Shown: piece by piece, positions 1 to 64,000 of the stretch | Position numbering within the stretch: the first letter of the stretch is position 1 | Layout: each line of letters begins with the position of its first letter | Assembly (NCBI GenBank): GCA_903932535.1 | Contig: CAIZGR010000666.1 | Location: 798-64,797 of the forward strand | DNA: 64,000 bases | Origin: an uncultured Hyphomicrobiales bacterium | GTDB lineage: Bacteria > Pseudomonadota > Alphaproteobacteria > Rhizobiales > Beijerinckiaceae | Direction of reading: 5' to 3' | Translations under genes and position numbers: made by a program | The notes under the pieces: model-generated | What the model was told of the DNA's origin: nothing | Databases searched by the model: none | What the model saw: only the letters and a program-made list of their open reading frames with translations

Positions 1-372
1 GCGCTGTTCGTCGTCGGCATCGTCGTGGCATTCACGCTGCTCGCCGCCTTCTTGGCCTCCGGGAACGCGCGAGCCGAAAGTCCGCAGGCGCTCGCCCAGG
101 AGTGCGCCGACAGCCTCGCGCGCCGGAACCGGCTCGACCACCAGGGCTTCGGCAACAAAGGCCTCCGCTGCGTCGATCGCCGCGGGCGCTGCAATCGTGG
201 ATCTGGCGCCGAGGTCGTCGCCTACGGCTATCAGACCGAGGCCGAGACGATGGCGCAATGGCACCGATCTAAAACCGGCCACGCGGAGATCGTCGCCCGA
301 GGAAATGTCAGCGTGGCCTCAGCCGTGTCAAGGTCCGGGCGCCGGTACTGGTGCGGGGTTGTCCCCGGATGA
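1..372 (+). CDS. CAP/SCP (YkwD-like) domain secreted protein; 5' end probably upstream of window
   Basis: ORF track gives 25..372, but the frame is open back to nt 1 (ALFVVGIV). Hydrophobic signal-like N-terminus. WHRSKTGHAEIV resembles the CAP-domain W..S.GHR.NI motif. Confidence 0.6.
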   Translation, partial: ALFVVGIVVAFTLLAAFLASGNARAESPQALAQECADSLARRNRLDHQGFGNKGLRCVDRRGRCNRGSGAEVVAYGYQTEAETMAQWHRSKTGHAEIVARGNVSVASAVSRSGRRYWCGVVPG

Positions 373-494
373 CGGTCGTCGCCGAGGTCCGAAACTGGTG
401 GCCGCTCGTCGTCGGAGCGGGCTTGGCGCTCGCGCTCGGCATCGGGTTCTTGATCGCGGACGTGAGAGAGCGTAGAAGCGGGGTTATGCGGTAG
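369..494 (+). CDS. 41-aa single-TM peptide
   Basis: ATGA start/stop overlap with the upstream CDS at 369-372. Translation is MTVVAEVRNWWPLVVGAGLALALGIGFLIADVRERRSGVMR. An intrinsic terminator follows. Too short for the ORF track. Confidence 0.35.
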   Translation: MTVVAEVRNWWPLVVGAGLALALGIGFLIADVRERRSGVMR

Positions 495-532
495 AGATAC
501 CGTTGCCCTCCTTGGGCGTTTCCTCCAAAACT

Positions 533-558
533 GGCCCGTGGCAACGCGGGCCTTTTTT
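533..558. terminator. Bidirectional intrinsic terminator between convergent genes
   Basis: GGCCCGTG-GCAA-CGCGGGCC stem-loop (8 bp including one G-U, GNRA loop) followed by T6 on the plus strand. On the minus strand the same hairpin is followed by AGTTTTGG. Confidence 0.7.
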
Positions 559-579
559 GTGTCGACACGTCACCGCCGC

Positions 580-870
580 TCACGCGGCCACTTTGCACCA
601 TGGATACCCGGGTGCGCGTTTAACGATTGGCGGGTTCTGCCGAAGGCCACAGAGGCGGTTGTAGGTCATATATTTGAAGTCGCTGCGCCCGCATGACCCG
701 TGCCCCGCGCAGTACCAATGGATAAACCACCGCACCTTGCCGCGCTTGGATTTAGAGTAGTTGCAGCCCCAATCGTATTGGACGCCGCCGCAGGTTCGGC
801 AGCGCCGCATCGCGCGTTCTTCTTCGCGTTTGCCGTTTCGGAAGCTGTGGATGGTGCGATCGTACTTCAT
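580..870 (-). CDS. Cys-rich hypothetical protein (96 aa)
   Basis: ORF track. Lower-GC segment. CRTCGG..C..C..CAGHGSC cysteine pattern suggests a zinc ribbon. No family recognised. Confidence 0.5.
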   Translation of the reverse strand: MKYDRTIHSFRNGKREEERAMRRCRTCGGVQYDWGCNYSKSKRGKVRWFIHWYCAGHGSCGRSDFKYMTYNRLCGLRQNPPIVKRAPGYPWCKVAA

Positions 871-882
871 GATGGATGCTCT

Positions 883-1113
883 CTAGCCATGACCGAGCGC
901 CGCGCGCCCGGCCTCAGTTAATCTTGGTTCGCCGCCCCTAGTGACCAGCCCGCGATAGCCAAGGGCGCGCAACGTGTTTTTCTCAGGCGTCGATAGCTCG
1001 ACCCAATGTAATCGCGGATTAGAAGCGGCCAGCGTCTTAAGTAGTTCGACCATCGCTGGCGTCAGCGGCCGGCGCTGATTGATCGTCTCTCGATTGGTAT
1101 GGCCACTCGGCAT
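883..1113 (-). CDS. Hypothetical protein (76 aa)
   Basis: ORF track. Non-repetitive, protein-like composition. Possibly winged-helix-like. Confidence 0.5.
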   Translation of the reverse strand: MPSGHTNRETINQRRPLTPAMVELLKTLAASNPRLHWVELSTPEKNTLRALGYRGLVTRGGEPRLTEAGRAALGHG

Positions 1114-1280
1114 TCTGGAACCTCAGTTTTGTTAAGCGGCGGGTAGCAAAGTTCACGCGCCCATCGGGGCGAAGTCGCAGATGGGGTCTTTCTTCCACCA
1201 GTCGGACATGCTCGCTTTCGGGTCGCGTTTTCGCCCGCGAATGATCGATGAAATATAAGGGAAATATATACATGAGTCCC

Positions 1281-1751
1281 TCAGAGGCTTTTCATCATCA
1301 GATGTGTCTTAGGGTCTTGCCATAGGTCCATCGTCGCGATCACGGCGAAACCGTATCGCTCATACATTTCGCGATGGTGAGTTGAAACGGTCACGTAGGA
1401 CTGTTTGGCCTGTAGTTCCGCTGCGGTGACTTCAAGAATGTCGTCAAGCCGAGCCTCAACCAACTGACGGCCAATGCCGCGCCCCTGATAACCGAAAGCC
1501 ACATTCCCCCAGAATAGCTCGTAGATGTCGTAATTGTGCCAAGCCCAATTCCAGCCACCGAAACCAACAATTTTTCCATCATCCTCCGCCACAAAAAACG
1601 TCGGGCGGTAGGTCGCATTGGAGAACATATCCGCCAATTCCATGGGCAAAGAACGGGCGATCCGTTCGTCGTTAGGCCAGTTCAACAACACCAGCGCGAT
1701 GACGGCTGAAACATCGGCTCTGACAAGCTTTCTAATCGTCGAGGGAGTCAT
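1281..1751 (-). CDS. GNAT family N-acetyltransferase
   Basis: ORF track. Acetyl-CoA binding motif YQGRGIGRQLV and typical GNAT length (156 aa). Confidence 0.85.
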   Translation of the reverse strand: MTPSTIRKLVRADVSAVIALVLLNWPNDERIARSLPMELADMFSNATYRPTFFVAEDDGKIVGFGGWNWAWHNYDIYELFWGNVAFGYQGRGIGRQLVEARLDDILEVTAAELQAKQSYVTVSTHHREMYERYGFAVIATMDLWQDPKTHLMMKSL

Positions 1752-1787
1752 CTATATAATTCCCTTTTACTGGCCTAAAGCGTCTGG

Positions 1788-2309
1788 TCACCGATCGATG
1801 ATCGGCAGCAGCAGGCTCAGGGTCGAGACCGGAATCTCGTTCTTCGCCGGGCAGGCCGGCGGCGCCGCGTCGAGGCAGAGGTCCGCGAGCTTGATCCGCG
1901 CGAGCAGCGCCGACGACGGCGCCTCCAGCATCTTGCCGTGCTCCCGGTTGAACTCGTCGAGCTTCTCCTTCGGCACGTCGCGGCCTTCGCCAGCGATCTG
2001 AACGCGCAGCGCGGTCAGCGCGTCCTGGTAGCTCTTTATAACGATCCGGCCCTGATCGATGTTGACCGCGATGGCGAGGCGGACGGCGCCGCCCAGCCTG
2101 AAGTTGTTCGGGGCCGTGACCGGGTTGCCGGCGTTGTCGACGATCCCGGTCTGGTGGGCGTCGATCCCGTTCAGCGCGGCCATGATCGACAGGACCTCGC
2201 CGACCGTGGGCGGCTTCGGCTTGTCGGGCTGGTCGGCGGCGCGGCTGGAGGCCGAGGCCGCGAACGTCGCGGCGACCAGGAGGCTCAGGGCGAAAACGTG
2301 CTTCTTCAT
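1788..2309 (-). CDS. Secreted hypothetical protein
   Basis: Sec-type signal peptide MKKHVFALSLLVAATFAASASSRA. Coding-like composition. Confidence 0.7.
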   Translation of the reverse strand: MKKHVFALSLLVAATFAASASSRAADQPDKPKPPTVGEVLSIMAALNGIDAHQTGIVDNAGNPVTAPNNFRLGGAVRLAIAVNIDQGRIVIKSYQDALTALRVQIAGEGRDVPKEKLDEFNREHGKMLEAPSSALLARIKLADLCLDAAPPACPAKNEIPVSTLSLLLPIIDR

Positions 2310-2361
2310 CGGGGTCTTCCTTCGTCGGGTGATCCCGGGAGCGATCGCCGCCGGGCAGTCT

Positions 2362-2655
2362 CTAGTGTTCCGTAGGAAATCGCTTCATCCAGTCCGGCGG
2401 CAACCATCCGTTTTTAATATAGCGGTCGATTTGGCTTTGCAGCTTCGTGTTGGGAACTTCGGTGAACGGCGACGCCATCGGCAGTCCGGAAGTCAAGTCG
2501 AAATTCCGGCGAATGCACTGGTTACGCCAGAAAAAAGGTTCGCCGGTTGCTTTGATCCAGCATAGCCATTCGACCGATTGGCCGTCCACATCAACGCCGT
2601 TGCACTCCGCTATTCCGAGCGGCGTGAGAACGTCGAATGCAGGCCAGGGAATCAT
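2362..2655 (-). CDS. Hypothetical protein (97 aa)
   Basis: ORF track. Trp/Cys-containing non-repetitive sequence. Lies 13 nt downstream of the radical SAM gene. Confidence 0.6.
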   Translation of the reverse strand: MIPWPAFDVLTPLGIAECNGVDVDGQSVEWLCWIKATGEPFFWRNQCIRRNFDLTSGLPMASPFTEVPNTKLQSQIDRYIKNGWLPPDWMKRFPTEH

Positions 2656-2668
2656 CTATAGTTGTCCC

Positions 2669-3487
2669 TCAATGATGCTGCTGCACGCGCAGCGGGTTGT
2701 GGTAGCCGGGCGGCAGGTGCGTCTGCAGGTCTTTTTTGACGTAGTGCTTCACGCCAAGCTGCTGGCATAGGTCGATCATCCGCAACGTGTAATCTCGCCA
2801 GTCGGTCGTGCGCGTGATTTCCTTCAGGTAGTTTGCCTTGCCGATCTTGTAGAGGTCGACGAAGCCGTGGGTCTTCCGGACTATCGCGCGCGAGGCCTCG
2901 ACGTCCAGCGTCGGCTCCAGGGAGACCCAGGTGAAGATGCGGCTCTCGTAGAAGAACCGCAGCGCCGAGATCCGGTCGGCCGGCAGGGGCGCGCCCCGCT
3001 CCCACCTCTGCGAGAAGCGTTCGTCGAGCGTGGTCAGGGTCGCGGCGAAGGCGTCGCGCTTCGGCCGAAAGAGGTCGACGTCGCGCAGCGCGCGCCGGCC
3101 GCCCTTCGTGAGCGTGCAGAAGCCGAACCCGTGGTCGGCCAGCGTGGTCAGCGTTTGCCGGGTCAGCCCGGTGTCGCCGGGGTGGTACGGGTCGGTCGAG
3201 AACGAGAGCATGACCTGATGGCCGGTCTCTCCGGCAGCGGCGTATCGCCGGCAGTCGGCCGTCAGCCGCTCGATCCATCGCGGCTTGTCGACGGCGCCGG
3301 CGTCGAAGTCCGGCCTCGGCATGTGGATGGCCGCGGGCACGTAGCAGTAGGCGCACTTGTGGCCGCAGCCGAGGTAGGGGTTCGTCGCCAGCGGCGCGTA
3401 CTCCCCGGCGTTGCCGGCCGGGCGATAGATCACGTCCGCGCCGGGGACCTTCGGCTGGTCGGCCGTGTACTTGCCGTCGTCGGTCAT
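2669..3487 (-). CDS. Radical SAM enzyme, SplB / DNA-photolyase-like (COG1533-type)
   Basis: NPYLGCGHKCAYCY carries the CX3CX2C 4Fe-4S/SAM motif in the context typical of the spore-photoproduct-lyase-like family. Start was chosen at ATG 3487, which forms an ATGA overlap with the upstream stop. Confidence 0.85.
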   Translation of the reverse strand: MTDDGKYTADQPKVPGADVIYRPAGNAGEYAPLATNPYLGCGHKCAYCYVPAAIHMPRPDFDAGAVDKPRWIERLTADCRRYAAAGETGHQVMLSFSTDPYHPGDTGLTRQTLTTLADHGFGFCTLTKGGRRALRDVDLFRPKRDAFAATLTTLDERFSQRWERGAPLPADRISALRFFYESRIFTWVSLEPTLDVEASRAIVRKTHGFVDLYKIGKANYLKEITRTTDWRDYTLRMIDLCQQLGVKHYVKKDLQTHLPPGYHNPLRVQQHH

Positions 3488-3771
3488 GCCGTGGCCTCCT
3501 TCGGGCCGGCCGCTTCCCATTCCCGGTCGCGGAGCTGCTGCTGGTAGGCGAGCAGGAACGGCTCGACCGAGTCGAACTCCTTGTCGCCGAGCGTGTAGAC
3601 GACCGTGGTCTTCGGCGGCTTCTTCGCGTTGTGGACCGACTTGGAGCCGACCCGGTTTCCCTGCTCGTCGACGATCTTGTAGCCGTAAGTGTGGCCGTTG
3701 CGGCCGCCGTTCAGGTGCAGCGCGAATACCTGGCGCAGGGTCTTCCGCAGCGCGTCCAGTTCGGGGGTCAT
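3484..3771 (-). CDS. Hypothetical protein (95 aa)
   Basis: ORF track. ATGA overlaps at both ends. Confidence 0.65.
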   Translation of the reverse strand: MTPELDALRKTLRQVFALHLNGGRNGHTYGYKIVDEQGNRVGSKSVHNAKKPPKTTVVYTLGDKEFDSVEPFLLAYQQQLRDREWEAAGPKEATA

Positions 3772-3968
3772 ACCGGCTCCAGCTTGTCGCGGACGAGCGG
3801 CTCGACCTCGAGGAAGCGGACGCCGACCCCGCCGCCCGACAACCGGACGCCTTCGGCGGTCCGGAAGAAGAATCGGCCCAGGTGGCGGATGACGAAGGTC
3901 GCGTCGGCGACCGACGTCTTGCCGAGCAGCCGGTTGCGCTCGTCGTAGAGGATGGCGGTGCGGATCAT
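3768..3968 (-). CDS. Hypothetical protein (66 aa)
   Basis: Internal ATG (MIRTAILYDE) of ORF 3768..4001 forms an ATGA overlap with the upstream stop at 3965-3968. Confidence 0.5.
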   Translation of the reverse strand: MIRTAILYDERNRLLGKTSVADATFVIRHLGRFFFRTAEGVRLSGGGVGVRFLEVEPLVRDKLEPV

Positions 3969-4180
3969 GACACAGCCGCCGGCTTCGATGGCCGACCGCA
4001 CTTGATCCCGGCGGCCATCAGATCAAGCCAACTATCGACGAACCGCTTCCGGTCTTCGTTCGAACAGAACAGCGGGCAGTGGATCGTCGACTCGAACCGC
4101 CCGGACGCTAGTTTGACCGAGATGATCAGGGTGTCATCCTTCTCCTCGACGTCTTCGCCGCTCGGTGGTCTAGTTTTCAC
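3965..4180 (-). CDS. Hypothetical protein (71 aa)
   Basis: This is the C-terminal, protein-like part of the artefactual ORF 3965..5077. GTG 4180 is preceded by GGAGGAAGCC and overlaps the upstream stop (GTGA). Confidence 0.5.
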   Translation of the reverse strand: MKTRPPSGEDVEEKDDTLIISVKLASGRFESTIHCPLFCSNEDRKRFVDSWLDLMAAGIKCGRPSKPAAVS

Positions 4181-4743
4181 GGCTTCCTCCTGAACGGTCG
4201 GCTGCCACGCGGCGGCCAGCGGTTGGCGCCGCGGATTTTGGCGCTCGGCTTTATCCGAGACGGTCTTTTCGGGAATCCAGTTGACGGGGATTGCTTTCGG
4301 GCCGCGCGCTTCCGCTCGATGCGCCGGTTCTTCTTCGCCAGCGCGTTGTCGGAGAGCTGGCCGTGGTCGCCGCGGATGCGGGTCTTGACGTCGTGGCTGC
4401 CGTCGAACTGCGTCCCGTGCGGCCGGTAGCGCAGGTGCTCGGGATCGTTGGCGGGCGGCTCGTAGTCGACGTGGACGCCCTTCTTGAAGACCTTCTTCCG
4501 GTTCTCGAGCGCGGGGTCGTGGTCGAGGCGGAGGTCGGCGACGTCGCAGCCTAGGAGCCGCGCCAGGCGGTCCAGCAGAGACGCGAGCAGCTTGCCGAGC
4601 CCGGGCTTCCGGTACCGCGGCGCCACGGTCATGTCGTGACGCCACGCGTCGAGAACGGCCTCCGGGAACATCTCGCCGAGCTGGCGCAGCGCGACGCGGC
4701 AGCGGACCTCCAGCGGCGGGTTGGGGCGAACGAGTCGGGGCAC
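4177..4743 (-). CDS. Putative HNH / His-Me finger nuclease-like protein
   Basis: LDHDPALENR ... PPANDPEHL ... GSHDVKT gives an H-N-H spacing. Basic C-terminal tail. GTG start preceded by GAGGAGA. Confidence 0.55.
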   Translation of the reverse strand: MPRLVRPNPPLEVRCRVALRQLGEMFPEAVLDAWRHDMTVAPRYRKPGLGKLLASLLDRLARLLGCDVADLRLDHDPALENRKKVFKKGVHVDYEPPANDPEHLRYRPHGTQFDGSHDVKTRIRGDHGQLSDNALAKKNRRIERKRAARKQSPSTGFPKRPSRIKPSAKIRGANRWPPRGSRPFRRKP

Positions 4744-4752
4744 GGCGTCTCC

Positions 4753-5538
4753 TCAGAACATGGTCAGTTGCGCCGGGCCTTCCGGCGCGGGCGGCGGCGG
4801 TGGCGGCGGTTGGTCTTTCGGGATCTGGCCCGGCGGCACCTTCTTCGGGAAGAAGCAGGCCGCCGGCGTTCGGTCGCCCACCAGGTTCTCGGGAGGCCCG
4901 AGAGCGTTGCCCCGGTAAACGTCGGCCGAGCAGTCGGTCATCGCGAGCTGCAGGTAGCAGGCCCGGTGCGCGCGGCTGTCGACGTCGATCGCGGTCCAGT
5001 GGGCTTGCCGGGCCACGTCGAGCCCGGCCTCCCGGAGCACGACGTTCGTCGCCAAGATCATCCCGCCGACGCCGCACGCGGGCTCCGCCAGGGACACGAA
5101 CCCCTTCTCACCGACCAGCCGCATCGGGTCGTCGCCGACGATCAGCTTCGCCATGAAATAGGACAGGTGGTGCGGCGTGAAGAACTGCCCCATGCCCGCG
5201 TCGGCCGAGAGCTCCGAGAACACCGGGCCGACGAAGTCGACGGGCTCGACCGCCAGCGCCATGGCGGTCGCCCCCATCATCCGGGAGAGCGCGCCCATGG
5301 TCTCGCTCGGGTGGCGGCACGACGCGACGATGGCCATGTAGTCGGCCTCGTTCTTGTCCTTGGCCTCCCCGACGATCAGCGCGCCGCGGACGGCCAAGAA
5401 CGCCGCGTCGAGGAAGTTGCGCAGGACCTCCGACGACCGCCAGCCCTCCTTCGATTCCGCGACTCGCATGGCGTCGGCGAAGTCGTCGAAGGCCGGGCGG
5501 TGGACCTCGGTCGTGAGGCAGACGCGGCGCTTCTTCAT
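4753..5538 (-). CDS. N6-adenine methylase-fold (HsdM-like) protein lacking a recognisable catalytic (D/N)PP(Y/F) motif
   Basis: GQFFTPHHL (motif X) and EPACGVGGMIL (motif I) are present. The protein ends about 45 aa after GNAL with a PPPPPPP tail and has no NPPF/NPPY. Confidence 0.7.
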   Translation of the reverse strand: MKKRRVCLTTEVHRPAFDDFADAMRVAESKEGWRSSEVLRNFLDAAFLAVRGALIVGEAKDKNEADYMAIVASCRHPSETMGALSRMMGATAMALAVEPVDFVGPVFSELSADAGMGQFFTPHHLSYFMAKLIVGDDPMRLVGEKGFVSLAEPACGVGGMILATNVVLREAGLDVARQAHWTAIDVDSRAHRACYLQLAMTDCSADVYRGNALGPPENLVGDRTPAACFFPKKVPPGQIPKDQPPPPPPPAPEGPAQLTMF

Positions 5539-5729
5539 TCGACGACCTCCTCCACCTCATCGACTTCGTACTGAGCGCGTCCCTCCATCCGGCCGTCCGG
5601 CAGCGGCGTGTGGACTACGACGTAGCGAAGCCCGGCGTCGACTCGGTCCTGCAACCGACCGTAGATGAACCCCGTCGATTCGGGGCGCGCCTTGATCCGG
5701 ACCTTCGTTCGTTTCTGGACGTAGCTCAC
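5535..5729 (-). CDS. Hypothetical protein (64 aa)
   Basis: Protein-like C-terminal part of the artefactual ORF 5535..6539. GTG 5729 overlaps the upstream stop (GTGA). Its stop overlaps ATG 5538 (ATGA). Confidence 0.5.
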   Translation of the reverse strand: MSYVQKRTKVRIKARPESTGFIYGRLQDRVDAGLRYVVVHTPLPDGRMEGRAQYEVDEVEEVVE

Positions 5730-7492
5730 TGTCGCTTCTTTCGGGCCTTGGCCTTCGTCGGCGTCTTCGTCTTCTTCGGCGCGGCCTTGGCCTTGGGGCC
5801 ATCGTAGCCGTCGGTCCGGAGCTGCGGCGGCAGCCATCCGGTCTTCTTCGCGTGGTCGGCCGCCTGCTTGGCGAGCGCGGCCTTCTTGACGTTCTTCTGC
5901 GGCTCCACGGCCATGTCGGCGAGCGCCGCCAGGGACATCGCGCCCGGCGAGTTCTCGAAGTAGTCGTCGGGCGCGAACTCCTTTACCAGCGCCGCCTGGA
6001 GAAGCTTCTGGGGCACGAAGTGAACGACCGCGGCCGCGGCCGCGTCTTCGACCTCGCCCTCCCGCGCGACCAGCATCCGGGTCGCGCTGTGGCTGCCGAG
6101 CTCGATCGAGGAGCCCACGACCTTGGCGAACAGATCGACCAGGTCCGCGGGCTTGACCTTGGCGAGCTTGCGCAGTTCGGCCGCGAAGTCGTAGTCGGCG
6201 TCTTCGTCTTCGTCTTCCGCGTCGCGGGCGCCCGCGCCTTTGTTCTCCAGGCAGACCGGAGACGAATAACTCCCGGAGCAGATCAGGCCGGCGAGCGCGA
6301 GCCGCAGCACGGTCGGGAGACCGACGTCGGCGTGCGCGACCACGGCGGCGACGGCCTTGGTCAACCCGGCGGTCAGCCGGTCGGCCAGGGCCGCCGATAT
6401 GACCGGGGGCCTCGACGGCCCGGCCTTGCGCGCGGCCGCCTTCTCGGCGGGCGTCTTCTCGATCTTGACGCTGACGCCGGGCTTCACGTAGCCGCGCTCG
6501 ATCTCGAGCTTGCCCTCGTAGTCGACGGAGACGGTGCAACCCGCGAGCGCCTTCTGCGCCGCCTTCGGGTTGGAGGTCGGCAGCCGGCGCCAGGCGTAGA
6601 GGTCCTTCGGCGCGCCCTCCTTGAGGATGGCCCAGCCCCAGCCTTCGGCCTTGAGCTCGGCGAGCTTGTCGTCGAGCTTTTTCCCGGCCATGGCCTTGAG
6701 CGCCGGCACGTTGTCGACCTGGATGGTCTCCCGGTCTTCGTCGCCGAACAGCGACGGGTTCAAGTGGTGGCCGGCGGCCTCGTAGGCCTTCGGCGTGACG
6801 AACTTCAGCAGCTTGGCGACGTCGTGGTTGCGCGAGCCGGCGATCTCCTCGGAGACGTCGTAGGCGTCGCCCGCGCGCTTCTTGAGCTTCTTGAACACGC
6901 GGACCTGGTGCTCGAGGTCCTTCGTCTGCGCGTAGGCCTCGGCCGCGTCGCCGCCGATCTCGGCGGCGCGCCAGGCCTTGCGAATCTCCGGGGCGATGGC
7001 CGCGAGCGACAATGCCTGACGAACCTCGCCGACCTTCATCGCGTTCTCGTCGGCGAGTTCTTCGACGGTGGCGCCGGCGGCGATCTGGGCGGCGAAGGCT
7101 TCGAACTCGTCGACCGGATGCAGACGGGAGCGGACCAGGTTGGAGGACAGCGAGACGTTGCGGGCCTCCTCGTCGGTCAGCGGCGCGATCTCGACCTTGA
7201 CCGGGTAGTCGCCCGTCACCTTGACGCCGTTCGCGGTCTCGCCATTTTTCGCCAGGAACATCAGCGCCTCGTACCGCTCGCCGCCGTCGACGACGAGGTA
7301 GCGGTTCTCATCGTTCGGCTTGGGCCGCACGATCATTCGCTGGTAGACGCCGCGCTTGCGGATCGAGGCCGCGTACTTGGGCTCGGCCCCGCGCCCGGTC
7401 TTGCGGACGTTGAGCGGGTCTAGCTCCAGTTGGAGCAGTTTCACGGTGAGCGGCGAGAACGTGAGGGTGGACGTCTTGAGAGCGTTGGACAT
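5726..7492 (-). CDS. Large ParB/Srx-fold N-terminal domain protein (588 aa)
   Basis: LDPLNVRK ... IVRPK ... YLVVDGGERYEAL is a ParB-box-like motif. Lys-rich C-tail. Start at ATG 7492 is preceded by GGAGAAGAACCG. The 71 upstream codons of the ORF are R/G/P junk. Confidence 0.8.
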   Translation of the reverse strand: MSNALKTSTLTFSPLTVKLLQLELDPLNVRKTGRGAEPKYAASIRKRGVYQRMIVRPKPNDENRYLVVDGGERYEALMFLAKNGETANGVKVTGDYPVKVEIAPLTDEEARNVSLSSNLVRSRLHPVDEFEAFAAQIAAGATVEELADENAMKVGEVRQALSLAAIAPEIRKAWRAAEIGGDAAEAYAQTKDLEHQVRVFKKLKKRAGDAYDVSEEIAGSRNHDVAKLLKFVTPKAYEAAGHHLNPSLFGDEDRETIQVDNVPALKAMAGKKLDDKLAELKAEGWGWAILKEGAPKDLYAWRRLPTSNPKAAQKALAGCTVSVDYEGKLEIERGYVKPGVSVKIEKTPAEKAAARKAGPSRPPVISAALADRLTAGLTKAVAAVVAHADVGLPTVLRLALAGLICSGSYSSPVCLENKGAGARDAEDEDEDADYDFAAELRKLAKVKPADLVDLFAKVVGSSIELGSHSATRMLVAREGEVEDAAAAAVVHFVPQKLLQAALVKEFAPDDYFENSPGAMSLAALADMAVEPQKNVKKAALAKQAADHAKKTGWLPPQLRTDGYDGPKAKAAPKKTKTPTKAKARKKRQ

Positions 7493-7518
7493 CGGTTCTT
7501 CTCCGGGTGGTCGTCGGG

Positions 7519-8172
7519 TTATCCGCCGAGGGCCTGGACGGCCTCGTCGCGGGCGTTCTGCAGTTCCTGGAAGGCTTCGACGGAGCCTTCGTCGGCATCG
7601 GGATGTCGTTTCTTGGAGAGCGTGCGGTAGCGGGCCTCGACCTCCTCGACCGAGGCGTCGGCCCGGGCCTCGTCGCCCTCCCCGTAGTTCAGCACGATCC
7701 ACCACGGGCGCTTCGGCCTCACCCCGTCCGGCGCCGGCAGCGCGGCGAAGCCGTCGAAGGCCCGCTGCATCATGGTGCCGCCGCCGTGGCGCTCCAGGGA
7801 ACGCATGGCGTCGATCGCCAGCGTCAGCGACCGCAGGTTGACCCCCGGCGAATCGTAGCCGTCCTGCGCCATAACCATCGCGCGGCCCTTGAGCGTGAAG
7901 TAGAGGGCGACGCCCGGCTCCTTCATAGTGTGGCGGTCGGGTTCGACGCCGGCCCGCGGCACACCGTCCACGCGCACGTCGATCGAAGAGGAGATGACGA
8001 CGTTGGTGGCACCGAGCCTCTTGAGCTCGTCCAGCACGCCGTCGCGGCCAAACGAAAACGTCGGCAGCGAACCGGAATAACCGCCGCGCCTGAATTGGGT
8101 GCCGCGCGACCGTTTGTCGGCCGCGGTGCGCGGCCAGCCGTCCGGCCAGCGCAGCGGGTAGGTTTCGGTCAT
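7519..8172 (-). CDS. J-domain (DnaJ-like) protein with uncharacterised N-terminal domain
   Basis: C-terminal ARYRTLSKKRHPDADEGS..FQELQNA contains the HPD tripeptide. Confidence 0.8.
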   Translation of the reverse strand: MTETYPLRWPDGWPRTAADKRSRGTQFRRGGYSGSLPTFSFGRDGVLDELKRLGATNVVISSSIDVRVDGVPRAGVEPDRHTMKEPGVALYFTLKGRAMVMAQDGYDSPGVNLRSLTLAIDAMRSLERHGGGTMMQRAFDGFAALPAPDGVRPKRPWWIVLNYGEGDEARADASVEEVEARYRTLSKKRHPDADEGSVEAFQELQNARDEAVQALGG

Positions 8173-8227
8173 CGGTCTTCTCCTGCGTTGCGGGCCTTCG
8201 CGCGGCCGTCGCTCGTCTGATCGTTCT

Positions 8228-8419
8228 TCATGGCGGCGACGAGTCTCCGAAGCCGTTTCTCAGCGCCGTCGCCGCGCCCTTCAAGTTGGTGATCCTGCGG
8301 GCGACGTGCTCGGGCACGGCCAGGCCGCGCGTCTCATAGTCCTTGGCCTCTCGCTTGGCGTCGACGAGCTGCCGTTCGACGGCGGCGACGGCGATGGCGT
8401 TTTCTTCCGGTGTCGTCAT
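8228..8419 (-). CDS. Hypothetical protein (63 aa)
   Basis: Internal ATG (MTTPEENAIAV) of ORF 8228..8740. ATGA overlap with the upstream stop. Confidence 0.5.
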   Translation of the reverse strand: MTTPEENAIAVAAVERQLVDAKREAKDYETRGLAVPEHVARRITNLKGAATALRNGFGDSSPP

Positions 8420-8724
8420 TCGCCTGGGTCCCTCGTCTCGAAGAAGTCGGGCAACTCGGGGTGTCGCGCCATGAACCACCTGGCGAGCGGGGCCGAGTGG
8501 TTGTTGTTGATCTTGAACGCGGCGTCGCCGCGCTCGACCCGGTGGTGCCACCGGATCTGATGCAGGAGGGCTCGGGCCGAGTACCGGAGCAGCCCGGCCT
8601 CGCGGACCTTGAACGCCAGGCTTTCGAACAGACCGCAGACCTCGACGGGCACGCCCTCGGGCATCGCCGGCGTCCGCGACGGCGCGGCGAACAGGTCGGG
8701 CGTCGTCGACTCGAGCTGAGTCAT
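8416..8724 (-). CDS. Hypothetical protein (102 aa)
   Basis: ORF track. ATGA overlaps at both ends. Confidence 0.65.
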   Translation of the reverse strand: MTQLESTTPDLFAAPSRTPAMPEGVPVEVCGLFESLAFKVREAGLLRYSARALLHQIRWHHRVERGDAAFKINNNHSAPLARWFMARHPELPDFFETRDPGE

Positions 8725-9080
8725 CTTCGCGGCTCCACAAATCTGACCGGGTGGTTCCGGTAGTATTCGGCGAGCGCCAGCGCGACCACGGTGGCGGCTG
8801 TGGCGCCGGCGCGCGCGCAGTACCCGGTCAGCTCGATCTCTGTCGCCGCGTCGATCAGCGGCATCGGATCGAGCAGCTCGATGCCGCGCGCGCGGTTGAA
8901 GAGGCGCCTGATGTAACCGCGTTCCTCAAGGGCCGCCATTAACTCGTGAATGTTGCCCTTACTTTTGAAGCCCGCGCCAACCTTTATCTGGTCGAAGGTC
9001 GGCATGGTGCCGCGCTCTTCGAAGAACGTGCGGATATAGGTCAGTAGTTTGGTTTGTCTTTGCGTCAGACCGAAGCTCAT
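8721..9080 (-). CDS. LexA DNA-binding-domain-like winged-helix protein (no peptidase domain)
   Basis: LTQRQTKLLTYIRTFFEERGTMPTFDQIK...GNIHELMAALEERGYIRR matches the LexA N-terminal domain pattern. Confidence 0.7.
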   Translation of the reverse strand: MSFGLTQRQTKLLTYIRTFFEERGTMPTFDQIKVGAGFKSKGNIHELMAALEERGYIRRLFNRARGIELLDPMPLIDAATEIELTGYCARAGATAATVVALALAEYYRNHPVRFVEPRR

Positions 9081-9262
9081 GACGCAAGCGCCTTTTCAGC
9101 CGGCTCTATCGCAGCGAGCAGCATATCTATGGCGGCGTCCCACCGGGCGAACGCGTCGTCGATTTTGCCATCGTCGGCCTCGTCCATCAGTTCGTCGTGG
9201 AGACCCTGGACGACTTTGGCGGCGTCGAGCAGAGTTTTGAAAGGTCCGCGCAGGTCGGTCAT
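9077..9262 (-). CDS. Hypothetical protein (61 aa)
   Basis: Internal ATG (MTDLRGPFK) of ORF 9077..9367. ATGA overlaps at both ends. Confidence 0.5.
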   Translation of the reverse strand: MTDLRGPFKTLLDAAKVVQGLHDELMDEADDGKIDDAFARWDAAIDMLLAAIEPAEKALAS

Positions 9263-9912
9263 GGCGCCTTTCCCAACGTGTCGATGTTTTGCTTGTTGAC
9301 GGTGAACGTGAACGCGACGACTTCGGGATTGTCGTCCCACGATGCATCGCCGTGTAGAAGCTTCCACAGATTGCGAAACTGCATCCGCCGAGAGACAGTG
9401 GTCGCTTGTTCGGTAAATGGCGGGTCCCCGTCGCCTATATACGGCATCGGCATTCCCTCGGCTTGTGCATCGGATTCGCTGATGTCCTGCAACCGCTCGA
9501 TCTTCGTCGCGGTGACGACAAGCGTCAGACGCGACGCCCAGCGCGGCATGTGGATTGACGGAATACGCGCGCTGTCGGTCGCCTCGGTTGGCGCATACCT
9601 TTCGAGGATAGCGCGGCCACGCGGATCAATATCGTCGAGGAATTGGCCGGAGGCTGGTACCCCGGAGGCGTCGTGCCAAACGCCCCAGTTACCCATAACC
9701 GCTAGATTCTCCCTCACCCATAGCCGGTCGCCTGGCTTTACGCGCTGCCAAGGTGTCCGCGCCCACGACTTTCCTTCTTTGTCGAGCATGGCGGCACTGC
9801 GCATTCCAAAGTCAGCAACCTCGCGCCACGCCATCCGTCGTGTCATGGTCTTGCAGCCGCCCAGCAGCGCGCGGATCATCGGTGCTGAGAAAATTATCGG
9901 CTGGTCTTTCAT
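9259..9912 (-). CDS. ASCH-like phage protein
   Basis: MKDQPIIFSAPMIRALLGGCKTMTRR is the characteristic N-terminus of phage ASCH-type proteins. Start is at ATG 9912 (ATGA overlap). Confidence 0.65.
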   Translation of the reverse strand: MKDQPIIFSAPMIRALLGGCKTMTRRMAWREVADFGMRSAAMLDKEGKSWARTPWQRVKPGDRLWVRENLAVMGNWGVWHDASGVPASGQFLDDIDPRGRAILERYAPTEATDSARIPSIHMPRWASRLTLVVTATKIERLQDISESDAQAEGMPMPYIGDGDPPFTEQATTVSRRMQFRNLWKLLHGDASWDDNPEVVAFTFTVNKQNIDTLGKAP

Positions 9913-10235
9913 CGTGGCTGTTCCTGCGGTTGTGAAGCGCGCAACCCTTCGACGGCCGCCAGCACCTGGTCGAGCGTCATGTGGAACGGCGCGTCCCGAA
10001 TCTGTGCCGCGATATGCTCGGCCTTGAATCGCTGGTAGTAGAAGAGCGCGGTCTCGTCGTCGTACACGTCGGCTATGATGGCGAGCGCGAGTTGCGCCGG
10101 ACCAGAGCCGCCGTATCCCCACCCGAACCCGTCCGGGGAATGGTTCACCAGGTCAAGGCGCGGCGGCAGCACCCGGCGCTTGCCGTCCTCAAGAACGAAC
10201 ACGTTGCCGAAGGTCCTGGCGTGATAGGTTTTCAC
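9909..10235 (-). CDS. Hypothetical phage protein (DUF6166-like pattern)
   Basis: HSPDGFGWGYGGSGPAQLALAI motif. In ORF track. Confidence 0.6.
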   Translation of the reverse strand: MKTYHARTFGNVFVLEDGKRRVLPPRLDLVNHSPDGFGWGYGGSGPAQLALAIIADVYDDETALFYYQRFKAEHIAAQIRDAPFHMTLDQVLAAVEGLRASQPQEQPR

Positions 10236-10239
10236 CGGA

Positions 10240-11310
10240 TCACGCCTCCGCGCGCAGCTCGGTCCGCCGGTCGGCTAGCTGCTTCATCAGCGGCTCACGG
10301 TCGGTGGCGGTCAGGCCGCAATCGTTGCGCAGCCCCCGCTCCGTGTCCCACCGCACGTTCATCGCCTGTTCGTCGACCGAGCCCTTGATCCAGGCGACGG
10401 CGAATGCCGCATACTGCGCGGGGTTCTTCGGCAGCGCCGCCTCGATCTTGTTTTCCTCGGCGGCCTTGTCGTCGGCGGCTGCGGCCTTCGTCTTCTTCCC
10501 GCCCTTCGGCTTCTTGCCGTCCGGCTTCTCTGCGTCGGGCTCAGCCACCTTTTCGTCGGGCACGACCGTGATGGTCTTCGCGCCGCCGGCGACCTCGGCG
10601 AGCTCGCTCGCGGCGTGGCCCTCGGCGTGGCCCTCGGCCGACCGCTCGCTGCCGGCGAGGCGCGCGTGAAGGCCCGGGCCGTCGGCGAACGGCTCATCCT
10701 CGCGGCCGAGCGAGGAGTTCTCCAGAATCTCCTCCCGGCTGTAGATGCCCATCAGCACGTCGGGGCACCACTTCCGCGCCCACGCGCGGCTCGAATAATA
10801 CCAGAGCTGCTGATCCGGGTCGGCCGTCCAGAGCGGCGAGTTCTTGTTGGTGATCGCGCCGAATTTCGGCGAGGTGTACGTTCGGACGTCGCCGTTGGTG
10901 AAGCACCCGGTAACGGTGCACGACCGATCGGCGCTGACGCCCTCGTAAAGGCATTCGAGCCGGTTCTGGAGCGGGGCGCGCGCCTCGATCACGGCATGGA
11001 TGAGCTGGCTCTCGTAGGCGATCCGGTCACGGACCTCGTAGGACTTGTTGGCGACGGCGAACGGCGACATCCGCCACTCCACCGCCTGGAACGTGACCGC
11101 CAGGCAGGCGCCCGGGTTCTTGCGCAGGTGCACCGGGACGGCCTTGTCGGCAAGCGCCATCAGCTTGGCGAACTCCATGACCTCCATCGCGTTTGCGAAC
11201 GACACGCCGCCGGCGACGGCCGAGACGGTCACGGCTCCCGCGGTCTGCTTGTCGAGCGAGTCCAGGCTCATCTCGCGCCTGGTGTTCGGCACGGTTGTGA
11301 CGCCATTCAT
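10240..11310 (-). CDS. recT: RecT/Red-beta family single-strand annealing protein
   Basis: FAKLMA..VPVHLRKNPGACLAV..QAVEWRMSPFAVA and NSPLWTADPDQQLWYYSSRAWARKWCPDVLMGIY fit RecT-family patterns. It is paired with the downstream exonuclease. ATG 11310 is preceded by GGAGAAGAACCG. Confidence 0.75.
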   Translation of the reverse strand: MNGVTTVPNTRREMSLDSLDKQTAGAVTVSAVAGGVSFANAMEVMEFAKLMALADKAVPVHLRKNPGACLAVTFQAVEWRMSPFAVANKSYEVRDRIAYESQLIHAVIEARAPLQNRLECLYEGVSADRSCTVTGCFTNGDVRTYTSPKFGAITNKNSPLWTADPDQQLWYYSSRAWARKWCPDVLMGIYSREEILENSSLGREDEPFADGPGLHARLAGSERSAEGHAEGHAASELAEVAGGAKTITVVPDEKVAEPDAEKPDGKKPKGGKKTKAAAADDKAAEENKIEAALPKNPAQYAAFAVAWIKGSVDEQAMNVRWDTERGLRNDCGLTATDREPLMKQLADRRTELRAEA

Positions 11311-11810
11311 CGGTTCTTCTCCCTGTTGATCTGGTGGTATTTTTCGCAATAGCGAAGGTGGCCCTGCTCGGCCGGTAGACTCGCGCCGTAACGCTCGCCG
11401 TCGATCGAATCGTAGCTGACGATGTTGGTGTTGCCGTGTTCGTCCTCGTCGTCGCAGGCGAAGACCATCGTCTCGAACAGCGACGTGGGGCCTAAGCCGA
11501 GCGGCTCGGGGGTCTCGCCGTCGCCGCTTTTCGGCCGGTAGTCACCGAGGGTGGACACGAGGTGGCCGCCGATTCGGGTGCTCATGTGGAAGGCGCACCG
11601 GCTTCCGCCGACGAAGTGGCCGGCGTAGCCGTGCCATTTCCAGGCGGCGCGGGCGCGCAGGTCGGTGATTTCCTGATGGCAGGACGTGATCAGGTCGGCG
11701 CGAACCGCGACGAGCGCCGAGGGCGGCAGCAGCCGGGCCCACGCGGCTATGACGTTCTCGATCCGGTCTAGGACGTCGGTCGTGTCGACGTGGTCGGCGG
11801 TGTCGGTCAT
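11307..11810 (-). CDS. Hypothetical protein (167 aa)
   Basis: Internal ATG (MTDTADHV) of ORF 11307..11930. ATGA overlaps at both ends. Confidence 0.6.
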   Translation of the reverse strand: MTDTADHVDTTDVLDRIENVIAAWARLLPPSALVAVRADLITSCHQEITDLRARAAWKWHGYAGHFVGGSRCAFHMSTRIGGHLVSTLGDYRPKSGDGETPEPLGLGPTSLFETMVFACDDEDEHGNTNIVSYDSIDGERYGASLPAEQGHLRYCEKYHQINREKNR

Positions 11811-12763
11811 GTCGGCACCCCGTACTTGATCCGGTCGTCGACGGCCTTGTCGGCCCACTCCGCGAGCTCGATGTGCTGCGCGTCCTCCCGGTCGCCGCCC
11901 GGACCAGGCCACCGGCCGCTTTTCAGGCACGTCGCCATCGCGTCGAGCGCCATCCGGTTCGCGCGCTCCCCGCGGTCGAGCGAGTTGTCCTTGAGCGTCA
12001 CCACGCGGACGCAGAACGGCGGGGTCTTCTCCGCGAAGATCAGCGTCGCCGTCGAAAATGGCAGGCCGATTTCGCGCGCGCCCTGCCGCATCAACGCGAG
12101 CTGCTGGTAGTAGCCGCGCTCATAGATCGCCTTCTGGAGGTCCCGCCACAGCACCGACGTCGTCGTCTTGATGTCGACGTAGTCGCCCGAGTCGAGCGGG
12201 ATGGAGTCGGGCCGCCACTTGACCCAGAGGCCCGTGTCCTTGTCCTTGAAGAACCCGGACCGCTCGATCATCCCGTTCAGCGCGCCGGCGCGGACGATGG
12301 GGTTGCGGCCGAGCTCCTCGGCTATCCCCCGCAACACCGCCAGGTCGGCGATCGTGAGCACGGCCTTGCCCTCGTGCCGGCGCGCGGCGTGCCATTTGCG
12401 GCAGTCGGCCGCGTTGTTGTTCCAGGCCTTGATCTCGCCGCCGTCGGCCTCGTATTCGAGCGGCTGGACGGCGAACAGCCTGGAGAAGAACTTCTCGCCC
12501 AGCATCAGGTGGTGGACGGCCCGGCCGATGGTGAAGTGGGCCTTCTCCTTCTCGGGCAGGACCCGTTTCGGGTTGCCGGACCACTCGACGTAGAAGTGCG
12601 CCGGGCTCTCGCTGAAAATCTTGCGCAGGCCCGACGACGACACGCTCGGCCCGTCGCAGATGTTCGCCGAGTGGTAGAGGTCGAGGCTGATACCCTCGTA
12701 GAGCCCGGGGTTGGTGATGGTTTTACCGTCCCATTTGACGGATTTTATGACGGGAATCTTCAT
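11807..12763 (-). CDS. PD-(D/E)XK exonuclease (RecE/YqaJ-type partner of RecT)
   Basis: DSGDYVDIKTT is a D..(D/E)xK signature. Size and position upstream of recT fit. Start is at ATG 12763 (MKIPVIK), with an ATGA overlap. Confidence 0.75.
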   Translation of the reverse strand: MKIPVIKSVKWDGKTITNPGLYEGISLDLYHSANICDGPSVSSSGLRKIFSESPAHFYVEWSGNPKRVLPEKEKAHFTIGRAVHHLMLGEKFFSRLFAVQPLEYEADGGEIKAWNNNAADCRKWHAARRHEGKAVLTIADLAVLRGIAEELGRNPIVRAGALNGMIERSGFFKDKDTGLWVKWRPDSIPLDSGDYVDIKTTTSVLWRDLQKAIYERGYYQQLALMRQGAREIGLPFSTATLIFAEKTPPFCVRVVTLKDNSLDRGERANRMALDAMATCLKSGRWPGPGGDREDAQHIELAEWADKAVDDRIKYGVPT

Positions 12764-13044
12764 GCGGTCGCTTCCTCGGTCGTTGCCGGGGTCGTTGCCC
12801 CCGAGCGCCATTTGACTTTGAGCCGTTGGGCAGCTGCCTTCGCTTCAGGCGCGGCCCCGCGCGTTGCGGTCGCCAGCAGCGCGGCGAGCGCAGGCACCAG
12901 CGCCGGCTGGATCGTCGGCCGGGTCGCCTGCCCGGCCCGGTCCAGGAACGCGCCGCTCAGCAGCACGCCGCAGCGTGCGCACCGGCGCTGTCCGCGCGGG
13001 TTCTTGCGGACGCGGGGCTTCCCGCATTTCGGGCAGGCGCCCAT
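12760..13044 (-). CDS. Small zinc-ribbon protein (94 aa)
   Basis: MGACPKCGKP..CARCG gives two CxxC pairs. Strong GC3 bias in this frame. The start overlaps the upstream stop by 1 nt (TGATG). Confidence 0.5.
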   Translation of the reverse strand: MGACPKCGKPRVRKNPRGQRRCARCGVLLSGAFLDRAGQATRPTIQPALVPALAALLATATRGAAPEAKAAAQRLKVKWRSGATTPATTEEATA

Positions 13045-13427
13045 CAGAACGGCACCGATTCGCGCTCGCTGACCTTCGGCTGCGCGGCCTCGCCAAGAAT
13101 GAACTCGACGTCGACCACGTCGCCGTCTTTCAGTTCGGGCCAATGTTCGGTGATATAGCGGTGCGCCGTCTTGAACGTCCGGTCGTCCCACGCATAGGGA
13201 TCGGTCGTCGCTTGGCGCGCGTCGCCGTCGAGGCGCGTCAGCAAGATCATCGGAGTGCCATCGACCGGGTAGCCGCATCGACGGAGCAAGTATCGCTGCG
13301 CTTCTCGATGTTCGGATCGAGCGGAATTGTCGGATGACGCGGTAGTGCGATCAAGCGGAACCATGCTGACCGCCAGCGCGGCGACGAACGTCATCCGGTC
13401 GCGAATCTCTAACGCCTTGGCCTGCAT
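13044..13427 (-). CDS. Hypothetical protein (127 aa), first gene of the long leftward operon
   Basis: ORF track. ATG preceded by GGAGACGAACCG. Confidence 0.65.
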   Translation of the reverse strand: MQAKALEIRDRMTFVAALAVSMVPLDRTTASSDNSARSEHREAQRYLLRRCGYPVDGTPMILLTRLDGDARQATTDPYAWDDRTFKTAHRYITEHWPELKDGDVVDVEFILGEAAQPKVSERESVPF

Positions 13428-14165
13428 CGGTTCGTCTCCTGGCTGAATCCGGGTGCCGAGCTACACCCTTGCGTCCCACGCTCGGCACCCTTCATCGGTT
13501 ATGCGATCCCGCGAAGCGGGAGAGCAGGGCCGCATGGCCCGAGGCTCCTACCATTGACCGCCGCTCCTGTGGGACGAGGGCACCAGGGGACGGCGGTCAA
13601 TCTCGAATCGTCTCGCGGCGAGCGGGCCGGGCGCTGCTCCGGCTGACGGCAGTGTTTCTCGCCCCGAAGGGCTTAGGCAATTACCGCTCCCATTGGGCGT
13701 GGGCTTGCGCGTTTCCCAGCCTCCGCTCCCCGCGAGACGAACGGCGTCCCCGGCCGGTTTCCCGGCCGGGTCCACCTTCACCACTTGGTCATCCGAACCG
13801 CCGCAGGTGACGCGGGCACCGGGTAGGTGCTGGCAGCCTCGGCAAGCCGCGGGAGCGCGAACGCTTTCCGGAGTTCGCCTCCCAGAACCCGCTGCCGGAA
13901 TGCCGAACCGGCGACGGGGAACCCATATTGTTTCCGTCCTCATGGGCAAGCTGACGATTCCCTCGCGGGAATTTGAATTAGGCCGCTTCGGAGGAAGGGG
14001 CGCTTTGACCTCTCGATCAAGATTAAGCATCTGGTCCCCTCCCTCCTAGGCGGCGCTCCGCGGATCCGGCCGTCCTTGACGTCGTCCAGCTCGCGCATGC
14101 GAGCTGGAGGCGGCTTGTTTCCCCTGATGCTCAGGTCGTAGGGGCATATACACCGCCGGATGCTG
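13428..14165 (-). ncRNA. Candidate large structured non-coding RNA (family unknown)
   Basis: 738 bp with no ORF showing the local GC3 bias. Contains perfect 9-11 bp helices. On the minus strand the loops read GAAA, GCGA and UUCG (twice). Both flanking operons are transcribed in the same direction. Strand and boundaries are tentative. Confidence 0.35.
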
Positions 14166-14636
14166 TTAGCTGGACTTACCCTCGATCTGGGCGTTGCTCA
14201 TGTTGGCGATTGCCAGGGTCTTGATCTGGTCCTCGGGCACGTCGGCGAAGACCGTGGCCTTGAGCTCCGCCCGCATCTTCTTTTTCTCGGCAGACCGGAT
14301 CACGTTCAACATCTCGCCTTCCTTGGCGACCAGCGCCTCGTAGGCGCGGCGGTCGATCTTGCCAATCACCCAATCGACGGGGGTCTGGTCGGCGAGGTCG
14401 CACTCGACGTCGACGCCCACCACCTTGACCGTGGTCATGTTGTGCCGGGTGTTCGACGGAACGACCAGGTAGTCGCCGAGGGCGATTGTGTGGTCCAGGG
14501 TCTTGAAGAACGTGCGCTTGACGGTGCCCGGCTTGTCGGCCGGCTCGAAGTCGTAGATCGCCAAAAGGCCGAGGACGTTTTCGTTGGCGACGAAAATCTT
14601 CCGGCTGTTGTGGACGTTGAGGGTGGTGCTGCTCAC
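14166..14636 (-). CDS. Hypothetical protein (156 aa)
   Basis: Protein-like part of ORF 14166..14813. GTG 14636 is preceded by GAAGGAAA. Confidence 0.6.
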   Translation of the reverse strand: MSSTTLNVHNSRKIFVANENVLGLLAIYDFEPADKPGTVKRTFFKTLDHTIALGDYLVVPSNTRHNMTTVKVVGVDVECDLADQTPVDWVIGKIDRRAYEALVAKEGEMLNVIRSAEKKKMRAELKATVFADVPEDQIKTLAIANMSNAQIEGKSS

Positions 14637-14656
14637 GGTCGGGTTTCCTTCTTCGG

Positions 14657-15061
14657 TTAGGCACCCTGCTGGGCGCGGTTGAGTGTCGAGTGTTCGCGGT
14701 TGGGGTCCGGCCGTGACACGCCGGCCTCCCCGAGTTCTTTTTCGATCCGGTCGGCGATGGCGTCGCGGAAGCGACCGGCCTCTAGTCGTTCGCTGATCGC
14801 GTCGTGCAGCCACCCGTAGCTTGCGCGGTCGATCTCGACGGGCTTCTGCTCGTAGCTGTAGATGGTGTTGCCGGAGATCGCGTCGTCGTTCATCTCACGC
14901 GCGGTGCGCCGGCGGTAACCGTCAAGCGAGATCGACCGGACGGTCCACTCGCCGTCGTCGTCGTAGCTGATGGTGGCTTCGCCGTTCACCAGCCCGGCCT
15001 CGAACCCGAGGTCGACGACCAGCGGCAGCTCCTCGAAGGCGAAGGCGAACTGGTTGCTCAT
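14657..15061 (-). CDS. Hypothetical protein (134 aa)
   Basis: Internal ATG (MSNQFAFAFEEL) of ORF 14657..15160. ATGA overlap with the upstream stop. Confidence 0.6.
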   Translation of the reverse strand: MSNQFAFAFEELPLVVDLGFEAGLVNGEATISYDDDGEWTVRSISLDGYRRRTAREMNDDAISGNTIYSYEQKPVEIDRASYGWLHDAISERLEAGRFRDAIADRIEKELGEAGVSRPDPNREHSTLNRAQQGA

Positions 15062-15249
15062 GATCGCTCTCCGGGTTGCGGGCGGGTCTCGAAAATAACG
15101 CCGGCCATGGCGGCGCGCAGCGCGTCGAATTCTTCGGTCCTGACAACGAAGGCGCCGCACTTTGCGAACGTGGTTTCCGGCCGGGCGGCGGCGAAAAGCG
15201 AACAGTGAACGTGGCTGCCCGCGGTGTGGTGCAGAACCTTGAACATCAT
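15058..15249 (-). CDS. Hypothetical protein (63 aa)
   Basis: ORF track. ATGA overlaps at both ends. Confidence 0.45.
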   Translation of the reverse strand: MMFKVLHHTAGSHVHCSLFAAARPETTFAKCGAFVVRTEEFDALRAAMAGVIFETRPQPGERS

Positions 15250-15635
15250 CGTGCAGCCCCCGGCGCCAGCGCCCGGTCGGCGAGTTCGCGGCCGGTCAGC
15301 AGGATGCCGCCGTCGCAGCGGGCCATGAAGTCTCGGTCGGTGTGGTTGGTCTGCATGTCATCAACGACCAAGGCCCCCGCCGCGTAGCAGCGCGATATGT
15401 CGGCGAAGGGACCGACGGAGACGCCGCCGCGCATGGTGCGCGAACCGCGCGGGCCGTAGAAAATCTCGAGGGAATAGCCGGACCGCTCTTGGCCGCTCGC
15501 GGCGGTGACGAGCGCGATGCTGCCGACGACCAAGGCGGACCCAAAGATGGCGGCGAACCAAGCGATGAGGGAAAGGCGTCGGAGGTCCCGGTTGATCGGG
15601 CGGTCGTCGGCCTGTGGATCGTTAGCAACGCTCAT
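15246..15635 (-). CDS. Membrane-anchored hypothetical protein (129 aa)
   Basis: One TM segment (LSLIAWFAAIFGSALVVGSIALV). First gene left of the divergent control region. Confidence 0.6.
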   Translation of the reverse strand: MSVANDPQADDRPINRDLRRLSLIAWFAAIFGSALVVGSIALVTAASGQERSGYSLEIFYGPRGSRTMRGGVSVGPFADISRCYAAGALVVDDMQTNHTDRDFMARCDGGILLTGRELADRALAPGAAR

Positions 15636-15799
15636 GGCGCGGGCATCCGTGACGCCGGGGTTCCGACGCGAATCGACTATAGGCTGTCACAAGGCGGCAC
15701 GTCTACCCCCTCACCGGGGAGTTTTCCCCGGTCTCGTAGCCTGTGGAAACCACCCCGATAGGCTTGTGCATTGGGCCTGGGCATGATGCTGTTGCGTTC
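15636..15799. promoter_or_regulatory. Divergent early control region
   Basis: Candidate leftward promoter TAGACG-N18-TATAGT (reverse complement of 15700-15705 and 15676-15681). Repeated half-sites ATAGGCTGTCACA (15679-15691) and ATAGGCTTGTGCA (15758-15770). Palindrome at 15714-15731. Confidence 0.4.
15714..15731 (+). promoter_or_regulatory. Palindrome CCGGGGA-GTTT-TCCCCGG (copy 1 of 3)
   Basis: Perfect 7-bp inverted repeat. Near-identical copies lie in the two other divergent intergenic regions (28961-28976 and 30298-30313). Confidence 0.45.
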
Positions 15800-16072
15800 A
15801 TGATTCGCGCCGCCCCCCTCATGAGAGCCGCCATGCTGCGCGCCGCCCGCGCCTACGCGAAGGCCGCCGGCGTGCCGCTGCGGACGGTGTCCAGGCGGGC
15901 CTACGGCGACTCCAGGTTCTTCGCCAGCCTGGCGCGCGGCAGCTCGTTCTCGGCCCCGAACTACGACAAGATCATGGGATGGTTAGCCGACCCGGCGCGC
16001 TGGCCGGACGGCGCCGTTTCCGGGGCCGTCGTCGATCCGTTCGCCGCCGTCGAGAAGGAGTCCGCGCCGTGA
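15800..16072 (+). CDS. Small putative DNA-binding protein (Cro-position, 90 aa)
   Basis: Internal ATG of ORF 15743..16072. GVPLRTVSRRAYGDSRFFASL looks HTH-like. Strong GC3 bias. Confidence 0.5.
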   Translation: MIRAAPLMRAAMLRAARAYAKAAGVPLRTVSRRAYGDSRFFASLARGSSFSAPNYDKIMGWLADPARWPDGAVSGAVVDPFAAVEKESAP

Positions 16073-16581
16073 CCGCGCCGCAAGTCAGCGTTCCCCTCGA
16101 TCAGTTCGCGCGCCTCAAGCAACTTTGGGCGGCCGGTCTCCCGGCGTTCGACGTAGGCGTCGAGCTCGGACTCGAGGGCGACCCGTCCCAGATCCGCGAG
16201 GCGGTCCTTCGCGCGATCGAGGAAGCGGCCCGGCCGTCGTCGCCCAAGACGAAGAAGACGCGCTCCAACTTGCCGGCGCGGCTGCGCACGCCCGCGGTCG
16301 AGGAGGACGACGTCGATCCCCGGTTCGAGTCCGACGGCTTCGACGGCACGCCCGACGAGCGCGACCTGCAGATCGACGAGGCCCAGCGCCGGTCGCTGCT
16401 CGGTCCGCCGCACAGCCGACACCCGGCGCGCGCCGCGTCGGAATGCAGTTGGCCCGTCGGCGAACCCCGCGACCCCGGGTTCTTCTATTGCGGCGCCGCG
16501 ACGTTCGCCGACGAACTCTATTGCCTGCGCCACTGCAGGCTCGCCTACAACGGACGCTCGCACCGCCGGCGCGCGGCGTAA
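16069..16581 (+). CDS. gcrA: GcrA-like cell-cycle regulator homologue
   Basis: N-terminal LKQLWAAGL and C-terminal CSWPVGEP..FFYCG....YCLRHCRLAY are GcrA signatures. GTG 16069 overlaps the upstream stop (GTGA) and GAGAAGGAG lies upstream. Confidence 0.8.
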   Translation: MTAPQVSVPLDQFARLKQLWAAGLPAFDVGVELGLEGDPSQIREAVLRAIEEAARPSSPKTKKTRSNLPARLRTPAVEEDDVDPRFESDGFDGTPDERDLQIDEAQRRSLLGPPHSRHPARAASECSWPVGEPRDPGFFYCGAATFADELYCLRHCRLAYNGRSHRRRAA

Positions 16582-16607
16582 CTTCAACCCCCACGGAGGA
16601 ACGACCG

Positions 16608-17105
16608 ATGGCGAAGACGAGAACCGCGAAACCGAAGAACAAGAAGCCAGCCGACAGAACCGACAAGGTCAAGCCGAGCGAGGTGATGAAGATGCCGCCC
16701 GAGGGCACCGTGCGCTCGGTCGCGGCCGACATCGCGTCGACCAGGAAGGCCACCGGCCGGCTGACCGAGGAGCTCAAGGACATCATCGCCGACGCGAAGA
16801 AGGACAAGGGCATCCACCCGGGCTCGCTCAAGCGCGTCGAGGCCTGGGTCGCCAAGGCGAAGAAGACCGACCGCGGCCTGGCGGCCGTCGCCACCGAGCT
16901 CGCTCACCTCGACTACTACCGCGACGTGCTGGGCCTGGACGACATGATCAAGAAGCAGGGCCAGATGTTCGCTCGAGTCGAGGCCGGCGAAACCGAGGAT
17001 GATGGTCAAGCGGATCTCCCCGGCACCACCAAGGCCGGTCCGAAGTTCGGCGACGCCGTCGCCAGGCTCGCGGACGCGACCGGCGCCAGCGCGGCCGGCG
17101 AGTGA
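16608..17105 (+). CDS. Hypothetical protein (165 aa), weak DUF2312/GapR-like pattern
   Basis: ATG preceded by GGAGGAACGACCG. LTEELKDIIADAKKDKGIHPGSLKRVEAWVAKAKKTD loosely resembles the DUF2312 helix pair. Confidence 0.55.
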   Translation: MAKTRTAKPKNKKPADRTDKVKPSEVMKMPPEGTVRSVAADIASTRKATGRLTEELKDIIADAKKDKGIHPGSLKRVEAWVAKAKKTDRGLAAVATELAHLDYYRDVLGLDDMIKKQGQMFARVEAGETEDDGQADLPGTTKAGPKFGDAVARLADATGASAAGE

Positions 17106-17620
17106 TCGTTCTCGGCATCGACCCCGGTAAGAGCGGCGGCCTCGCGATCATCGCGTCGTCGCCGCGCGGGCCCCGAATCATCGACGCGATCGACGTTCCC
17201 ATCGGCAAGGACGACCGGGTGGACGTCATCGCGGTGATCTCGTTCGTTCAAGCGAACCCGCCGGACCTGGCCGTGGTCGAGCGCGTGTCGCCGATGCCGT
17301 CCACCGTCGACTTCAAGGGCATGGGCGCGACCTCGGCGTTCAACTACGGGGCGGCCGTGTTCTCGGTCAGGACCTGCGTGATCGGCCTTGGCATCCGGCT
17401 GATCCAGATCGAACCGACCGCCTGGAAGAAATTTCACGAGCTGTCGAAGCTGGTCGACCCGGCCACGGGCGAAAAGCTCGAGAAGCGCAAGGTCAAGGAA
17501 GTCGGCCGGAAAAAGGCGCTCGGGCTGTTCGCCAACGGCCTGCGCTACTTCCCGAACATCGGCCACCACAACCGGGCCGAGGCCTGCCTGATCGCCGTCT
17601 ACGGGGCGACCCTGGCGTAG
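17102..17620 (+). CDS. RuvC-like Holliday junction resolvase
   Basis: VLGIDPGKSGGLAII N-terminal motif and C-terminal NRAEACLIAVYG. GTGA overlap at the start. Confidence 0.7.
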   Translation: MIVLGIDPGKSGGLAIIASSPRGPRIIDAIDVPIGKDDRVDVIAVISFVQANPPDLAVVERVSPMPSTVDFKGMGATSAFNYGAAVFSVRTCVIGLGIRLIQIEPTAWKKFHELSKLVDPATGEKLEKRKVKEVGRKKALGLFANGLRYFPNIGHHNRAEACLIAVYGATLA

Positions 17621-17730
17621 TTTTCCCCGGTTTACCCAGCGGTCCGGGCCCGGGTCCTGGTCGGGACCGGCCCGGTCGTGGACCTTCCCGGCGAATCGCC
17701 GTATGCCGATTCGGGGAAAGAACCGACCCG

Positions 17731-18366
17731 ATGAAATTCAACGCCCGCCAGCGAATGGACGGACTCAAGCTATTGCGCGCCCTGGAGCCCGGGAGCGCCC
17801 GGCTCGTCGTGTTCGATCCTCAGTACCGCGCCGTGCTCGACCACCAGGCCTACGGCAACGAGGGCGAGCGCCAGTCGGCCCGCTCGAAGCTGCGCCAGAT
17901 GCCGGAGGCCAAGATCGCGGAGTTCGTGGCGGCCGTCGGCGACGTGTTGGGCCGATCCGGGCACATGGTTCTGTGGCTCGACAAGTTCTCGATCGGCGAG
18001 GGCATCCACCTCCGGCTATTGACGGCCGCTCCCGGGCTCATCCGCGTCGACCTGATCCACTGGAACAAGCTCGGCTTCGGCATGGGCCCGCGCTCGCGCG
18101 GGACCTCCGAATACGCCGTGATCGTCCAGAAGCGCCCGGTCCGGGCGAAGGGCGTCTGGACCGACCGGAGCCTCCGCGACTCGTGGTCGGAGAAGAAGCC
18201 GCGCGGCGGCCACCCGCACGCCAAGCCGCTCGGGCTGACCAAGCGGCTGATCGAGGCGGTGACGCGGCACGGCGACCTCGTCGTGGACCCGGCCGCCGGC
18301 GGCTACGGGGTGCTGCGGGCCTGCCGGGAGACCGGGCGAGAGTTCGCGGGGTGCGACGTTGCCTGA
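17731..18366 (+). CDS. Beta-class N6-adenine/N4-cytosine DNA methyltransferase
   Basis: Motif IV-like VVFDPQY precedes the motif I-like HPHAKPLGL...GDLVVDPAAGG. This is the beta-class motif order, as in CcrM-type enzymes. Confidence 0.8.
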   Translation: MKFNARQRMDGLKLLRALEPGSARLVVFDPQYRAVLDHQAYGNEGERQSARSKLRQMPEAKIAEFVAAVGDVLGRSGHMVLWLDKFSIGEGIHLRLLTAAPGLIRVDLIHWNKLGFGMGPRSRGTSEYAVIVQKRPVRAKGVWTDRSLRDSWSEKKPRGGHPHAKPLGLTKRLIEAVTRHGDLVVDPAAGGYGVLRACRETGREFAGCDVA

Positions 18367-18625
18367 CGAACCCCGCAAGGTCCCGACGGTGGAGTGGCGC
18401 GCCCGCCCGACGATGGGGATGATGGCGTGCATGCGCCGGCTGATCGCGACCGGCGGCCGGCTCGTCCGGATGAGTGAGGGCGGCTACCGGGTCCTGCACC
18501 GGCGCTCCGGTCTTTATTGGTTTCCGACCCAGGCCGTTCGCGGCCTGATCAACCGCGGCATGGTGAGCGACGAGGGCTACCTGACGCCGGCCGGACTGGC
18601 CGCCTACGAAAGGTACAAAGAATGA
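18359..18625 (+). CDS. Hypothetical protein (88 aa)
   Basis: ORF track (TTG start). GC3 bias holds from the first codon. Alternative starts are GTG 18389 and ATG 18413. Confidence 0.5.
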   Translation: MPDEPRKVPTVEWRARPTMGMMACMRRLIATGGRLVRMSEGGYRVLHRRSGLYWFPTQAVRGLINRGMVSDEGYLTPAGLAAYERYKE

Positions 18626-18680
18626 GCGAAGCTTTCGACGAGTGCCTCCGCACCGGAGCAGAGCCATGACCGAAGAACCG

Positions 18681-19418
18681 ATGCCGTGGTTTCCGTGCTT
18701 CCCGGCGAAGTGGCTCAAGGCCCTCGGCGGCATGAAGCCCGACGAGGGCTACGTCTACGTGATCGTCTGCTTCATGATCTACGACCGCGGCACGGCCTGC
18801 CAAGACACCCTGGAGTCGATTTCAAGAAGGACCGGCCTCAACCGGCGCCGCGTGGCGGACGCCCTGGACCGGCTCTTCAAAAGCGGAAAGCTCGTCCGCC
18901 AGGGCGACGGGATCATGAACCCGTTCGCCGAGCAGATTTTGACCGACCAGGCGGCGTTCCGCGCGGAGCGAAGCAAGGCCGGCGCGGCGGGCGCGTCTAG
19001 CCGCTGGGGGAAAACTAAACAAAATCAAGGACGGAAAAATGGCAAAGCCAAGCCGGAGCCAATGGCTAACGATGGCCAGTTACAGTTAGAGGGAGAGGAA
19101 AAGAAGAAAGAAAAGAAGGAAGTGGAGCCGCGCGAGCCGCGCGGCAAACACCGCCTGCCCCCTGATTGGAATCCCGGGGAGCCCGGATACGTCTACGCCC
19201 AGCAGAAGGGTTTCACGAGGGCCGAGGCCGAGCAGATGTTCGTCGGCTTTCGCGAACACCACATCGGTCGCGGGACCGTCTGGGAGGTTTGGATGCTAGC
19301 TTGGCAGCAGTGGTGCCGGAACGAGGTCAAGTTCTCGGCAAGACGGCGCGGCACCCAGAAGAACGGCGGCCCCACCATGTTCGACATCGCCTCGGGCCGA
19401 AACGGAGCGCACCGATGA
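18681..19418 (+). CDS. DUF1376 (YdaU-like) replication-associated protein
   Basis: MPWFPCFPAKWL...DEGYVYVIVCFMIYDRG matches the DUF1376 N-terminus. ATG preceded by GAAGAACCG. The ORF is open from 18642. Confidence 0.7.
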   Translation: MPWFPCFPAKWLKALGGMKPDEGYVYVIVCFMIYDRGTACQDTLESISRRTGLNRRRVADALDRLFKSGKLVRQGDGIMNPFAEQILTDQAAFRAERSKAGAAGASSRWGKTKQNQGRKNGKAKPEPMANDGQLQLEGEEKKKEKKEVEPREPRGKHRLPPDWNPGEPGYVYAQQKGFTRAEAEQMFVGFREHHIGRGTVWEVWMLAWQQWCRNEVKFSARRRGTQKNGGPTMFDIASGRNGAHR

Positions 19419-20248
19419 GCAAGCAACTCGCCGCCCACGAGCCCACGCTGCCCGGGCTTCTGCCCGACGCGGAGGCCCTCCGGCTCGCGGAGGTCTTCCG
19501 CGCCAAGTTCGAGGGTTCCTGCTTCGTCGTGGAGCGGATGCCGACGACGGTCGAGCGCCAGACGCTGCAGCGGCGGTCCGCGCAGTTGACCGAGGTCCTG
19601 CGGCCGATCGGCGACGGCGGCGGCCGGGTGGCCGCGTCGGAGGCCATCGCCGGGCTGCTCGTCGCCTACGGCTACGGCCGCAACGACCCGCGCGCGGACG
19701 AGACCATCACCGTTTACGTCAAGCACCTTTCCGAGGTCCCGCTGTTCGCCATCCGCGCGGCCTGCGAGGACGTGCGGGCCGGCCGCGTCCACGACGTCGA
19801 CCGGCGCACCGGCAACCGGGTGCCGTTGTCGCCAGACAAGGAGCCGTCGACGATTCGGCTGCGGGCGGTGGCCCAGAAGCACGTCGACCGGGTCGCCGCC
19901 GAAAAATACGCGTTCGACAAGGTGCTGATGGCGAAGCGCGCGGTGGAGCCGCCGGCGTCGGACGCGGAGCGCGCGGCCGTCGGCGCACGCTTCCAGGAGC
20001 TGGCGGCCGACCTGGCGCGGCAGACCGCCAAAAAAGAACTGGACGACGCGGAGGAGCTGGCGGCCGAGGTCGAAGCGCGCCGCGCGCGCGGCGACCGCCT
20101 GATCGAGGCCGAATACGAGGCGCTCGGGCTCACCCCGGTGCGCAACAGCGCCGGGACGCTGGTGTCGCTGTCGATGATGAAGGCCTCGGGATGGAAGGTT
20201 CAGGAGACGGCTTTCGGTGGCCAAGTCCGCCGCGAGCTCGTCAAGTGA
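19415..20248 (+). CDS. Hypothetical protein (277 aa)
   Basis: Internal ATG (MSKQLAAHEP) of ORF 19166..20248. ATGA overlap. Confidence 0.6.
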   Translation: MSKQLAAHEPTLPGLLPDAEALRLAEVFRAKFEGSCFVVERMPTTVERQTLQRRSAQLTEVLRPIGDGGGRVAASEAIAGLLVAYGYGRNDPRADETITVYVKHLSEVPLFAIRAACEDVRAGRVHDVDRRTGNRVPLSPDKEPSTIRLRAVAQKHVDRVAAEKYAFDKVLMAKRAVEPPASDAERAAVGARFQELAADLARQTAKKELDDAEELAAEVEARRARGDRLIEAEYEALGLTPVRNSAGTLVSLSMMKASGWKVQETAFGGQVRRELVK

Positions 20249-20754
20249 TTGAGCGGTCCCAGATCACCTGCTACCACCGAGCTCTGTCCGGCGGTTGGGA
20301 GCGGTTCTTCCCGCCGGCGCGGCGGCCGCCCCGGGGCTTCGGCCTCGGGGCGTGCTCGCGGGGGTGGTTGCCCGGGCTCATCTGGACGGAGCGCGGCGCG
20401 ATCGTGGAATCGCCGAAGCCCGCCCGCGACGACCGCGACGACCCGTGCTGCTCCCGGCTGCTGGACCTGCTGTGGCGCGACGAGGCCGCGGCCATCGCCG
20501 TGCGCACCGGGGTGATCCCCGGCCGGGTGCCCAAGCAGTTCAATCGGTCGAAGGTGCTCTCGATGCTCGCCCGGCTGCTGACCGGCCACGAGGTCGTCAA
20601 GGAGGTCTGCCTCGAACTCCGCGCGCGCCAGCTCGTCGGCATGGGCTCGGGCCCGCCGCTGAGACCGGCCGCGCCGTCCCCAACGTCGATCGAGCTCCCG
20701 TTGCCCCCGGGCGCGCGCAGGCCTATCAACGAGGGGCGAGAGAAGAACCGATGA
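20245..20754 (+). CDS. Hypothetical protein (169 aa)
   Basis: GTG 20245 overlaps the upstream stop (GTGA). Strong GC3 bias throughout. Confidence 0.5.
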   Translation: MIERSQITCYHRALSGGWERFFPPARRPPRGFGLGACSRGWLPGLIWTERGAIVESPKPARDDRDDPCCSRLLDLLWRDEAAAIAVRTGVIPGRVPKQFNRSKVLSMLARLLTGHEVVKEVCLELRARQLVGMGSGPPLRPAAPSPTSIELPLPPGARRPINEGREKNR

Positions 20755-21578
20755 CCCCGAACCTGAGACCAGTCGCCGCGCTGCCGTTCCCGGCGGGCAC
20801 GCCCGTCGCCACCGAGTTCGGCGACGAGATCGTGCGCGAGCGCGTCGATCCCGCCGAGCTGCTGATCGACGACGGCTACCAGCGGGACCTCAACCGCAAA
20901 TCGTATCAACTGATCTGGCGGATGGTCGCCACGTTCAAGTGGCGCAACTTCAAGACCCCCACGTGCGTCCGGGTCGGCCGGCGGCTCCACGTCGTCGACG
21001 GCCAGCACTCCGCGATCGCGGCCGCGACCCTCAAGATCAAGAAGATCCCGGTCGACGTCGTCGACGCGGCGACCGCGCTCGACCGGGCGGAGGCCTTCGT
21101 CGCCCACAACCGCGACCGGCTGTCGATGACGGCCTTCGACATCCACCGGGCGCTGGTCGGCGCCGGCGACCCGCACGCGAAGGACGTCGACCGCGCGTGC
21201 AAGGAGGCCGGCGTCCGCATCATCCGCGTGATCAGCAAGGTCATCGTGGCGAAGGTCGGCGACACCGCGGCGATCGGCCTCCTGAGCCAGATCGTGAAGC
21301 GCCGCGGCGCCGACGACGCTGGCCGAATCCTGTCGGCGCTGGTCAAGGGCGGCCGCGCGCCGATCAGCGCCGCCGAGATCGCCGGGGCCGAGGACGTGAT
21401 GTTCCCGGCCGACGGCCGCGACCCGCTCTCGATGACGCAGCTCTCCGCGGTCGTTCGCGAGATGGGCGGCGACGGCGTGATCAAGTGCAACGCGAAGGCG
21501 AAGACCGACCTGACCACGGCGAAGGTCGTCCTGGCGGCGGCCTACCGGCGCGCGGCCCAACGGAAGGCTCCAGCATGA
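20751..21578 (+). CDS. ParB-fold / DGQHR-type (DndB-, DUF6551-like) protein
   Basis: LLIDDGYQRDL and HVVDGQHSAIAA motifs. ATG preceded by GAGAAGAACCG. ATGA overlap. Confidence 0.7.
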   Translation: MTPNLRPVAALPFPAGTPVATEFGDEIVRERVDPAELLIDDGYQRDLNRKSYQLIWRMVATFKWRNFKTPTCVRVGRRLHVVDGQHSAIAAATLKIKKIPVDVVDAATALDRAEAFVAHNRDRLSMTAFDIHRALVGAGDPHAKDVDRACKEAGVRIIRVISKVIVAKVGDTAAIGLLSQIVKRRGADDAGRILSALVKGGRAPISAAEIAGAEDVMFPADGRDPLSMTQLSAVVREMGGDGVIKCNAKAKTDLTTAKVVLAAAYRRAAQRKAPA

Positions 21579-22171
21579 CGAAGAAGAAGGCCGCGGCCGG
21601 CCCGCGCATCGCGCCGCAGAAACCGTGGCCGCTCGCGAAGATCGTCCCGCACCCGCGCAACGCCCGCACCCACCCGCCGGCGCAGGTCACGCTCCTGGCC
21701 GCCCTGCTCAAGCGGTGGGGAGCCGACCAACCCATCGTCGTCGACGAGGACGGCGTGATCCTCAAGGGCCACGGCCGCCGGCTCGCCGCGCTCGAGGCCG
21801 GGATGAAGACGTTCCCGGTCGTGCAGCGGTTCGGCCTGCCGGAGGCGGAGAAGGAGGCGATGCGGATCGCCGACAACCAGGTCGCGCTGCTCGCCGGCTG
21901 GGACAACGCCCTGGTCGCGTCGAGCGTCGCGACGCTCAAGCTCGCCGGCTACCCGCTCGACATCCTTGGCTTCGGCGACGCGCAGCTCGTCCAGTTCACG
22001 ACGACGCCGGGGCCGCCGTCGCAGTTCCCGGAGTTTGGCGAGAACATCAAGACCGAACACGAGTGCCCGCAATGCCACTACCGATGGTCGGGCAGCTCGG
22101 CGTCGCCCGCGCCCGCGCCGGAGACGCCGGCGAAGGAGAAGAAGGCGAGGGAGAAGAAGGCCAAGAAATGA
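21575..22171 (+). CDS. ParB-like nuclease domain protein with C-terminal zinc ribbon
   Basis: IVPHPRNARTHP...PIVVDEDGVILKGHGRRLAA is the ParB N-domain usually fused to phage DNA methylases. CPQCHYRW follows. ATGA overlaps at both ends. Confidence 0.75.
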   Translation: MTKKKAAAGPRIAPQKPWPLAKIVPHPRNARTHPPAQVTLLAALLKRWGADQPIVVDEDGVILKGHGRRLAALEAGMKTFPVVQRFGLPEAEKEAMRIADNQVALLAGWDNALVASSVATLKLAGYPLDILGFGDAQLVQFTTTPGPPSQFPEFGENIKTEHECPQCHYRWSGSSASPAPAPETPAKEKKAREKKAKK

Positions 22172-23856
22172 CGCTGTGGTTCGCGCAGCGAAACCGGATG
22201 ACCGGCGCCGTCACCAGGCGCAACCTCGACGCCGAACCGTCCCCGACGATCAACGCCCGGTGCGACTATCTCGGAAACGTGCTCGACGAATCCTACTGGC
22301 TGGAGGCTGACGACCCCGCGATGGCGCTTTGGCTTCACGTCCGCGACCCGAACTTCTTCCGCTCTGAGCACGACGGCCACCACCGCCGGGAGCGGCCGAC
22401 GGCGAAGACCCCGGAGCGCCGAATCAACCTGGACGTCGAGCCCTGCCCGGTCATCATGGCGAACGGGCTGCGCGGCGCGCGGCTCTCCGAGCACCACATC
22501 GAGGAGGACGGCATCTTGACCACCCGACCAGACGACAAGCCGCCTTACCGCGTCCCGTCGATGCCGGAGATAGCGCGGATCGAGCCGAACGGGCTGAAGG
22601 TCGTCTCGACCTTCGCCGGCTGCGGCGGCTCCTCGCTCGGCTACCGGATGGCCGGGTTCAAGGTCCTGTGGGCGTCGGAGTTCGTGGAGGCCGCGCGCGA
22701 GGTCTACCAGGCCAACGCCGCCGCCGGCACGATCGTGGACGGCCGCGACATCCGCAAGGTCGACCCGCTGGAGGTCCTCCGGACTCTCGGGCTGAAGGTC
22801 GGGGAGCTCGACGTCCTCGACGGGTCGCCGCCGTGCGCGTCGTTCTCGACGGCGGGCAAGCGGCAGGCCCATTGGGGAAAGTCGAAAAAATATTCCGACG
22901 TCGAGCAGCGGACCGACGACCTGTTCTTCGAGTTCATCCGGTTCGTGAAGGCGATGAAGCCGCGGGCGTTCGTCGCGGAGAACGTGTCGGGCCTCGTCAA
23001 GGGCGCGGCGAAGGGCTACTTCATCCAGATCCTCGCGGCGATGAAGGCCTGCGGCTACCGGGTGGAGGCGCGGCTGCTCGACGCGCAATGGCTCGGGGTC
23101 CCGCAGACCCGGCAGCGGATCATCTTCGTCGGCGTCCGCGACGACCTCGGCCTGAACCCGGCGTTCCCGTCGCCGCTCTCCTACCGCTACAGCGTGCGGG
23201 ACGCGCTGCCGTGGGTGTCTCGGGTCGAGCACGACACCAGCGGCCTGTGGAGCGCCGGCGAGATCACGGATCGGGCCGCGCCCACGGTCACGGTCGGCGT
23301 CAACTCCGTGAACTCGAACTATTTCAAGGTCACCGACGCCCAGGGCGCCGGGTATCACTCCATGGGAGACCTGACCGACCGCCCTGCTCGCGCGGACCGC
23401 GCGAGCAGGGCGGGAACGATGATGGTGGAGTCGATGATCGTGGAGCCGGAGACCGACATCTCCCGGCAGGCCATCGGCCGCGAGTACGACAAGCTCAATC
23501 CCGGCCAGCAATCGGAAAAGTATTTCAGTCTCGTGCGGGCTGATGCGGGCGAGCCGTCGCCGACGGTGACGGCGGCTGGCGGCCAGAACGCCGGCATCGC
23601 CTGCGTCGTTCACCCGACCGAGAAGCGGAAGTTCGCCATCGCGGAGCTCAAGCGCATCTGCGCGTTTCCCGACGACTTCGCGCTCTCCGGTTCCTACTCC
23701 CAGCAATGGGAGCGGCTCGGCCGAGCGGTGCCGCCCGTCATGATGAGGTTCATCGCCGAGGCCGTCCGCGGCGTTCTCCAATCGCAGCAGGTCCAGCCAT
23801 GTGCGGAATCGCCGGTTCGTTCTCGCTCCCGTCGTTCGACGTCGCGCGCGCGCTAG
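22168..23856 (+). CDS. DNA (cytosine-5)-methyltransferase with about 130-aa N-terminal extension
   Basis: Motifs FAGCGG (I), SPPCASFS (IV), FVAENV (VI), QTRQR (VIII) and GRAVPP (X). Confidence 0.9.
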   Translation: MTLWFAQRNRMTGAVTRRNLDAEPSPTINARCDYLGNVLDESYWLEADDPAMALWLHVRDPNFFRSEHDGHHRRERPTAKTPERRINLDVEPCPVIMANGLRGARLSEHHIEEDGILTTRPDDKPPYRVPSMPEIARIEPNGLKVVSTFAGCGGSSLGYRMAGFKVLWASEFVEAAREVYQANAAAGTIVDGRDIRKVDPLEVLRTLGLKVGELDVLDGSPPCASFSTAGKRQAHWGKSKKYSDVEQRTDDLFFEFIRFVKAMKPRAFVAENVSGLVKGAAKGYFIQILAAMKACGYRVEARLLDAQWLGVPQTRQRIIFVGVRDDLGLNPAFPSPLSYRYSVRDALPWVSRVEHDTSGLWSAGEITDRAAPTVTVGVNSVNSNYFKVTDAQGAGYHSMGDLTDRPARADRASRAGTMMVESMIVEPETDISRQAIGREYDKLNPGQQSEKYFSLVRADAGEPSPTVTAAGGQNAGIACVVHPTEKRKFAIAELKRICAFPDDFALSGSYSQQWERLGRAVPPVMMRFIAEAVRGVLQSQQVQPCAESPVRSRSRRSTSRAR

Positions 23857-24230
23857 AGGCGATCCGCCACCGCGGGCCCGACGGCGACGGCGTCGCCGTC
23901 CCCGATCTCGTCGATCCACTCGAACAGCGGCCGGCGGTGAAGGTGAAACGCCCGGGCCACCCCCAGGCCGAGCAGGACCGTCCGCCGCTGGCGAAGCTGC
24001 CCCGTCAAGTTGCACGCGGCGAAGCGCGCGACCTCGCGCGGCAGCAGGTCGCCCTTCCCGCTCTTGCCCGGAAACTCGTCGAGCAGGTTGACGCGCTCGA
24101 ACCGCGCCAGGAACGAGGGCATGCCGAGCCCGCAAAGGACGGCGAGCCGCTCCCCGGAACGTCCGGAAAGCGGCTCGCGCGGGTCCGACCGGCGCGACGG
24201 CGCCTGCCCCACGATCAGCGGGCGGGTCAC
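23853..24230 (-). CDS. Short uracil-DNA-glycosylase-superfamily-like protein
   Basis: N-terminal PLIVGQAPS resembles UDG motif A (GEAPG-type). No C-terminal HPS motif B is visible. Its stop overlaps the dcm stop (CTAG). Confidence 0.5.
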   Translation of the reverse strand: MTRPLIVGQAPSRRSDPREPLSGRSGERLAVLCGLGMPSFLARFERVNLLDEFPGKSGKGDLLPREVARFAACNLTGQLRQRRTVLLGLGVARAFHLHRRPLFEWIDEIGDGDAVAVGPAVADRL

Positions 24231-24808
24231 GCGCTCCGCCTGCCCTTCATGGTGGCGAAGAACTTGCCGTCCTTCCTCACCAGCGAGGCCCCCACCTTAT
24301 CGCAGACGCGGCCGAGGGTGGCGGAGCACTTTTCCCAGCCGAGCTTCTTGCAGATAGCAGCCTCGGTGACGCCGGCGGGATCGAGCGCCAGGTCGAGCAT
24401 CTGCGCCTGCTTGGAACCCTCGCGGAGCCCGTCGGCGCGCGCCGAGGTCTTGCCCTTGACCGCCGTGCGGGACTTGCCCTTGGCGGCCTTCTTCGTCGCG
24501 GTCTTCTTGGTCTTGCGGTTCATGTCGTCGGTCTCCTGGCGATCGACCGCCGGCGGCGCCGGGGTCTTCGGGGTTGCGCCCTCGTCCGCCAGGTCGGCGG
24601 CGATGGCCTTCTGGACAGCGAGCGGCGGGGCGAGCGTGACGCCGCCGTTCGCGGGCTTCGGTTTGATCGCGGTCTTCGGCTTGTCGTCCGGAAACCGAAG
24701 GCAGGCCTCGGGGACGCCGTCCTCGAGCATCAGTTCGTGGGCGCGTGACAGTTTCCGCCCGCGCAAGGCCGCGTTCGCCTTCTCCTTCGGGCCGACCTTC
24801 TGGGCCAT
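24227..24808 (-). CDS. Hypothetical protein with DUF3489-like C-terminal winged helix
   Basis: GSKQAQMLDLALDPAGVTEAAICKKLGWEK resembles the DUF3489 pattern. Lys-rich linker. ATGA overlap. Confidence 0.55.
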   Translation of the reverse strand: MAQKVGPKEKANAALRGRKLSRAHELMLEDGVPEACLRFPDDKPKTAIKPKPANGGVTLAPPLAVQKAIAADLADEGATPKTPAPPAVDRQETDDMNRKTKKTATKKAAKGKSRTAVKGKTSARADGLREGSKQAQMLDLALDPAGVTEAAICKKLGWEKCSATLGRVCDKVGASLVRKDGKFFATMKGRRSA

Positions 24809-24813
24809 GGACG

Positions 24814-25230
24814 TCAGCCCCCCACTTCGGCGACGCGCTCGACCAAGCCGACGATCCGGCGCCGGAGCTTCGCGTCCTTGATCGCGACGAACGCCTTGGT
24901 CAGCGAGAGACCGTCGGAGGTCGCGAGGAAGTCCGACACATAGGCCGGCGATGGGGCTTCACCCAAACCGCCGCTGTGCCCCGGCATGTTGGGTGCGCCT
25001 TCGAAGAAAAACGAAACCGGGACTTGCAGGATATTGGCGATCTGCTGCAGCCGGCTGGCGCCGATGCGGTTGGTGCCCTTCTCGTACTTCTGCACCTGCT
25101 GGAACGTCAGGTTGAGGGCGTCGCCGAGCTTTTCCTGGCTCATGCTCAGCATCATCCGACGCATGCGCACGCGCGACCCGACGTGCTTGTCGATCGGGTT
25201 CGGCGCCTTCTTATTGGTCGGTGGGTTCAT
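24814..25230 (-). CDS. XRE-family helix-turn-helix transcriptional regulator (repressor candidate)
   Basis: MSQEKLGDALNLTFQQVQKYEKGTNRIGASRLQQIANIL is a canonical HTH_XRE. Confidence 0.85.
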   Translation of the reverse strand: MNPPTNKKAPNPIDKHVGSRVRMRRMMLSMSQEKLGDALNLTFQQVQKYEKGTNRIGASRLQQIANILQVPVSFFFEGAPNMPGHSGGLGEAPSPAYVSDFLATSDGLSLTKAFVAIKDAKLRRRIVGLVERVAEVGG

Positions 25231-25302
25231 CGGTTCTTTCTCCTTGCGGTGCGAAACTGCACCCCAGGCGGTCGGCGCGGGGCCGGCCGCCGAGGTTGCG
25301 GT
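25231..25302 (-). repeat. Conserved intercistronic element, copy A
   Basis: Spans exactly from stop to ATG. Shares the blocks CATCGGTTCT, TCTCCT, CGGTGCG, GCACCCC and AGGTTGCGGTC, plus two hairpins, with 28304-28369. Confidence 0.5.
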
Positions 25303-25647
25303 CTAGCTTTTGTGGCCGTGCCAGGTTTTTCCTCCGTCGTGAGAGTGAGCGCCCTGGCCGACGACCTGGCGGTCGACCGTTCGCCCGGAGAGCTGCTCGG
25401 CCCGGGCGATTGCCGCCCGGGCGAGAGCGGAGCCGGTCGACATGATCCGGCGGTAGGCGCAGGCGTCGGTGACGCCGTCGCGTTCGTTGTCGCCCCAGGC
25501 GGAGAACGCCACCGCGCCTTGCGGTCCGACCTTCACCCGGACCTGTCCGGCGGCGATCAGCCGTTCGAGCCGGGCCACGGAGGTCCGAACCTCCGCGGCG
25601 CGCTCCTGGATGGTCTGCTTCGGCTTGAGCCTGGTGTCGCAGGGCAT
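25303..25647 (-). CDS. Hypothetical protein (114 aa)
   Basis: ORF track. Begins MPCDTRLKPKQTIQERAAEV. Protein-like composition. Confidence 0.65.
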   Translation of the reverse strand: MPCDTRLKPKQTIQERAAEVRTSVARLERLIAAGQVRVKVGPQGAVAFSAWGDNERDGVTDACAYRRIMSTGSALARAAIARAEQLSGRTVDRQVVGQGAHSHDGGKTWHGHKS

Positions 25648-25651
25648 GGCC

Positions 25652-26440
25652 TCACTCCAACTCGACCGCGCGCTTCGGCGCGACGTAGCCGAGGTCTTCG
25701 CGGGCGGTCGGCGCCAGGTCGAGGCCCCGGGCCTTCTCCGCCGGCATCGCGACGTCGACGGCCGCGTCCAGGTCGAGGAAGGCCGTGCGCGACTCGGTGA
25801 TCGCCCGGATGGCCTTGGCGTCGATCTCGGTCGCCGCGGTCTCCCCGGCCTGGACGATCTTCTTCGCGGCCGCGCGCGCCGCCTCGATCGCGATCTGGAT
25901 GCGCGCGCCGGCGTCCGGGGAGAGCATCGAGCCGAGGCTCTTGGCGCGGGAGGCCGCGTCGCGGATCGTCTTGACGTCGAGGGTTTCGACGCCGCGCTTC
26001 ATCTCCTCCAGCAGGTCGCGGACCTCGCTGTTGATCGCCTTGACCGCCTCGACGTCGTCCGGCGCGATCCTGCCGGTGATGACGTAGACGTAGACGCGGG
26101 AGAGGGCCGCCCCGTCGTTGAACGCGTCGGCGACGGCGCGCGCGGCCGCGATGGCCTTCTCGAGCTCCCCGGCCTGCGACTCGGGGCAGAGCAGGCCGAA
26201 GGCGGAGAACGCGCAGACGGAGTTGACGAGCGACCGGGCCTTCGAGCGGGCCTTCTTGCCCTCCTCGTATTCTTTCGGGTCGGAGATGAGCCGCTCGGTC
26301 TCCCAGGAGGCCTTTTCGGCGCCGCCCTCGACGACGTGCTCGGACTCGATGACGCGCTTGGAGTAGCGGACGTTGCCGACCAGGGAGGTCTTCAAGCTGA
26401 CCAGGAGGCCGGGGCGGAGGGTGCTTGTCTTGATGGTCAT
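25652..26440 (-). CDS. Hypothetical helical protein (262 aa)
   Basis: ORF track. Ala/Glu-rich C-terminal half. No family recognised. Confidence 0.7.
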   Translation of the reverse strand: MTIKTSTLRPGLLVSLKTSLVGNVRYSKRVIESEHVVEGGAEKASWETERLISDPKEYEEGKKARSKARSLVNSVCAFSAFGLLCPESQAGELEKAIAAARAVADAFNDGAALSRVYVYVITGRIAPDDVEAVKAINSEVRDLLEEMKRGVETLDVKTIRDAASRAKSLGSMLSPDAGARIQIAIEAARAAAKKIVQAGETAATEIDAKAIRAITESRTAFLDLDAAVDVAMPAEKARGLDLAPTAREDLGYVAPKRAVELE

Positions 26441-26474
26441 GGTGCGGTTCTTTCGGTTGGGTTGGAGCGGGGAA

Positions 26475-28103
26475 TCACGATTGAAGGTCGAGGACGCGGG
26501 CGCTGGTCTTCACCGGCTCGGGCTTGCCGTCGGCCTGGGTGGCGGGGCGGGCCCGGCCGGCGGCCCAGGCGCGGAGCTTTTCGATCTTCTCCTTGGCGGT
26601 CTTGCCGAGCGGGACGACCGTCGCGGCCGCGGCGACCAGGTCCTCGGTCTCGATCTCCCGGGCGCCGTCGGCGAAGGCCGCGAACATGGCGTCCGGGACG
26701 ATGGCGGCGATCTCGGAGCCGGTGAAGCCGTCGCAGCCGGCGGCCACGGTCTCGAGTCGGATGCCGCTGCGGTCCAGGGAATCGAGCAGCTTGCCGCGGC
26801 CGTGCGCCCGCAGGGCCGTCGCCAGGACCGAGACCCGTTCCGTCGCGTTCGGGAGGTCGACCCACCAGACCTCGTCGAAGCGGCCCTTGCGCAGCAGCTC
26901 GGGCGGGAGCCCCTCGACGTCGTTGGCCGTCGCGATGACGAAGGCCTCCCCGGACCGTTCCTGCATCCAGGAGAGCACGGCCCCGAGCGCGTCGGAGGAG
27001 ACGCCGCCGTCGGCCGAACCTGAGGTCGCGCCCTGGAGCGCCTTCTCGATCTCGTCGATCCAGACGACGCAGCGGCCGATGGCTTCGATGACCCGGAAGG
27101 CCTTGCGCAGGTTGCCCTCCGATTCGCCCACGAACTTCGACTTGAGCGCGCCGAGGTCGAGCCGCAGGAGCGGGACGCCCCAGGCCGTGGAGATGGCCTT
27201 CGCGATCAGGCTCTTGCCGCAGCCGGGGACGCCGACGAGCAGCGCGCCCTTCGGCGACGGTAGGCCGTAGGCGCGGGCCTCCGGGGTGTAGGCGGAGCTG
27301 CGCGACGTCAACCAGGTCTTGAGGTTTTCGAGACCGCCGACCGAGGCGAGGCCGCCCGGAATCGGGTCGTACCATTCGAGGACGCGCTCCCGGGCGACGA
27401 CCCGCTTCTTCTCCTTCGCGACGGTCGCCGGGTCGATGCGCCGGAGCTGGACGAGCGAGCGCGCGTAGCAGGAGGCGGCTTCTTCGCCGCTCAGGCCGAC
27501 GGCCGCGTCGATCGCCGCGGCGCGCTGGCCGTTCGGCGCCGCCGTGGTCTTCAGGTCGGCCGGCAGCGACTCGATGGCGGCGTCGAGGATGGCGGCGATC
27601 TCGGCGCGGTCCGGAAGCGGCCACTCGATCACGGTCGCGTGGCCCGCGAGCTCCGGCGGGACGTCGCCCGAAGGAGAGACGACGACGATGGCCTGCGCGT
27701 TCTCTCGCGGCGTGCCCGGGAGGGAGCGGGCGAGGTTGCGGACCTGGCGGAGCGTGGTCGCGCCGGCCGGGCCCGAGAGCCACGACGGGAGGTCGCGCAT
27801 GATCCAGACGCCGCGGCCGCCGGACTGCGCGGCCTGCGCGCGCTCGCGGATGACGTTCAGCGCGTCGCCGGGGTCGTTGCTGGCCGGCACGCCCTTGACG
27901 GCGGTCCCGTCGAGGTTGGCGAGGCCCTGGCCGACGTCCCAGGTGATCGGAGAGTAGGCGGCGGAGGCCGCCGCCTGAAACAGGTAACGCTCGACGCGGG
28001 CTTCTTCGCGGGTGACGATCCAGAGGAGCGGGTTGCGGGCGCGCAGGAGCGCCGACACGTCGTCGGCGAGTTCCTGGCTCTTGGTCTTCGGTGCGGTGGT
28101 CAC
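26475..28103 (-). CDS. Classical-clade AAA+ ATPase (FtsH/Cdc48-like module) with unique about 270-aa N-terminal region
   Basis: Walker A GVPGCGKS, Walker B VVWIDEIE and second region of homology ATANDVEGLPPELLRKGRFD. GTG start preceded by AAGGAA. Confidence 0.9.
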   Translation of the reverse strand: MTTAPKTKSQELADDVSALLRARNPLLWIVTREEARVERYLFQAAASAAYSPITWDVGQGLANLDGTAVKGVPASNDPGDALNVIRERAQAAQSGGRGVWIMRDLPSWLSGPAGATTLRQVRNLARSLPGTPRENAQAIVVVSPSGDVPPELAGHATVIEWPLPDRAEIAAILDAAIESLPADLKTTAAPNGQRAAAIDAAVGLSGEEAASCYARSLVQLRRIDPATVAKEKKRVVARERVLEWYDPIPGGLASVGGLENLKTWLTSRSSAYTPEARAYGLPSPKGALLVGVPGCGKSLIAKAISTAWGVPLLRLDLGALKSKFVGESEGNLRKAFRVIEAIGRCVVWIDEIEKALQGATSGSADGGVSSDALGAVLSWMQERSGEAFVIATANDVEGLPPELLRKGRFDEVWWVDLPNATERVSVLATALRAHGRGKLLDSLDRSGIRLETVAAGCDGFTGSEIAAIVPDAMFAAFADGAREIETEDLVAAAATVVPLGKTAKEKIEKLRAWAAGRARPATQADGKPEPVKTSARVLDLQS

Positions 28104-28136
28104 GGTTGCGGTTCCTTCGGTTCTTCGGTGGGCGGG

Positions 28137-28303
28137 TCAGTGGCAGTGAACGGTCGACGACGAGTGCCGGTGGCATTTGTCGGGGTGAGCGCGGGCGACG
28201 CCGACCGCGAGGACGGTCAGCAGCGCGAAGCCGATCAGCGCGGCGGCGAGTTGCCACAGGCGGCGGCGCAGGAGCGGCGGGAGCAGGGGACGTCGGGTCT
28301 TCA
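28137..28303 (-). CDS. Frame-broken small membrane peptide (22-codon ATG frame plus TM/Cys-His segment in the -1 frame)
   Basis: ATG 28303 sits behind a perfect GGAGAAGAACCG and stops at 28235. The -1 frame has no start codon but has GC3 bias and encodes LWQLAAALIGFALLTVLAVGVARAHPDKCHRHSSSTVHCH, ending with a stop at 28137. The switch is at the C-run 28259-28262. Confidence 0.25.
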
Positions 28304-28369
28304 TCGGTTCTTCTCCTCGGTGCGTGATCGCACCCCGTCGCCGGGCCGAAGCCCGGCGCTAGGTTGCGG
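28304..28369 (-). repeat. Conserved intercistronic element, copy B
   Basis: Stop-to-ATG spacer homologous to 25231-25302. Hairpins at 28318-28333 (GGTGCG/CGCACC) and 28339-28356 (7 bp, UUCG loop on the minus strand). Confidence 0.5.
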
Positions 28370-28537
28370 TCAGCCGATCAGGGTCTGGTGAAGCCAGAGC
28401 AGCGCGAACACCATCCAGGTCACGATCTCCGGGAACGTCTGGAGCAGGATGACGCCGGCGAGCGCGGCGACCAGGCCTTGCACGATGAAGTCGGCGGGGG
28501 ACTTGCGGGGGCGCATCAGTTGCGGTTCGTTGTGCAT
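28370..28537 (-). CDS. 55-aa membrane peptide
   Basis: ATG 28537 preceded by GAGGAGATTCCC. Translation is MHNEPQLMRPRKSPADFIVQGLVAALAGVILLQTFPEIVTWMVFALLWLHQTLIG. Below the ORF-track length cutoff. Confidence 0.45.
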   Translation of the reverse strand: MHNEPQLMRPRKSPADFIVQGLVAALAGVILLQTFPEIVTWMVFALLWLHQTLIG

Positions 28538-28547
28538 GGGAATCTCC

Positions 28548-28940
28548 TCAGCCGTTCTGGCCGACGCGTTCGGCCGCGTCGTCGAGTTCGGAGGAGAGCC
28601 AGCTTTTTAGAAACTCAGCGCGGCGGTAGCCGTTCACGAGGGCTTCGTAGGTCTCCGCGTCGCGCTTGGAGAAGCACTGCCCCGCGACGTCGCCGGTCTT
28701 GATCCCGAGCGCGTCCATGATGATCTTGAGGGCCGCATCGAGCGTGTCGGCGCGGAGCGCCCGCGCGAAAACGTCCTGGGCTTTTTTGTCCTCACGCTCC
28801 TTCGACTCGCGGGCCTGACGGAATCCCTTCGCCCAGAGCGACGCGGCAGCACTCCCGACGGCGAACGGATTTTGTTTCGGATTGACTCCGGCGGCGAAGG
28901 CGCGGCGGCCGGTCTCCGTGATGTTAAGGGCTTGGGTCAT
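28548..28940 (-). CDS. Hypothetical protein (130 aa), N-terminus weakly Rmf/CrpP-like
   Basis: Internal ATG (MTQALNITE) preceded by GAGGAAAGAACCG. GRRAFAAGVNPKQNPFAVGS..LWAKGFRQA pattern. Confidence 0.6.
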   Translation of the reverse strand: MTQALNITETGRRAFAAGVNPKQNPFAVGSAAASLWAKGFRQARESKEREDKKAQDVFARALRADTLDAALKIIMDALGIKTGDVAGQCFSKRDAETYEALVNGYRRAEFLKSWLSSELDDAAERVGQNG

Positions 28941-28960
28941 CGGTTCTTTCCTCTGGTGGA

Positions 28961-28976
28961 CCGGGAAACTCCCCGG
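28961..28976 (-). promoter_or_regulatory. Palindrome CCGGGGAGTTTCCCGG (copy 2 of 3, minus-strand reading)
   Basis: Near-identical to 15714-15731. Lies between the divergent starts at 28940 (-) and 29052 (+). Confidence 0.4.
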
Positions 28977-28987
28977 CAACACCGCTA

Positions 28988-29017
28988 TTGAAGGATGCGC
29001 CGATGCGGATGTACAAT
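28988..29017 (+). promoter_or_regulatory. Candidate sigma70-type promoter
   Basis: TTGAAG (28988-28993), an 18-nt spacer, then TACAAT (29012-29017), in a locally AT-richer stretch. Confidence 0.35.
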
Positions 29018-29051
29018 GCTAAATCGCATCGCAAAAACCCAGGAAAACCAG

Positions 29052-29726
29052 GTGCCTAGAACCCCTAAACTGGCGGTCCCCGCCGAGTGGACGTTCAAGA
29101 GCAAGGCCGTCGCCGCCGCCTTCGATTCGCACGTCCGGGAGCAGCTCCCCTGGTACGACATCGCCACGGGGATAGTTTCCCACCTGGCGCGGTCCTACGT
29201 TCCGCGCGGCGGCGTCGTCGTCGACGTCGGCGCCTCGACCGGGAACGTCGGCCGCGCCATCGCGCCGACTCTCGAAGCGCGCGACGCGAGCCTGATCGCG
29301 ATCGACGCGTCGGCGGAGATGGCGACGGTCTACGCGGCCCCGGGCCAGTTCGTCGTGATCGACGCCGCCGACTTCGACTTCGCGGCGAAGAAGCCGGACC
29401 TCATCGTGTGCTTCCTCGCGCTGATGTTCGTCCCGGTCGCGGTCAGGCGGCCGCTGGTCGAGCGGATGAAGGCCGCGCTGGTGCCGGGCGGCGCCGTCGT
29501 CGTCTTCGACAAGACCGTGCCGTCGCCGGGCTATCTCGGGACCGTCGCGTTCCGGCTCACGCTCGCGGCGAAATACGAGGCCGGCGCCAGGGCGGAGGAG
29601 GTCATCGCCAAGGAGCTTTCCATCGCGGGCCTGCAGCGACCGATGACGCTCGACGAGCTCCCCGGGTTCGTGGAGGTCTTCCGCTTCGGCGACTTCGCCG
29701 GGTTCGTCTACGAGCGCGCCGCCTAG
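29052..29726 (+). CDS. Class I SAM-dependent methyltransferase, CmoA (carboxy-SAM synthase)-like
   Basis: EWTFKSKAVAAAFDSHVREQLPWYD parallels the CmoA N-terminus ([23 protein letters not shown]). VVDVGASTGN is motif I. The ORF is open from 28995. GTG 29052 was chosen because it lies downstream of the candidate promoter and behind AGGAAAA. Confidence 0.7.
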   Translation: MPRTPKLAVPAEWTFKSKAVAAAFDSHVREQLPWYDIATGIVSHLARSYVPRGGVVVDVGASTGNVGRAIAPTLEARDASLIAIDASAEMATVYAAPGQFVVIDAADFDFAAKKPDLIVCFLALMFVPVAVRRPLVERMKAALVPGGAVVVFDKTVPSPGYLGTVAFRLTLAAKYEAGARAEEVIAKELSIAGLQRPMTLDELPGFVEVFRFGDFAGFVYERAA

Positions 29727-29842
29727 CTCAGCGCGACCGCGACCAGGACGGCCGCGCAGGCGACCGCGAGCGCGGCCGCGACGAGCGCGGCTCCCTCCGC
29801 TCTGATGGCGGCGAACACTTCGCGGTCGACGTCGAAAGGCAT
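29723..29842 (-). CDS. 39-aa hydrophobic peptide
   Basis: MPFDVDREVFAAIRAEGAALVAAALAVACAAVLVAVALS. Its AGGAG SD lies inside the hairpin 29846-29869. Its stop overlaps the convergent CmoA-like stop. Confidence 0.3.
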   Translation of the reverse strand: MPFDVDREVFAAIRAEGAALVAAALAVACAAVLVAVALS

Positions 29843-29845
29843 GGG

Positions 29846-29869
29846 GGCTGCTCCTGCGCGGGAGCAGCC
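29846..29869 (-). promoter_or_regulatory. 9-bp perfect hairpin sequestering the SD of the 39-aa ORF, or terminator of the upstream gene
   Basis: GGCTGCTCC-TGCGCG-GGAGCAGCC. Confidence 0.3.
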
Positions 29870-29886
29870 AAGGTCTCAGCCGACCG

Positions 29887-30261
29887 TTACGATTCGGTTA
29901 ACGCGGTCTCGCGGTCCGGGAGCCTCGCGACGACCGACACCGCCGGCGCCCGCGTCAGGCAACCGGCCAGGACGAGCGCGTCGGCGTATTCGCCCAGGAC
30001 GCCGGCGACGACCTCGCGGCCTAGCTCGGTGAGGACCGTCAGCCGGCAACCCTGGGTCCCGCGGTCGCCGGTGTAGGGGCTGCCGCTCTTGCCGTAGCGA
30101 AGGAGCGCCTGCTCGATCAGCGCCGACCTGGTGCGGGCCGACGTGTTGCGGTCGGACGGGGTGCCGGCGGTGAAGTCGATCGGCTGGGGATCCCGGACGT
30201 GGGCGATCAGCATCTCGCGCTGCGCGTGCGAGAGGGCCTTGATCACGTCCTTGACCGCCAT
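29887..30261 (-). CDS. Hypothetical protein (124 aa)
   Basis: Internal ATG (MAVKDVIKALSHAQREML) of the artefactually long ORF 29887..30879. Confidence 0.6.
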   Translation of the reverse strand: MAVKDVIKALSHAQREMLIAHVRDPQPIDFTAGTPSDRNTSARTRSALIEQALLRYGKSGSPYTGDRGTQGCRLTVLTELGREVVAGVLGEYADALVLAGCLTRAPAVSVVARLPDRETALTES

Positions 30262-30268
30262 GTAGTTG

Positions 30269-30289
30269 TCCCCAGGGTTATCCCCAGGG
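30269..30289. promoter_or_regulatory. Tandem direct repeat TCCCCAGGG-TTA-TCCCCAGGG (operator-like)
   Basis: Two exact 9-mers at 30269-30277 and 30281-30289, immediately upstream of the minus-strand start 30261. CAATAT follows. Confidence 0.35.
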
Positions 30290-30297
30290 CAATATAA

Positions 30298-30313
30298 CGG
30301 GAAAGCTCCCCGG
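30298..30313 (-). promoter_or_regulatory. Palindrome CCGGGGAGCTTTCCCG (copy 3 of 3, minus-strand reading)
   Basis: Plus-strand text CGGGAAAGCTCCCCGG compares with CCGGGAAACTCCCCGG at 28961-28976. Lies in the divergent region 30262-30366. Confidence 0.4.
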
Positions 30314-30366
30314 AAGTCCACCGACCGGGCTGGACCTGACCCGATTCGCGACGGTAAGGTCCCGGC

Positions 30367-30936
30367 ATGACCGACCTCCCGATGACGCGGCGATGCGGCG
30401 ACTGCCAGCTCTGCTGCAAGCTGCTCCCGGTGTCCGGCATCCGGAAGCCCGCGAACACGCGCTGCGCGCATCAGCGGCATGGGAAGGGCTGCGCCGTCTA
30501 CGGCCGCACCGAGCATCCGAAGATGCCGCTCGAGTGCAAGCTGTGGAGCTGCCGCTGGCTGGTCGACGGTGGCACGGCCGACTTCAGCCGGCCCGACCGC
30601 TCGCATTACGTTCTCGACGTCATGCCCGACTTCGTCACCGCCCAGGCCGGACCCGACGCCGAGAGGATTCGGATCGAGGCGCTTCAGGTCTGGGTCGACC
30701 CGAACTATCGCGACGCCCACCGCGACCCGGCGCTCCGCGCCTATCTCGCGAAGGCCGGCGAGGCTGGGATCGTCGCGATCATCCGCTACGGCTCGAAGGA
30801 GGGGTTCACCCTCGTTCCGCCGGCGCTGTCCGGAACCGGCGACTGGCTCGAGATCGCGAGCGGCGTCGAGAACGAGCATTCGGTCGCGGAGATGTTTGCG
30901 GTCGAGAAGGTCAAGAAGATCGAGGCCGTCCCGTGA
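30367..30936 (+). CDS. YkgJ-family cysteine-cluster (zinc/iron-chelating) protein
   Basis: CGDCQLCCK signature plus further Cys pairs. Confidence 0.7.
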   Translation: MTDLPMTRRCGDCQLCCKLLPVSGIRKPANTRCAHQRHGKGCAVYGRTEHPKMPLECKLWSCRWLVDGGTADFSRPDRSHYVLDVMPDFVTAQAGPDAERIRIEALQVWVDPNYRDAHRDPALRAYLAKAGEAGIVAIIRYGSKEGFTLVPPALSGTGDWLEIASGVENEHSVAEMFAVEKVKKIEAVP

Positions 30937-31148
30937 CCGCGATAGACCCGCAGATGAAGATCCGGCAGATCATCGCCTCGGCGATAGCGAAGGCCGGCCC
31001 GCGCGCGCCGCTTCACGCCGTCTACATCGACCGGCCCTTCTACGACCAGGTCTGCCGGGCCCACGCGGTCTCGCCGGCGAGCGCGCCTCACGGGGTCAAG
31101 CTCGGCGGCGTCGCGGTCAAGCCATTCGACGTCCTCGCCCCAGCCTGA
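30933..31148 (+). CDS. Hypothetical protein (71 aa)
   Basis: GTG 30933 overlaps the upstream stop (GTGA). Strong GC3 bias. Confidence 0.5.
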   Translation: MTAIDPQMKIRQIIASAIAKAGPRAPLHAVYIDRPFYDQVCRAHAVSPASAPHGVKLGGVAVKPFDVLAPA

Positions 31149-31164
31149 AACAGGAAACGAACCT

Positions 31165-31704
31165 ATGGACATCACAGAAGCCGATCGGCCATCCGCGCAC
31201 GGAAAGCTGCTCGGTAGCGCGCTCGCGCTGATCGAGAAGCTCGGGCGCCGGGACGCCCCGATGGTCATCCCGGATTGCTGCCTGACCTGCGCGTTCCGTG
31301 AGGGCTCGCTTCCGAACATGAGCGCCGGAACGGGGATCATCGCGCTGAACTGCGCGATCCACATCGACCGCGACCGATTCTCTTGCCATCACGGGATGAA
31401 GGACGGGGAGCCGACGAAGATTTGCGCCGGCTACGCGGCCGCGATGTTCGCGCCGTGGTCGTCGGTCATCGTCGTCCTCGAGGCGCTCCAAAAGGAGATC
31501 GACAAGTTCTCCCCCGGAGACGACGACGGCCTGCGGACCGCCTTCGACGCGTGGGCGGTCGCGCTCGATCCAAAGAAGCGGCAGGACGTCTACGCGATGG
31601 CGCGGATGTTCGCGAAGTCCGGACCGGCGGCCGACCTCGGGCTCGATCCGGCCGAGGCGGACTTCATCACCCGCCGCTGCGAACGAATGATGGAGGCGGT
31701 CTGA
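31165..31704 (+). CDS. Cys-rich hypothetical protein (179 aa)
   Basis: ORF track. Pattern CCLTCAF...C....FSCHH. Confidence 0.65.
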   Translation: MDITEADRPSAHGKLLGSALALIEKLGRRDAPMVIPDCCLTCAFREGSLPNMSAGTGIIALNCAIHIDRDRFSCHHGMKDGEPTKICAGYAAAMFAPWSSVIVVLEALQKEIDKFSPGDDDGLRTAFDAWAVALDPKKRQDVYAMARMFAKSGPAADLGLDPAEADFITRRCERMMEAV

Positions 31705-31967
31705 TGAGCATCATCGGCGATAGGCTAAATCCGCCTCGGTACACGATCCTCAAGCCCAGCAGGCGCCAAGGCAAAACCGCCGCCGCGGCGCTGGCCGAGG
31801 AGATCGCCAACACGGAGGAGGCCTTCACCCTCCTCGACCTCATCAGCGCCGAGTTCCAGAGCGACCCGTCGTCGGTCGCCTGCTTCGACCTCCGCGTCGT
31901 CGCGCGCGTCAAGGCCTGCGTCGAGAAGCGGAAGGCCGCCATAGAGCGCGGCGACGGTCTCCGCTAG
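31704..31967 (+). CDS. Hypothetical protein (87 aa)
   Basis: ATG 31704 overlaps the upstream stop by 1 nt (TGATG). This is the tail of ORF 31383..31967. Confidence 0.55.
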   Translation: MSIIGDRLNPPRYTILKPSRRQGKTAAAALAEEIANTEEAFTLLDLISAEFQSDPSSVACFDLRVVARVKACVEKRKAAIERGDGLR

Positions 31968-32228
31968 AGGACAAGAATTGGCGCTCCGGTCGACGGATTA
32001 GGTGCCGGAACGCCGGGCGGGGGAGGTATTGCGTCCCTGCTGTCCCCCGGGACACGCGGGACACCCAGAACAATCAAAAACCGCCCCGTTTTTCAAACGC
32101 CACAAAACCCCCTATCCTCCCTCTCCCGAAGACCTACAGGAAAAGAAAATGCCGAGAGGGCTCCAAGGCTTGCTGACACCCCCTCCGAACCTCCCCATCC
32201 CGAACCCCGGATCGGCGGAAGACGGGGA
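31968..32228. other. Non-coding region upstream of the terminase genes (late promoter and/or packaging site candidate)
   Basis: 261 bp, lower GC, with C-rich runs on the plus strand. Contains TGTCCC-CC-GGGACA-CGC-GGGACA repeats at 32041-32063. Confidence 0.35.
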
Positions 32229-32810
32229 ATGTCGGCGATGACGGTCAAGGCTTCCCCTCCGAAAAAGAAACGTGGCGGCGTTCGGCTCGGACCGGATGGA
32301 AAACCGTTGCAGGGACGGCGCAAAGGCATCCGCAACAAGAAGACGGTCGAGCGAGAATTGCTGAAGGCGCGGAAAAAAGCGCACGACGCGATGATCGAGG
32401 AGGCGAGGGTCGTCGGTGCCGCGGTCTCGGTCGACGTAGCGATGGCTGCGAACGTGAAGCTCGGAAAGGAGATACTTTCCGACTTCGCGAACGTGCTCGC
32501 CGGCGCGGCGGCGTTCTACCAGCCGACGCCGGGGAACAAGAACGCGGACGAGGCGCGGTTCCTGAAATACTCGGAGCTCGCGATCCACGCGGCCGACAAG
32601 CTCGCGCCGTATCAGAGCCCGCGCCTGGCCGCGATGATGATCGGTCAGACCCAGACGAAGAAGCTCGCCATCACGGGCGGCCTCCCGTCTCCGGACGACG
32701 GCCCGGTCGAGCTCCCGCCCGACCTCTACGAGGACAGCATGCCGTCGCTCGACGACCGCTCCGCCGCCGCTCCGGCGCCGACCCCGGTCAAGACCGACAC
32801 GGCGGCCTGA
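32229..32810 (+). CDS. terS: Terminase small subunit (positional call)
   Basis: Basic N-terminus (KKKRGGVRLG..RRKGIRNKK). Size and position directly upstream of terL. Confidence 0.55.
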   Translation: MSAMTVKASPPKKKRGGVRLGPDGKPLQGRRKGIRNKKTVERELLKARKKAHDAMIEEARVVGAAVSVDVAMAANVKLGKEILSDFANVLAGAAAFYQPTPGNKNADEARFLKYSELAIHAADKLAPYQSPRLAAMMIGQTQTKKLAITGGLPSPDDGPVELPPDLYEDSMPSLDDRSAAAPAPTPVKTDTAA

Positions 32811-34165
32811 TGGACACCATCAGCGAGACAGTCACGATCAAGCTCCCGACGTTTCACCCGGAGCAGGTTCGGGCGTTCAGGACGACGGCGAGCTGGGACT
32901 ACGTCGCGCTCCGGGCCGGCCGGCGCTGGGGGAAGAACGTCTACGGCGAGACGACGGCGTCGGACCACATCGCGCGCGGAATGACGGTCGGATGGTTCGC
33001 GCCGGAATATAAGCGTCTGAGCGAGACCTACGAGAACATCGCGCAGATGATCGAGCCGGTGAAGACCCGCTCGAAGCAAGGCGAGGTCATCCGCACGATG
33101 ACCGACGGTCGCGTCGACTTCTGGTCGCTCGAGGACGAGAACGCCGGGCGAGGCCGCAAGTACCACCTGATCGTCATCGACGAGGCCGCGTTCGGGAAGA
33201 AGAAGATCCTGCGCGAGACGTGGGAGCGGTCGATCAAGCCGACCCTCGTCGACTACGCCGGCCGCGCGCTCGTGATGTCGAACACGAACGGGATCGACCC
33301 CGACGACTTTTTCTATTCGATATGCCACGACCCGTTGCTCGGCTTCCGCCAGTTCCACGCGCCGACGCGGAGCAACCCGTTCCTCCCGCTTCGGAAGCCG
33401 ACCGAGCCGTTCGAGCTCTGGGTCGCTCGCCGGCGCGCCTATTTCGACCGGCTGCGGGCCGACACGCCGCCGCTGGTCTACGAGCAGGAATACAAAGCGG
33501 AGTTCGTCGATTGGTCGGGGGCCTCGTTCTTCGCGCTCGACACGCTGCTGGTCCGCGCCGGCGACGGCTCGATGCAGCCGGCCGACCTCCCGGCGAAGTG
33601 CGACGCGGTGTTCGCCGTGATCGACACCGCGACGAAGACCGGCAAGGACAACGACGGGACCGGCGTCACCTACTTCGCCTTCGTGCGCCACGGCCTGACC
33701 TACAACGTGATCGTGCTCGATTGGGACCTCCAGCAGATCGAGGGCGCGCTCCTGGAGACCTGGTTGCCGACGATCTTCCAGAACCTGGAGCACTACGCGA
33801 AGGCCTGCCGGGCCCGGTCCGGATCGGTCGGCGCCTTCATCGAGGACAAGGCCTCCGGCATGGTGCTGCTCCAGCAGGCGGCCCGGCGGGGCTGGCCGGC
33901 GACTCCCATCGATTCGAAGCTGACGAGCCTGGGCAAGGACGAGCGGGCGATCTCGGTCTCCGGCTACGTCTACCGGGGCCTGGTCAAACTCTCCCGGAAG
34001 GCCTTCGACAAGGTCGTCACCTACAAGGGCACGACCCGCAATCACCTTCGTGGCCAGGTGGTAGGTTTTCGGATAGGATCGAAGAACGAGCAGCGGGAGG
34101 ACGATCTCACGGATTGTTTTTGTTATGGTGTGGCGCTGGCTTTAGGAAATAACGAGGGTTTTTAG
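32810..34165 (+). CDS. terL: Terminase large subunit
   Basis: Walker A-like LRAGRRWGKN and Walker B HLIVIDEAA, with a C-terminal nuclease-type region containing VIDTA...DGTG. Confidence 0.9.
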   Translation: MDTISETVTIKLPTFHPEQVRAFRTTASWDYVALRAGRRWGKNVYGETTASDHIARGMTVGWFAPEYKRLSETYENIAQMIEPVKTRSKQGEVIRTMTDGRVDFWSLEDENAGRGRKYHLIVIDEAAFGKKKILRETWERSIKPTLVDYAGRALVMSNTNGIDPDDFFYSICHDPLLGFRQFHAPTRSNPFLPLRKPTEPFELWVARRRAYFDRLRADTPPLVYEQEYKAEFVDWSGASFFALDTLLVRAGDGSMQPADLPAKCDAVFAVIDTATKTGKDNDGTGVTYFAFVRHGLTYNVIVLDWDLQQIEGALLETWLPTIFQNLEHYAKACRARSGSVGAFIEDKASGMVLLQQAARRGWPATPIDSKLTSLGKDERAISVSGYVYRGLVKLSRKAFDKVVTYKGTTRNHLRGQVVGFRIGSKNEQREDDLTDCFCYGVALALGNNEGF

Positions 34166-34698
34166 TGCGACGCGATTTTTACGTCTACGCCCTATTCCGT
34201 CCAGATGGCTCGCCCTGCTACGTCGGGAAAGGCTGCGGTAGCCGCTGGCTGCATCATGAGCAAAAGGGAAAGTGCTATAATCATCGCCTCGCACGAATCA
34301 TAGCGAAGGCCGACGGCCCGCTTCCGAAGGTTAAACTTCGAGAAAAATTAACGAGCGCGGAGGCTTGTGCGATCGAGGTCGCTTTCATCGCCGCTATCGG
34401 TCGCGGTCGGCGCGGCCCTCTCGTCAACATGACGGACGGCGGCGAGGGGCTTGGCGGCGTTCCGATGACCGACGAGATTAAAGGAAAGATCGCGCGGGCC
34501 AATAAGGGCCGACGACGAGCGCGGCGCCGTGGAGATGCTGGTGGTCGAGACGATCGACGGCCGCGCGGTGTTCAAGCAGGACGCGGTCGGCAACCCGGTC
34601 CGCGTCGAGATGCGCGGCGACGTCCGGATCATCATGCCGAAGCGCGCCGGACGACCTCACTGAGCGAAGCATTTGCGGCGAGCGGAGTCAGGCTGTAG
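34165..34698 (+). CDS. GIY-YIG nuclease-domain ORF (homing-endonuclease-like insert); only about the first 114 codons look coding
   Basis: FYVYALFRPDGSPCYVGKGCGSRWLHH is a GIY-YIG pattern. 34165-34505 is visibly lower in GC. Beyond about 34505 this frame loses GC3 bias and becomes R/G-rich. Confidence 0.55.
   Translation: MRRDFYVYALFRPDGSPCYVGKGCGSRWLHHEQKGKCYNHRLARIIAKADGPLPKVKLREKLTSAEACAIEVAFIAAIGRGRRGPLVNMTDGGEGLGGVPMTDEIKGKIARANKGRRRARRRGDAGGRDDRRPRGVQAGRGRQPGPRRDARRRPDHHAEARRTTSLSEAFAASGVRL
34508..34663 (+). CDS. Alternative-frame coding segment (continuation after a frameshift, or a 42-44 aa ORF from GTG 34529 or ATG 34535)
   Basis: Strong GC3 bias. Translation is ADDERGAVEMLVVETIDGRAVFKQDAVGNPVRVEMRGDVRIIMPKRAGRPH with a stop at 34661-34663. 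Confidence 0.35.
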   Translation, partial: ADDERGAVEMLVVETIDGRAVFKQDAVGNPVRVEMRGDVRIIMPKRAGRPH

Positions 34699-34827
34699 GC
34701 TTTCGCTCGGCCCGCGACACTCGGCGCGGGCTCTTGCCGCGGGCTGCGCCCTGTTCGCAGCCCGCGACGGCGGACCCCGGGGTTTCGGCCCCGGGGGACG
34801 CCGCATCAGGAAAGGACCGGTCAGAGC

Positions 34828-36366
34828 ATGGCAACCGTCACGATCACCGGCTCGCTGCTGGGCACCCAGCTCCAGACGCTCCTCCAGGCCGACGACATCG
34901 TCCCCGGGGCGACGCCGTCCTACCAGCTTTGCAAGACCATCTACGCCTACCACCCGCTCGGCGCCAAGATCGCGGAGAAGCCCGTCCAGATCGCCCAGAG
35001 CCAGAAGCGCGACGTCACGATCCAGAAGGGCCCCGAGGACCGGCTTCGCGAGGCCTACGAGCAGGAGTGGGACCGCGCCGGCGTCGACCGGCACATCTTC
35101 AACGTGATGCGGCTCGCCCGGGCCTACGGCGTGTCGACGCTCGCGCTGCTGTGCGAGGGCGAGCGGTCGGACCTGCCGATCACGCTGGACACGCTCTGGA
35201 AGGCCTCGATCTCGTTCAACGTGTTCGACCCGCTGAACACCGCGGGGTCGCTCGTCCTCAACCAGAACCCGAACGCGATCGACTTCCAGAAGATCCCGGG
35301 CGGGGTCTCGGTCGCGGGCCAGGCCTACCACCGCTCCCGCGTCGTCGTGATGATGAACGAGGACCCGCTCTACATCGAGTACACCAGCAGCGCCTTCGGC
35401 TACGTCGGCCGCTCGGTCTACCAGCGCGCGCTCTACCCGCTGAAGTCGTTCATCCAGTCGCTCGTCACCGACGACATGGTGACGCGCAAGGCCGGGCTGA
35501 TCGTCGCGATGATCAAGAGCGCCGGCTCGATCATCGACAACGTCATGGTCAAGGTCGGGATCAAGAAGCGCGACCTGCTGAAGGACGCCCAGACCGACAA
35601 CGTGCTGCAGGTCGGCCCCGACGACAAGATCGAGACGCTGAACATGGAGAACCTGGCCGCGGCCTACGGCCAGGCCCGCAAGAACGTGTTGGAGAACATC
35701 GCGTCGGCCGTGCCGATGCCGGCCCTCCTGCTGAACAACGAGACCTTCGCGGAGGGCTTCGGCGAGGGCAGCGAGGACGCCAAGGCGGTCGCGCAGTTCG
35801 TCGACGAGATGCGCAAGCAGATGCAGCCGCTCTACGTGTTCTTCGACATGATCGTCCAGCGGCGCGCCTGGAACCCGGAGTTCTACGAGATCATCCAGCG
35901 CGACTTCCCCGACTACGCCGGCGTGCCGTTCAACAGCGCGTTCTACGAATGGTCGAACTCGTTCGCCGCAGTGTGGCCGTCGCTGCTCAAGGAGCCGCCG
36001 AGCGAGGAGGTCAAGGTCGACGACGTCAGGCTGCGCGCGATCGTCGCGCTGCTGGAGGTCCTGCTGCCGATCGCCGACCCGGAGAACAAGGCCCTGATCG
36101 TCAAGTGGGCGGTGGACAACTTCAACTCGCTCAAGATGCTGTTCGACGCGAACCTGCAGCTCGACTACGAGGCGCTCGCCGCGTGGACCCCGCAGCAGCC
36201 GGCCCAGGGCGACGGCGAGGACGCCGGCGACGCCGAGCCGAAGCCGCCGGCGTTCCGCCAGGACGCCATCGCCGCGAGGCTCGGCGACTTCGGCGCGTCG
36301 GTCGCGGCTCTGGCCGTCAAGCGCAACCGCCGGCCCGCCCGCGAGGCGCAGATCGGAAGGAACTGA
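34828..36366 (+). CDS. Portal protein
   Basis: 512 aa, downstream of terL. Acidic C-terminus. Sequence pattern is reminiscent of DUF1073-type portals. Confidence 0.75.
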   Translation: MATVTITGSLLGTQLQTLLQADDIVPGATPSYQLCKTIYAYHPLGAKIAEKPVQIAQSQKRDVTIQKGPEDRLREAYEQEWDRAGVDRHIFNVMRLARAYGVSTLALLCEGERSDLPITLDTLWKASISFNVFDPLNTAGSLVLNQNPNAIDFQKIPGGVSVAGQAYHRSRVVVMMNEDPLYIEYTSSAFGYVGRSVYQRALYPLKSFIQSLVTDDMVTRKAGLIVAMIKSAGSIIDNVMVKVGIKKRDLLKDAQTDNVLQVGPDDKIETLNMENLAAAYGQARKNVLENIASAVPMPALLLNNETFAEGFGEGSEDAKAVAQFVDEMRKQMQPLYVFFDMIVQRRAWNPEFYEIIQRDFPDYAGVPFNSAFYEWSNSFAAVWPSLLKEPPSEEVKVDDVRLRAIVALLEVLLPIADPENKALIVKWAVDNFNSLKMLFDANLQLDYEALAAWTPQQPAQGDGEDAGDAEPKPPAFRQDAIAARLGDFGASVAALAVKRNRRPAREAQIGRN

Positions 36367-36371
36367 CCGCG

Positions 36372-36569
36372 GTGACCAGGGACCACGCCATAAAGCGCGC
36401 GAAGACGATGCGGGAGGCCCAGGCCAAGCAGGCGAAGATCGCGCAGGACTGGCGGGTGCCGCACAACCTGCGCTACGAGGCGGTGATCAAGGCGGAGGAG
36501 TACGACGAGGCGGCCCGGCGGTTCGACCGATTCGCCGAGCGGCCGCTGACCTCGGGAAAGGCGCGCTGA
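36372..36569 (+). CDS. Hypothetical protein (65 aa)
   Basis: GTG 36372 preceded by GGAAGGAA. GC3 bias. This is the tail of the artefactual ORF 34734..36569. Confidence 0.45.
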   Translation: MTRDHAIKRAKTMREAQAKQAKIAQDWRVPHNLRYEAVIKAEEYDEAARRFDRFAERPLTSGKAR

Positions 36570-36796
36570 TGACCGGACGACCGGACGACGCGTCAGTGCC
36601 GGATCTTCTCGAGGAAAACCTCCGGCTGACGGTCGAGCTTCAACTGATGACCGCGGCCTACGGCGCCGCCCAGCTCAAGATCGCCCACCTCGAGCGGTTG
36701 CTCGCCGACCAGCCGTCGAACCAGCGCCGGCGCGAGTTCGACCGGATGCGCGAGGCCGCGCTCGAGAACGGCAAGCGCGGGGTCTACCAGCCGTGA
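36569..36796 (+). CDS. Hypothetical coiled-coil protein (75 aa)
   Basis: ORF track. TGATG overlap at the start. Confidence 0.55.
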   Translation: MTGRPDDASVPDLLEENLRLTVELQLMTAAYGAAQLKIAHLERLLADQPSNQRRREFDRMREAALENGKRGVYQP

Positions 36797-37041
36797 TCAC
36801 CTTGAACGACGGCGACGTCCTGAGCTGCGGATGGGGCCACCCTATGTTCCGCGTTATCGGCCGGGCGGGCCCGGAGCAGCGGCTGGAGTCGCTGGGCGGC
36901 GCCGATCCGGAGAAGCTGCTTTCCCGCGAAGCGTTTTGCCCGTCGTGCCGTCGCCAGAACATGCTGGTCGAATGCGTGTCGTGCTGCGGAGGAGCGTGGC
37001 AGGCGAACGTTAACGGCGCGTGGAAAGCCGCCGATGGTTGA
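36793..37041 (+). CDS. Cys-rich hypothetical protein (82 aa)
   Basis: GTGA overlap at the start. CPSCRRQ...CVSCCG zinc-ribbon-like pattern. Confidence 0.5.
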   Translation: MITLNDGDVLSCGWGHPMFRVIGRAGPEQRLESLGGADPEKLLSREAFCPSCRRQNMLVECVSCCGGAWQANVNGAWKAADG

Positions 37042-37867
37042 CCGGACCAACTTCTACGAGGTGCTCTCGGCCGCGATCGACGACATGGCGGCGAACGGTT
37101 TCGATTCCGTGGAGCGAGTCCAGCGGTGGACCGAGGCCCTCCGGGTGGCGGCCCAGGGCGCGACCGCTCCCCCCGCCGAGCTCGAGGAGATGCTTCGCTC
37201 CGGCCTCGCGTCGGTCTACAAGCGGCTCGTCGACGACGCGGGAATCGTGCGGCTCCACCCCAACCTCGGCCGGTTCACGCTCCAGCAGGTGCGGCCGAAG
37301 CTGCGGGCCGAACTCGATCGGCGGATCATGGCGTCGGCGAACCTGATCAAGCTCAACCGCCAGCAGGCGATCGACAAGACGCTCCAGCGTTTCCAGGGCT
37401 GGGCGACCTCGATCCCCGCCGGCGGCTCGGCCGAACCCGAGAAGGCCAAGACCCGAAAGAACGTGCGCAAGGCCCTCGCGCAGCTCCCGTTCGAGGAGCG
37501 GCGCGTGCTGATCGACCAGGGCCACAAGCTCGCGGCCGCGCTCTCGCACACGCTCGCGAGCGACGGCGGCGCCATCGCCGCGCGGTGGCGGAGCCACTGG
37601 CGCCAGGCCGGCTACGACTACCGCCCCGACCACAAGGACCGCGACGAGCGGGTGTACGCGCTGCGGGACTCGTGGGCGATGCAGCGCGGCCTGATGAAGA
37701 AGGGGCCGAACCCGTTCTACGACCAGATCACCGCGGTCGGCGAGGAGCCGTTCTGCCGCTGCTACGCGGTCTGGCTCTACGCGATCAGGGATTTGCCGAA
37801 AGAGATGGTTACTGTAAAAGGGCAAGGCGCGCTCGATGAAGCGAGGGCGGCCGTCGCCGCCATGTGA
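37034..37867 (+). CDS. Head morphogenesis / minor capsid protein (SPP1 gp7 / Mu F-like, positional)
   Basis: 277 aa, after the portal. C-terminal WRSHW..AGYDYRPDHKDRDERVY..PFCRCY resembles F-like minor head proteins. Confidence 0.55.
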   Translation: MVDRTNFYEVLSAAIDDMAANGFDSVERVQRWTEALRVAAQGATAPPAELEEMLRSGLASVYKRLVDDAGIVRLHPNLGRFTLQQVRPKLRAELDRRIMASANLIKLNRQQAIDKTLQRFQGWATSIPAGGSAEPEKAKTRKNVRKALAQLPFEERRVLIDQGHKLAAALSHTLASDGGAIAARWRSHWRQAGYDYRPDHKDRDERVYALRDSWAMQRGLMKKGPNPFYDQITAVGEEPFCRCYAVWLYAIRDLPKEMVTVKGQGALDEARAAVAAM

Positions 37868-37894
37868 TTCATTCCCCAACGGAGGTCGCCACCA

Positions 37895-38395
37895 ATGCGC
37901 ACCATGAAGTCCACCCTGCTCGGTCTCGCCTTCGCCGGCGCCCTCGCGTCCGCGGTCGCGGCCGCGCCGAACCCGCCGCTGAACGGATACCCGGTCAACC
38001 AGGACGTCGGCGCCGTCATCACCAACGTGCTGCGCACGCCCGCGACCGTGACCGGCGAACCCAGCGTCCAGAACAACAACTGGCGCGGCGTCACCTGCGC
38101 CTTCCTCGGCATCGCGTCGTCCGGCTCGCCGACCGAGACCTGGAGCATCGAGGGCTTCGACGCGGCGACGGCCTCCTGGTATCAGATCGGCGCGAGCGCG
38201 ACGTTCTCCTGGACGCCCTACACCGCGTTCGCCCTCAAGACCCTGACCGTCTACCCGGGCGTGGCCGTCGGCTCGCTCTCGACCGGTAACGCCGCGCAGA
38301 GCGCGACGCTGCCCAAGCGGTGGCGGCTCAAGGACGTGGTCGGCGGCGCCGGCTTCGCGGTCACCAGCAAGGGCGGCTGCAACTACATCAACTGA
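37895..38395 (+). CDS. Secreted hypothetical protein (moron)
   Basis: Signal peptide MRTMKSTLLGLAFAGALASAVAAAP. Sits in the middle of the head module. Confidence 0.65.
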   Translation: MRTMKSTLLGLAFAGALASAVAAAPNPPLNGYPVNQDVGAVITNVLRTPATVTGEPSVQNNNWRGVTCAFLGIASSGSPTETWSIEGFDAATASWYQIGASATFSWTPYTAFALKTLTVYPGVAVGSLSTGNAAQSATLPKRWRLKDVVGGAGFAVTSKGGCNYIN

Positions 38396-38403
38396 GGTTC
38401 GCC

Positions 38404-39738
38404 GTGGGATCGACGGCGCGCTCCATCTTCGAACTGGCCGGGCGTCACGCGCCCGGCCTTTGGGCTTTCGCGGTGGTCGCGGCCTACGTCCCGTTCATCC
38501 CGTCAGGGGCCACCTACGGCCGGCACGCGGCCATGGCGCTCGGGGTCGCCGCCCTGCTGTGGCGCTCGCGAGTGGTGCCGTCCGCCGGACATTTGATGCT
38601 CGGGGGCCTCCTCGGGTGGATGGCCTGCGGATTCCTGTGGACAACTTCCGCATGGGAGACCGGCGGCGAGATCGTTTTCTGGTCGATCCTGGCCGGGTGC
38701 TTCTGCGTCGGCTTCTCGTTTTCGGACGAAGACGTCGACGATCTCTGGAAGGGGTTCGGCGCCGGCATGGTCGTGTCGGCCTGCTTCGCGATCGGTCAGA
38801 AGTTCGGGATGGAATCTCTCGGGCTCAAACCGTCATGGTTCTCGTCCGACGACCCGGTCTGGTCGATCTACGACAAGACGATATGGTCCATCTACCCGGT
38901 CGGGCAGGTCGGAATCTTCCTTAGCAAAAACATGGCGTCGGACGCCGCAGTGCTGGCGTTGATCGGCTGCTGCGCCTGGTCGCGCATTGTGTTCATACCG
39001 GCGGCCGCGGTTTCGATGTGGCTCGTCGGCGGTCGCGCCGGCGCCATGGCGCTCGGGGCCGCCGGCTTCGCCGGGCTTTGGTTCTCGTTCCCGGGGCGCC
39101 GACCGGGCCTGGCGGCGGTCGCCGCCGCCGCCGCCGTGATCGTCCTGCTGCTGGCGCATCTCGGCCTGCTCGGCCAGTTCTCGGACCGGCTTCAGATTTG
39201 GGAGCTGGTCGCGCGCAACCTGACGATCCTCGGCCACGGCGCCGGGACGTTCGCGGTGGCGGCGACCGGGATCGAGCACGCTCACAACGAGTTTTTGCAT
39301 TACGCGTTCGAGCTTGGTATCGGTTCGGTGCTCCTGTGGGGGATCTTCGCTCATGCGCTCGGAAGCGGCCCGGTTCTCGAGCGATGCGCGCTCGTCGCCA
39401 TCCTCGCCCAAAGCGTTGTGTGGTTTCCGCTGCACGCGCCCGTCCCCGCTTTCCTGGGCATGGTGCTGGCGGGCCGCCTTTGCGGTCTGCGCGATCGCGC
39501 TGCTGGCCTTGAACGGGCGCGCGGAATGGCTTGCTCACTTGGCCTATTCGACGGCGACGCTCTCGGCGTCGGAGCGATGTCCGAGGCTGACCATCTCCGA
39601 CTGCGGTCGGATGGACGCAGCGGCGCAGACCTACGTGCAACTGCTGTGGGCCGCCGAGACCTACCCGCTGGACCGGCGGATCAGGTGGGCACCGGAGCAG
39701 TTCGTGGCGCGGTATCAGGAAGTCGAACGGAGGCATAG
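38404..39738 (+). CDS. O-antigen ligase/polymerase (Wzy_C)-like polytopic membrane protein (moron); 3' part is frame-ambiguous
   Basis: Multiple TM segments and the EHAHNEFLHYAFELG motif (H.HN..L....E.G). GTG 38404. After about 39470 the GC3 bias moves to the +1 frame. Confidence 0.65.
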   Translation: MGSTARSIFELAGRHAPGLWAFAVVAAYVPFIPSGATYGRHAAMALGVAALLWRSRVVPSAGHLMLGGLLGWMACGFLWTTSAWETGGEIVFWSILAGCFCVGFSFSDEDVDDLWKGFGAGMVVSACFAIGQKFGMESLGLKPSWFSSDDPVWSIYDKTIWSIYPVGQVGIFLSKNMASDAAVLALIGCCAWSRIVFIPAAAVSMWLVGGRAGAMALGAAGFAGLWFSFPGRRPGLAAVAAAAAVIVLLLAHLGLLGQFSDRLQIWELVARNLTILGHGAGTFAVAATGIEHAHNEFLHYAFELGIGSVLLWGIFAHALGSGPVLERCALVAILAQSVVWFPLHAPVPAFLGMVLAGRLCGLRDRAAGLERARGMACSLGLFDGDALGVGAMSEADHLRLRSDGRSGADLRATAVGRRDLPAGPADQVGTGAVRGAVSGSRTEA

Positions 39739-39745
39739 CCGGTGA
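39509..39745 (+). CDS. Alternative-frame coding segment (C-terminal continuation of the ligase-like gene after a frameshift, or a separate small gene)
   Basis: High GC3 from about 39470. The stop at 39743-39745 forms a GTGA overlap with the next gene. Possible starts are TTG 39509, TTG 39539 and ATG 39611. Confidence 0.35.
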   Translation: MNGRAEWLAHLAYSTATLSASERCPRLTISDCGRMDAAAQTYVQLLWAAETYPLDRRIRWAPEQFVARYQEVERRHSR

Positions 39746-42255
39746 GCGACCGAGAAGACCGAGACGATGATGATCTCTCCGAGATGCGTCCTGACGCAGA
39801 TTGGAAGGAAGGCGATCATCCCCGCAAGGAAAACGGCGAGTTCGGGTCCGGAGGCGGTGGCGTAAAGACGTCGCCCGGGATGTCGTCAAACACCAAGTAC
39901 GTCGAAGAAAAGATCGGAAGTCACGGCGGAAAAGAAACGACGATCTATGAGCGCGAAGGGCGCGCCGGAAAGGCCTCTGAGAAGGAGGCTCGGCTACTTA
40001 ACGCGAATAAACCGACTTCGCATGGTCCGGCCGCGACTCCGAAAAAAGAGCAGGAAAAAGACCATTCCAGCAAAAAGCAGGTCTCGGCAGAGCATGTCGC
40101 GGAAAAGATAAAGGGCATGTCGGTCGAGAAGCTTCGATCCGCCTCCTCGAACAAGGACGTAGACCCTAAGATCAGGGCTCTCGTAGATCGAGAGATCACG
40201 TCTCGCCTCATCTCCGGTCGCGAAGATTCTGCCACCGTTCGCGGAATGGTCGATCAGATCGCCGGCGAATCCGGTCGGATGCACCGAAAGGACGCGGAAC
40301 CGAACCCGAAGGCCGCCTCGGTCGCTCAGGGCGGCGTCCCGAACATCAACGTCGCTAAGGCGATCGAGAAGGTCGAGAAGGACGCCATCGTCTCCTCGGC
40401 CCCGGCGGCTCCCGCGACCGCTCCGCTCGCCTCCGCGCCCGTCCCCGACGGCGCTCCGGGCCTTGCCGCGATGCCGGTCGTCGCCCGCGCCGCCGGCGTC
40501 ATGTTCGTGACGAAGGACGGCCAGGCGCTTTTCCTGAAGCGGTCCGGCACCGTAGATCACGCGGGGGAATGGTGCTTCCCCGGCGGCGTCATCGAGCAGG
40601 GCGAGACCGCCGAAGAAGCCGCCCGCCGCGAGGCCTCAGAGGAGACCGCCTGGGAGGCGGACGGCGCGTTCACGCCGTGGGTGCGCCGCACGACGACCGA
40701 GACCGGAGCGAACGGCCAGCTCAAGACCGTGGACTTCACCACGTTCCTGCAGCGGATCGACGAACCCTTCGCCCCCAAGCTCAACGACGAGCACGTCGGC
40801 CACGCGTGGGCGCCGATCGCCCAGCCGCCGGAGCCGCTGCATCCCGGGTGCCGGGTCGCGCTGGCGAAGCTCGACATGGACGAGCTGGGCCTGGCCCGCG
40901 CCATCGCCGCGGGCGAACTCTCGTCGCCGCAGCACTTCAAGAACTTCTGGCTGTTCGCGATGCGGATCACCGGGACCGGCGTGTCCTACCGCGAGGCGCT
41001 GAACGAGTTCGTCTACCGCCGGCCGGAGCACTACCTGACCGACGAGTACCTGGCGCGGTGCAACGGCCTGCCCGTGATCATGATGCACCCGAAGAACGCG
41101 ACGCTGAACAGCAAGGAGTTCGGCGACCGGGTCGTGGGCGCGATGATGCTGCCCTACGTCCAGGGGACCGAGGTTTGGGGCGTCGCGCGGATTTACGATG
41201 ACGCGGCGGCCGCGATGATGATACAAGGTCCGCTGTCGACGTCTCCGTCGGTCATCCTGCGCAAGGCCGACCACGTGAAGATGCGGCTCGAAGACGGCTC
41301 CACCTTGCTGATCGAGGGAAAGCCTGCGTTAATGGATCATCTCGCGATCTGCGAGAACGGGGTTTGGGACAAGGGCGAGGGACCGAGCGGCATTCGGTCC
41401 GAGCTCATCACAGCAGAGGAGCTAGCGATGGCGGACGACGACAAGAAGGCGCCGGAGAAGAAGGCCGACGAGGCCGAGGCCAAGAAGCCCGCCGAAGACA
41501 AGAAGCCGGACGCCGACGCGGGCACCCCGCTCGACAAGGTCCTCGCCAAGATGGACGAGCACAAGGCCGACACCGACAAGCGGCTCGACGCCATGTCGGC
41601 CCGGCAGGACGCCTTCGAGAAGAAGCCCGACGCCGCCAAGAAAGACGCCGACGACGACAAGAAGGGCGAGCCCGAAGAAGTCGCCGCGGACAAGCGCAAG
41701 GACGCCGCCGACGAAAAGAAGGGCGAGAAGGGCGACGACGACAAGAAGGCCGACGCCGCCGAGGTCGCCGCGCGCGAGATCGCCACCAGGGCGCTGTCCG
41801 AGCGGATCGAGCAGGTCGCCCGCTCGATTCCGAAGTCGATGAACGACAACGAGTTCCACGCGATGGCCGACGCTCAGGCCCGCGCCGACAACGTGTTCGT
41901 CGCCCTCGGCCAGCGGGCCCCGCGCCCGCTCGACGGCGAGAACCTCTCCGGCTACCGGCGCCGGCTCGCGAACGACCTCAAGGCGCACAGCCGCTGGAAG
42001 GACGTTCCGATAGCCGCCTTCGCCGACGACGCGGCGTTCAAGGTGGCCGAGACGCAAATCTACGCCGACGCCCAGGTGGCCGCGACGAACCCGGTTGGCC
42101 TGCCCGACGGCCACATCCGCGCCGTGACCACCCCGGACGCGACCGGGCGGCAGATCACGCAGTTCTTCGGCCAGCCGAAAGCGTGGATGCAACCTTTCGC
42201 GGGCACGCCGATGCGTCTCCTCCGGATCAACAACGGGAGCGACCGCCGCCAGTAG
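39742..42255 (+). CDS. Fusion protein: low-complexity N-region + Nudix hydrolase domain + DUF2213-type prohead protease/scaffold region + Lys/Asp/Ala-rich coiled coil
   Basis: Nudix box GGVIEQGETAEEAARREASEETA at nt 40582-40650. AMRITGTGVSYR..VYRRPEHYL..GLPVIMMHP resembles DUF2213. Lies between the head morphogenesis and capsid genes. Confidence 0.75.
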   Translation: MSDREDRDDDDLSEMRPDADWKEGDHPRKENGEFGSGGGGVKTSPGMSSNTKYVEEKIGSHGGKETTIYEREGRAGKASEKEARLLNANKPTSHGPAATPKKEQEKDHSSKKQVSAEHVAEKIKGMSVEKLRSASSNKDVDPKIRALVDREITSRLISGREDSATVRGMVDQIAGESGRMHRKDAEPNPKAASVAQGGVPNINVAKAIEKVEKDAIVSSAPAAPATAPLASAPVPDGAPGLAAMPVVARAAGVMFVTKDGQALFLKRSGTVDHAGEWCFPGGVIEQGETAEEAARREASEETAWEADGAFTPWVRRTTTETGANGQLKTVDFTTFLQRIDEPFAPKLNDEHVGHAWAPIAQPPEPLHPGCRVALAKLDMDELGLARAIAAGELSSPQHFKNFWLFAMRITGTGVSYREALNEFVYRRPEHYLTDEYLARCNGLPVIMMHPKNATLNSKEFGDRVVGAMMLPYVQGTEVWGVARIYDDAAAAMMIQGPLSTSPSVILRKADHVKMRLEDGSTLLIEGKPALMDHLAICENGVWDKGEGPSGIRSELITAEELAMADDDKKAPEKKADEAEAKKPAEDKKPDADAGTPLDKVLAKMDEHKADTDKRLDAMSARQDAFEKKPDAAKKDADDDKKGEPEEVAADKRKDAADEKKGEKGDDDKKADAAEVAAREIATRALSERIEQVARSIPKSMNDNEFHAMADAQARADNVFVALGQRAPRPLDGENLSGYRRRLANDLKAHSRWKDVPIAAFADDAAFKVAETQIYADAQVAATNPVGLPDGHIRAVTTPDATGRQITQFFGQPKAWMQPFAGTPMRLLRINNGSDRRQ

Positions 42256-42303
42256 GCGACGGCAGCGCCCTCCCCAAGGACCCAGAAAGGTTAGAGGCAT
42301 ATC

Positions 42304-42897
42304 ATGGCTGAAATCTCGATCAACCCGACCCTGACGACGAACGCGGCGGGTTCGTTCAACGTCTCGTCGCTCGGCTTCGTCCAGGGCGTCGCCCTCGACG
42401 ATCCGGCGATTCGCAACGCGCTCTCCGGTGGCTACCTCGACGCTGCCGAGACCGTGCCCATGTGGGGCGGCGTCGCGATCGAGGAGCTCACCGGCCTCGT
42501 CGGCGAGAGCCGCGGCAACGACATCAAGCGCGCGGTCAGCTACGCCACGCTCACGGGGTTCTCGGTGTTCAACCAGAACCACGCGGCCATCAACTCGCCG
42601 CAGAGCCCGGTCCCGCTGTCGGCCGACGGCATGCTGGTGAACTTCTACCGGCTTGGCTCCGGCGCGCGCATCCCGCTCAAGATCGACCCGGCGCTGATCA
42701 CGGCGGACGGCGAGATCATCACCCAGCAAGTGAGCTGGGACTTCGTGAACTCGATGATCGTCGCGTTCGACACGACGGCCCTGAACATCCGCCTCCTCGA
42801 GGTCGCGGTCGGCAATTCCATGACGGTCTCCTACGACGCCGGCACGGGCTTCGCCACCTGGGACAAGGGCGGCGCCGTCGCGATCGCCCTCGTCTGA
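42304..42897 (+). CDS. Capsid-associated structural protein (197 aa)
   Basis: Positioned between the scaffold and the major capsid gene. In ORF track. Confidence 0.6.
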   Translation: MAEISINPTLTTNAAGSFNVSSLGFVQGVALDDPAIRNALSGGYLDAAETVPMWGGVAIEELTGLVGESRGNDIKRAVSYATLTGFSVFNQNHAAINSPQSPVPLSADGMLVNFYRLGSGARIPLKIDPALITADGEIITQQVSWDFVNSMIVAFDTTALNIRLLEVAVGNSMTVSYDAGTGFATWDKGGAVAIALV

Positions 42898-42943
42898 GCG
42901 ACCGCGCCCGCAACCCGGCTCACCCGAAAGAAGGAACTAGACC

Positions 42944-43969
42944 ATGGCCTTGATCACCCCGTCCTACGTTACGGTGAACCCGCACTACATGGAGCCGGGC
43001 GTCATCCTGCCGTACTCGCAGGCCTCCGGCGCCTTCGAGACCATCGCCCAGGGGCAGCCGCTGCCGCGGCTCTCCGACGGCGACCTCTACGTCTACATGA
43101 AGAAGATGGACGTCCGGACCAAGGTCGCGTCCGGCCAGGCCGCCTACAACAGCCTGCCGTCGATCTCGGTCATCCTGTCGATGATCTCGACCCCGACTTA
43201 CCTGCTGCGCGTGCGCGGGGAGTACGACCACCACGACACCGCGGCGGCGAACCGCTGGGGCGTGTCCATCGTCGAGGCGCAGCGCCTCGGCATGCGGCAG
43301 GGCCACTTCCAGCTCGCGCGCAACGGCCTGCTGTACGGGTTCAACCCGGCCGGCGGCGAGGGCCTGGTCAACGCCAACGGCGCGACGGCGCTCACGCTGC
43401 CGCCCGACACCAACGGCAACACCACGGTCGTGACCTACGACAACGGCCAGATGGGCCAGTTCATCCTCCAGCAGCTCTCGGCGCTGAAGACCAGGACGAA
43501 CCAGCTCGGCATCGGCCGCAAGTTTACGATCCTCGGCCCGCAGCGCGTGCTCGGCGGCTGGGAATACCAGGACATCGTCCAGGTGACGCAGTTCCAGCGC
43601 GAGGGCGCCGGCTCGGTTCCGGTCGCCGGCATGGTGAAGGAAGTCATCGCGATGAACGGCGACGAGATCGCCTGGGTCTACGACGACACGCTGATCGGCC
43701 AGGGCGACGGCGGGACCGACCTCGTCATCATCACGATGCCGGAGGTCAAGAAGCCCGCCGGGTCGATGATCAACACCAACGAGTTCGCCAAGCTCGAACC
43801 CGGCATCGAAGCCTGCTCGCTGATGTACTGCGACATGGCCGCGCCGCGCGAGATCCCGACGCCGCTCGCCGGCGGCGCGATCGACGTGCTCTCCGAGTGG
43901 CGGATCACGAGCGGCTGGGGCGTTCGCCCCGAAAGCATCTCGCTGATCTCGATGCCATACTCGGCCTGA
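42944..43969 (+). CDS. Major capsid protein
   Basis: 341 aa. Position and strong RBS (GAAGGAA). DUF2184-like companion of DUF2213. Confidence 0.7.
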   Translation: MALITPSYVTVNPHYMEPGVILPYSQASGAFETIAQGQPLPRLSDGDLYVYMKKMDVRTKVASGQAAYNSLPSISVILSMISTPTYLLRVRGEYDHHDTAAANRWGVSIVEAQRLGMRQGHFQLARNGLLYGFNPAGGEGLVNANGATALTLPPDTNGNTTVVTYDNGQMGQFILQQLSALKTRTNQLGIGRKFTILGPQRVLGGWEYQDIVQVTQFQREGAGSVPVAGMVKEVIAMNGDEIAWVYDDTLIGQGDGGTDLVIITMPEVKKPAGSMINTNEFAKLEPGIEACSLMYCDMAAPREIPTPLAGGAIDVLSEWRITSGWGVRPESISLISMPYSA

Positions 43970-44038
43970 AACCGAACAAACGCGGGGGGCCGCGCGTTGG
44001 CCCTCCGCCCAACGCCTTCAACAGGGGAGTTAGCCGCC

Positions 44039-44560
44039 GTGAGAATGTACGTCGCAAACTGCACGAAACAGGTTCGTGACTTCCACTACCGGGTGCCGGA
44101 GTCCGGCGTGCGCATGCAGAAGATCGAGATCGGCCGCCAGATCGAGATCGCCGGCGACCTGAGCCAGCCCGACGTCGACGCGATCATCGCGCAGCACGCG
44201 GTCTACGGCATGAAGTCGGTCGAGGACGCGCGCAAGGTTCGCGGCAAGTTCACCGGCCTCTGCTACTCGATCGGCAAGCCGGTCTCCATCGAGAGCATGC
44301 AGATCGTGCTGACGAAGAACGACGACGTCCTGACCGAGCGCGGCCAGCAGCTCCGGACGGAGGCGGCCGTCGCCACGTCAGCGGCGATCACCCAGGGCGG
44401 CCAGCAGGGCCTGAAATCCCTGGAGACCTCCATCGTCGAGGTCAAGAAGGACGGCGGCGAACCCGACGTGACCGAGGGCGTCCGCGTGGACTCCGCGGCC
44501 CCGGAGAAGACCCAGGTCGTCAAGGGCGCCGAAGCCAAGGCGAAGCTGAAGACGAGATAA
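44039..44560 (+). CDS. Hypothetical structural protein (173 aa)
   Basis: GTG 44039 lies 9 nt after GGGGAG. The ORF is open from TTG 43997. ATG 44045 is an alternative start. Confidence 0.55.
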   Translation: MRMYVANCTKQVRDFHYRVPESGVRMQKIEIGRQIEIAGDLSQPDVDAIIAQHAVYGMKSVEDARKVRGKFTGLCYSIGKPVSIESMQIVLTKNDDVLTERGQQLRTEAAVATSAAITQGGQQGLKSLETSIVEVKKDGGEPDVTEGVRVDSAAPEKTQVVKGAEAKAKLKTR

Positions 44561-44571
44561 ACGAGGGTTAA

Positions 44572-45057
44572 GTGGCCGGTCTCGACACCACGCCGACGAG
44601 GGCCGGCTATCTCGTCTTCGTCCGGACGATGATGGGCGTGCCCGTCGACGTTCTCCCGGACAACTCGGACTACGTCGACGTCTCCTACGAGATCGCCCTC
44701 GAGATCGTCAACGTGGGCCTGAAGACCATCGCGCCGCGCGAGTACACACGGGCGGTCTACAACCTGGGCGGCTCCACCCTGCTGAACATCGCCCAGGACG
44801 CCGGCGGGGCGGCCCCGATCGCCGGGACCCAGCCGCCGCTCGCCTACTTCGCCTACGCGCGCTCCAAGTTCAACATGAACGGGTTCGTCTCCGGCGTGAT
44901 ACAGTCGGCCGGCGACGAGGGCACGAACGAGTCCATGGTCGTCCAGGAGGCGGCCAAGAACTTCACGCTGGCGAACCTGCAGCAACTCAAGGACCCTTAC
45001 GGGCGCGCGTACCTCTCGATCGCGCAGAGCTACGGCGACGTCTGGGGCGTCAGCTAA
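44572..45057 (+). CDS. Head-tail connector/adaptor candidate
   Basis: ORF track (GTG start). Position after the capsid genes. Confidence 0.55.
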   Translation: MAGLDTTPTRAGYLVFVRTMMGVPVDVLPDNSDYVDVSYEIALEIVNVGLKTIAPREYTRAVYNLGGSTLLNIAQDAGGAAPIAGTQPPLAYFAYARSKFNMNGFVSGVIQSAGDEGTNESMVVQEAAKNFTLANLQQLKDPYGRAYLSIAQSYGDVWGVS

Positions 45058-45074
45058 CAACGGAGACGACGACG

Positions 45075-45458
45075 ATGGCGGGCTTCCCGAACAAGCAGAG
45101 CTACCCGGCCGCGGCGATCCCCGTCTACATCGGGGTCCAGCCGTTCGCGGTGGCGCCGACCACGGTCTTCCCCGCGACCATCGTCGCGGGCGCGACCTAC
45201 GACACCGGCCTGATCGTCGCCGCCGGCGCCCTGATCGTGGCGGCCACCCTCGACCAGCCGAGCGTGTTCACGCTCACCCGCTACATGGACGCGGCCGGGC
45301 TGATCCCGATCGACGTCGCGACGCTGGCCTTCGCCGAGGCCGGGTCGAACGCGCTCGTCGTCAACGACGGGCTGCCGTTCCGGTCGTTCCGGGCGACGAT
45401 CAAGAACACGGGCCCTGACGTCGCGACCGTCACCAAGTCGGGGATCCTGGGCGGATGA
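45075..45458 (+). CDS. Hypothetical structural protein (127 aa)
   Basis: ORF track. RBS GGAGA. Confidence 0.55.
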   Translation: MAGFPNKQSYPAAAIPVYIGVQPFAVAPTTVFPATIVAGATYDTGLIVAAGALIVAATLDQPSVFTLTRYMDAAGLIPIDVATLAFAEAGSNALVVNDGLPFRSFRATIKNTGPDVATVTKSGILGG

Positions 45459-45643
45459 TCTGCGCTCTTTTCGGAATATGGTGCATGGCGGCGACTCCGT
45501 CGTCCGCGTGTTACTGCCGGGACCGCCGCGGACCGACCGTTCAATGCCGCGATGGGCGAAGTTGCTGCCTCGCCTCCGGCGAGTTCGTCTGCGGCTCGAT
45601 TAAAGAAAGCGCAGAGACGATCATGCGAGTGTCGCCAAAATGA
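45455..45643 (+). CDS. Cys-rich 62-aa protein
   Basis: ATGA overlaps at both ends. Nine Cys residues. Locally lower GC. Confidence 0.45.
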   Translation: MICALFGIWCMAATPSSACYCRDRRGPTVQCRDGRSCCLASGEFVCGSIKESAETIMRVSPK

Positions 45644-46101
45644 TTCTCCACCTGGGCGTCGTCGACATACCCTACGCGCAGGCCCCGCGCCGCAACCAGC
45701 GCAAGGCCGGGACGGCGGGCACCCAGACCACGGGCGACGTCGCCGGCTGGCTGGAGACCCGCTACCACGTCATGGAGATTTTCGTCGAGGTGAAGCGCGA
45801 AGACATCGCCGCCGACATCGAAGGCGCCCTCCAGGGCGCGCTGGAGAGCGTGCTGATGGGGGCCGGCAGCTTTAACGTCGTCGACCCGTCGGGCGCGGCC
45901 ATGTCGGCGATCGAGGACCGCTTCAAGACGTTCCTGTCGATGAAGGAGATCGAGAGCGTCGGCGTCCCCGGGGTCCCGACCATGGCGGCGCAGCGCGGCG
46001 TCAACCACCGCCTGAAGCACCCCTACCGGCGGCGGGCCGCGCGCCCTTCGTTCGTCGACACCGCCCTGTACCAGGCGTCGTTCAAGTCGTGGATGGACTA
46101 G
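45640..46101 (+). CDS. Neck / tail-completion protein candidate (HK97 gp10-like position)
   Basis: ORF track. Position before the sheath. Confidence 0.5.
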   Translation: MILHLGVVDIPYAQAPRRNQRKAGTAGTQTTGDVAGWLETRYHVMEIFVEVKREDIAADIEGALQGALESVLMGAGSFNVVDPSGAAMSAIEDRFKTFLSMKEIESVGVPGVPTMAAQRGVNHRLKHPYRRRAARPSFVDTALYQASFKSWMD

Positions 46102-46102
46102 G

Positions 46103-47137
46103 ATGGCGACGCTAGACGAGTCCATCGGCGCGCCCTCCGGGCTCGGTTCCGACCTTCAAGCCGGGGTCGAGGCGATCTCGTCCAGCCAGACCGTCGTCTT
46201 CACGAAGTACGTCAAGGTGGTGCTGCCGCTCGACGGCTACGTGTTCTGGGTGAAGGCCGACGCGGTCGGCCCGACCGCGCTCTACAACGCCGCGCTGATG
46301 AACCGGGCGGCCTACAACAAGTCGGCGGCAGTGACGCCGGCCGCGACCTGCCTCGCCGAGGGGTCGCTCCACTACGCGACCGACACCCGCCAGGACGAGG
46401 CGAACACGATCGCGGTCAACCGGGTGGTGTTCACGTCGGAGCAGGAGATCCAGGACCTCAACCAGGTCGGCCCGAACGTGCTGTTCATCGGCGTGATCGA
46501 CGGGATCAAGTTCGCGTTCTCGACCCGGGCGGCGTTCTACCGGCAGGCGGACCTGTGGCACTACGTCGGCTTCGCCGTCTACTCCGACATGGAGACCCAG
46601 GTCGTCGACGACCCGCGCTCCCTGAACACCCGCGACGTCGTCGTGTCGAACTCCCTGCCGCTGTGGCTGGCGCTGAACGGCTACGCGCCGACCGTGGCCG
46701 GGTTCGGCAACCCCGGGATCACGCTCTACCCGTCCTTCCTGCTGCCGACCAACCTCGCGCCGCCCTACGCGGCCGTGCACATCCCGCCGGAGAACACGCG
46801 GGCCCTGGCGGGCGCGCCCCTGATCCACCGGGACTCGAGCCACAGCCAGCTTTGCGCCGACGTGGTGAAGGTGACTATGTTCGGGATGAGGAACTTCAAC
46901 GCTCTGGATTTTCTCGATTGCGTGCTACAGAGGAGCCTCGACTTCGAAGAGTTCGGGATCATGAACATGCCGGTCGTGCGCGACGAGAAGCGAACCCAGA
47001 GCGAGCTCAACGCCATCGCGCAGAAGAAGTCGATCCAGTTCGAGGTCTCGTACCAGCAGAGCCGCATGAACGACATCGCCAGACAGCTGATCCTCTCGTC
47101 GATCCCGTCCTTCCAGCCGAACGGCTTCGCCGCCTAG
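46103..47137 (+). CDS. Hypothetical structural protein (344 aa)
   Basis: ORF track. Immediately upstream of the sheath. Confidence 0.6.
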   Translation: MATLDESIGAPSGLGSDLQAGVEAISSSQTVVFTKYVKVVLPLDGYVFWVKADAVGPTALYNAALMNRAAYNKSAAVTPAATCLAEGSLHYATDTRQDEANTIAVNRVVFTSEQEIQDLNQVGPNVLFIGVIDGIKFAFSTRAAFYRQADLWHYVGFAVYSDMETQVVDDPRSLNTRDVVVSNSLPLWLALNGYAPTVAGFGNPGITLYPSFLLPTNLAPPYAAVHIPPENTRALAGAPLIHRDSSHSQLCADVVKVTMFGMRNFNALDFLDCVLQRSLDFEEFGIMNMPVVRDEKRTQSELNAIAQKKSIQFEVSYQQSRMNDIARQLILSSIPSFQPNGFAA

Positions 47138-47153
47138 CCCGGAGACAACGACC

Positions 47154-48764
47154 ATGTCCATCGTCACCGTCAACGTCACCCAAACGGTCGCCCCGACCCC
47201 GAGCCAGCTCCAGAAGAACGGGGCCATGATCTCCCAGGGCGGCACCACCGCGCCCCCCGGCGCCAAGACGCTGGTCACGCAGCCGTCCGACCTCACCGCC
47301 GTGCTGCGGCCCGCGGTCGCGCTGGCGAGCCTGGCGCAGGTCGCCGGCCTCGCCACCGGCACGCTGAAGTCGACGACCATCGCCGCCGGCACCTACAACA
47401 CCGACACCGGCCAGGTGACGCTCACGCTGACGGCCTCGATCGCGGCGCTCCCCGGCGCGCCCGTCACGATCGCGGCCGCGACCGGCACCGGCTCCTTCGC
47501 GGCGATCGACGGGACCTTCCTGGCCGACGCCGGCTCGGTCGGCACCACGCTGAAGTTCACCATCGCCGCGGGCCTGACGATGACGATCACCGGCGGCAAC
47601 GCGAACGCGAGCCTCGGCCGCGCCAACGGCGCGACGTTCTGGACGACCGTCTCCGGGGCGACGCAGGCCGGCTACAACCTGACCGCGCTCGCCACGGTCG
47701 CGACCGACAAGACCTTCACCTACGCGGTCGCCGGCGCCACCGTCTCCCCGGCCACCGGGACCCCGGCCTTCCTGATGCCTGGCACGGTCGAGCTGACGCA
47801 GATGAGCGCCACGTTTTTCGCGCAGGGTTCGCAGCAGGCGGTCTACGTGCTCGAGCTCGGCTCCGCCACCCCGGCCCAGGGCGTCGACGACCTCGACGAC
47901 TGGATCGCGGCGAACCCCGGCACGTTCTACTCGTACCTGGTGCCCCGCTCGTGGGGCGGCGAGACCACCTGGGCGGACTACCTCGACGCGCTCGACGGGA
48001 CGACGGCGAAGACCTACGGCTTCACCACGGTCACGGTCGACCAGTCGGCGGCGTTCGCCGGGGCCAAGGCCGCGTTCTGCGTCGTGGAATCGCCGGACGT
48101 GCCGTCGACCGAGTTCACGGCGGCCGGGCCGTTCTGGGTGACGCTGAACTACGCGCCGTCGTCGACGAACCGGGTGACGACGCTCGCCTTCGCCTACCTG
48201 TCGGGCGTGACCGCTTACCCGCTCGCGGGCAACGCCGCGGTGCTGGCGACCCTGAAGGCCGCCGGCGTCAACTACGTCGGCACGGGGGCCGAGGGCGGCA
48301 TCTCCAACACCGTGCTGTTCTGGGGCACGACGATGGACCTGCGCCCGTTCAACTATTGGTACTCGGTCGATTGGGTCCAGATCACCGGCTCCCAGGCCAT
48401 CGCGAACGCCGTCATCAACGGCTCGAACGACGCGATCAACCCGCTCTACTACAACCAGAACGGCATCAACCGGCTGCAGCAGGTGCTCGCCACCGTCATG
48501 AGCTCCGGGATCACGTTCGGGCTGGTCCTCGGCAACGTCCAGCAGACCGCCCTCGACGCGAGCGCGTTCCAGGTGGCGGTCGACGACGGCACCTTCGACG
48601 GATCGACGGCGGTCAACGCCGTGCCGTTCCGCGCCTACACCGCGGCGAACCCGAGCGACTACGCGGACGGGGTCTACGACGGCCTCTCGGTGGTCTACAC
48701 CCCGGCCCGCGGCTTCGAGTCGATCACCTTCAACGTCAACGTCACCGACTTCGTGACGCAGTAA
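47154..48764 (+). CDS. Contractile tail sheath protein
   Basis: 536 aa. Sheath-tube-chaperone-tape measure gene order. Ala/Thr/Gly-rich N-terminal insertion domain. Confidence 0.7.
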   Translation: MSIVTVNVTQTVAPTPSQLQKNGAMISQGGTTAPPGAKTLVTQPSDLTAVLRPAVALASLAQVAGLATGTLKSTTIAAGTYNTDTGQVTLTLTASIAALPGAPVTIAAATGTGSFAAIDGTFLADAGSVGTTLKFTIAAGLTMTITGGNANASLGRANGATFWTTVSGATQAGYNLTALATVATDKTFTYAVAGATVSPATGTPAFLMPGTVELTQMSATFFAQGSQQAVYVLELGSATPAQGVDDLDDWIAANPGTFYSYLVPRSWGGETTWADYLDALDGTTAKTYGFTTVTVDQSAAFAGAKAAFCVVESPDVPSTEFTAAGPFWVTLNYAPSSTNRVTTLAFAYLSGVTAYPLAGNAAVLATLKAAGVNYVGTGAEGGISNTVLFWGTTMDLRPFNYWYSVDWVQITGSQAIANAVINGSNDAINPLYYNQNGINRLQQVLATVMSSGITFGLVLGNVQQTALDASAFQVAVDDGTFDGSTAVNAVPFRAYTAANPSDYADGVYDGLSVVYTPARGFESITFNVNVTDFVTQ

Positions 48765-48777
48765 GGAGCGCGCCGAC

Positions 48778-49221
48778 ATGGCCACCAACCCCCTCGTCGA
48801 CCAGGGCGTCCTGAACCGCTTGCGCGGGAGCGTCATCTGGGCGGACTTCCCGCAGCTCAACGTGACCGCCGCCTACCTCGGGGCCGAGGCCATCCGGCTC
48901 GCGCTGGAGGGCGACGCGGTCGAGTACATCAACACGATGACCGGCGCCGTCTCCTCGCCGCAGCCCTACCGCATGGCGTCGCTCACCCTGCACCTGCTGA
49001 AGACCCAGCAGCTCGCCGACCTCTACAAGAAGCAGGAGGAGGCGAACGCGGTCCTCGGCGCCGGCACCGTCCGGCCCGACGCGGCCGCGCTCTCGCCGTA
49101 CCCGCTGGTTAACTGCTCGATCCTGGGCGTGTCGGACCTCAACTTCGCCGGCCAGGACCCCGGGTACGCCGTCCGAATCCGCGGCTACTACCTGATCAAC
49201 GCCGACCTGTGGGCGCTCTGA
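48778..49221 (+). CDS. Tail tube protein
   Basis: 147 aa directly after the sheath. RBS AAGGAG. Confidence 0.65.
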   Translation: MATNPLVDQGVLNRLRGSVIWADFPQLNVTAAYLGAEAIRLALEGDAVEYINTMTGAVSSPQPYRMASLTLHLLKTQQLADLYKKQEEANAVLGAGTVRPDAAALSPYPLVNCSILGVSDLNFAGQDPGYAVRIRGYYLINADLWAL

Positions 49222-49223
49222 CG

Positions 49224-49790
49224 ATGGCCCTCGACCGCAAGCTGAACTTCCTGATCCCGGTCGACACCGACAAGGGCGAACTCACCGTGCGCTCGGCCCC
49301 GGTCTCGGCCGCGTTCTTCCGGCAGAACTTCCTGGCGATCTCGAAGACTTTCGCCAGGCTTCACGGCGAGGGCCTCGGGATCACGACCGCGCCCCGCATC
49401 GCCGCGATGATGCTGGAGAACGTGGAGCGCGAGCTCGCCGGCACCCCGCTGGACGAGCCGGCGCCGCCGTCCGCGGTGATGAACGAGATCCGCCGCCTGA
49501 CCACCGTCCAGATACCCGACCAGGGCCTCGTGCCGTGGGCGCAGGTCGTCACCGCCAAGATGCTGAGCGACGAGGACGTGGAGGAGGTCGAGAACGCGGT
49601 GGTTTTTTTTATAGTGGCTTCGTCGATGTACCACCGCCGGGACGTGGAGGAGATGGTCGGTGGAGCTGCGAAACTGTGGAATGCGCGACTCGAATATTCC
49701 GGCACTACGGCATCGGCGCCTTCCTCGCAGACGTCGAGCGCGGCCGCGAGTTCTGGCGCGACGGCGACACCTTCTGCCATTCCGCGCTAG
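49224..49790 (+). CDS. Tail assembly chaperone (G-like product)
   Basis: Between tube and tape measure. Contains the slippery run. ATG 49224 lies 2 nt after the tube stop. Confidence 0.6.
   Translation: MALDRKLNFLIPVDTDKGELTVRSAPVSAAFFRQNFLAISKTFARLHGEGLGITTAPRIAAMMLENVERELAGTPLDEPAPPSAVMNEIRRLTTVQIPDQGLVPWAQVVTAKMLSDEDVEEVENAVVFFIVASSMYHRRDVEEMVGGAAKLWNARLEYSGTTASAPSSQTSSAAASSGATATPSAIPR
49604..49610 (+). promoter_or_regulatory. Candidate -1 programmed frameshift heptamer T TTT TTT
   Basis: The T8 run at 49603-49610 is in X XXY YYZ register with the chaperone frame. The -1 frame is open from 49535 to 49930. Confidence 0.4.
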
Positions 49791-49930
49791 AGTGGGCTTC
49801 GACCTCCGGCTTCGCCGCGGTCTGCCGATCCCTCTCGGGCGGTGACGCCAAGCTGGAGTTCTCGACGGCGCAGCAGTACCGGGAGCGCCACGTGATCGAG
49901 GCGATCAGGGCCCTGGCGGGCAAGGGGTGA
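49611..49930 (+). other. -1 frame extension of the chaperone (GT-like product), or an independent ORF from GTG 49676
   Basis: GC3 bias switches to this frame from about 49690 (GIGAFLADVERGREFWRDGDTFCHSALEW...). It ends 4 nt before the tape measure start. Confidence 0.4.
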
Positions 49931-49934
49931 CCAG

Positions 49935-51599
49935 GTGGCCGTCCGCAGCATCATCGACGTCGAGGTGGACTCCGCCGGCAACTTCGCCCGGTTCGCCGCC
50001 AAATATGACGCCTACCAGAAGCTCCTGAAGGAATCGCCCGCGGCGTGGGCGAAGGTGACCGACGGCATCGGCCGGACGCGCAAGGAGTTCGACCAGGTCG
50101 TCAAGCAGCAGGTCGCGACGATCGCGCGCGCGAAGCTGCTGGCCGACGCCGAGCGCGAGGCGCTCCGGATCACCACCACCATCGGCGACCGCTGGCGCGA
50201 GCTCGCCCGCAACACGAAGTCGACGGCCGCGAACATCAAGGACGCGACGACGTCGCTGCTGAAGTGGACCGCCCTGACCGGGGTGGTCTCCGGGCTGCTC
50301 GGCGCGGGCGGCCTGTTCGGGATCAACCGGCTCGCGGCGAGCGTGTCGGCCGGCCGGCAGTCGTCGATGGGTCTCGGCGCGTCCTACGGCCAGGCGAAGT
50401 CGTTCGGCGTCAACTTCGGGCGGCTCGTCGACCCCGGCTCGTTCCTCGGCTCGATCGCGGACGCCCGCGGCGACGTGACGAAGCGCGTCGGGTTCTACGG
50501 CGCCGGCCTCGGCGAGCACCAGCTCGGCGGCAGCACCGCCGACGTGGGCGTCGAGGTCCTGCGCGGCCTCAAGAAGCTCGCCGACAACACCGACCCGAAG
50601 CTCTACGCGCAGCTCGTCCAGTCGCGCCAGCTCGGCCTGGTCGGCGGCTCCTCCGAGCTTCTGCGGCTGTTGCGGGCGACCTCCGGGGCCGAGTTCGAGC
50701 AGCTCGCCGGCGGCTACCGCAAGAACGTCGGCGGCCTCGACCTGTCGAGCGACACGCAGAAGAAGTGGCAGGACTTTTACACGCAGATCGGCCGGGCCGG
50801 AGAGCAGATCGAGAACACGTTCGTCAAGGGCCTGCTGCCGCTCGTGCCGGGCCTCGACAAGCTGTCCGCCGGCGTGGAGAAGACCATCCGGACGTTCCTC
50901 GCGTCCGACGCCGTGAAGAAGTGGATGGACGAGGCCGGCAAGGGCCTCGAGATGCTGGCCGAGCACGTCGGCAAGCCAGAGTTCGAGCAGAACGTCCGGG
51001 CGCTCGTCACCGGGATCGGCGCAATCGCCTCGGCCATGGGCCGGTTCATCGCCTGGTTCGGCGGCTCCTCGCTGCAGACGCCCGACAAGACCTCCGTCAA
51101 CCGCGGCAACGAGGTGCCGACCGACCCCGGCCAGCGCAAGTTCAACGCGTGGGCGAACTACGTGACCGGCGGCGCGAACACGTCGCCGATCGGCACCGAG
51201 GCCTACATCAGGGACGCGGCCAAGAGGCGCGGCATCAACCCGGACGTGGCCGTGGCCGTGGCGCGCAGCGAGGGCCTGTCCAACTACGTCGGGGACAAGG
51301 GCACGTCGTTCGGGCCGTTCCAGCTCCACTACAAGAACAACATCCCGGGCCTGAGCAACGGCGGCCTGGGCGACGAGTTCACCAAGGCCACCGGCCTGCA
51401 CGCGCGGGACCCGAACACGGTCAAGCAGCAGATCGACTTCGCGCTCGACCAGGCGCTGCGCGGCGGATGGGGGCCGTGGCACGGCTGGAAGGGCGACCCG
51501 CGCGCCGGCTTGCCGAGCGGCGGCGCGACGGTCAGGATCGAGAACAACACCGGCGGCAACGCCATCGTGACGACCAACCAGCTCGGCGGGCAGCAGTGA
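49935..51599 (+). CDS. Tape measure protein with C-terminal lytic transglycosylase (SLT)-like domain
   Basis: 554 aa, helical with a Gly-rich TM-like centre. C-terminal AVARSEGLSNYVGDKGTSFGPFQL is an SLT-type E...S..G.FQ pattern. Confidence 0.8.
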   Translation: MAVRSIIDVEVDSAGNFARFAAKYDAYQKLLKESPAAWAKVTDGIGRTRKEFDQVVKQQVATIARAKLLADAEREALRITTTIGDRWRELARNTKSTAANIKDATTSLLKWTALTGVVSGLLGAGGLFGINRLAASVSAGRQSSMGLGASYGQAKSFGVNFGRLVDPGSFLGSIADARGDVTKRVGFYGAGLGEHQLGGSTADVGVEVLRGLKKLADNTDPKLYAQLVQSRQLGLVGGSSELLRLLRATSGAEFEQLAGGYRKNVGGLDLSSDTQKKWQDFYTQIGRAGEQIENTFVKGLLPLVPGLDKLSAGVEKTIRTFLASDAVKKWMDEAGKGLEMLAEHVGKPEFEQNVRALVTGIGAIASAMGRFIAWFGGSSLQTPDKTSVNRGNEVPTDPGQRKFNAWANYVTGGANTSPIGTEAYIRDAAKRRGINPDVAVAVARSEGLSNYVGDKGTSFGPFQLHYKNNIPGLSNGGLGDEFTKATGLHARDPNTVKQQIDFALDQALRGGWGPWHGWKGDPRAGLPSGGATVRIENNTGGNAIVTTNQLGGQQ

Positions 51600-51600
51600 A

Positions 51601-52341
51601 ATGAATCCCGGTTTGGCGGCATATAAGTTGAGCTTTCAAATCTCCCCGATCATCCTGACCGGGGGCGTCGCCGGGTTCATCCCCGGCGGCATGCTGCCGA
51701 TCATCTCGATCACGGAGGCCCTCAGCTTCGCCGTCGGCCTCCTCGGGACCGGCGGCGAGGACGTCGACCTCGATCAGTTCTTCTGCAACTTCCAGCCGCT
51801 CCCCGGCGGCTCGTTCATCGACCAGCAGATCGGGCACTACCCGTTCGCCAACCAGGCCGTCGCCGCGAACGCGGTGATCGCCCAGCCGCTCTTGATCTCG
51901 ATGGAGATGATCTGCCCGGCGCGCGGGGCGCTCGGCTACGCGACGAAGCTGGCGACGATGACGGCGCTCCAGACCACGCTCGCGCAGCACAACGCGTCTG
52001 GCGGCACCTACACGGTCGCGACGCCTTCGCGGTTCTACGACGACTGCGTCATGCTCCGGATGGTCGACGTCTCCGGCGGGACCGACAAGCAGGTTCAATC
52101 GCGGTGGCGCCTCGACTTCGAGCAGCCGCTGCTCACGCTCCAGCAGGCGGCGCAGGCGCAGAACTCTCTGATGGGCAAGATCTCGTCCGGGGTCCCGATC
52201 GGCGGCGACCCGCCGGCGTGGTCCGGCCTGCCGCCGACCGTGGGCGTGCCGTCGTCGGTCGCCGGGCCCGGCGTCATCCCGGCGCTGTCGGGGCCGTCGG
52301 GCGGCAGCGTGTCGTCGCCAGACTTCTTCGGAGACGAATGA
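51601..52341 (+). CDS. Tail/baseplate protein (246 aa)
   Basis: ORF track. Position after the tape measure. Confidence 0.6.
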   Translation: MNPGLAAYKLSFQISPIILTGGVAGFIPGGMLPIISITEALSFAVGLLGTGGEDVDLDQFFCNFQPLPGGSFIDQQIGHYPFANQAVAANAVIAQPLLISMEMICPARGALGYATKLATMTALQTTLAQHNASGGTYTVATPSRFYDDCVMLRMVDVSGGTDKQVQSRWRLDFEQPLLTLQQAAQAQNSLMGKISSGVPIGGDPPAWSGLPPTVGVPSSVAGPGVIPALSGPSGGSVSSPDFFGDE

Positions 52342-52607
52342 TGGAACGGTTCCCGTTCACCCCGTCGGGCGCGGCCCCGTTCGAGTTTCAGCCGACGCTC
52401 GATGGCCTCCAATACACCGTCGTCGTCACCTGGAACGTGTTCGGGCGGCGCTACTACGTAAACGTCTACCAGCTCGACGGCACCCTGGTGCTCGCGACGG
52501 CGTGCGTGGGCTCTCCGAACGACCGCGACATCAACCTGATCGGCGGGTACTTCACCTCGACCATGGTCTTCCGCGCGCAGAGCCAGCAGTTCGAGGTCGC
52601 GGCCTAG
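52338..52607 (+). CDS. Hypothetical tail protein (89 aa)
   Basis: ATGA overlap at the start. Protein-like tail of ORF 52104..52607. Confidence 0.5.
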   Translation: MMERFPFTPSGAAPFEFQPTLDGLQYTVVVTWNVFGRRYYVNVYQLDGTLVLATACVGSPNDRDINLIGGYFTSTMVFRAQSQQFEVAA

Positions 52608-53657
52608 ATGCGCTACTACAGCATCAACATCGAGGGCGCCCCCCCGGGCTTCGGCGCGGCCGGCCTGGGCGCCGCGACCTACACCAGCTTCGTCGGCGGC
52701 CGGACGCTGCCCGCCGCCTGGAACGTGGAGTTCGACATCCCGGTCGGCCCCGCGTCGGCGCCCATGGGCGGCGCGCTCGTCCGGGTGTGGGGGATCAGCC
52801 TGGCCGAGATCGGTCAGGCCGCGGACCTCGTCAACAAGAAGATCAAGGTCTTCGGCGGCATGCAGCGCGGCCTCCCGCTCGCCAACCCGGCGCAGGCGGG
52901 CCTGCTCGTCCAGGGCTACGTGTTCCAGGCCTTCGGCAACTGGATCGGCACCGACATGACGCTCGACCTGGTCATCCAGCCGGGCGATCCGCCGGGGCAG
53001 TCGGCCTCGGGCGGTGTCCAGGCCGGCGGCGGCACCGGTTCCTACGACCGGCCGATCAACCTGGTGCTGAACTGGAAGAAGGGAAAGACGCTCGGCGCCG
53101 CGATCGAGACCGCGCTCAAGACCGCGTTCCCGGGCATGACGGCGTCGGTCAGCGCGAGCGAGAACCTCGTGCGGCAGAACGACGAGGTCGCCTACTTCCA
53201 GACGCTGACGCAGCTCGGCCAGTGGGCCAAGCAGATGAGCAAGAGCATCGTCAAGACCGCCGGCTACAACGGGATCGAGATCCTGGTGGCGGGCAACGAG
53301 ATCGGGGTCTACGACGGCTCCGGCGCGGCCTCCGGCGCGGCCCTGCAGATCGAGTTCGCCGACCTGATCGGGCAGCCGACGTGGATCGAGGCGCCGATCA
53401 TCCAGTGCAAGTGCGTCATGCGCGCCGACGTTAGGGTCGGTAAGACGATAAAGATGCCGCAGACCTCGGTGATCAACACCGCCCAGGCGCTCTCGTCGCT
53501 GCTGCCGAACCAGCGCGTCACCTTCCAGGGCGAGTTCATGGTCCAGCAGATCAGGCACCTCGCGAACTTCCGCCAGCCGGACGCCAACTCGTGGGTCACG
53601 GTCATCAACGCCGCGCCGACCTCGCTGGGCGCGGCCGGGGGAGCGCCCGGTGGCTGA
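52608..53657 (+). CDS. Baseplate hub / late-control-D-like protein
   Basis: 349 aa. Position upstream of the spike. Confidence 0.6.
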   Translation: MRYYSINIEGAPPGFGAAGLGAATYTSFVGGRTLPAAWNVEFDIPVGPASAPMGGALVRVWGISLAEIGQAADLVNKKIKVFGGMQRGLPLANPAQAGLLVQGYVFQAFGNWIGTDMTLDLVIQPGDPPGQSASGGVQAGGGTGSYDRPINLVLNWKKGKTLGAAIETALKTAFPGMTASVSASENLVRQNDEVAYFQTLTQLGQWAKQMSKSIVKTAGYNGIEILVAGNEIGVYDGSGAASGAALQIEFADLIGQPTWIEAPIIQCKCVMRADVRVGKTIKMPQTSVINTAQALSSLLPNQRVTFQGEFMVQQIRHLANFRQPDANSWVTVINAAPTSLGAAGGAPGG

Positions 53658-54375
53658 CAACGCGCAGAAGAACTGGCTCCAGCTCTCGCTGAACCGATTC
53701 GGCCAGAAGAAGGCCGCCGAGGCGATCCAGCAGCTCGGCAAGGCCCTGCCGTGCTCGGTGGCGGCGATCCCGGTGGCGGGGGTCCCCATCGTCACCGTCA
53801 AGTTCGAGGTCAACGCCGCGCCGTTCACGATTCCCAACGTCACCTGCCCGCTGTTCGGCCCGGAGTGGATTCGCTACCCGGTCGCGGTCGGGACGAAGGG
53901 CGTGGTGTTCCCGGCCGACGCCTACCTCGGCGGCGTCTCCGGGATCGGCGACGGGGTCGCGCAGCTCGGCGTGCTGCCGGGCAACCTGTCGGCGCTGGTG
54001 TTCTTCCCCATCGGCAACAAGACGTGGGACCCGAGCGAGTCCCCGAACTCCCTCGTGCTTTACGGGCCGGACGGGGTTATCATCCGGGACGCGGAGAAAA
54101 AGACGACGATCACGCTGACGGTCGACGGCGTCGTGATCCAGGTCCAGGCCGGCAAGGCCCTGACCGTGGAGGGGAACCTGATCGTGAGCGGCAACCTTCA
54201 GCTCGGCGGCACGATCGAGGCGCAGCCCGGTGGCGCGCCCTACGCCGGCGACATCCACACGACCGGCAACGTCGTGGCGGGCTTCGGCACCGGTGACCAG
54301 GTCGGCCTCAAGACCCACACGCACACGTCGGCGACCGCGGGCAACCCGACGTCGCCGCCGACCGCGGGGACCTGA
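53650..54375 (+). CDS. Baseplate central spike (gpV / Mu gp45-like)
   Basis: C-terminal GLKTHTHTSATAGNPTSPP resembles the HxH...G.PT..P spike-apex motif. Confidence 0.65.
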   Translation: MADNAQKNWLQLSLNRFGQKKAAEAIQQLGKALPCSVAAIPVAGVPIVTVKFEVNAAPFTIPNVTCPLFGPEWIRYPVAVGTKGVVFPADAYLGGVSGIGDGVAQLGVLPGNLSALVFFPIGNKTWDPSESPNSLVLYGPDGVIIRDAEKKTTITLTVDGVVIQVQAGKALTVEGNLIVSGNLQLGGTIEAQPGGAPYAGDIHTTGNVVAGFGTGDQVGLKTHTHTSATAGNPTSPPTAGT

Positions 54376-54376
54376 C

Positions 54377-54730
54377 ATGCGGACCTACGGGCGCACCTAC
54401 GACGCCGACGGGCTTCCGACGTGGGTCGAGGTCTCGACCGACGCCGAGGGCCGCAACGACTTCGTGTGGGCGACGACGCTCTGCCAGGTTCTGCAGCTCA
54501 ACCTGAACGAGTCGCCGTTCTACGCGAACTACGGAATCCCGGCGAAGACCTCGCTGATCCAGCAGGTCGCGCCGGACTTCTACGTCATGCGGGTCCAGCA
54601 GCAGTTCTCGCAATACTTCGCCAACCTGGTGATCTCCAGGGTGCCGCTCGCGGCGGCGCCGGTCTACCGGGTCAACGTGACCACCAACCAGGGCGTCAAG
54701 CTGAACGCGGAAGTGCCGATCCCGACATGA
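54377..54730 (+). CDS. Baseplate protein candidate (117 aa)
   Basis: Protein-like tail of ORF 54230..54730, beginning at ATG 54377. Confidence 0.5.
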   Translation: MRTYGRTYDADGLPTWVEVSTDAEGRNDFVWATTLCQVLQLNLNESPFYANYGIPAKTSLIQQVAPDFYVMRVQQQFSQYFANLVISRVPLAAAPVYRVNVTTNQGVKLNAEVPIPT

Positions 54731-55032
54731 GCGAGGCCCACGTCACCTTCCACGACGAGGCGGGCGCCGAGGTCCCGGCGGAGACGGCCACGCTGTTCTC
54801 GTTCAAGTGCCCGCGGCGCCGGCGCGGCCGCTGCGAGCGCCTCCTGATCGCCGGGCGGACGAACCGCCGGCGCGATCCTCAAGGCCAGAACGGCGGCTCC
54901 GCGATGTGGGACTTCGACGGGAACGCGGCCGCGCCGACGTTCTCCCCGTCGATAAATTGCAAAGGATGCTGGCACGGGTATATTCGCGCCGGGCGCTGCG
55001 TGACCGCGGCTGGCAGGGACGAGCCGACATGA
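54727..55032 (+). CDS. DUF6527-like Cys-containing protein (101 aa)
   Basis: FKCP...C......WDFDGNAAAPTFSPSINCKGCWHGYIRAGRC pattern. ATGA overlaps. Confidence 0.5.
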   Translation: MSEAHVTFHDEAGAEVPAETATLFSFKCPRRRRGRCERLLIAGRTNRRRDPQGQNGGSAMWDFDGNAAAPTFSPSINCKGCWHGYIRAGRCVTAAGRDEPT

Positions 55033-56462
55033 CCGATCTCCCGACCGTGGTGACGAGGGCGGGCCTCCAGCCCCAGAGTCCGGCGTCGATCCGCCAGCAG
55101 CTCGTCGCGGCGGTGGCGGCGACAAACCCGGGCTACACGGACTCGCTGCCCGGCTCGCTGATCGAGGACGTCTCGTCGACCGACGTCGCGGCCATCGCGC
55201 TCTGCGACCAGGCGCGGGTCGAGACGGTGAACTCTCTCACGCCATACGGCGCGAACGCGTTCTTGCTGAGCCAGCTAGGGCAAATCTACATAGGTCCCGG
55301 CTCCAAGCCGGCGGTCCCGACGAACACGGCGGTGTCGGTGGTCTTCGCCGGCACCGTGGGCTTCGTCATCGCCGCGGGCTTCACGGTCTCGGACGGGACT
55401 TACCAATACGTCGTCCAGGACGGCGGCGTGATCGGCGATGACGGAAGCTCCGACGCCCTGTTCTGCCTGGCCACGGTCGCGGGATCGTGGGCGGTCCCGA
55501 CGAACACGGTCAACGAACTCGTCACCTCTGTGCCGAGCGGCGTGGACCTGACGTGCAACAACCCGCTCGCCGGCGTCCCCGGCGGCGACGCCGAGACCGA
55601 GGAATCCTACCGGGCGCGCGTGCTGCGGGCCGGGCAGGCCGTGGCCCAGGGCATGGCCTCGATGCTCAAGACGCTGGTCGGCGAGGTCTCGGGCGTCCAG
55701 CAGCGCCTGATCTCCGTCATCCAGCAGTCGGGCGGCGGATGGGAGATCGTCGTCGGCGGCGGCGACCCCTACCGGGTGGCCTACGCGATCTACACCGCGC
55801 TGTTCGACGTCTCGTCGCTGGTCGGCTCGAGCTTGCGGGTGACGAACATAACCCAGGCCAACCCCGGCGTCGTCACCACCGACCTGAACCACGGCTACGC
55901 GACCGGGCAGACCGGCGTGGAGATCACGGGCGTCGTCGGCATGACGGCGATCAACGCGCAGGAGATCCCTGCGATCACGGTCGTCGACGAGAAGACCTTC
56001 AGCATCGGCATCGACACCAGGCCCTACAACGCCTACGTCTCCGGCGGCGTGGTGACGCCCAACCTGCGCAACGTGGTCGTCAGCCTGAACGACTACCCCG
56101 ACGTGTACGCGATCCCCTTCGTCAACCCGCCGCAGCAGACCGTGGCGATCGCGCTGACGTGGGACACGTCGGCCGAGAACTTCGTGTCGAGCGCGGCCGT
56201 GTCCCAGCTCGGCAACCCCGCGCTCGTCTCCTACGTCAACTCGATCCCGGTCGGCGCCCCGATGAACCTGTTCGAGATGCAGACCGCGTTCCAGGCCGCC
56301 GTCGCGAGCGTCCTTGCGCCGGCGCTCTTGACGCGTATGGTGTTCGCGGTGTCGATAAACGGGATCGGCGTCGACCCGTCGGCCGGCACCGGGATCATCG
56401 CGGGCGACCCGGAGAGCTACTTCCTCACCAGCGCGCCTCAAGTCGTCATAACCCAGGGATGA
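55029..56462 (+). CDS. Baseplate J-like protein
   Basis: 477 aa. GDAETEESYRARV is typical of gpJ/gp47-family proteins. ATGA overlap. Confidence 0.7.
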   Translation: MTDLPTVVTRAGLQPQSPASIRQQLVAAVAATNPGYTDSLPGSLIEDVSSTDVAAIALCDQARVETVNSLTPYGANAFLLSQLGQIYIGPGSKPAVPTNTAVSVVFAGTVGFVIAAGFTVSDGTYQYVVQDGGVIGDDGSSDALFCLATVAGSWAVPTNTVNELVTSVPSGVDLTCNNPLAGVPGGDAETEESYRARVLRAGQAVAQGMASMLKTLVGEVSGVQQRLISVIQQSGGGWEIVVGGGDPYRVAYAIYTALFDVSSLVGSSLRVTNITQANPGVVTTDLNHGYATGQTGVEITGVVGMTAINAQEIPAITVVDEKTFSIGIDTRPYNAYVSGGVVTPNLRNVVVSLNDYPDVYAIPFVNPPQQTVAIALTWDTSAENFVSSAAVSQLGNPALVSYVNSIPVGAPMNLFEMQTAFQAAVASVLAPALLTRMVFAVSINGIGVDPSAGTGIIAGDPESYFLTSAPQVVITQG

Positions 56463-56466
56463 AGCG

Positions 56467-57540
56467 GTGATCGACCCGACCTCCCTTTACAGAACGGTCG
56501 TCTCCGAGGTCGCGGACGCCGGCGCCGCCGTGGTCGCCATGTTCGGCCCGGTCGCCGGCGGCGTGATCACCAACCCGCGCTACGCGGAGGACCAAGGCCT
56601 CGACGCGGCCGAGGTCCTGTGGATCGACGTCGTCGGCCCGGCCACGCTCGGGGTGAACCCGACCTCGATCCCGCTCCAGCCGGGCCAGACCTACACGGTC
56701 GCGCCCGGCCAGACGACGAACGTCAGCGTCAACGCGGCGAGCGCGGGCCACAAGTTCTCCGGCGTGGTCTACCAGCCGCAGACGCCCTACCCGCCGGCGC
56801 CGCAGGCCGGCGGCTTCCCTCCGGCCGGCCCCGTCACGCTCACGCGGACGATCCCGTCCTACCTCTACGAGCAGTACGCGGACGACGAGGACCTCCAGGC
56901 CTTCGTCGCGGCCTACAACGCGCTCGCGCAGCAATACGTCGCGTGGTTCGCCGCGGTCGGCCTGGCAGTCTACACCAGCCCGCAGATCGCGGGGTCGCTG
57001 CTCGATTGGGTGGCGGCCGGACTCTACGGAATGGTGCGGCCGTCGCTCTCGTCGGGGATGAACCGCGACCTCGGGCCGCTCAACACCTACGCCTTCAACA
57101 CGCTGGCGCTGAACGCGCGCCGGGCGGTGGGCGCGCAGAACGTGACGGTGACGACCGACGACATCTTCAAGCGCATCATCACCTGGAACTTCTACAAGGG
57201 CGATGGAAACGAGTTCAACGTCCGGTGGCTGAAGCGCAGGATCATGCGGTTCCTGATCGGCGTCGACGGGTCCGCGCCCAACGTAGACCAAACCTACCTC
57301 ATCTCGATCACGTTCGGCGCCGCCGGCGCGGTCAGCATCAGGATCGCGAGCGGCTCGCGGATCGTCAACGGCGGCGCGCTGTTCGACAGGTTCGCCTTCA
57401 ACTCGATGCCCTACAACGCGCTGCGGACGTCGTTCGTCCCCGGCCCGGATCCTCTGCCGTATCAGTCGGTCCTGCGGGAGGCGGTCGCCTCCGGGGTCTT
57501 GCAGCTTCCGTTCCAGTACCGCTTCTCCGTGGCCGCCTAG
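56467..57540 (+). CDS. Baseplate/tail protein (gpI position) with N-terminal about 95-aa domain paralogous to 59566..59877
   Basis: ORF track (GTG start). Shares the motif PGQTT..V.VNAASAGHKFS.VVY with the paralogue. Confidence 0.6.
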   Translation: MIDPTSLYRTVVSEVADAGAAVVAMFGPVAGGVITNPRYAEDQGLDAAEVLWIDVVGPATLGVNPTSIPLQPGQTYTVAPGQTTNVSVNAASAGHKFSGVVYQPQTPYPPAPQAGGFPPAGPVTLTRTIPSYLYEQYADDEDLQAFVAAYNALAQQYVAWFAAVGLAVYTSPQIAGSLLDWVAAGLYGMVRPSLSSGMNRDLGPLNTYAFNTLALNARRAVGAQNVTVTTDDIFKRIITWNFYKGDGNEFNVRWLKRRIMRFLIGVDGSAPNVDQTYLISITFGAAGAVSIRIASGSRIVNGGALFDRFAFNSMPYNALRTSFVPGPDPLPYQSVLREAVASGVLQLPFQYRFSVAA

Positions 57541-57553
57541 AAGGACAATCATC

Positions 57554-58183
57554 GTGAGCACCTTCATCTTCGCGAACAACGCGTCCTCCACCCTCGCCGG
57601 GCCAATCTCGAACGCGGCGACCGGGCTGAACCTGGCCTCCGGAACCGGGGCGCTGTTTCCAAACCCGAGCGTCGGCCAGCAGTTCGCCCTGACCCTCAAC
57701 GACGTGTCGACCGGCCTGCTGACCGAGATCGTCTACTGCACCGCCAGGGTCGACGACACGCTGACGGTCGTCCGCGCCCAGGAGGGAACGGTCGCCCAGA
57801 ACTGGCTGGCCGGAGACCTCGCCGCGAACCTCGTCACGAAGGGGCAGATGGACGCGATGGTGCAGACCGCGTCGCTCTATCCGTCTCGCATCGTGGCGGC
57901 GAGCGGCGTTTTCGTCATGACGAACGCGGACGCGAACGGCGGCATCGGCTTAAACCGCCTAGCGGCGCTGGGCGTCTCGTCGACCACGCTTCCGGCGACG
58001 GCGCTGGCCGGTCAGCTCTACGCGATCGAGGACCTCGCGAAGAATTTCAACGCGTACCCGGTGACCGTGAACGCGCCAGCCGGCATGACCTTGGCAGGAG
58101 CGGCGGCGGTAGTTTTGAACGTGAACGGACAATGCGGATTTTTCCGCTTCTACGGCAGCAACATCTGGAGCTTCAAGCCATGA
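57554..58183 (+). CDS. Tail fibre N-terminal-type protein
   Basis: ANNASSTLAGPISNAATGLNLASGTGALFPNP..GQQFALTL....EIVYCTAR..DTLTV.RAQEGT is a widespread phage tail-fibre N-terminal pattern. Confidence 0.65.
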   Translation: MSTFIFANNASSTLAGPISNAATGLNLASGTGALFPNPSVGQQFALTLNDVSTGLLTEIVYCTARVDDTLTVVRAQEGTVAQNWLAGDLAANLVTKGQMDAMVQTASLYPSRIVAASGVFVMTNADANGGIGLNRLAALGVSSTTLPATALAGQLYAIEDLAKNFNAYPVTVNAPAGMTLAGAAAVVLNVNGQCGFFRFYGSNIWSFKP

Positions 58184-59550
58184 TCCGGAAGATCACTCTC
58201 GCGCTCTCATTCGCGCTCTCATTGCTTCTCGCCGCGGTCGCGCCGGCCGCAGCTCAGTTCGCCGATCAGGCGACCTACGCCGGCGCCGGCGGCGGGACGG
58301 CGAACGCTCAGACGCTCGCGCTCGCGAACGCGAGCTCATACGCAGACCTCGTCGGCGTCGTCGTCAAATACGTCCCGACCGCGACGAACACCGGGCCCGC
58401 GAGCCTGACCGTGAACGGCTTCGGTTCTTCGCCCGCGTTCCGGAAGCCGACCGGCTCCGGCGTGGGGGCGCTTACCGGCGGAGAGATCGCGTCCGGCCAG
58501 CCGACCTACGTCATGTACGACGGCACGTTCTTCAACTTGGTGTCGCCAACGTCCCTTCCCGTCGGCGCAGGTTCGCTTCAGAACTCTGCGCTCGGATTCG
58601 ACATGCCGGTCAATCTTCGGATCTCCGCTACCGTCGCCACGAACGCGCTCACGCTCGCCATCAAGGGAATCGATGGCAATGATCCGAGCGCGACCAACCC
58701 GGTGATCGTTCCGTTCCGCGACGTGACCATCGCGAGCGGAGCTCCGTCCGTCGTTTCGATCGCCGGCGCTCTGAGTTTCACGATCAACTCGACGAGCACG
58801 ATGGGATGCGTCAGCGGGCAGATGTGCCGTCTTTGGGTCGTCTTGATCAACAACGGGGGGACCGCCGGGCTGTGCGCCTTCAACGCGCTGAGCGGAACGT
58901 CGATCGCGCCGATCAACGAAGCGGCCCTTCAAACGAGCGCCAGCGGGACGAGCGGCGGGAGCTCGGCGCAGACCTACTACTGCAACATCTCGGCGGTGAC
59001 GGCCAAATCCATCAGGATCGTCGGCTACGTCGAGATTCAGGAAGTGACCGCCGGAACTTGGGCGACCGGGCCGACCTACGTTCAGCTCTTCGGCCCCGGA
59101 ATCAAAAAGCCGGGCGAAACTGTTCAGTCGATCTACTACACCACGACGACGCCGGGGACGACCACGGCGGCCAGTCTCACGACGCTCACGACGTCACCTT
59201 CGGTCGCGATCGTGCCGACGTCGGCCGCGAATTTAATTCGCACTTTCACCGCGGGGACGTTCGGGTCCGGCGGCGGTGACTTCGTTCTTCAAATCCAGAA
59301 CGGATCGACGTTGATCGGCGTCCCGGCCAAAGCAACCTCGGGCGCCGCAGTCCCTGTGTCTCTGATGGCCCGCGACGTCCCGAACACGACGAGCTCCGTC
59401 ACCTACAGCTTCAAGGGAGCGACCAACACCGGGACGGTCTCGTTCCCCGTAGCGGGAACTGGCATGACGATGGAAGCGATCGAGATCATGAGCTTCTTGC
59501 CGTCGCCGGCGAACGATGACGGCACGTTCGATGCACGGGCGGTCGGCTAA
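58180..59550 (+). CDS. Fibre-like protein with Sec-type signal peptide (456 aa)
   Basis: MIRKITLALSFALSLLLAAVAPAAAQF. Thr/Ser/Gly-rich beta-type composition. ATGA overlap. Confidence 0.6.
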   Translation: MIRKITLALSFALSLLLAAVAPAAAQFADQATYAGAGGGTANAQTLALANASSYADLVGVVVKYVPTATNTGPASLTVNGFGSSPAFRKPTGSGVGALTGGEIASGQPTYVMYDGTFFNLVSPTSLPVGAGSLQNSALGFDMPVNLRISATVATNALTLAIKGIDGNDPSATNPVIVPFRDVTIASGAPSVVSIAGALSFTINSTSTMGCVSGQMCRLWVVLINNGGTAGLCAFNALSGTSIAPINEAALQTSASGTSGGSSAQTYYCNISAVTAKSIRIVGYVEIQEVTAGTWATGPTYVQLFGPGIKKPGETVQSIYYTTTTPGTTTAASLTTLTTSPSVAIVPTSAANLIRTFTAGTFGSGGGDFVLQIQNGSTLIGVPAKATSGAAVPVSLMARDVPNTTSSVTYSFKGATNTGTVSFPVAGTGMTMEAIEIMSFLPSPANDDGTFDARAVG

Positions 59551-59565
59551 AAAGGAATCGCGGTC

Positions 59566-59877
59566 ATGGCAGCAGAACCCGTCACGCCGGTCGCCGGCAC
59601 GAACTCGGTGGTCGCCGCCGGCGGAACTGCCGTGCAGGCGGCTCCGGCGGCGCCGAACGGCGGGTTTATAACCAACCCGGCTTCGGCCGTCGACCAAGGG
59701 ATCGCCGACGCCGAGACGCTCTATGTCGACCCGGTCGGAGCTGCCGATGTCCAAGCGAACGGGACGACGTTCGCTCTCGCGCCCGGGCAGTCATGGTCGC
59801 TGATTCCGGGACAAACGACGACGACGACGGTCAACGCCGCCTCGGCCGGTCACAAGTTCTCCGTCGTCGTTTACTAG
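59566..59877 (+). CDS. Stand-alone copy of the about 95-aa domain found at the N-terminus of 56467..57540
   Basis: ORF track. RBS AAGGAA. Ends VNAASAGHKFSVVVY. Confidence 0.55.
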   Translation: MAAEPVTPVAGTNSVVAAGGTAVQAAPAAPNGGFITNPASAVDQGIADAETLYVDPVGAADVQANGTTFALAPGQSWSLIPGQTTTTTVNAASAGHKFSVVVY

Positions 59878-59887
59878 GAGCGCGTCC

Positions 59888-62497
59888 ATGAAGAAGCTCG
59901 TCCTCTCGATCCTGTTCGCCCTCGGCGCGACGGCCGCCCTCGCTCAGGGTCCGGGACCTGGGCCCGGCCCGGGACCGACGCCGGACCCGTGGGTCGTCAA
60001 CGGCTCCGCGATCTCGTACAACGGCTGCGTCGTCGTCCCGGCCTCCGTGAACGGGGGCTGCAAGGGCAACGGCACGCTGAACGCCAGGGTGCTCTACCAG
60101 GCCGGGTTCGCCGTCCTCTCCACCGACCTCGCCAACGGCCGAATCCTCGTCGGCAACGGCTCGGGCGTGGCGACCGCGGTCGTTCCGTCCGGCGACCTGA
60201 CGATGACGAACGCCGGGGCCTTCTCGATCGCTGCGAACGCGGTCACGAACGCGAAGCTCGCCCAGGCCGCGGCGGTCACGCTCAAGGGCAACCCGACGAA
60301 CGCGACGGCCGACGTTCAGGACTTCACGATCTCCGGGCTGACCGATATCGGCAGCCCGAACACCACGCTCGACTTCCTGCTCATCTGGGACCACACGGCC
60401 GGCACCCTCAAGAAGGTCACGCCATCCGCCGTCACCGGCGGTGCCGCGATCACCGCTCTAACCGGCGACGTCACCGCCACCGGGCCGGGTTCGGCCGCCG
60501 CGACCATCGCGGCGAATGTCGTTACCTACGCGAAATTCCAGCAGGTCGCGGCCGTCTCGCTCGTCGGCAACGCAACCGGCTCGCTGGCCAACGCGGCTGG
60601 GATTACGCTCGGCGCCACGCTGGCTTTCTCCGGGTCCGCGCTGCAAACGGCTGCGCATACCGGCGATGTAACAACCTCGGCCAATAGCTTCGTCACGACC
60701 CTCGCGACTGCGCAGCCTGCGGTTCATACTTGGGCGCTGGCGCAGACGTTCACCGTTGCTCCGGTGTACACCGATCAGTCAGGGACGCGCACTGCGCTCG
60801 GCCTCGGCACGATGGCGACGCAGGCCGCATCATCTGTTGCCATAACAGGCGGCACGATAGCCGGGCTAACCGGGCTGGCGATCCGCGACACCAGCGCCGC
60901 TTTCGACGTGACAATAGCCGCAACCTCGTCGGGCGTGCTCTCGGCTGGGAGAACGCTGACGATCAATGTCGGCAATGTCGCTCACACTCTGGCGCTCGGC
61001 ACGACCGCGAACACGATCACATTCCCGAACCTCGCGTCCTACACGGTCATCACCAATGGCGATACTGGGACCGTGACGAACGCGATGCTGGCGAACTCCA
61101 GTCTGACCGTAAACGGAACGTCGATTGCGCTTGGGGCCAGCGGCACCGTGACGGCCGCTGCGGGCACTTTGACCGGGACCACGCTTAACGCGACTGTCGT
61201 CACGGCGTCTTTGACCACGGTTGGCACTATCGGGACCGGCGTGTGGCAGGGGACGGCGGTTGCCGGAGGCTTCGGCGGCACCAACCAGACGACCTACACC
61301 AAGGGCGACCTGCTGGTGACGCCCGGATCGACCACGATCAACAAGCTGGCGGTCGGCACCGACGGGTTCCTACTGACGGCCGACGCGGCTTCTACGAATG
61401 GCGTGAAGTGGGCGGCGGCCGGCGTCGCTGCTGCGGGCACACTGACTGGCGCTACGCTGGCCGCAAACGTGCTGGCTTCGTCGCTGACTTCCGTTGGCAC
61501 TTTGAGTTCGTTAAACTTGGGCGGGGCTCTTACTTACGGCGGCGTGACATTCGCCAATTCCGTCACCGGCTCTGGGTCTCTGCCCGGCTCGATCAGCCCG
61601 ACGTTCACCGGGACATTGAACGCGGCGGTATTCGTCAATAGCGGCAATGCTAGTTTAGGCAACTCCTCAATGTTTGTCAGTCCTATTGGCTACACCCAAT
61701 TCTTCCAGTCGGCGAATGGAGGCCCGCTTATTGGCTTTTCAACCAATCCCGGCGTGACGTTGGCCGACACTGGCTGGGTACGCCCCGCTGCGGCAATGAT
61801 CCAGCAAGGCGACATTGACAAAGACACAAACGCTCTGATCGTCGCGCAGACCTACCGCACGCAGGGCTTAATAGCCGGTGGAACGAGCAACCAGGCAGGC
61901 AAGAACTTCACCCTCATTGTAAGCCCCGGCAAGGGGACCGGCGCTGGCGGATCGTTCATCGTGCAGACCGCGCCCGCCGGATCGACCGGGACATCGGTCA
62001 ACACGCCCGTGACCGCGCTGACCATCGACAGCGCGGCGCTCGCCACCTTCGCCGGGCAGATCGCCGTCACCGCCATGACGCAAACCTCGGCGGCTCAGTC
62101 CGGCACGATGTGCTATAACGTGTCTGGTGCCATCACCTATGATGCAACGCTTGGCTGCCTTGCTTCGACCATGCGCGTGAAAAAGGACTGGCACGAGATA
62201 GGCCCGGAAGCGGCCTTGGCCGCCGTCCTAGAAATGCGTCCAGGTTCGTTCAACTACATCGAAGGCATGGGGCTGCCTGATGGTGAGCAAATCGGCTTAG
62301 CCGCTGAGCAGATGGAAAAAGTCGATGCTAGGCTTGTTGGCTATAACAACGCCGGGCAGCTAATGGGCGTCCGCTACCAACAGGCCAGCGCGCTGTATCC
62401 TGCCGCCATTCGCGCGCTCAAGGCCGACAACGACAATCTCCGCGCGGCGAACGACAACCTGCTGCTTCGCGTGCAGCGACTTGAGAGGAACCGATGA
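59888..62497 (+). CDS. Long tail fibre with C-terminal intramolecular chaperone (peptidase S74-like) domain and N-terminal signal-peptide-like leader
   Basis: MKKLVLSILFALGATAALAQ followed by a (GP)5 linker. Internal repeats AAAGTLTG.TL.A.V..SLT.VGT. C-terminal STMRVKKDWHEI..AL..VLEMRPGSFNY...GLAAEQMEKVD...coiled coil. Confidence 0.8.
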   Translation: MKKLVLSILFALGATAALAQGPGPGPGPGPTPDPWVVNGSAISYNGCVVVPASVNGGCKGNGTLNARVLYQAGFAVLSTDLANGRILVGNGSGVATAVVPSGDLTMTNAGAFSIAANAVTNAKLAQAAAVTLKGNPTNATADVQDFTISGLTDIGSPNTTLDFLLIWDHTAGTLKKVTPSAVTGGAAITALTGDVTATGPGSAAATIAANVVTYAKFQQVAAVSLVGNATGSLANAAGITLGATLAFSGSALQTAAHTGDVTTSANSFVTTLATAQPAVHTWALAQTFTVAPVYTDQSGTRTALGLGTMATQAASSVAITGGTIAGLTGLAIRDTSAAFDVTIAATSSGVLSAGRTLTINVGNVAHTLALGTTANTITFPNLASYTVITNGDTGTVTNAMLANSSLTVNGTSIALGASGTVTAAAGTLTGTTLNATVVTASLTTVGTIGTGVWQGTAVAGGFGGTNQTTYTKGDLLVTPGSTTINKLAVGTDGFLLTADAASTNGVKWAAAGVAAAGTLTGATLAANVLASSLTSVGTLSSLNLGGALTYGGVTFANSVTGSGSLPGSISPTFTGTLNAAVFVNSGNASLGNSSMFVSPIGYTQFFQSANGGPLIGFSTNPGVTLADTGWVRPAAAMIQQGDIDKDTNALIVAQTYRTQGLIAGGTSNQAGKNFTLIVSPGKGTGAGGSFIVQTAPAGSTGTSVNTPVTALTIDSAALATFAGQIAVTAMTQTSAAQSGTMCYNVSGAITYDATLGCLASTMRVKKDWHEIGPEAALAAVLEMRPGSFNYIEGMGLPDGEQIGLAAEQMEKVDARLVGYNNAGQLMGVRYQQASALYPAAIRALKADNDNLRAANDNLLLRVQRLERNR

Positions 62498-62820
62498 TAA
62501 AAACAGCAGCTTTGATAATGCTCTTGGTCACGACCATGGCCGTTCAGGCAAAGAGCGGATCGATTACCGTGACGGTTGTTCAAAGCAGTCAAGCGAACGC
62601 CACAAAAACATTTACATTTGTAGATACCGACATCGACCGCATCATCGCTGCAAATCAGTCCGGCGCAAATACCAGCGTCAATGGAACAGCCACGCGCGCT
62701 CAGGTATTATTGTTCATCATGAACCAGTGGATAGCGACGTTGGGCGGCGGCGTTGGTAACTACGAGACGCAGAAAGCCAAGGACGCCATCGTCGCGCCTG
62801 CGCCGATCAACCCGCAGTAA
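62494..62820 (+). CDS. Small secreted protein (108 aa)
   Basis: Signal peptide MIKTAALIMLLVTTMAVQA. Lower GC. ATG behind GAGAGGAACCG. ATGA overlap. Confidence 0.55.
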   Translation: MIKTAALIMLLVTTMAVQAKSGSITVTVVQSSQANATKTFTFVDTDIDRIIAANQSGANTSVNGTATRAQVLLFIMNQWIATLGGGVGNYETQKAKDAIVAPAPINPQ

Positions 62821-62827
62821 CCTGACC

Positions 62828-63733
62828 ATGGCCGCGCACCCGTTCCCGGCTCTCGCCCCCGAATACGCGTCCTGGGTGGCCAACTGCCGGCCGCTGCCGT
62901 CGCGCGTCGCCGAGATCGACAAGGTCGCGCGCCGGCTGACGGCACCGGCCGCGCTCACCCGGCTTGACCGCGTCCGCGAGGCAACCCGGATTCCGGTCGT
63001 TGTCCAGGCGACCATCGGCGAGCGCGAGTGCGGATTTAACTTCGCGAAGAATTGGGGCCAGGGCGACCCGCTGACGCGGCCGTCGATCCACGTCCCGAAG
63101 GGAAGGCCGCCGCTCGGACCGCCGCCGAACGACCGTTTCCCGGTGTCGTGGGAATACGCCGCGATCGACGCGTTCACGGTCTGCGACCGGCTAGACGTAA
63201 ACTCGGCGCCTTGGTCCCTCGCTTACGCATGTTTTAAGTGGGAGTTCTATAACGGCGGAGGCTACCGCGCGCATGGTCTCCGGACGCCTTACGTCGTCGG
63301 GGGGACCAACCTCCAGCAGGCCGGAAAGTACGTCGCCGACGGCGTGTTCCAGACGAAGAGGCCGGACGGTTCTCCGCTGTTCGACTCGCAGCTCGGGTGC
63401 CTGCCGGTCGCGCTGCGGATGATCGAACTTGTGCCGGACCTCGCCTTCGGCCGCGCGCTCGCCGTTGCTGCGCCCGCGCTCGTCCCCGCCGTTACGCCGT
63501 TGCCGATCGGCGTCGGCGGCTCGCTGACCGGAACAAAGTGGTTCCAGTACTCCGCGAACATGATTCTGGCGCGCGACCCGCCGCTGCTCATCGACGGCAG
63601 CTTCGGCAAGCTGACCCGCGACGCCTGCCGCGATCTCGAAGCCTTGTTCGGCCTGCCGGTCGATGGTTTAATCGACGACGAGTTGTGCAAGGCCATCGAC
63701 GCCCGTCTTGCGGCGATGAAGCCGAACGCGTAG
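62828..63733 (+). CDS. Endolysin: lysozyme-family N-domain + peptidoglycan-binding (PG_binding_1) C-domain
   Basis: IGERECGFNF and WEFYNGGGYR patterns. C-terminal LLIDGSFGKLTRDACRDLEALFGLPVDGLIDDELCKAI. Confidence 0.7.
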   Translation: MAAHPFPALAPEYASWVANCRPLPSRVAEIDKVARRLTAPAALTRLDRVREATRIPVVVQATIGERECGFNFAKNWGQGDPLTRPSIHVPKGRPPLGPPPNDRFPVSWEYAAIDAFTVCDRLDVNSAPWSLAYACFKWEFYNGGGYRAHGLRTPYVVGGTNLQQAGKYVADGVFQTKRPDGSPLFDSQLGCLPVALRMIELVPDLAFGRALAVAAPALVPAVTPLPIGVGGSLTGTKWFQYSANMILARDPPLLIDGSFGKLTRDACRDLEALFGLPVDGLIDDELCKAIDARLAAMKPNA

Positions 63734-63770
63734 AAAGAACCGACCGACGCGCCCCTGTGGAGAAGAACCG

Positions 63771-64000
63771 ATGGCAAACGGCGACCCAACTCCGCTCGAT
63801 CCTACAGCGATACAGAACACCGGCTGGATGAGCGACGTGCAGCGCGTTTTGGCGCTCATCCTGATCGTGTGCATTGGCGTGGCCATGCTGTTGGCGACCT
63901 TCCGGGTGGTTTGGTCCGGTGACTCTGCCCCTGACTCGGTCGCGGACATGGCGAAAACGCTGCAGGCGGCCATGGTCAACATGGGACTCATCGCGCTCGG
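63771..64000 (+). CDS. Holin/membrane protein candidate, 3' partial
   Basis: ATG behind a perfect GGAGAAGAACCG. TM segment VLALILIVCIGVAMLLATF. Runs off the window end. Confidence 0.5.
   Translation, partial: MANGDPTPLDPTAIQNTGWMSDVQRVLALILIVCIGVAMLLATFRVVWSGDSAPDSVADMAKTLQAAMVNMGLIAL

Follow-up and report, generated by a model that had tools for sequence, protein, structure and literature searches.

A modular structured RNA with a pseudoknotted core in the leftward early region of an alphaproteobacterial prophage

The minus strand of positions 13428–14165 was found to encode a genuine structured RNA that had not been catalogued previously. Coordinates are those of the window, the whole 64,000-nucleotide stretch of DNA that was analysed. 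The conclusion is shown by comparative data; no expression data were available. The RNA was also shown to be modular, consisting of a widely conserved core of ~180 nt plus accessory domains, rather than one monolithic 738-nt fold conserved everywhere. Compensatory base changes were abundant and occurred in every domain. Together with a pseudoknot, a strand bias and a non-coding pattern, they upheld the original prediction, made from sequence alone, of a large structured RNA on the minus strand of the leftward early operon. No description of the element was found in the literature searched.

Few large, multi-domain RNAs of bacteria and phages are backed by covariation; only a handful of classes exist, most of them from low-GC or well-sampled lineages. 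The present element defines a new RNA family, the ~180-nt core of which carries a 12-bp covarying loop-loop pseudoknot. The family has a fixed genomic address (conserved unknown gene, RNA, recombination module) in temperate phages of soil Alphaproteobacteria, and offers a handle on early and recombination gene regulation in these phages. Its natural size variants of ~180–738 nt amount to a ready-made deletion series, the RNA is an attractive target for structure determination, and two covariance models (CMs) could seed a database-wide search.

Genomic setting and coding potential

The tract and the features that border it are listed below.

13428–14165, minus strand: structured tract, 738 nt, intercistronic in the leftward early operon; codon periodicity absent, left empty by gene callers, low MFE z-score
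14166–14636, minus strand: upstream 156-aa gene, GC3 0.90–0.96, no function assigned; its homologues always precede the RNA
13044–13427, minus strand: downstream 127-aa gene, no function assigned; as an insertion, it separates the core from the Zn-ribbon gene here
13425–13440, minus strand: AGGAGACGAACCGAUG, the translation-initiation region (TIR) that serves the next gene; it lies 10 nt 3′ of the core and is kept in all close relatives

An identical 738-nt gap was left by independent gene calls on three public contigs that are 100% identical to the window. The remaining junctions of the leftward operon are 1–4-nt overlaps or gaps of no more than 55 nt. The description of the tract as free of open reading frames (ORFs) held only in part, since ORFs of 113–160 codons are present inside it; all were judged non-coding and no codon signal was detected. 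Over ~13420–14100, the GC content of the three codon phases differed by 0.02–0.18 (maximum minus minimum), compared with 0.3–0.6 in the flanking genes. Substitutions at the first, second and third codon positions were flat in the tract (15/16/20, 20/19/24 and 9/12/10), compared with 26/13/49, 19/15/55 and 20/14/41 in the flanking genes. Many indels of 1, 2, 5 and 16 nt, which would break a reading frame, were seen among relatives, and the tract diverged by 22%, less than the flanking gene did at its third codon positions (32–37%). A search of 5.8 billion sequences returned no protein homologue for the tract's 160-aa ORF, and six tract ORFs gave no significant match to Pfam (best E = 0.047, below the cut-off). 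Third-position excess, in-frame indels and homologues, the marks of a protein gene, decayed or intact, are all absent. The tract is not a decayed gene, an outcome that would have overturned the original prediction.

The coding alternative could also take the form of a small ORF translated from a conserved GGAGGGG-N6-ATG (14030). In its favour, the Shine-Dalgarno (SD)-like sequence and the ATG are conserved in the window and in the related loci L119, L121, L088 and L089; the frame stays open for 102–160 codons in these sequences and is called by gene callers in some contigs. Against it stand the flat substitutions, the frame-breaking indels and the lack of homologues and Pfam domains described above. 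In addition, the peptides encoded between conserved nucleotide blocks are unrelated, stop positions differ and the region is entirely missing in L087. The SD-like string is itself one strand of a covarying helix, and a 41-nt block lacks synonymous variation. Translation of the tract, or its origin as a decayed gene, was considered very unlikely.

Co-transcription of the tract with the leftward early operon of an alphaproteobacterial prophage was inferred, because both flanking genes are on the minus strand and the only promoter-like site found lies upstream (15705–15676), with none inside the tract. It has not been demonstrated, as expression data are lacking. No terminator-like site (GC-rich hairpin followed by a U tract) was found within 13428–14165 on either strand. 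A simple terminator scan of 13000–17000 returned four terminator-like sites, about the number expected from shuffles; one of them, at 13122–13106, falls within the 127-aa gene that immediately follows the tract.

Structure, covariation and strand

The core corresponds to the 3′ ~180 nt of the tract and has been recognised in no fewer than 18 distinct sequences of phages or prophages. Its stems were 97–98% paired, with compensatory changes in 33 of 37 pairs. The hairpins of the core are as follows.

13553–13601, minus strand: SL1 stem-loop, with a 12-bp outer stem, an internal loop, an inner stem (CCUG/CAGG) that does not vary, and a 14-nt loop (13570–13583)
13527–13540, minus strand: HP2 hairpin, GGGCC-AUGC-GGCCC, with the C-AUKC-G tip also seen in hairpin H2
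13508–13520, minus strand: HP3 hairpin, variable in sequence and length and not alignable; the own fold of every relative has a hairpin here
13443–13498, minus strand: HP4 hairpin, with an 11-bp stem (13480–13490/13451–13461), the extension helix P4a (13495–13498/13443–13446) and a loop at 13462–13479

CM R2, which covers SL1, matched in 21 places. For SL1 and HP2 together, 97.7% of cells were paired and 18 of 22 pairs showed compensatory changes, a result matched by 0/500 shuffles. SL1 of L119 and L121 has a coordinated 3-bp deletion in both arms. All six pairs of HP2 showed compensatory changes across the family, with a loop of AUGC or AUUC in all members shown. HP4 and P4a (CM R1, alignment A15) were 97.3% paired with compensatory changes at 15/15 pairs, against 0/500 shuffles and 41–56% in slid controls. 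At the P4a site, a 28-codon upstream ORF had been predicted to open at ATG 13495. This claim was not supported: the ORF is not conserved, the ATG being replaced by GCC in L087 and by GAC in L089, and the ATG bases form the 5′ strand of the covarying helix P4a. A boxA-like GCUCU occurs 3′ of HP2 in some members only, where it sits in a helix.

The SL1 loop bears two pseudoknot strands, K1 (UGCCCU) and K2 (GUCCCA), and the HP4 loop bears their partners K2′ (UGGGAC) and K1′ (AGGGUG). In the resulting loop-loop pseudoknot (6+6 bp), 205 of 216 cells were paired, compared with 187.4 ± 2.6 when partners were permuted. This degree of pairing was reached in 0/5000 permutations, and six positions covary. 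Covariation thereby shows that the core adopts a compact pseudoknotted fold through two 6-bp SL1–HP4 loop segments.

A further ~560 nt of individually covarying domains is found 5′ of the core and is shared by the closest relatives of the window copy only. At 738 nt the window copy is the largest member found, the family ranging from ~180 nt up to this size. The accessory domains are as follows.

14109–14157, minus strand: D1, a closing helix (14152–14157/14109–14114) around an inner hairpin; conserved in L119, L121 and L089
14086–14107, minus strand: H2 hairpin, with a 9–10-bp stem and a C-AUGC-G tip
13982–14054, minus strand: D3, an outer 4-bp helix and an 11-bp helix, GGAGGGAGGGG (14036–14046) / CCCCUUCCUCC (13990–14000)
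13920–13972, minus strand: D4, two hairpins, one GCGA-capped (13958–13971); in the window and L121
13741–13919, minus strand: D5, a series of hairpins (13888–13919, 13851–13883, 13833–13850 and 13749–13770)
13608–13740, minus strand: D6, an 18-bp closing helix (13723–13740/13608–13625) around ~97 nt, with a UUCG hairpin at 13661–13672

Across the 5′ region, 98% of cells were paired and 15 of 40 pairs showed compensatory changes (0/500 shuffles). The D1 motif CCUACGACCUGAGCAUCAGGG (14122–14142) was invariant apart from a single change in L121 and another in L089, and helices 1 and 2 of this domain were 97–100% paired with compensatory changes present; hammerhead-like strings in D1 had no Rfam support. 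In H2, 7/9 pairs were compensatory and pairing was 100% in the window, L119, L121 and L089, with an invariant, strand-asymmetric AUGC loop. Helices 4 and 5 of D3 were 95–100% paired. G-C pairs are exchanged for C-G and A-U in them, and their many G.U pairs turn into A.C mismatches on the opposite strand. D3 encloses the conserved ATG (14028–14030), the ORF from which is not coding.

For D4 and D5, 74 predicted pairs were 94.7% paired with 16 compensatory, against 0/500 shuffles and 31–48% in slid controls. D4 is missing in L119 (a 52-column gap), and its GNRA loop is GAAA in L121. Within D5, a block of 41 nt (13777–13817) is identical in the window, L119 and L121. The D6 closing helix, which corresponds to inverted repeat I1 (94% complementary), was found at the same position in L089 with at least three compensatory events; it is reduced in L087 and absent in L119 and L121, and the D6 interior could not be aligned.

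Over all covariation sets, ~95–99% of cells were paired, a level reached in 0/500 shuffles and compared with 31–57% in slid controls. Alignments fitted to a CM lean toward the modelled structure; the MAFFT-based counts and the loop-permutation test are independent of such fitting. A whole-core MAFFT alignment was unreliable across divergent members, and CM alignments were used instead. Lack of covariation in homologues would have refuted the original prediction, and the compensatory changes exceeded both shuffled and slid controls. Its more detailed structural claims mostly held as well: the perfect helices it listed are present at the positions given, and three of four proposed tetraloops, GAAA (13758–13761), GCGA (13963–13966) and UUCG (13665–13668), are loops in the MFE structure. 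The fourth, UUCG at 13858–13861, was not supported, since the MFE fold and the comparative structure both place it within a stem.

The minus-strand MFE of the tract was −382.9 kcal/mol, giving z = −7.1 with 20 shuffles and z = −6.0 with 60 dinucleotide shuffles; the latter was the control by which the original prediction could have been refuted. Homologous tracts of four relatives had z = −5.4 to −6.8, while 19 other 738-nt windows of the same 64 kb ranged from +1.8 to −2.4. Since the z-scores lie beyond both the shuffles and the other windows, helix density is well above shuffled and genomic background.

As an alternative, a functionless GC-rich palindromic spacer (REP/MITE-like or junk) was considered, which would owe its good folding to composition only. 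The high G+C content would be in keeping with it, and so would the modest z-scores of the middle and 3′ thirds of the tract when folded in isolation (−1.3 and −1.5). However, blastn of the tract against the 64-kb window found only the tract itself and CMs R1 and R2 found no convincing second copy there, so the multiple dispersed copies that define a REP- or MITE-like repeat are lacking in this window. Position and architecture are conserved across phages in which the flanking protein is just 29–47% identical, the tract diverges more slowly than neighbouring third codon positions, and the pervasive compensatory changes contradict this reading, which is all but excluded.

The plus strand also folded better than shuffles (z = −4.6 to −4.7). 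The consensus energy was −55.3 on the minus strand versus −44.6 on the opposite strand, and the minus strand had 52 G.U pairs versus 8 A.C, a count that is biased because the structures were predicted on that strand. The conserved loops are strand-asymmetric. Based on the G.U pairs and the loop asymmetry, the minus (operon) strand is favoured as the RNA strand, an inference made without expression data.

The plus-strand folding could alternatively reflect an element acting as DNA, the inverted repeats of which only mimic RNA helices; candidates are an origin of replication, a site for recombination or packaging, or a cluster of operator palindromes. Many perfect inverted repeats and the adjoining recombination genes also speak for this. 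Against it, the stems vary in sequence yet stay complementary, whereas protein-binding palindromes conserve sequence; G.U pairs are frequent on one strand only; the conserved parts are strand-asymmetric loops, not stems; and two distant loops covary, which is meaningless in duplex DNA. Neither iterons nor the alphaproteobacterial SOS box GTTC-N7-GTTC were found in the tract. A DNA-level element is very unlikely.

Distribution and comparison with known RNAs

Homologues of the 156-aa gene always precede the core, including in IMG/VR loci at 29–47% protein identity, and tblastn placed this gene in synteny with the RNA in L087, L089, L091, L119 and L121. In IMG/VR loci where the core was detected, it begins 1–12 nt past the stop codon of the preceding gene; the exceptions are L127 and L142, with their tandem SL1 units. 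Its end coincides with, or is within a few nt of, the start of the next gene in several loci (e.g. L124, L127, L128, L131 and L138), that gene being mostly the Zn-ribbon gene. In many related phages the core occupies the entire gap between the 156-aa-family gene and the Zn-ribbon/exonuclease/RecT module. The Zn-ribbon gene (about 12760–13043 in the window) directly follows the core in most family members; in the window lineage, D1–D6 have been added 5′ of the core and the 127-aa gene has been inserted 3′ of it.

When the 127-aa gene was used as a search anchor, none of 72 IMG/VR and 11 genome loci had the element by blastn, nhmmer or CM. This null result first suggested a very narrow family, and the 156-aa gene proved to be the right anchor. 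The long gaps that a crude GC3 survey had indicated ahead of 127-aa homologues turned out to be unrelated sequences. No match was obtained by blastn of the tract against phage and plasmid collections. Exact DNA-pattern scans (the SL1 loop in viral and metagenome contigs, the HP4 loop, the D5 invariant block and the D1 motif) gave chance coding matches or nothing.

A cmscan of the whole window against Rfam 15 at the gathering threshold gave mmgR alone, at 498–567. For the tract at E ≤ 10, four chance hairpin matches were obtained (15–19 bits versus cut-offs of 48–70), and nothing was found in 34 related loci. The tract is not a member of GOLLD, ROOL, HEARO, OLE, raiA, group I or II introns, RNase P, tmRNA, 6S, ribozymes, riboswitches or any other Rfam 15 family. 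The suggested GOLLD/ROOL class was comparable in size, but membership failed.

The tract resembles GOLLD and ROOL in being several hundred nt long, multi-domain, phage- or prophage-borne and of unknown function, with lineage-variable peripheral domains and long-range loop-loop pairing. It differs in lacking any sequence or structure match to them at the gathering threshold or at E ≤ 10, in being wedged between cistrons of one operon, in that most members are only ~180 nt, and in its high-GC alphaproteobacterial hosts. GOLLD and ROOL are usually stand-alone genes, often close to tRNAs.

HK022 put and Bacillus EAR are likewise structured RNAs within phage early or long operons. Both are processive antiterminator RNAs that act in cis on the transcribing polymerase; EAR is intercistronic and pseudoknotted. 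Among the differences, put is ~70 nt with two stem-loops just past the promoter, no sequence or fold similarity to them was detected, EAR, which is in Rfam, did not match the tract, and downstream of the tract no terminators were identified. The compact fold with a loop-loop contact directly 5′ of a ribosome-binding site (RBS) inside an operon also recalls kissing-loop riboswitches and autoregulatory leaders, examples of which are the cobalamin L5–L13 and lysine P2–P3 interactions and ribosomal-protein operon leaders. It differs from these in that there is no Rfam riboswitch match, the RBS is outside the kissing hairpin and not consistently sequestered, and no ligand or protein is known. A resemblance to lambda nut/boxB is that the early transcript has two short hairpins with invariant loops, H2 and HP2, each bearing the C-AUKC-G tip and each possibly recognised by a protein. 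In contrast to boxB, with its GNRA-like pentaloops, the loops differ in sequence and size, there is no conserved boxA and no N-like protein was identified.

Proposed function

The best explanation, inferred from position only and judged as likely to be wrong as right, is a cis-acting intercistronic element on the early-left polycistronic transcript that controls the recombination module. As expression data are absent, the choice between cis and trans action rests on position alone. In one option, the RNA would set how strongly the recombination module is expressed compared with the genes upstream. It would do so at the adjacent RBS, by controlling translation initiation or coupling, or by affecting how the mRNA is processed or how stable it is. 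In a second, it would let the polymerase cross a long untranslated stretch without Rho-dependent polarity, either as a structured insulator or as a put/EAR-like antiterminator, an activity that is untested. The two options are not mutually exclusive and both are plausible, with no function shown for either. The two conserved C-AUKC-G-tipped hairpins and the invariant unpaired nucleotides may be protein-binding sites.

The strict linkage to the 156-aa gene and the variable downstream gene (127-aa or Zn-ribbon) would fit a protein–RNA partnership equally well. The main rival is a stable, stand-alone non-coding RNA that would be processed from the operon transcript and act in trans or within a ribonucleoprotein (RNP), for example with the 156-aa or Zn-ribbon protein. 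It would be a new ‘ornate’ phage RNA in the GOLLD/ROOL sense, possibly self-associating via complementary loops. In support, synteny with the 156-aa family is strict over 29–100% protein identity while the downstream gene varies; like other large RNAs, this one is multi-domain and its peripheral domains differ between lineages; contacts with a ligand or protein are suggested by the invariant unpaired blocks (e.g. 13777–13817) and the repeated C-AUKC-G hairpins; the SD is not consistently sequestered; and kissing loops are used for assembly by known large phage RNAs (PMC12286853). Against it, neither a promoter nor a terminator belonging to the RNA itself was found, the RNA abuts both neighbouring cistrons almost exactly in several members, and it is not homologous to GOLLD, ROOL or any other family in Rfam. 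No RNA-binding family could be recognised in the 156-aa protein, the predicted AlphaFold model of which was of low confidence (pLDDT 53) with no Foldseek match; searches of the flanking proteins against Pfam, PHROGs, PADLOC and PDB sequences were uninformative. The stand-alone reading is possible but less likely than the cis-acting one.

A bolder reading, which remains a possibility, is a new phage RNA class that would work with the 156-aa protein, the Zn-ribbon protein or both to gate the RecT/exonuclease module, as an RNP switch or as an RNA-only processive antiterminator. The 738-nt copy would then be an ‘ornate’ expansion of GOLLD/ROOL size.

Against the preferred cis-acting reading, no boxA-like or terminator element was consistently associated with the RNA, and consistent sequestration of the downstream SD was not seen in thermodynamic folds. 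A 4-bp anti-SD helix was proposed by RNAalifold, without covariation. In partition-function folds, the downstream TIR/SD was only moderately paired, with P(unpaired) values of 0.30–0.61; five of seven sequences showed it to be slightly less paired than the remainder of the RNA.

Genomic setting and coding signal of the tract

The 738-nt tract (window 13428-14165, minus strand) lies in the early operon of a prophage, between minus-strand genes:

14166-14636, minus: 156-aa protein of unknown function, preceding the tract
13044-13427, minus: 127-aa protein of unknown function, following the tract
next after the 127-aa gene, minus: 94-aa Zn-ribbon protein
after the Zn-ribbon gene, minus: DUF3799/exonuclease VIII-like nuclease
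further along the operon, minus: RecT, DUF6166 and a protein with a LexA-type DNA-binding domain

Searches with the 156-aa protein gave no functional clue. The 127-aa family comprises ~1000 metagenomic members without a Pfam or PHROG assignment and usually leads RecT/ERF recombination modules. The sole sigma-70-like promoter match in 13000-17000 was at 15705-15676 (minus), just ahead of the leftward operon's first gene; as seen in the identical contig L001, this site is opposite a divergent GcrA-like/methyltransferase gene cluster. No promoter-like sites or intrinsic terminators were found inside the tract. All other junctions of the operon were 1-4-nt overlaps or gaps of ≤55 nt, and the 738-nt gap was left identically by gene callers in three public metagenome contigs carrying 100%-identical copies of the region.

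The original prediction had described an ORF-free, helix-dense gap and interpreted it as a large structured RNA. This interpretation held, and the observation of a non-coding, helix-dense gap of 738 bp was confirmed with two corrections. 'ORF-free' failed as worded, as long ORFs occur within the tract. The UUCG at 13858-61, proposed as a loop, sits in a stem. The perfect inverted repeats it had listed were present where it had placed them.

A coding reading of the tract was contradicted by the codon-position pattern, indels, unrelated peptides and the lack of a protein homologue. The three-phase GC plot was flat at ~13420-14100 (max-min difference 0.02-0.18), while GC3 was 0.90-0.96 for the gene on the 14166 side and reached ~0.8 for the gene that ends at 13427. 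Pairwise alignment to relatives gave a coding signature for the flanking genes, with substitutions by codon position of 26/13/49, 19/15/55 and 20/14/41 and mainly in-frame indels; for the tract, counted in its ORF's reading frame, the figures were 15/16/20, 20/19/24 and 9/12/10, and indels of 1, 2, 5 and 16 nt were numerous. From the conserved ATG at 14030, translated peptides were unrelated between conserved nucleotide blocks and stop sites differed among relatives. The 160-codon ORF (13548-14030, minus) had no homologue among 5.8 billion proteins; neither this search nor the substitution pattern pointed to a decayed gene. Six tract ORFs gave no significant Pfam match, the only two matches being below threshold (E 0.047 and 0.17), both for a 49-aa ORF.

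The minus-strand RNA of the tract had an MFE of -382.9 kcal/mol, with z = -7.1 (20 shuffles) and -6.0 (60 dinucleotide shuffles). The plus strand gave z = -4.6 to -4.7, 19 other 738-nt windows in the same 64 kb gave +1.8 to -2.4, and the homologous tracts of four related loci (L119, L121, L089 and L087) gave -5.4 to -6.8. Divergence of the tract from L119 and L121 was 22% of aligned positions, compared with 32-37% at the adjacent gene's third codon positions.

A conserved pseudoknotted core

The core is the 3' part of the tract, and the downstream gene's RBS and start codon come after its last hairpin. Tract position p (minus strand) is window coordinate 14166 - p.

13429-13601, minus: core, ~180 nt, tract positions 565-737
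SL1: 12-bp stem closing with a near-invariant U.G pair (20/21 rows), internal loop, conserved inner stem CCUG/CAGG, loop of 13-16 nt
HP2: tip C-AUGC-G or C-AUUC-G
HP3: variable
HP4: 11-bp stem with a 4-bp extension, P4a; the loop starts with GU in 15/18 members; its usual end is CGAA, replaced by UGUA or CGUA in three

One related locus, L091, has the core alone, in 185 nt. In L119 and L121, 3 bp are gone from both arms of SL1, in register.

A 28-codon uORF had also been proposed at ATG 13495. This claim was not supported, because the ATG is not conserved (GCC in L087, GAC in L089) and its bases form P4a. The accompanying 'second AACCGATG' was accounted for by a translation-initiation string, GGAGAAGAACCGATG (AGGAGACGAACCGATG at 13425-13440), which recurs ahead of several unrelated phage genes:

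63759-63773, plus: GGAGAAGAACCGATG string
28302-28317, minus: same string
13425-13440, minus: same string
~2183-2198 of locus L113: same string

Helix support in alignments of the element
5' region, MAFFT-based, 4 sequences: 40 pairs, 98.1% paired, 15 compensatory; shuffles 0/500; slid controls 42-57%
D4-D5, MAFFT-based, 3 sequences: 74 pairs, 94.7% paired, 16 compensatory; shuffles 0/500; slid controls 31-48%
Core, MAFFT-based, 4 sequences: 45 pairs, 15 compensatory
HP4/P4a, CM-fitted, wider family: 97.3% paired, 15/15 pairs compensatory; slid controls 41-56%
SL1/HP2, CM-fitted, wider family: 97.7% paired, 18/22 pairs compensatory; slid controls 36-46%

The deepest of these alignments were fitted to covariance models (CMs); the loop-partner permutation test that follows is independent of CM fitting. 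The SL1 and HP4 loops were complementary along two 6-nt segments, K1 (UGCCCU with AGGGCG) and K2 (GUCCCA with UGGGAC). Across 18 SL1-HP4 loop pairs, 205/216 positions were standard pairs; permuted partners gave 187.4 +/- 2.6 (maximum 198), and none of 5000 permutations reached 205. Alternative Watson-Crick states were found at six positions, with the variants UGACCU:AGGUCG, UGUCCU:AGGACG and UGCCUU:AAGGCG in K1, and GUCCUA:UAGGAC, GCCUCA:UGAGGC, GUCUCA:UGAGAC, GCCCUA:UAGGGC and ACCCCA:UGGGGU in K2.

The 5' region consensus had an energy of -55.3 kcal/mol on the operon strand versus -44.6 on the opposite strand, where helix D3 has A.C mismatches in place of its G.U pairs. Predicted pairs included 52 G.U versus 8 A.C, a count biased because the structures were predicted on that same strand. 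The conserved loops (AUGC; GU...CGAA) lack self-complementarity. From the consensus energy, the G.U/A.C asymmetry and these loops, the active molecule is inferred to be minus-strand RNA rather than duplex DNA. Explanations of the tract as a DNA site, a coding sequence or junk are contradicted by the non-coding pattern, the covariation and pseudoknot, and the strand evidence. The element is a conserved pseudoknotted RNA with a constant position between cistrons of the early operon.

Relatives and accessory domains

Every relative of the tract is metagenomic. With the 127-aa gene as anchor, 83 loci were collected at ≤58% protein identity and the element was in none of them; closer 127-aa relatives (66-80%) carried parts of it (L087, L088/L089, L090, L091). 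With the 156-aa gene as anchor, L119/L120 and L121 were reached through homologues of 79-86% identity; these loci match tract positions 6-421 with 76-79% identity and also have a variant core. By tblastn, a 156-aa-family gene was ahead of the element in every relative.

A profile scan of IMG/VR with the 156-aa family alignment yielded 25 further loci (29-47% identity), among which the CMs built here (E ≤ 0.01) detected SL1+HP2 in 14 and HP4 in 12. Where detected, the core begins 1-12 nt past the 156-aa-family stop codon, with the exceptions of L127 and L142. Many of the 25 have a Zn-ribbon homologue next, and several show homologues of the exonuclease and RecT farther downstream. Loci without a CM match but with a Zn-ribbon match still had a 166-226-nt gap at the same place. 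Placement of the 127-aa gene relative to the RNA varies: in L142 (2046-2366) it precedes the 156-aa gene, and in most loci it is missing between core and Zn-ribbon gene.

The two exceptions have tandem SL1/HP2-like units downstream of the 156-aa-family gene (L142, 2955-3029 and 3133-3203; L127, 2939-3012 and 3104-3170), so the core is evidently able to duplicate parts of itself. The expanded form in the window may have arisen by such partial duplication. In L090 (25-70), the 3' arm of SL1 is triplicated in tandem (CGACCTTCAATCC...) between SL1 and HP2.

The accessory domains, 5' of the core, are restricted to the window's clade:

14109-14157, minus: D1
14086-14107, minus: H2, a second C-AUGC-G hairpin
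13982-14054, minus: D3
~13920-13972, minus: D4, in the window and L121 only
13741-13919, minus: D5, containing a 41-nt block (13777-13817)
13608-13740, minus: D6, enclosed by a helix of 18 bp; the window and L089 have it, L087 has a reduced form, and L119 and L121 lack it

Indels among relatives take out or add entire hairpins; these expansions are lineage-specific and structurally constrained. The evidence for D4-D6 rests on three sequences only. The window, L119 and L121 agree at every position of the 41-nt block, though the sequences are otherwise ~22% diverged. An irregular hairpin is predicted for the block, and no target or partner was identified.

Proposed role and affinities

In the absence of expression data, the tract RNA is inferred to act in cis on the polycistronic transcript. 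This inference is based on SL1 lying 1-12 nt past the upstream stop in most members with a detected core and, in several members, on the core ending at the next start or a few nt from it. The main rival, a processed, trans-acting RNA or an RNP partner of the adjacent 156-aa protein, remains possible, its chief support being the strict linkage to the 156-aa gene. Under the cis reading, SL1 is so near the upstream stop that terminating ribosomes would invade it and could break the SL1-HP4 pseudoknot, a plausible means of coupling the downstream Zn-ribbon/recombination genes or of fixing their expression ratio. The long untranslated insert of the 738-nt version must also escape Rho, for which dense structure or a put/EAR-like activity would suffice. 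A simple SD-masking model is disfavoured by the start region of the downstream gene, which is not consistently paired in the folds (P(unpaired) 0.30-0.61).

An Rfam 15 scan returned nothing at gathering score in the tract, where four chance hairpin matches were the only ones at E ≤ 10, and no match in 34 related loci. By size and modularity the window copy is similar to GOLLD and ROOL, and the tract RNA resembles put and EAR RNAs or operon leaders in position; it belongs to none of these, and no Rfam family was matched. No description of the element was found in the literature searched. The tract RNA is judged to be a new family within a known kind, phage-borne structured RNA.

Two further RNA genes were observed in the window:

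498-567, plus: mmgR sRNA, full-length match to Rfam suhB RF00519 (50.7 bits versus a gathering score of 41)
27458-27552, plus: tRNA-Leu(CAG), ARAGORN call spanning 95 nt, unusually long

The tRNA may mark an attachment site or be phage-encoded. The mmgR match marks the host as an alphaproteobacterium, and the left end of the window is likely host chromosome.

Follow-up and report, generated by a model that had tools for sequence, protein, structure and literature searches.

Why should a gene for an internal head protein of a phage also encode a Nudix hydrolase, and what would become of that enzyme once the head is filled? The question is raised by an ORF of 837 aa at 39742..42255 (+ strand) in a 64,000-nucleotide stretch of DNA from an uncultured Hyphomicrobiales bacterium, hereafter the window. 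Its product comprises, in this order, a front cassette, a linker, a Nudix domain, a predicted assemblin-like protease, a charged region that would serve as scaffold and a C-terminal domain.

One reading frame in the head-gene cluster

The ORF is uninterrupted from a GTG start. A Shine-Dalgarno sequence, GGAGG, read directly at 39729..39733 (+), lies 8 nt 5' of the start, and the TAG stop of the upstream gene (39736-39738) follows closely. That the GGAGG is so near this stop suggests translational coupling of the ORF to the upstream gene. Metagenome gene callers predict the same 837-aa product, and the protein is found unchanged on at least five contigs; the two of these loci that we fetched originate from two ENA samples. 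Most relatives are about 600 aa long and start just 5' of the Nudix domain, and the 5' part of the ORF is foreign in base composition. Both features would fit an annotation artefact in which the true start is near Met244 or Met254, as in those relatives, and the 243 codons upstream are untranslated, belong to a separate gene or result from an assembly chimera. We regard this explanation as very improbable. Between 39742 and 40476 on the + strand, frame 0 has no stop over 245 codons at about 56% GC, whereas the other two frames have 5 and 9. No site comparable to the GGAGG that precedes the GTG (39742) by 8 nt is seen in the sequence printed upstream of Met244/Met254. Furthermore, close relatives hold other in-frame cassettes at this place and break exactly at the start codon, and the cassette of the window protein bears a motif conserved at the protein level. 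As the protein recurs unchanged on several contigs, its frame is free of stops and the gene callers agree, a misassembly or an overlooked stop is also disfavoured. An earlier note on this DNA had listed such errors among the things that could undo its single-gene reading; that reading stands.

The same note had placed the gene between head morphogenesis and the major capsid protein. The position is correct, but the genes are not immediate neighbours. The head-morphogenesis gene (37034..37867, +; phrog_324 by PHROG match, a family that we take to be of the SPP1 gp7/Mu F type) is separated from the 837-aa ORF by two extra genes (37895-38395 and 38404-39738), and a 197-aa gene matching phrog_6268 (42304-42897) lies between the ORF and the major capsid gene (42944..43969, +; phrog_6671, E=1e-144, with a weak PF09950 match). 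The assemblin-like protease gene thus belongs to the head cluster and is located upstream of the capsid gene, as is required of its family. The order terminase, portal, head morphogenesis, 837-aa-type gene, phrog_6268 homologue and capsid is also that of phages Chronis and PdC23, and the head genes of Rac-SA53 are ordered likewise, with a homologue devoid of a Nudix domain. The phrog_6268 homologues are labelled endosialidase or hypothetical in the Chronis, PdC23 and Rac-SA53 records.

The Nudix domain and the predicted protease

The Nudix domain spans aa 246-372 (40477..40857, +) and is modelled with pLDDT >90 as a minimal MutT-like fold. Pfam NUDIX (PF00293) matches aa 249-369 with E=6.2e-18 and 65.5 bits, for a cut-off of 21.1, and Foldseek retrieves Nudix hydrolases from the PDB at E ~1e-8 with target-normalised TM-scores of up to 0.87. 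The complete Nudix box announced by the earlier note is indeed present within this Pfam-supported domain, at aa 281-303, and its coordinates are as that note gave them. Tested against GX5EX7REUXEEXGU, the box region (aa 281-304; 40582..40653, +) is in the canonical register from G282 and reads G282-x5-E288-x7-R296-E297-A-x-E300-E301-x-A303-W304, the sole departure being Ala for the last Gly. This replacement might point to a catalytically dead module, recruited into the head core for structural or binding purposes, and non-catalytic Nudix proteins such as NrtR-type sensors are mentioned in PMC9503650. Nevertheless, the residues involved in metal binding and catalysis (E288, R296, E297, E300 and E301), as well as G282, are invariant in 115 aligned relatives that are about 50% identical overall. 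The homologues thus give no sign of the dead box against which the earlier note had cautioned; the loss of activity is hardly probable in our view, and the enzyme is apparently active, judging from its sequence.

As for the substrate, a fold comparison had been proposed as a means to subclassify the domain. It identifies the Nudix fold but singles out no subclass: MutT, NTP, Ap4A and RppH types match about equally well, and MutT, NudI, RppH, Ap4A, RenU and DR1025 score similarly in sequence, profile and fold searches. Since the subclass is not assignable, the substrates put forward by the earlier note, i.e., messengers derived from NAD or ADP-ribose and RNA caps, remain guesses. Three subfamilies were considered and rejected by means of motifs that we assume to be diagnostic, namely a Pro some 16 residues after the box for ADPR, SQPWPFPxS after the box for NADH, and LLTxR[SA]x3Rx3Gx3FPGG before the box for CoA. 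The stretch after the box, EADGAFTPWVRRTTTETG, has its Pro at +8 and no SQPWPFP, and the stretch before it, LFLKRSGTVDHAGEWCFPGG, has Asp and Glu at the positions of the Arg and Gly required by the CoA motif. The T4 NudE-like clade (phrog_1185) was similarly set aside, since the best profile for the window Nudix domain is phrog_1198 (E=1e-18). Its match with phrog_1185 is at just 1.7e-8, over the box region, whereas T4 NudE itself matches that profile at E=5e-74. In BLASTP, the window domain and NudE are 35% identical over 62 aa.

The DUF2213 core (aa 375-556; 40864..41409, +) is predicted to adopt the fold of an assemblin-like prohead serine protease. The earlier note had called this region DUF2213-like; the match is real, but in the window protein it stays below the threshold (PF09979, aa 423-540, 18.1 bits for a gathering threshold of 22). 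The family link holds because homologous relatives (P0036, P0015, P0255 and P0159) score above the threshold, with 26-29 bits. The core is modelled with a pLDDT of 92, and its best 50 PDB matches in Foldseek are all T4 gp21 or herpesvirus proteases, and nothing else. The best fold match, T4 gp21 (5jbl), is a modest one, with E=2.7e-3, a probability of 1.0 and TM-scores of 0.42-0.48 within an overall range of 0.4-0.5. Structural matches in BFVD include annotated prohead proteases. As hhalign detects no sequence similarity between the protease core and T4 gp21 (probability 0.2), the assignment rests on the fold and on conserved residues. His449 (41086-41088, +), Ser499/Ser501 (41236-41244, +), Asp532-His533 (41335-41340, +) and GVWDK540-544 are invariant in the relatives. 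The candidate catalytic H449 is found within MHP and H85 of T4 gp21 within NHP, in sequences of compatible spacing that hhalign does not match. According to the model, then, the DUF2213 part has the fold of T4 gp21 and of the herpesvirus assemblins. The Nudix domain and the protease are modelled as one block with pLDDT >90 over aa 245-555; there is no linker between them, and their junction is highly conserved.

Predicted nested start, candidate cleavage sites and exchanged front cassette

Downstream of the protease, the Lys/Asp/Ala coiled-coil region that the earlier note considered fit for a scaffold role is a charged Lys/Asp/Ala/Glu segment with long predicted helices (aa 563-700), followed by a folded, conserved C-terminal domain (aa 701-837). 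An AGGAG at 41417-41421 precedes, by 6 nt, the ATG of Met563 (41428-41430), which together form a predicted in-frame start (41417..41430, +). At least 90% of the aligned sequences share Met563, and a Met is present about 21 residues after GVWDK in 74 of 77 loci. A Shine-Dalgarno core lies 5-16 nt upstream in 45 of 49 distinct contexts, compared with a 20% background elsewhere in these ORFs, a count to be read in the light of the facts that such strings can come from Gly, Glu and Asp codons and that many of the loci are mutually related. The ribosome-binding site and ATG at Met563 are predicted to yield a nested scaffold protein of 275 aa (41428..42255, +), comprising the charged region and the C-terminal domain, like lambda C/Nu3.

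In the scaffold region, the Asp residues that are conserved form part of a motif, (K/R)-x-D-(A/S). The window protein contains it 7 times in aa 561-700 (P<0.0005 by shuffling) and 3 times in aa 1-245 (P=0.017). No copy is found in its folded domains, including the junction between the Nudix domain and the protease. From their conservation and placement, these repeats are probable cleavage sites of the protease. One of the front copies, R182-K-D-A, belongs to the linker (aa 163-245, SATVRGMVDQIAGESGRMHRKDAEPNPKAASVAQGG...; 40228..40476, +), which is conserved in the closest subgroup only and is mostly of low confidence or disordered in the model.

The front region had been described as some 200 aa of charged, low-complexity sequence encoded by low-GC DNA. 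Its low GC content and foreign character are borne out: total GC is 0.55-0.57 and GC3 0.60-0.66 over aa 1-170, whereas GC3 reaches 0.85-0.95 in the remainder of the ORF; in the genes for terminase, portal, head morphogenesis, the 197-aa protein and the capsid it is 0.90-0.98. Its limits can be set more exactly, at 39749-40232. DNA homology to two close relatives ends at 39745-39748 and restarts at 40233-40234. In view of its GC3 and of this comparison, the low-GC 5' part is an exchanged cassette (aa 3-164; 39749..40232, +), bounded by the start codon and aa 164. Nor is it mere low-complexity sequence. AlphaFold2 predicts disorder over aa 1-111, followed by helices at aa 116-174 (pLDDT ~91 over aa 121-150), and the cassette carries a conserved leader motif, RPDADWKEGDHPRKENGEFGSGGGG, at aa 16-40 (39787..39861, +), which occurs in a single copy in the window.

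Relatives of this leader, found solely by local searches of fetched proteins and loci, follow the consensus (R/K)xD(A/S)x(F/W)xExDHPRxxDGKFGSGGG. In the head modules of related phages, the motif stands at the front of ORFs of the ADP-ribosyltransferase, topoisomerase IB, zeta-toxin kinase and HExxH types, and it is also present on portal fusions and protease fusions of such phages. With PHROGs it gives a borderline match, phrog_30637 (E=1e-3). Pfam has no match to the front region up to E=1, and tblastn of aa 1-175 against GenBank phages finds none; a large-database search with aa 1-245 came back empty, even of the self-match, and is an unreliable negative. In relative P0015, RGD-like strings at module borders were considered as internal starts and rejected, as the next Met is mostly too distant; a peptide-level motif fits these strings better than a ribosome-binding site does.

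In phage T4, the internal proteins IPI-III and Alt have an N-terminal capsid-targeting sequence that is removed by the gp21 protease, and the proteins stay in the head and are injected; gp21 cleaves at (L/I)-x-E, and the T4 scaffold is cut at many repeats. The window protein resembles these proteins in its short N-terminal leader, which ends at a candidate protease site, and in the shared protease fold. In contrast, the T4 internal proteins are separate from the protease, the cleavage motif is (L/I)-x-E rather than the candidate (K/R)-x-D-(A/S), and the role of the leader is here an inferred one. By analogy, the leader motif could be a signal for capsid loading and processing common to the lineage, cut by the DUF2213/assemblin protease at (K/R)-x-D-(A/S) and marking exchangeable injected effectors, a tentative idea that we entertain while leaning against it. 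The effectors may then include Nudix, ADP-ribosyltransferase, zeta-toxin kinase, topoisomerase IB, metallopeptidase-like and GNAT domains, and they may be encoded by separate head-module genes or be fused to the portal or the protease. Were this idea true, sequence could be used to predict the injected effectors of hundreds of phages, and heads could be engineered to take up foreign proteins.

Proposed packaging and delivery, and related systems

In lambda (gpC/Nu3) and Mu (gpI/gpZ), the protease is followed by the scaffold, and an in-frame internal start gives the shorter scaffold protein. The genes of lambda gpC, Mu gpI and P2 gpO lie between the portal or head-morphogenesis genes and the capsid gene, and in P2 an N-terminal protease fragment (gpO*) stays in the capsid. 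The window ORF likewise leads from a protease to an in-frame start with a ribosome-binding site, a likeness of architecture. It differs in that a Nudix domain precedes the protease, while we know of no enzyme domain at that place in lambda gpC, Mu gpI or P2 gpO, and in that the protease is of the assemblin type, unlike that of lambda gpC, which is of the ClpP/S49 type.

We consider it somewhat more probable than not that the window protein is a head-assembly polyprotein with a scaffold encoded in the same frame, and that its protease releases a Nudix-protease piece that is packaged, delivered and hydrolyses a nucleoside-diphosphate-X compound (NDP-X) early. The 275-aa nested product would be the abundant scaffold, and the full-length protein would enter the procapsid core at low copy number via the C-terminal part that both share, as with lambda gpC/Nu3 and Mu gpI/gpZ. 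Cleavage at the (K/R)-x-D-(A/S) repeats would chop the scaffold region and free the front cassette. As no cleavage motif lies between the Nudix domain and the protease, which form one confidently modelled block, the two would be kept together as a piece of ~45 kDa, comparable to P2 gpO* in the capsid. Together with the cassette product, this piece would stay behind in the filled head and be passed with the DNA into the next host, where the Nudix domain would act early in infection. A compound related to NAD or ADP-ribose is our best guess for its substrate, since some relatives have an ADP-ribosyltransferase in the same polypeptide. A packaged, possibly ejected Nudix domain is plausible.

Alternatively, the Nudix domain might act solely in the producing cell or within the procapsid, contributing to assembly, and nothing would reach the next host. 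Protease activation might be gated by a nucleotide ligand that the domain senses or hydrolyses, or the domain might work in the late-infected cytoplasm; it would afterwards be lost, either by degradation or by expulsion along with the scaffold fragments. A rigid, conserved Nudix-protease block without a linker or internal cleavage motif, as modelled, fits an assembly role as well as delivery; T4 gp21 mostly digests itself and leaves the head; and the fusion is the majority state in the clade, which is typical of a built-in function rather than of an optional accessory. However, the Nudix domain is absent from 41 of the best 150 representatives and from the homologues in phages Rac-SA53 and pPE4, and is therefore dispensable for assembly. 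Moreover, the same N-terminal position and leader motif carry host-directed effector types such as ADP-ribosyltransferase, zeta-toxin kinase and topoisomerase IB. Altogether, we deem an assembly-only function rather unlikely and favour packaging with delivery. Enzymes carried in the head work ahead of phage gene expression and, as they act before phage genes are expressed, they are prime candidates for countering defences based on nucleotide signals or NAD.

The earlier note knew of no described example of the fusion. In fact, the Nudix-protease fusion is already known and widespread, neither rare nor unnoticed. PHROG 6216 matches aa 250-830, and the protease clade comprises 828 representatives at 50% identity; the Nudix domain is present in 101 of the best 150, and relatives of the protease core are encoded at no fewer than 581 IMG/VR loci. 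Some relatives carry additional ADP-ribosyltransferase, GNAT or DUF5710 domains on the N-terminal side. In print, section 3.5.2 of Iyer et al. 2022 (PMC9503650) reports phage Nudix domains fused to a capsid-processing serine peptidase, probably packaged and injected. The examples of its Figure 5a are likened to the window fusion by description and may represent another family, and the paper assigns its Nudix domains to the T4 NudE-like clade, whereas that of the window scores best with phrog_1198 and not phrog_1185. Polyvalent proteins, with effector domains N-terminal to an assemblin-like peptidase, were likewise proposed to be packaged (Iyer et al. 2017, PMC5512222); compared with these, the window protein has one clear enzyme, Nudix, and a cassette N-terminal to the peptidase. 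The large polyvalent-protein-associated domains of Pfam have no match in the window protein or in the relatives searched. MuF polymorphic toxins combine a head-internal domain with exchangeable enzyme or toxin domains and are presumably delivered along with DNA (Jamet et al. 2017, PMC5576092). There the carrier is MuF and the toxin is C-terminal, whereas the additions in the window protein are N-terminal to the protease-scaffold; the head-morphogenesis protein being a separate gene (37034-37867), the window protein was not retained as a MuF toxin. What is new here is the assemblin fold, the predicted nested start, the swapped cassette with its leader motif and the candidate cleavage motif; in the excerpts of PMC9503650 and PMC5512222, neither the nested start nor the leader or cleavage motif was seen. 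Literature searches covering DUF2213, Chronis, PdC23, the Yersinia phages and Nudix domains in connection with prohead proteases or anti-defence turned up neither virion proteomics nor an activity assay nor mapped cleavage sites for any member, and a phi24B cryo-EM preprint does not mention Nudix.

The family is large, with hundreds of clusters, and it is experimentally accessible as it includes cultured Klebsiella, Pantoea, Yersinia and Shewanella phages; the predicted cleavage motif, the nested scaffold start and the leader motif provide concrete testable handles. The cultured members of PHROG 6216 (Klebsiella vB_Kpn_Chronis gp4, Pantoea PdC23 gp04, Klebsiella RothC/RothD, Yersinia vB_YenM phages and Shewanella vB_Sb_QDWS) are 42-48% identical to the window protein over aa 245-835 and share its Nudix domain, DUF2213 protease, charged region and C-terminal domain. 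In the two records inspected, Chronis and PdC23, the gene likewise lies downstream of head morphogenesis and upstream of the capsid gene, and the conserved Met with its Shine-Dalgarno sequence is also there. Unlike the window protein, the cultured members are 538-554 aa long, without the 245-aa front extension, and their loci are without the two extra upstream genes. Their annotations go no further than NUDIX hydrolase, hypothetical protein or glycosyl transferase.

A Nudix-protease ORF from a known family

The earlier note read positions 39742-42255 (+) as one ORF joining a Nudix domain to a capsid scaffold/protease protein, and this is confirmed. The 837-aa frame is a single ORF in the window, with a GTG start codon, a GGAGG 8 nt upstream and the stop of the preceding gene (39736-39738) adjoining its start, a spacing typical of translational coupling. 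Codons 1-245, a stretch of ~56% GC, contain no in-frame stop, against 5 and 9 in the remaining two forward frames. The identical protein is encoded on at least five metagenomic contigs, the two fetched loci coming from two ENA samples, and independent gene calling gave the same 837-aa product. That the ORF is two genes joined by a missed stop, or a product of chimeric assembly, is thus very unlikely.

Pfam NUDIX confirms the Nudix domain (aa 249-369, E=6.2e-18, 65.5 bits versus a cut-off of 21.1), whose box lies where it had been placed, at 40582-40650. The box is in the canonical register, G282-x5-E288-x7-R296-E297-x2-E300-E301-x-A303-W, with an Ala in place of the last Gly as its sole departure. 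Across 115 aligned relatives, most of them ~50% identical overall, G282, E288, R296, E297, E300 and E301 never vary; a dead box in homologues, which would have spoken against the earlier reading, is therefore not what is seen, and these invariant residues support the prediction of a catalytically competent domain. In sequence, profile and fold searches, it is about equally close to small MutT, NTPase, Ap4A and RppH-type hydrolases. The motifs of the ADPR, NADH and CoA pyrophosphatase subfamilies are absent from it. T4 NudE belongs to phrog_1185, and the top score of the Nudix domain is to phrog_1198.

An AlphaFold2 model built from the 115-sequence alignment predicts a disordered segment (aa 1-111), helices (aa 116-174, pLDDT ~91 over aa 121-150) and a stretch mostly of low confidence (aa 176-240), followed by the Nudix and DUF2213 domains as one unbroken block (aa 245-555, pLDDT >90), two long helices (aa 596-626 and 667-695) and a folded domain (aa ~700-830). 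DUF2213 scores 18.1 bits in this ORF, under the Pfam threshold of 22, which relatives exceed. Modelled alone, aa 375-573 reach a pLDDT of 92. All 50 best matches of the protease core in a PDB fold search are the T4 gp21 capsid-assembly protease or herpesvirus assemblins, the best gp21 match having E=2.7e-3 and probability 1.0, and its BFVD matches include annotated prohead proteases and DUF2213 proteins. His449, Ser499, Ser501, Asp532-His533 and GVWDK540-544 are invariant in relatives; His449 stands in MHP, compared with His85 in NHP in gp21. Given these fold matches and invariant residues, but no sequence similarity to gp21 in hhalign, the reading of the DUF2213 core as an assemblin-like prohead serine protease has good, though incomplete, support.

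The earlier note knew of no described example of this fusion, a statement that does not hold. The whole of PHROG 6216 ('unknown function') is matched by aa 250-830 (E=2e-152), and cultured phages carry the Nudix-protease fusion: Klebsiella phages Chronis (gp4) and RothC/D, Pantoea phage PdC23 (gp04), five Yersinia phages and Shewanella phage QDWS. Their homologues are annotated as NUDIX hydrolase, hypothetical protein or glycosyl transferase, and in both records inspected, those of Chronis and PdC23, the gene order equals that of the window. Clustered at 50% identity, the protease core counts 828 representatives; among the best 150, 101 have a Nudix domain and 15 are extended by another 40 aa or more. 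At least 581 loci are found in IMG/VR. For phage Nudix domains, Iyer et al. 2022 (PMC9503650) describe a fusion to the capsid-processing serine peptidase and regard packaging and injection as probable. Assemblin-like peptidases are placed at the C-termini of polyvalent proteins in a passage of PMC5512222. Searches of the literature turned up no experiments on members of the family. The ORF is a further member of a known, uncharacterised family, set apart from most others by a swapped front cassette.

The front cassette and its leader motif

The lower GC of the 5' part is likewise confirmed: aa 1-170 have a GC3 of 0.60-0.66, against 0.85-0.95 for the remaining codons and, for the terminase, portal, head-morphogenesis, 197-aa and capsid genes, 0.90-0.98. 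DNA of two closely related phage loci, L089 and L090, can be aligned to the window from the head-morphogenesis gene to 39745-39748, where homology ends, to be regained at 40233-40234. The swap hence spans 39749-40232 (+; aa 3-164) and opens directly past the start codon. As L089 and L090 have differing in-frame cassettes there, the low-GC front end is, on these DNA alignments, a swapped cassette.

The cassette opens with RPDADWKEGDHPRKENGEFGSGGGG, which contains a leader motif, (R/K)xD(A/S)x(F/W)xExDHPRxxDGKFGSGGG. The window has a single copy of it, and of 259 related proteins gathered, 10 have it. In head modules of related IMG/VR phages, this motif heads an ADP-ribosyltransferase, a type IB topoisomerase and a zeta-toxin-like kinase ORF, as well as HExxH-containing ORFs, a portal fusion and Nudix-less protease fusions. 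Eleven proteins share another recurrent leader, MPLxxGSSxxxISxNIxxExxAGKxxKQAxAIA. Further N-terminal additions in the family are ADP-ribosyltransferase (P0045, P0245) and DUF5710 (P0159). In two members, P0031 and P0182, an insertion that opens with DHPRxxDGKFGSGGG interrupts the Nudix domain, and in P0182 this insertion includes a GNAT acetyltransferase; a leader-plus-domain cassette can thus land within a domain as well as N-terminally. One 1567-aa member, P0255, has ~1000 residues before its Nudix-protease part that match ribonucleotide reductase alpha and B12-RNR insertion domains, and could be a true giant fusion or an artefact of gene calling or read-through.

Predicted nested start and candidate cleavage sites

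Met563, just past the protease domain, is at least 90% conserved although the linker around it is poorly conserved, and in the window its codon is preceded by AGGAG and a 6-nt spacer. Chronis, PdC23 and the Escherichia phage Rac-SA53 have the equivalent Met with GAGG or AGGTG ~8 nt before it, the amino acids there differing. Of 77 ORFs surveyed, 76 from IMG/VR loci plus that of the window, 74 encode a Met ~21 residues past GVWDK; a Shine-Dalgarno core lies 5-16 nt upstream in 45 of 49 non-repeated contexts, versus 20% at other codons of the same ORFs. The conserved Met and its Shine-Dalgarno core thus predict an internal start yielding a second product of 275 aa (41428-42255, +), made of the charged helical region and the C-terminal domain. 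Such nesting of a scaffold is that of lambda C/Nu3 and Mu I/Z, and P2 gpO resembles it.

The otherwise variable scaffold region contains near-invariant Asp residues with K/R at -2 in 94-100% of sequences at six sites and in 90% at a seventh (D716); A/S stands at +1 in 67-95% at the six. The resulting motif, (K/R)-x-D-(A/S), occurs 10 times in the fusion product, seven times in aa 561-700 (P<0.0005 by shuffling) and three times in aa 1-245 (P=0.017): just N-terminal of the leader motif (aa 16-19), at the 3' border of the cassette (aa 160-163) and at aa 182-185. The folded Nudix-protease block and the C-terminal domain have none. The string stands ahead of HPR in 10 of 16 distinct cases, two of those being chance matches, and several of the remaining cases have a looser variant. 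We infer these motifs to be candidate cleavage sites of the protease. The predicted nested start, the leader motif and the candidate cleavage motif, of which the parts of the literature consulted yielded no description for this family, are the elements worth testing.

The 275-aa protein would build the scaffold core, which, by analogy with lambda, Mu and P2, a few full-length molecules might enter via the common C-terminal part. From the placement of the motifs, the protease domain would chop the scaffold region into small pieces and free the cassette product. The ~45-kDa Nudix-protease block would presumably be left whole because there is neither motif nor linker between its two domains. Both this block and the cassette product might be kept in the filled head and pass with the DNA into the next cell, a step supported by the effector-type enzymes at the equivalent position in relatives and by Iyer et al. 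(2017, 2022); the Nudix domain would hydrolyse an NDP-X compound. In the main rival explanation, the Nudix domain has a role in assembly or works solely in the producing cell. Its tight block with the protease speaks for this; the many relatives that do without it (41 of the best 150 representatives, plus Rac-SA53 and pPE4) speak against it. The packaged and possibly ejected Nudix proposed in the earlier note is a plausible interpretation, partly supported and in line with the literature.

Neighbouring genes

Directly upstream, within the head-assembly operon and apparently translationally coupled to the fusion ORF, lies the gene of a 444-aa protein with a multi-pass membrane-like sequence (38404-39738, +). 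Its GC3 of 0.78 is below that of neighbouring genes. The protein has only 13 homologues, nearly all from a single small phage subgroup, the most distant having PF04932 (Wzy_C, O-antigen ligase/polymerase-like); the gene may be one for lysogenic conversion. Between the head-morphogenesis and membrane protein genes is a 166-aa ORF (37895-38395, +) with a signal-peptide-like N-terminus (MRTMKSTLLGLAFAGALASAVAAAP...) and no match in Pfam, PHROG or NCBIfam; L089 and L090 have genes of 167 and 170 aa at its position. The terminase large subunit and portal genes are separated by a 177-aa ORF (34165-34698, +) that starts with a GIY-YIG-like motif (FYVYALFRPDGSPCYVGKG) and weakly matches the Pfam LEM-3-like GIY-YIG family (E=0.029); it probably represents a homing endonuclease that has entered the packaging module.

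The 546-aa head-morphogenesis gene of L090 (599-2239) includes an intein splicing domain (PF14890), and gene calling splits the capsid slot of this locus (7004-8037) into ORFs of 183 aa and 128 aa, suggesting another insertion or a disruption. In Rac-SA53 (L003, 222-1362 and 6007-7299), the homologue that lacks the Nudix domain carries the annotation TolA protein and a 'nudix' note, and a heat-labile enterotoxin IIa (ADP-ribosyltransferase) is encoded just upstream of the terminase genes; a passage of PMC9503650 likewise comments on this case.
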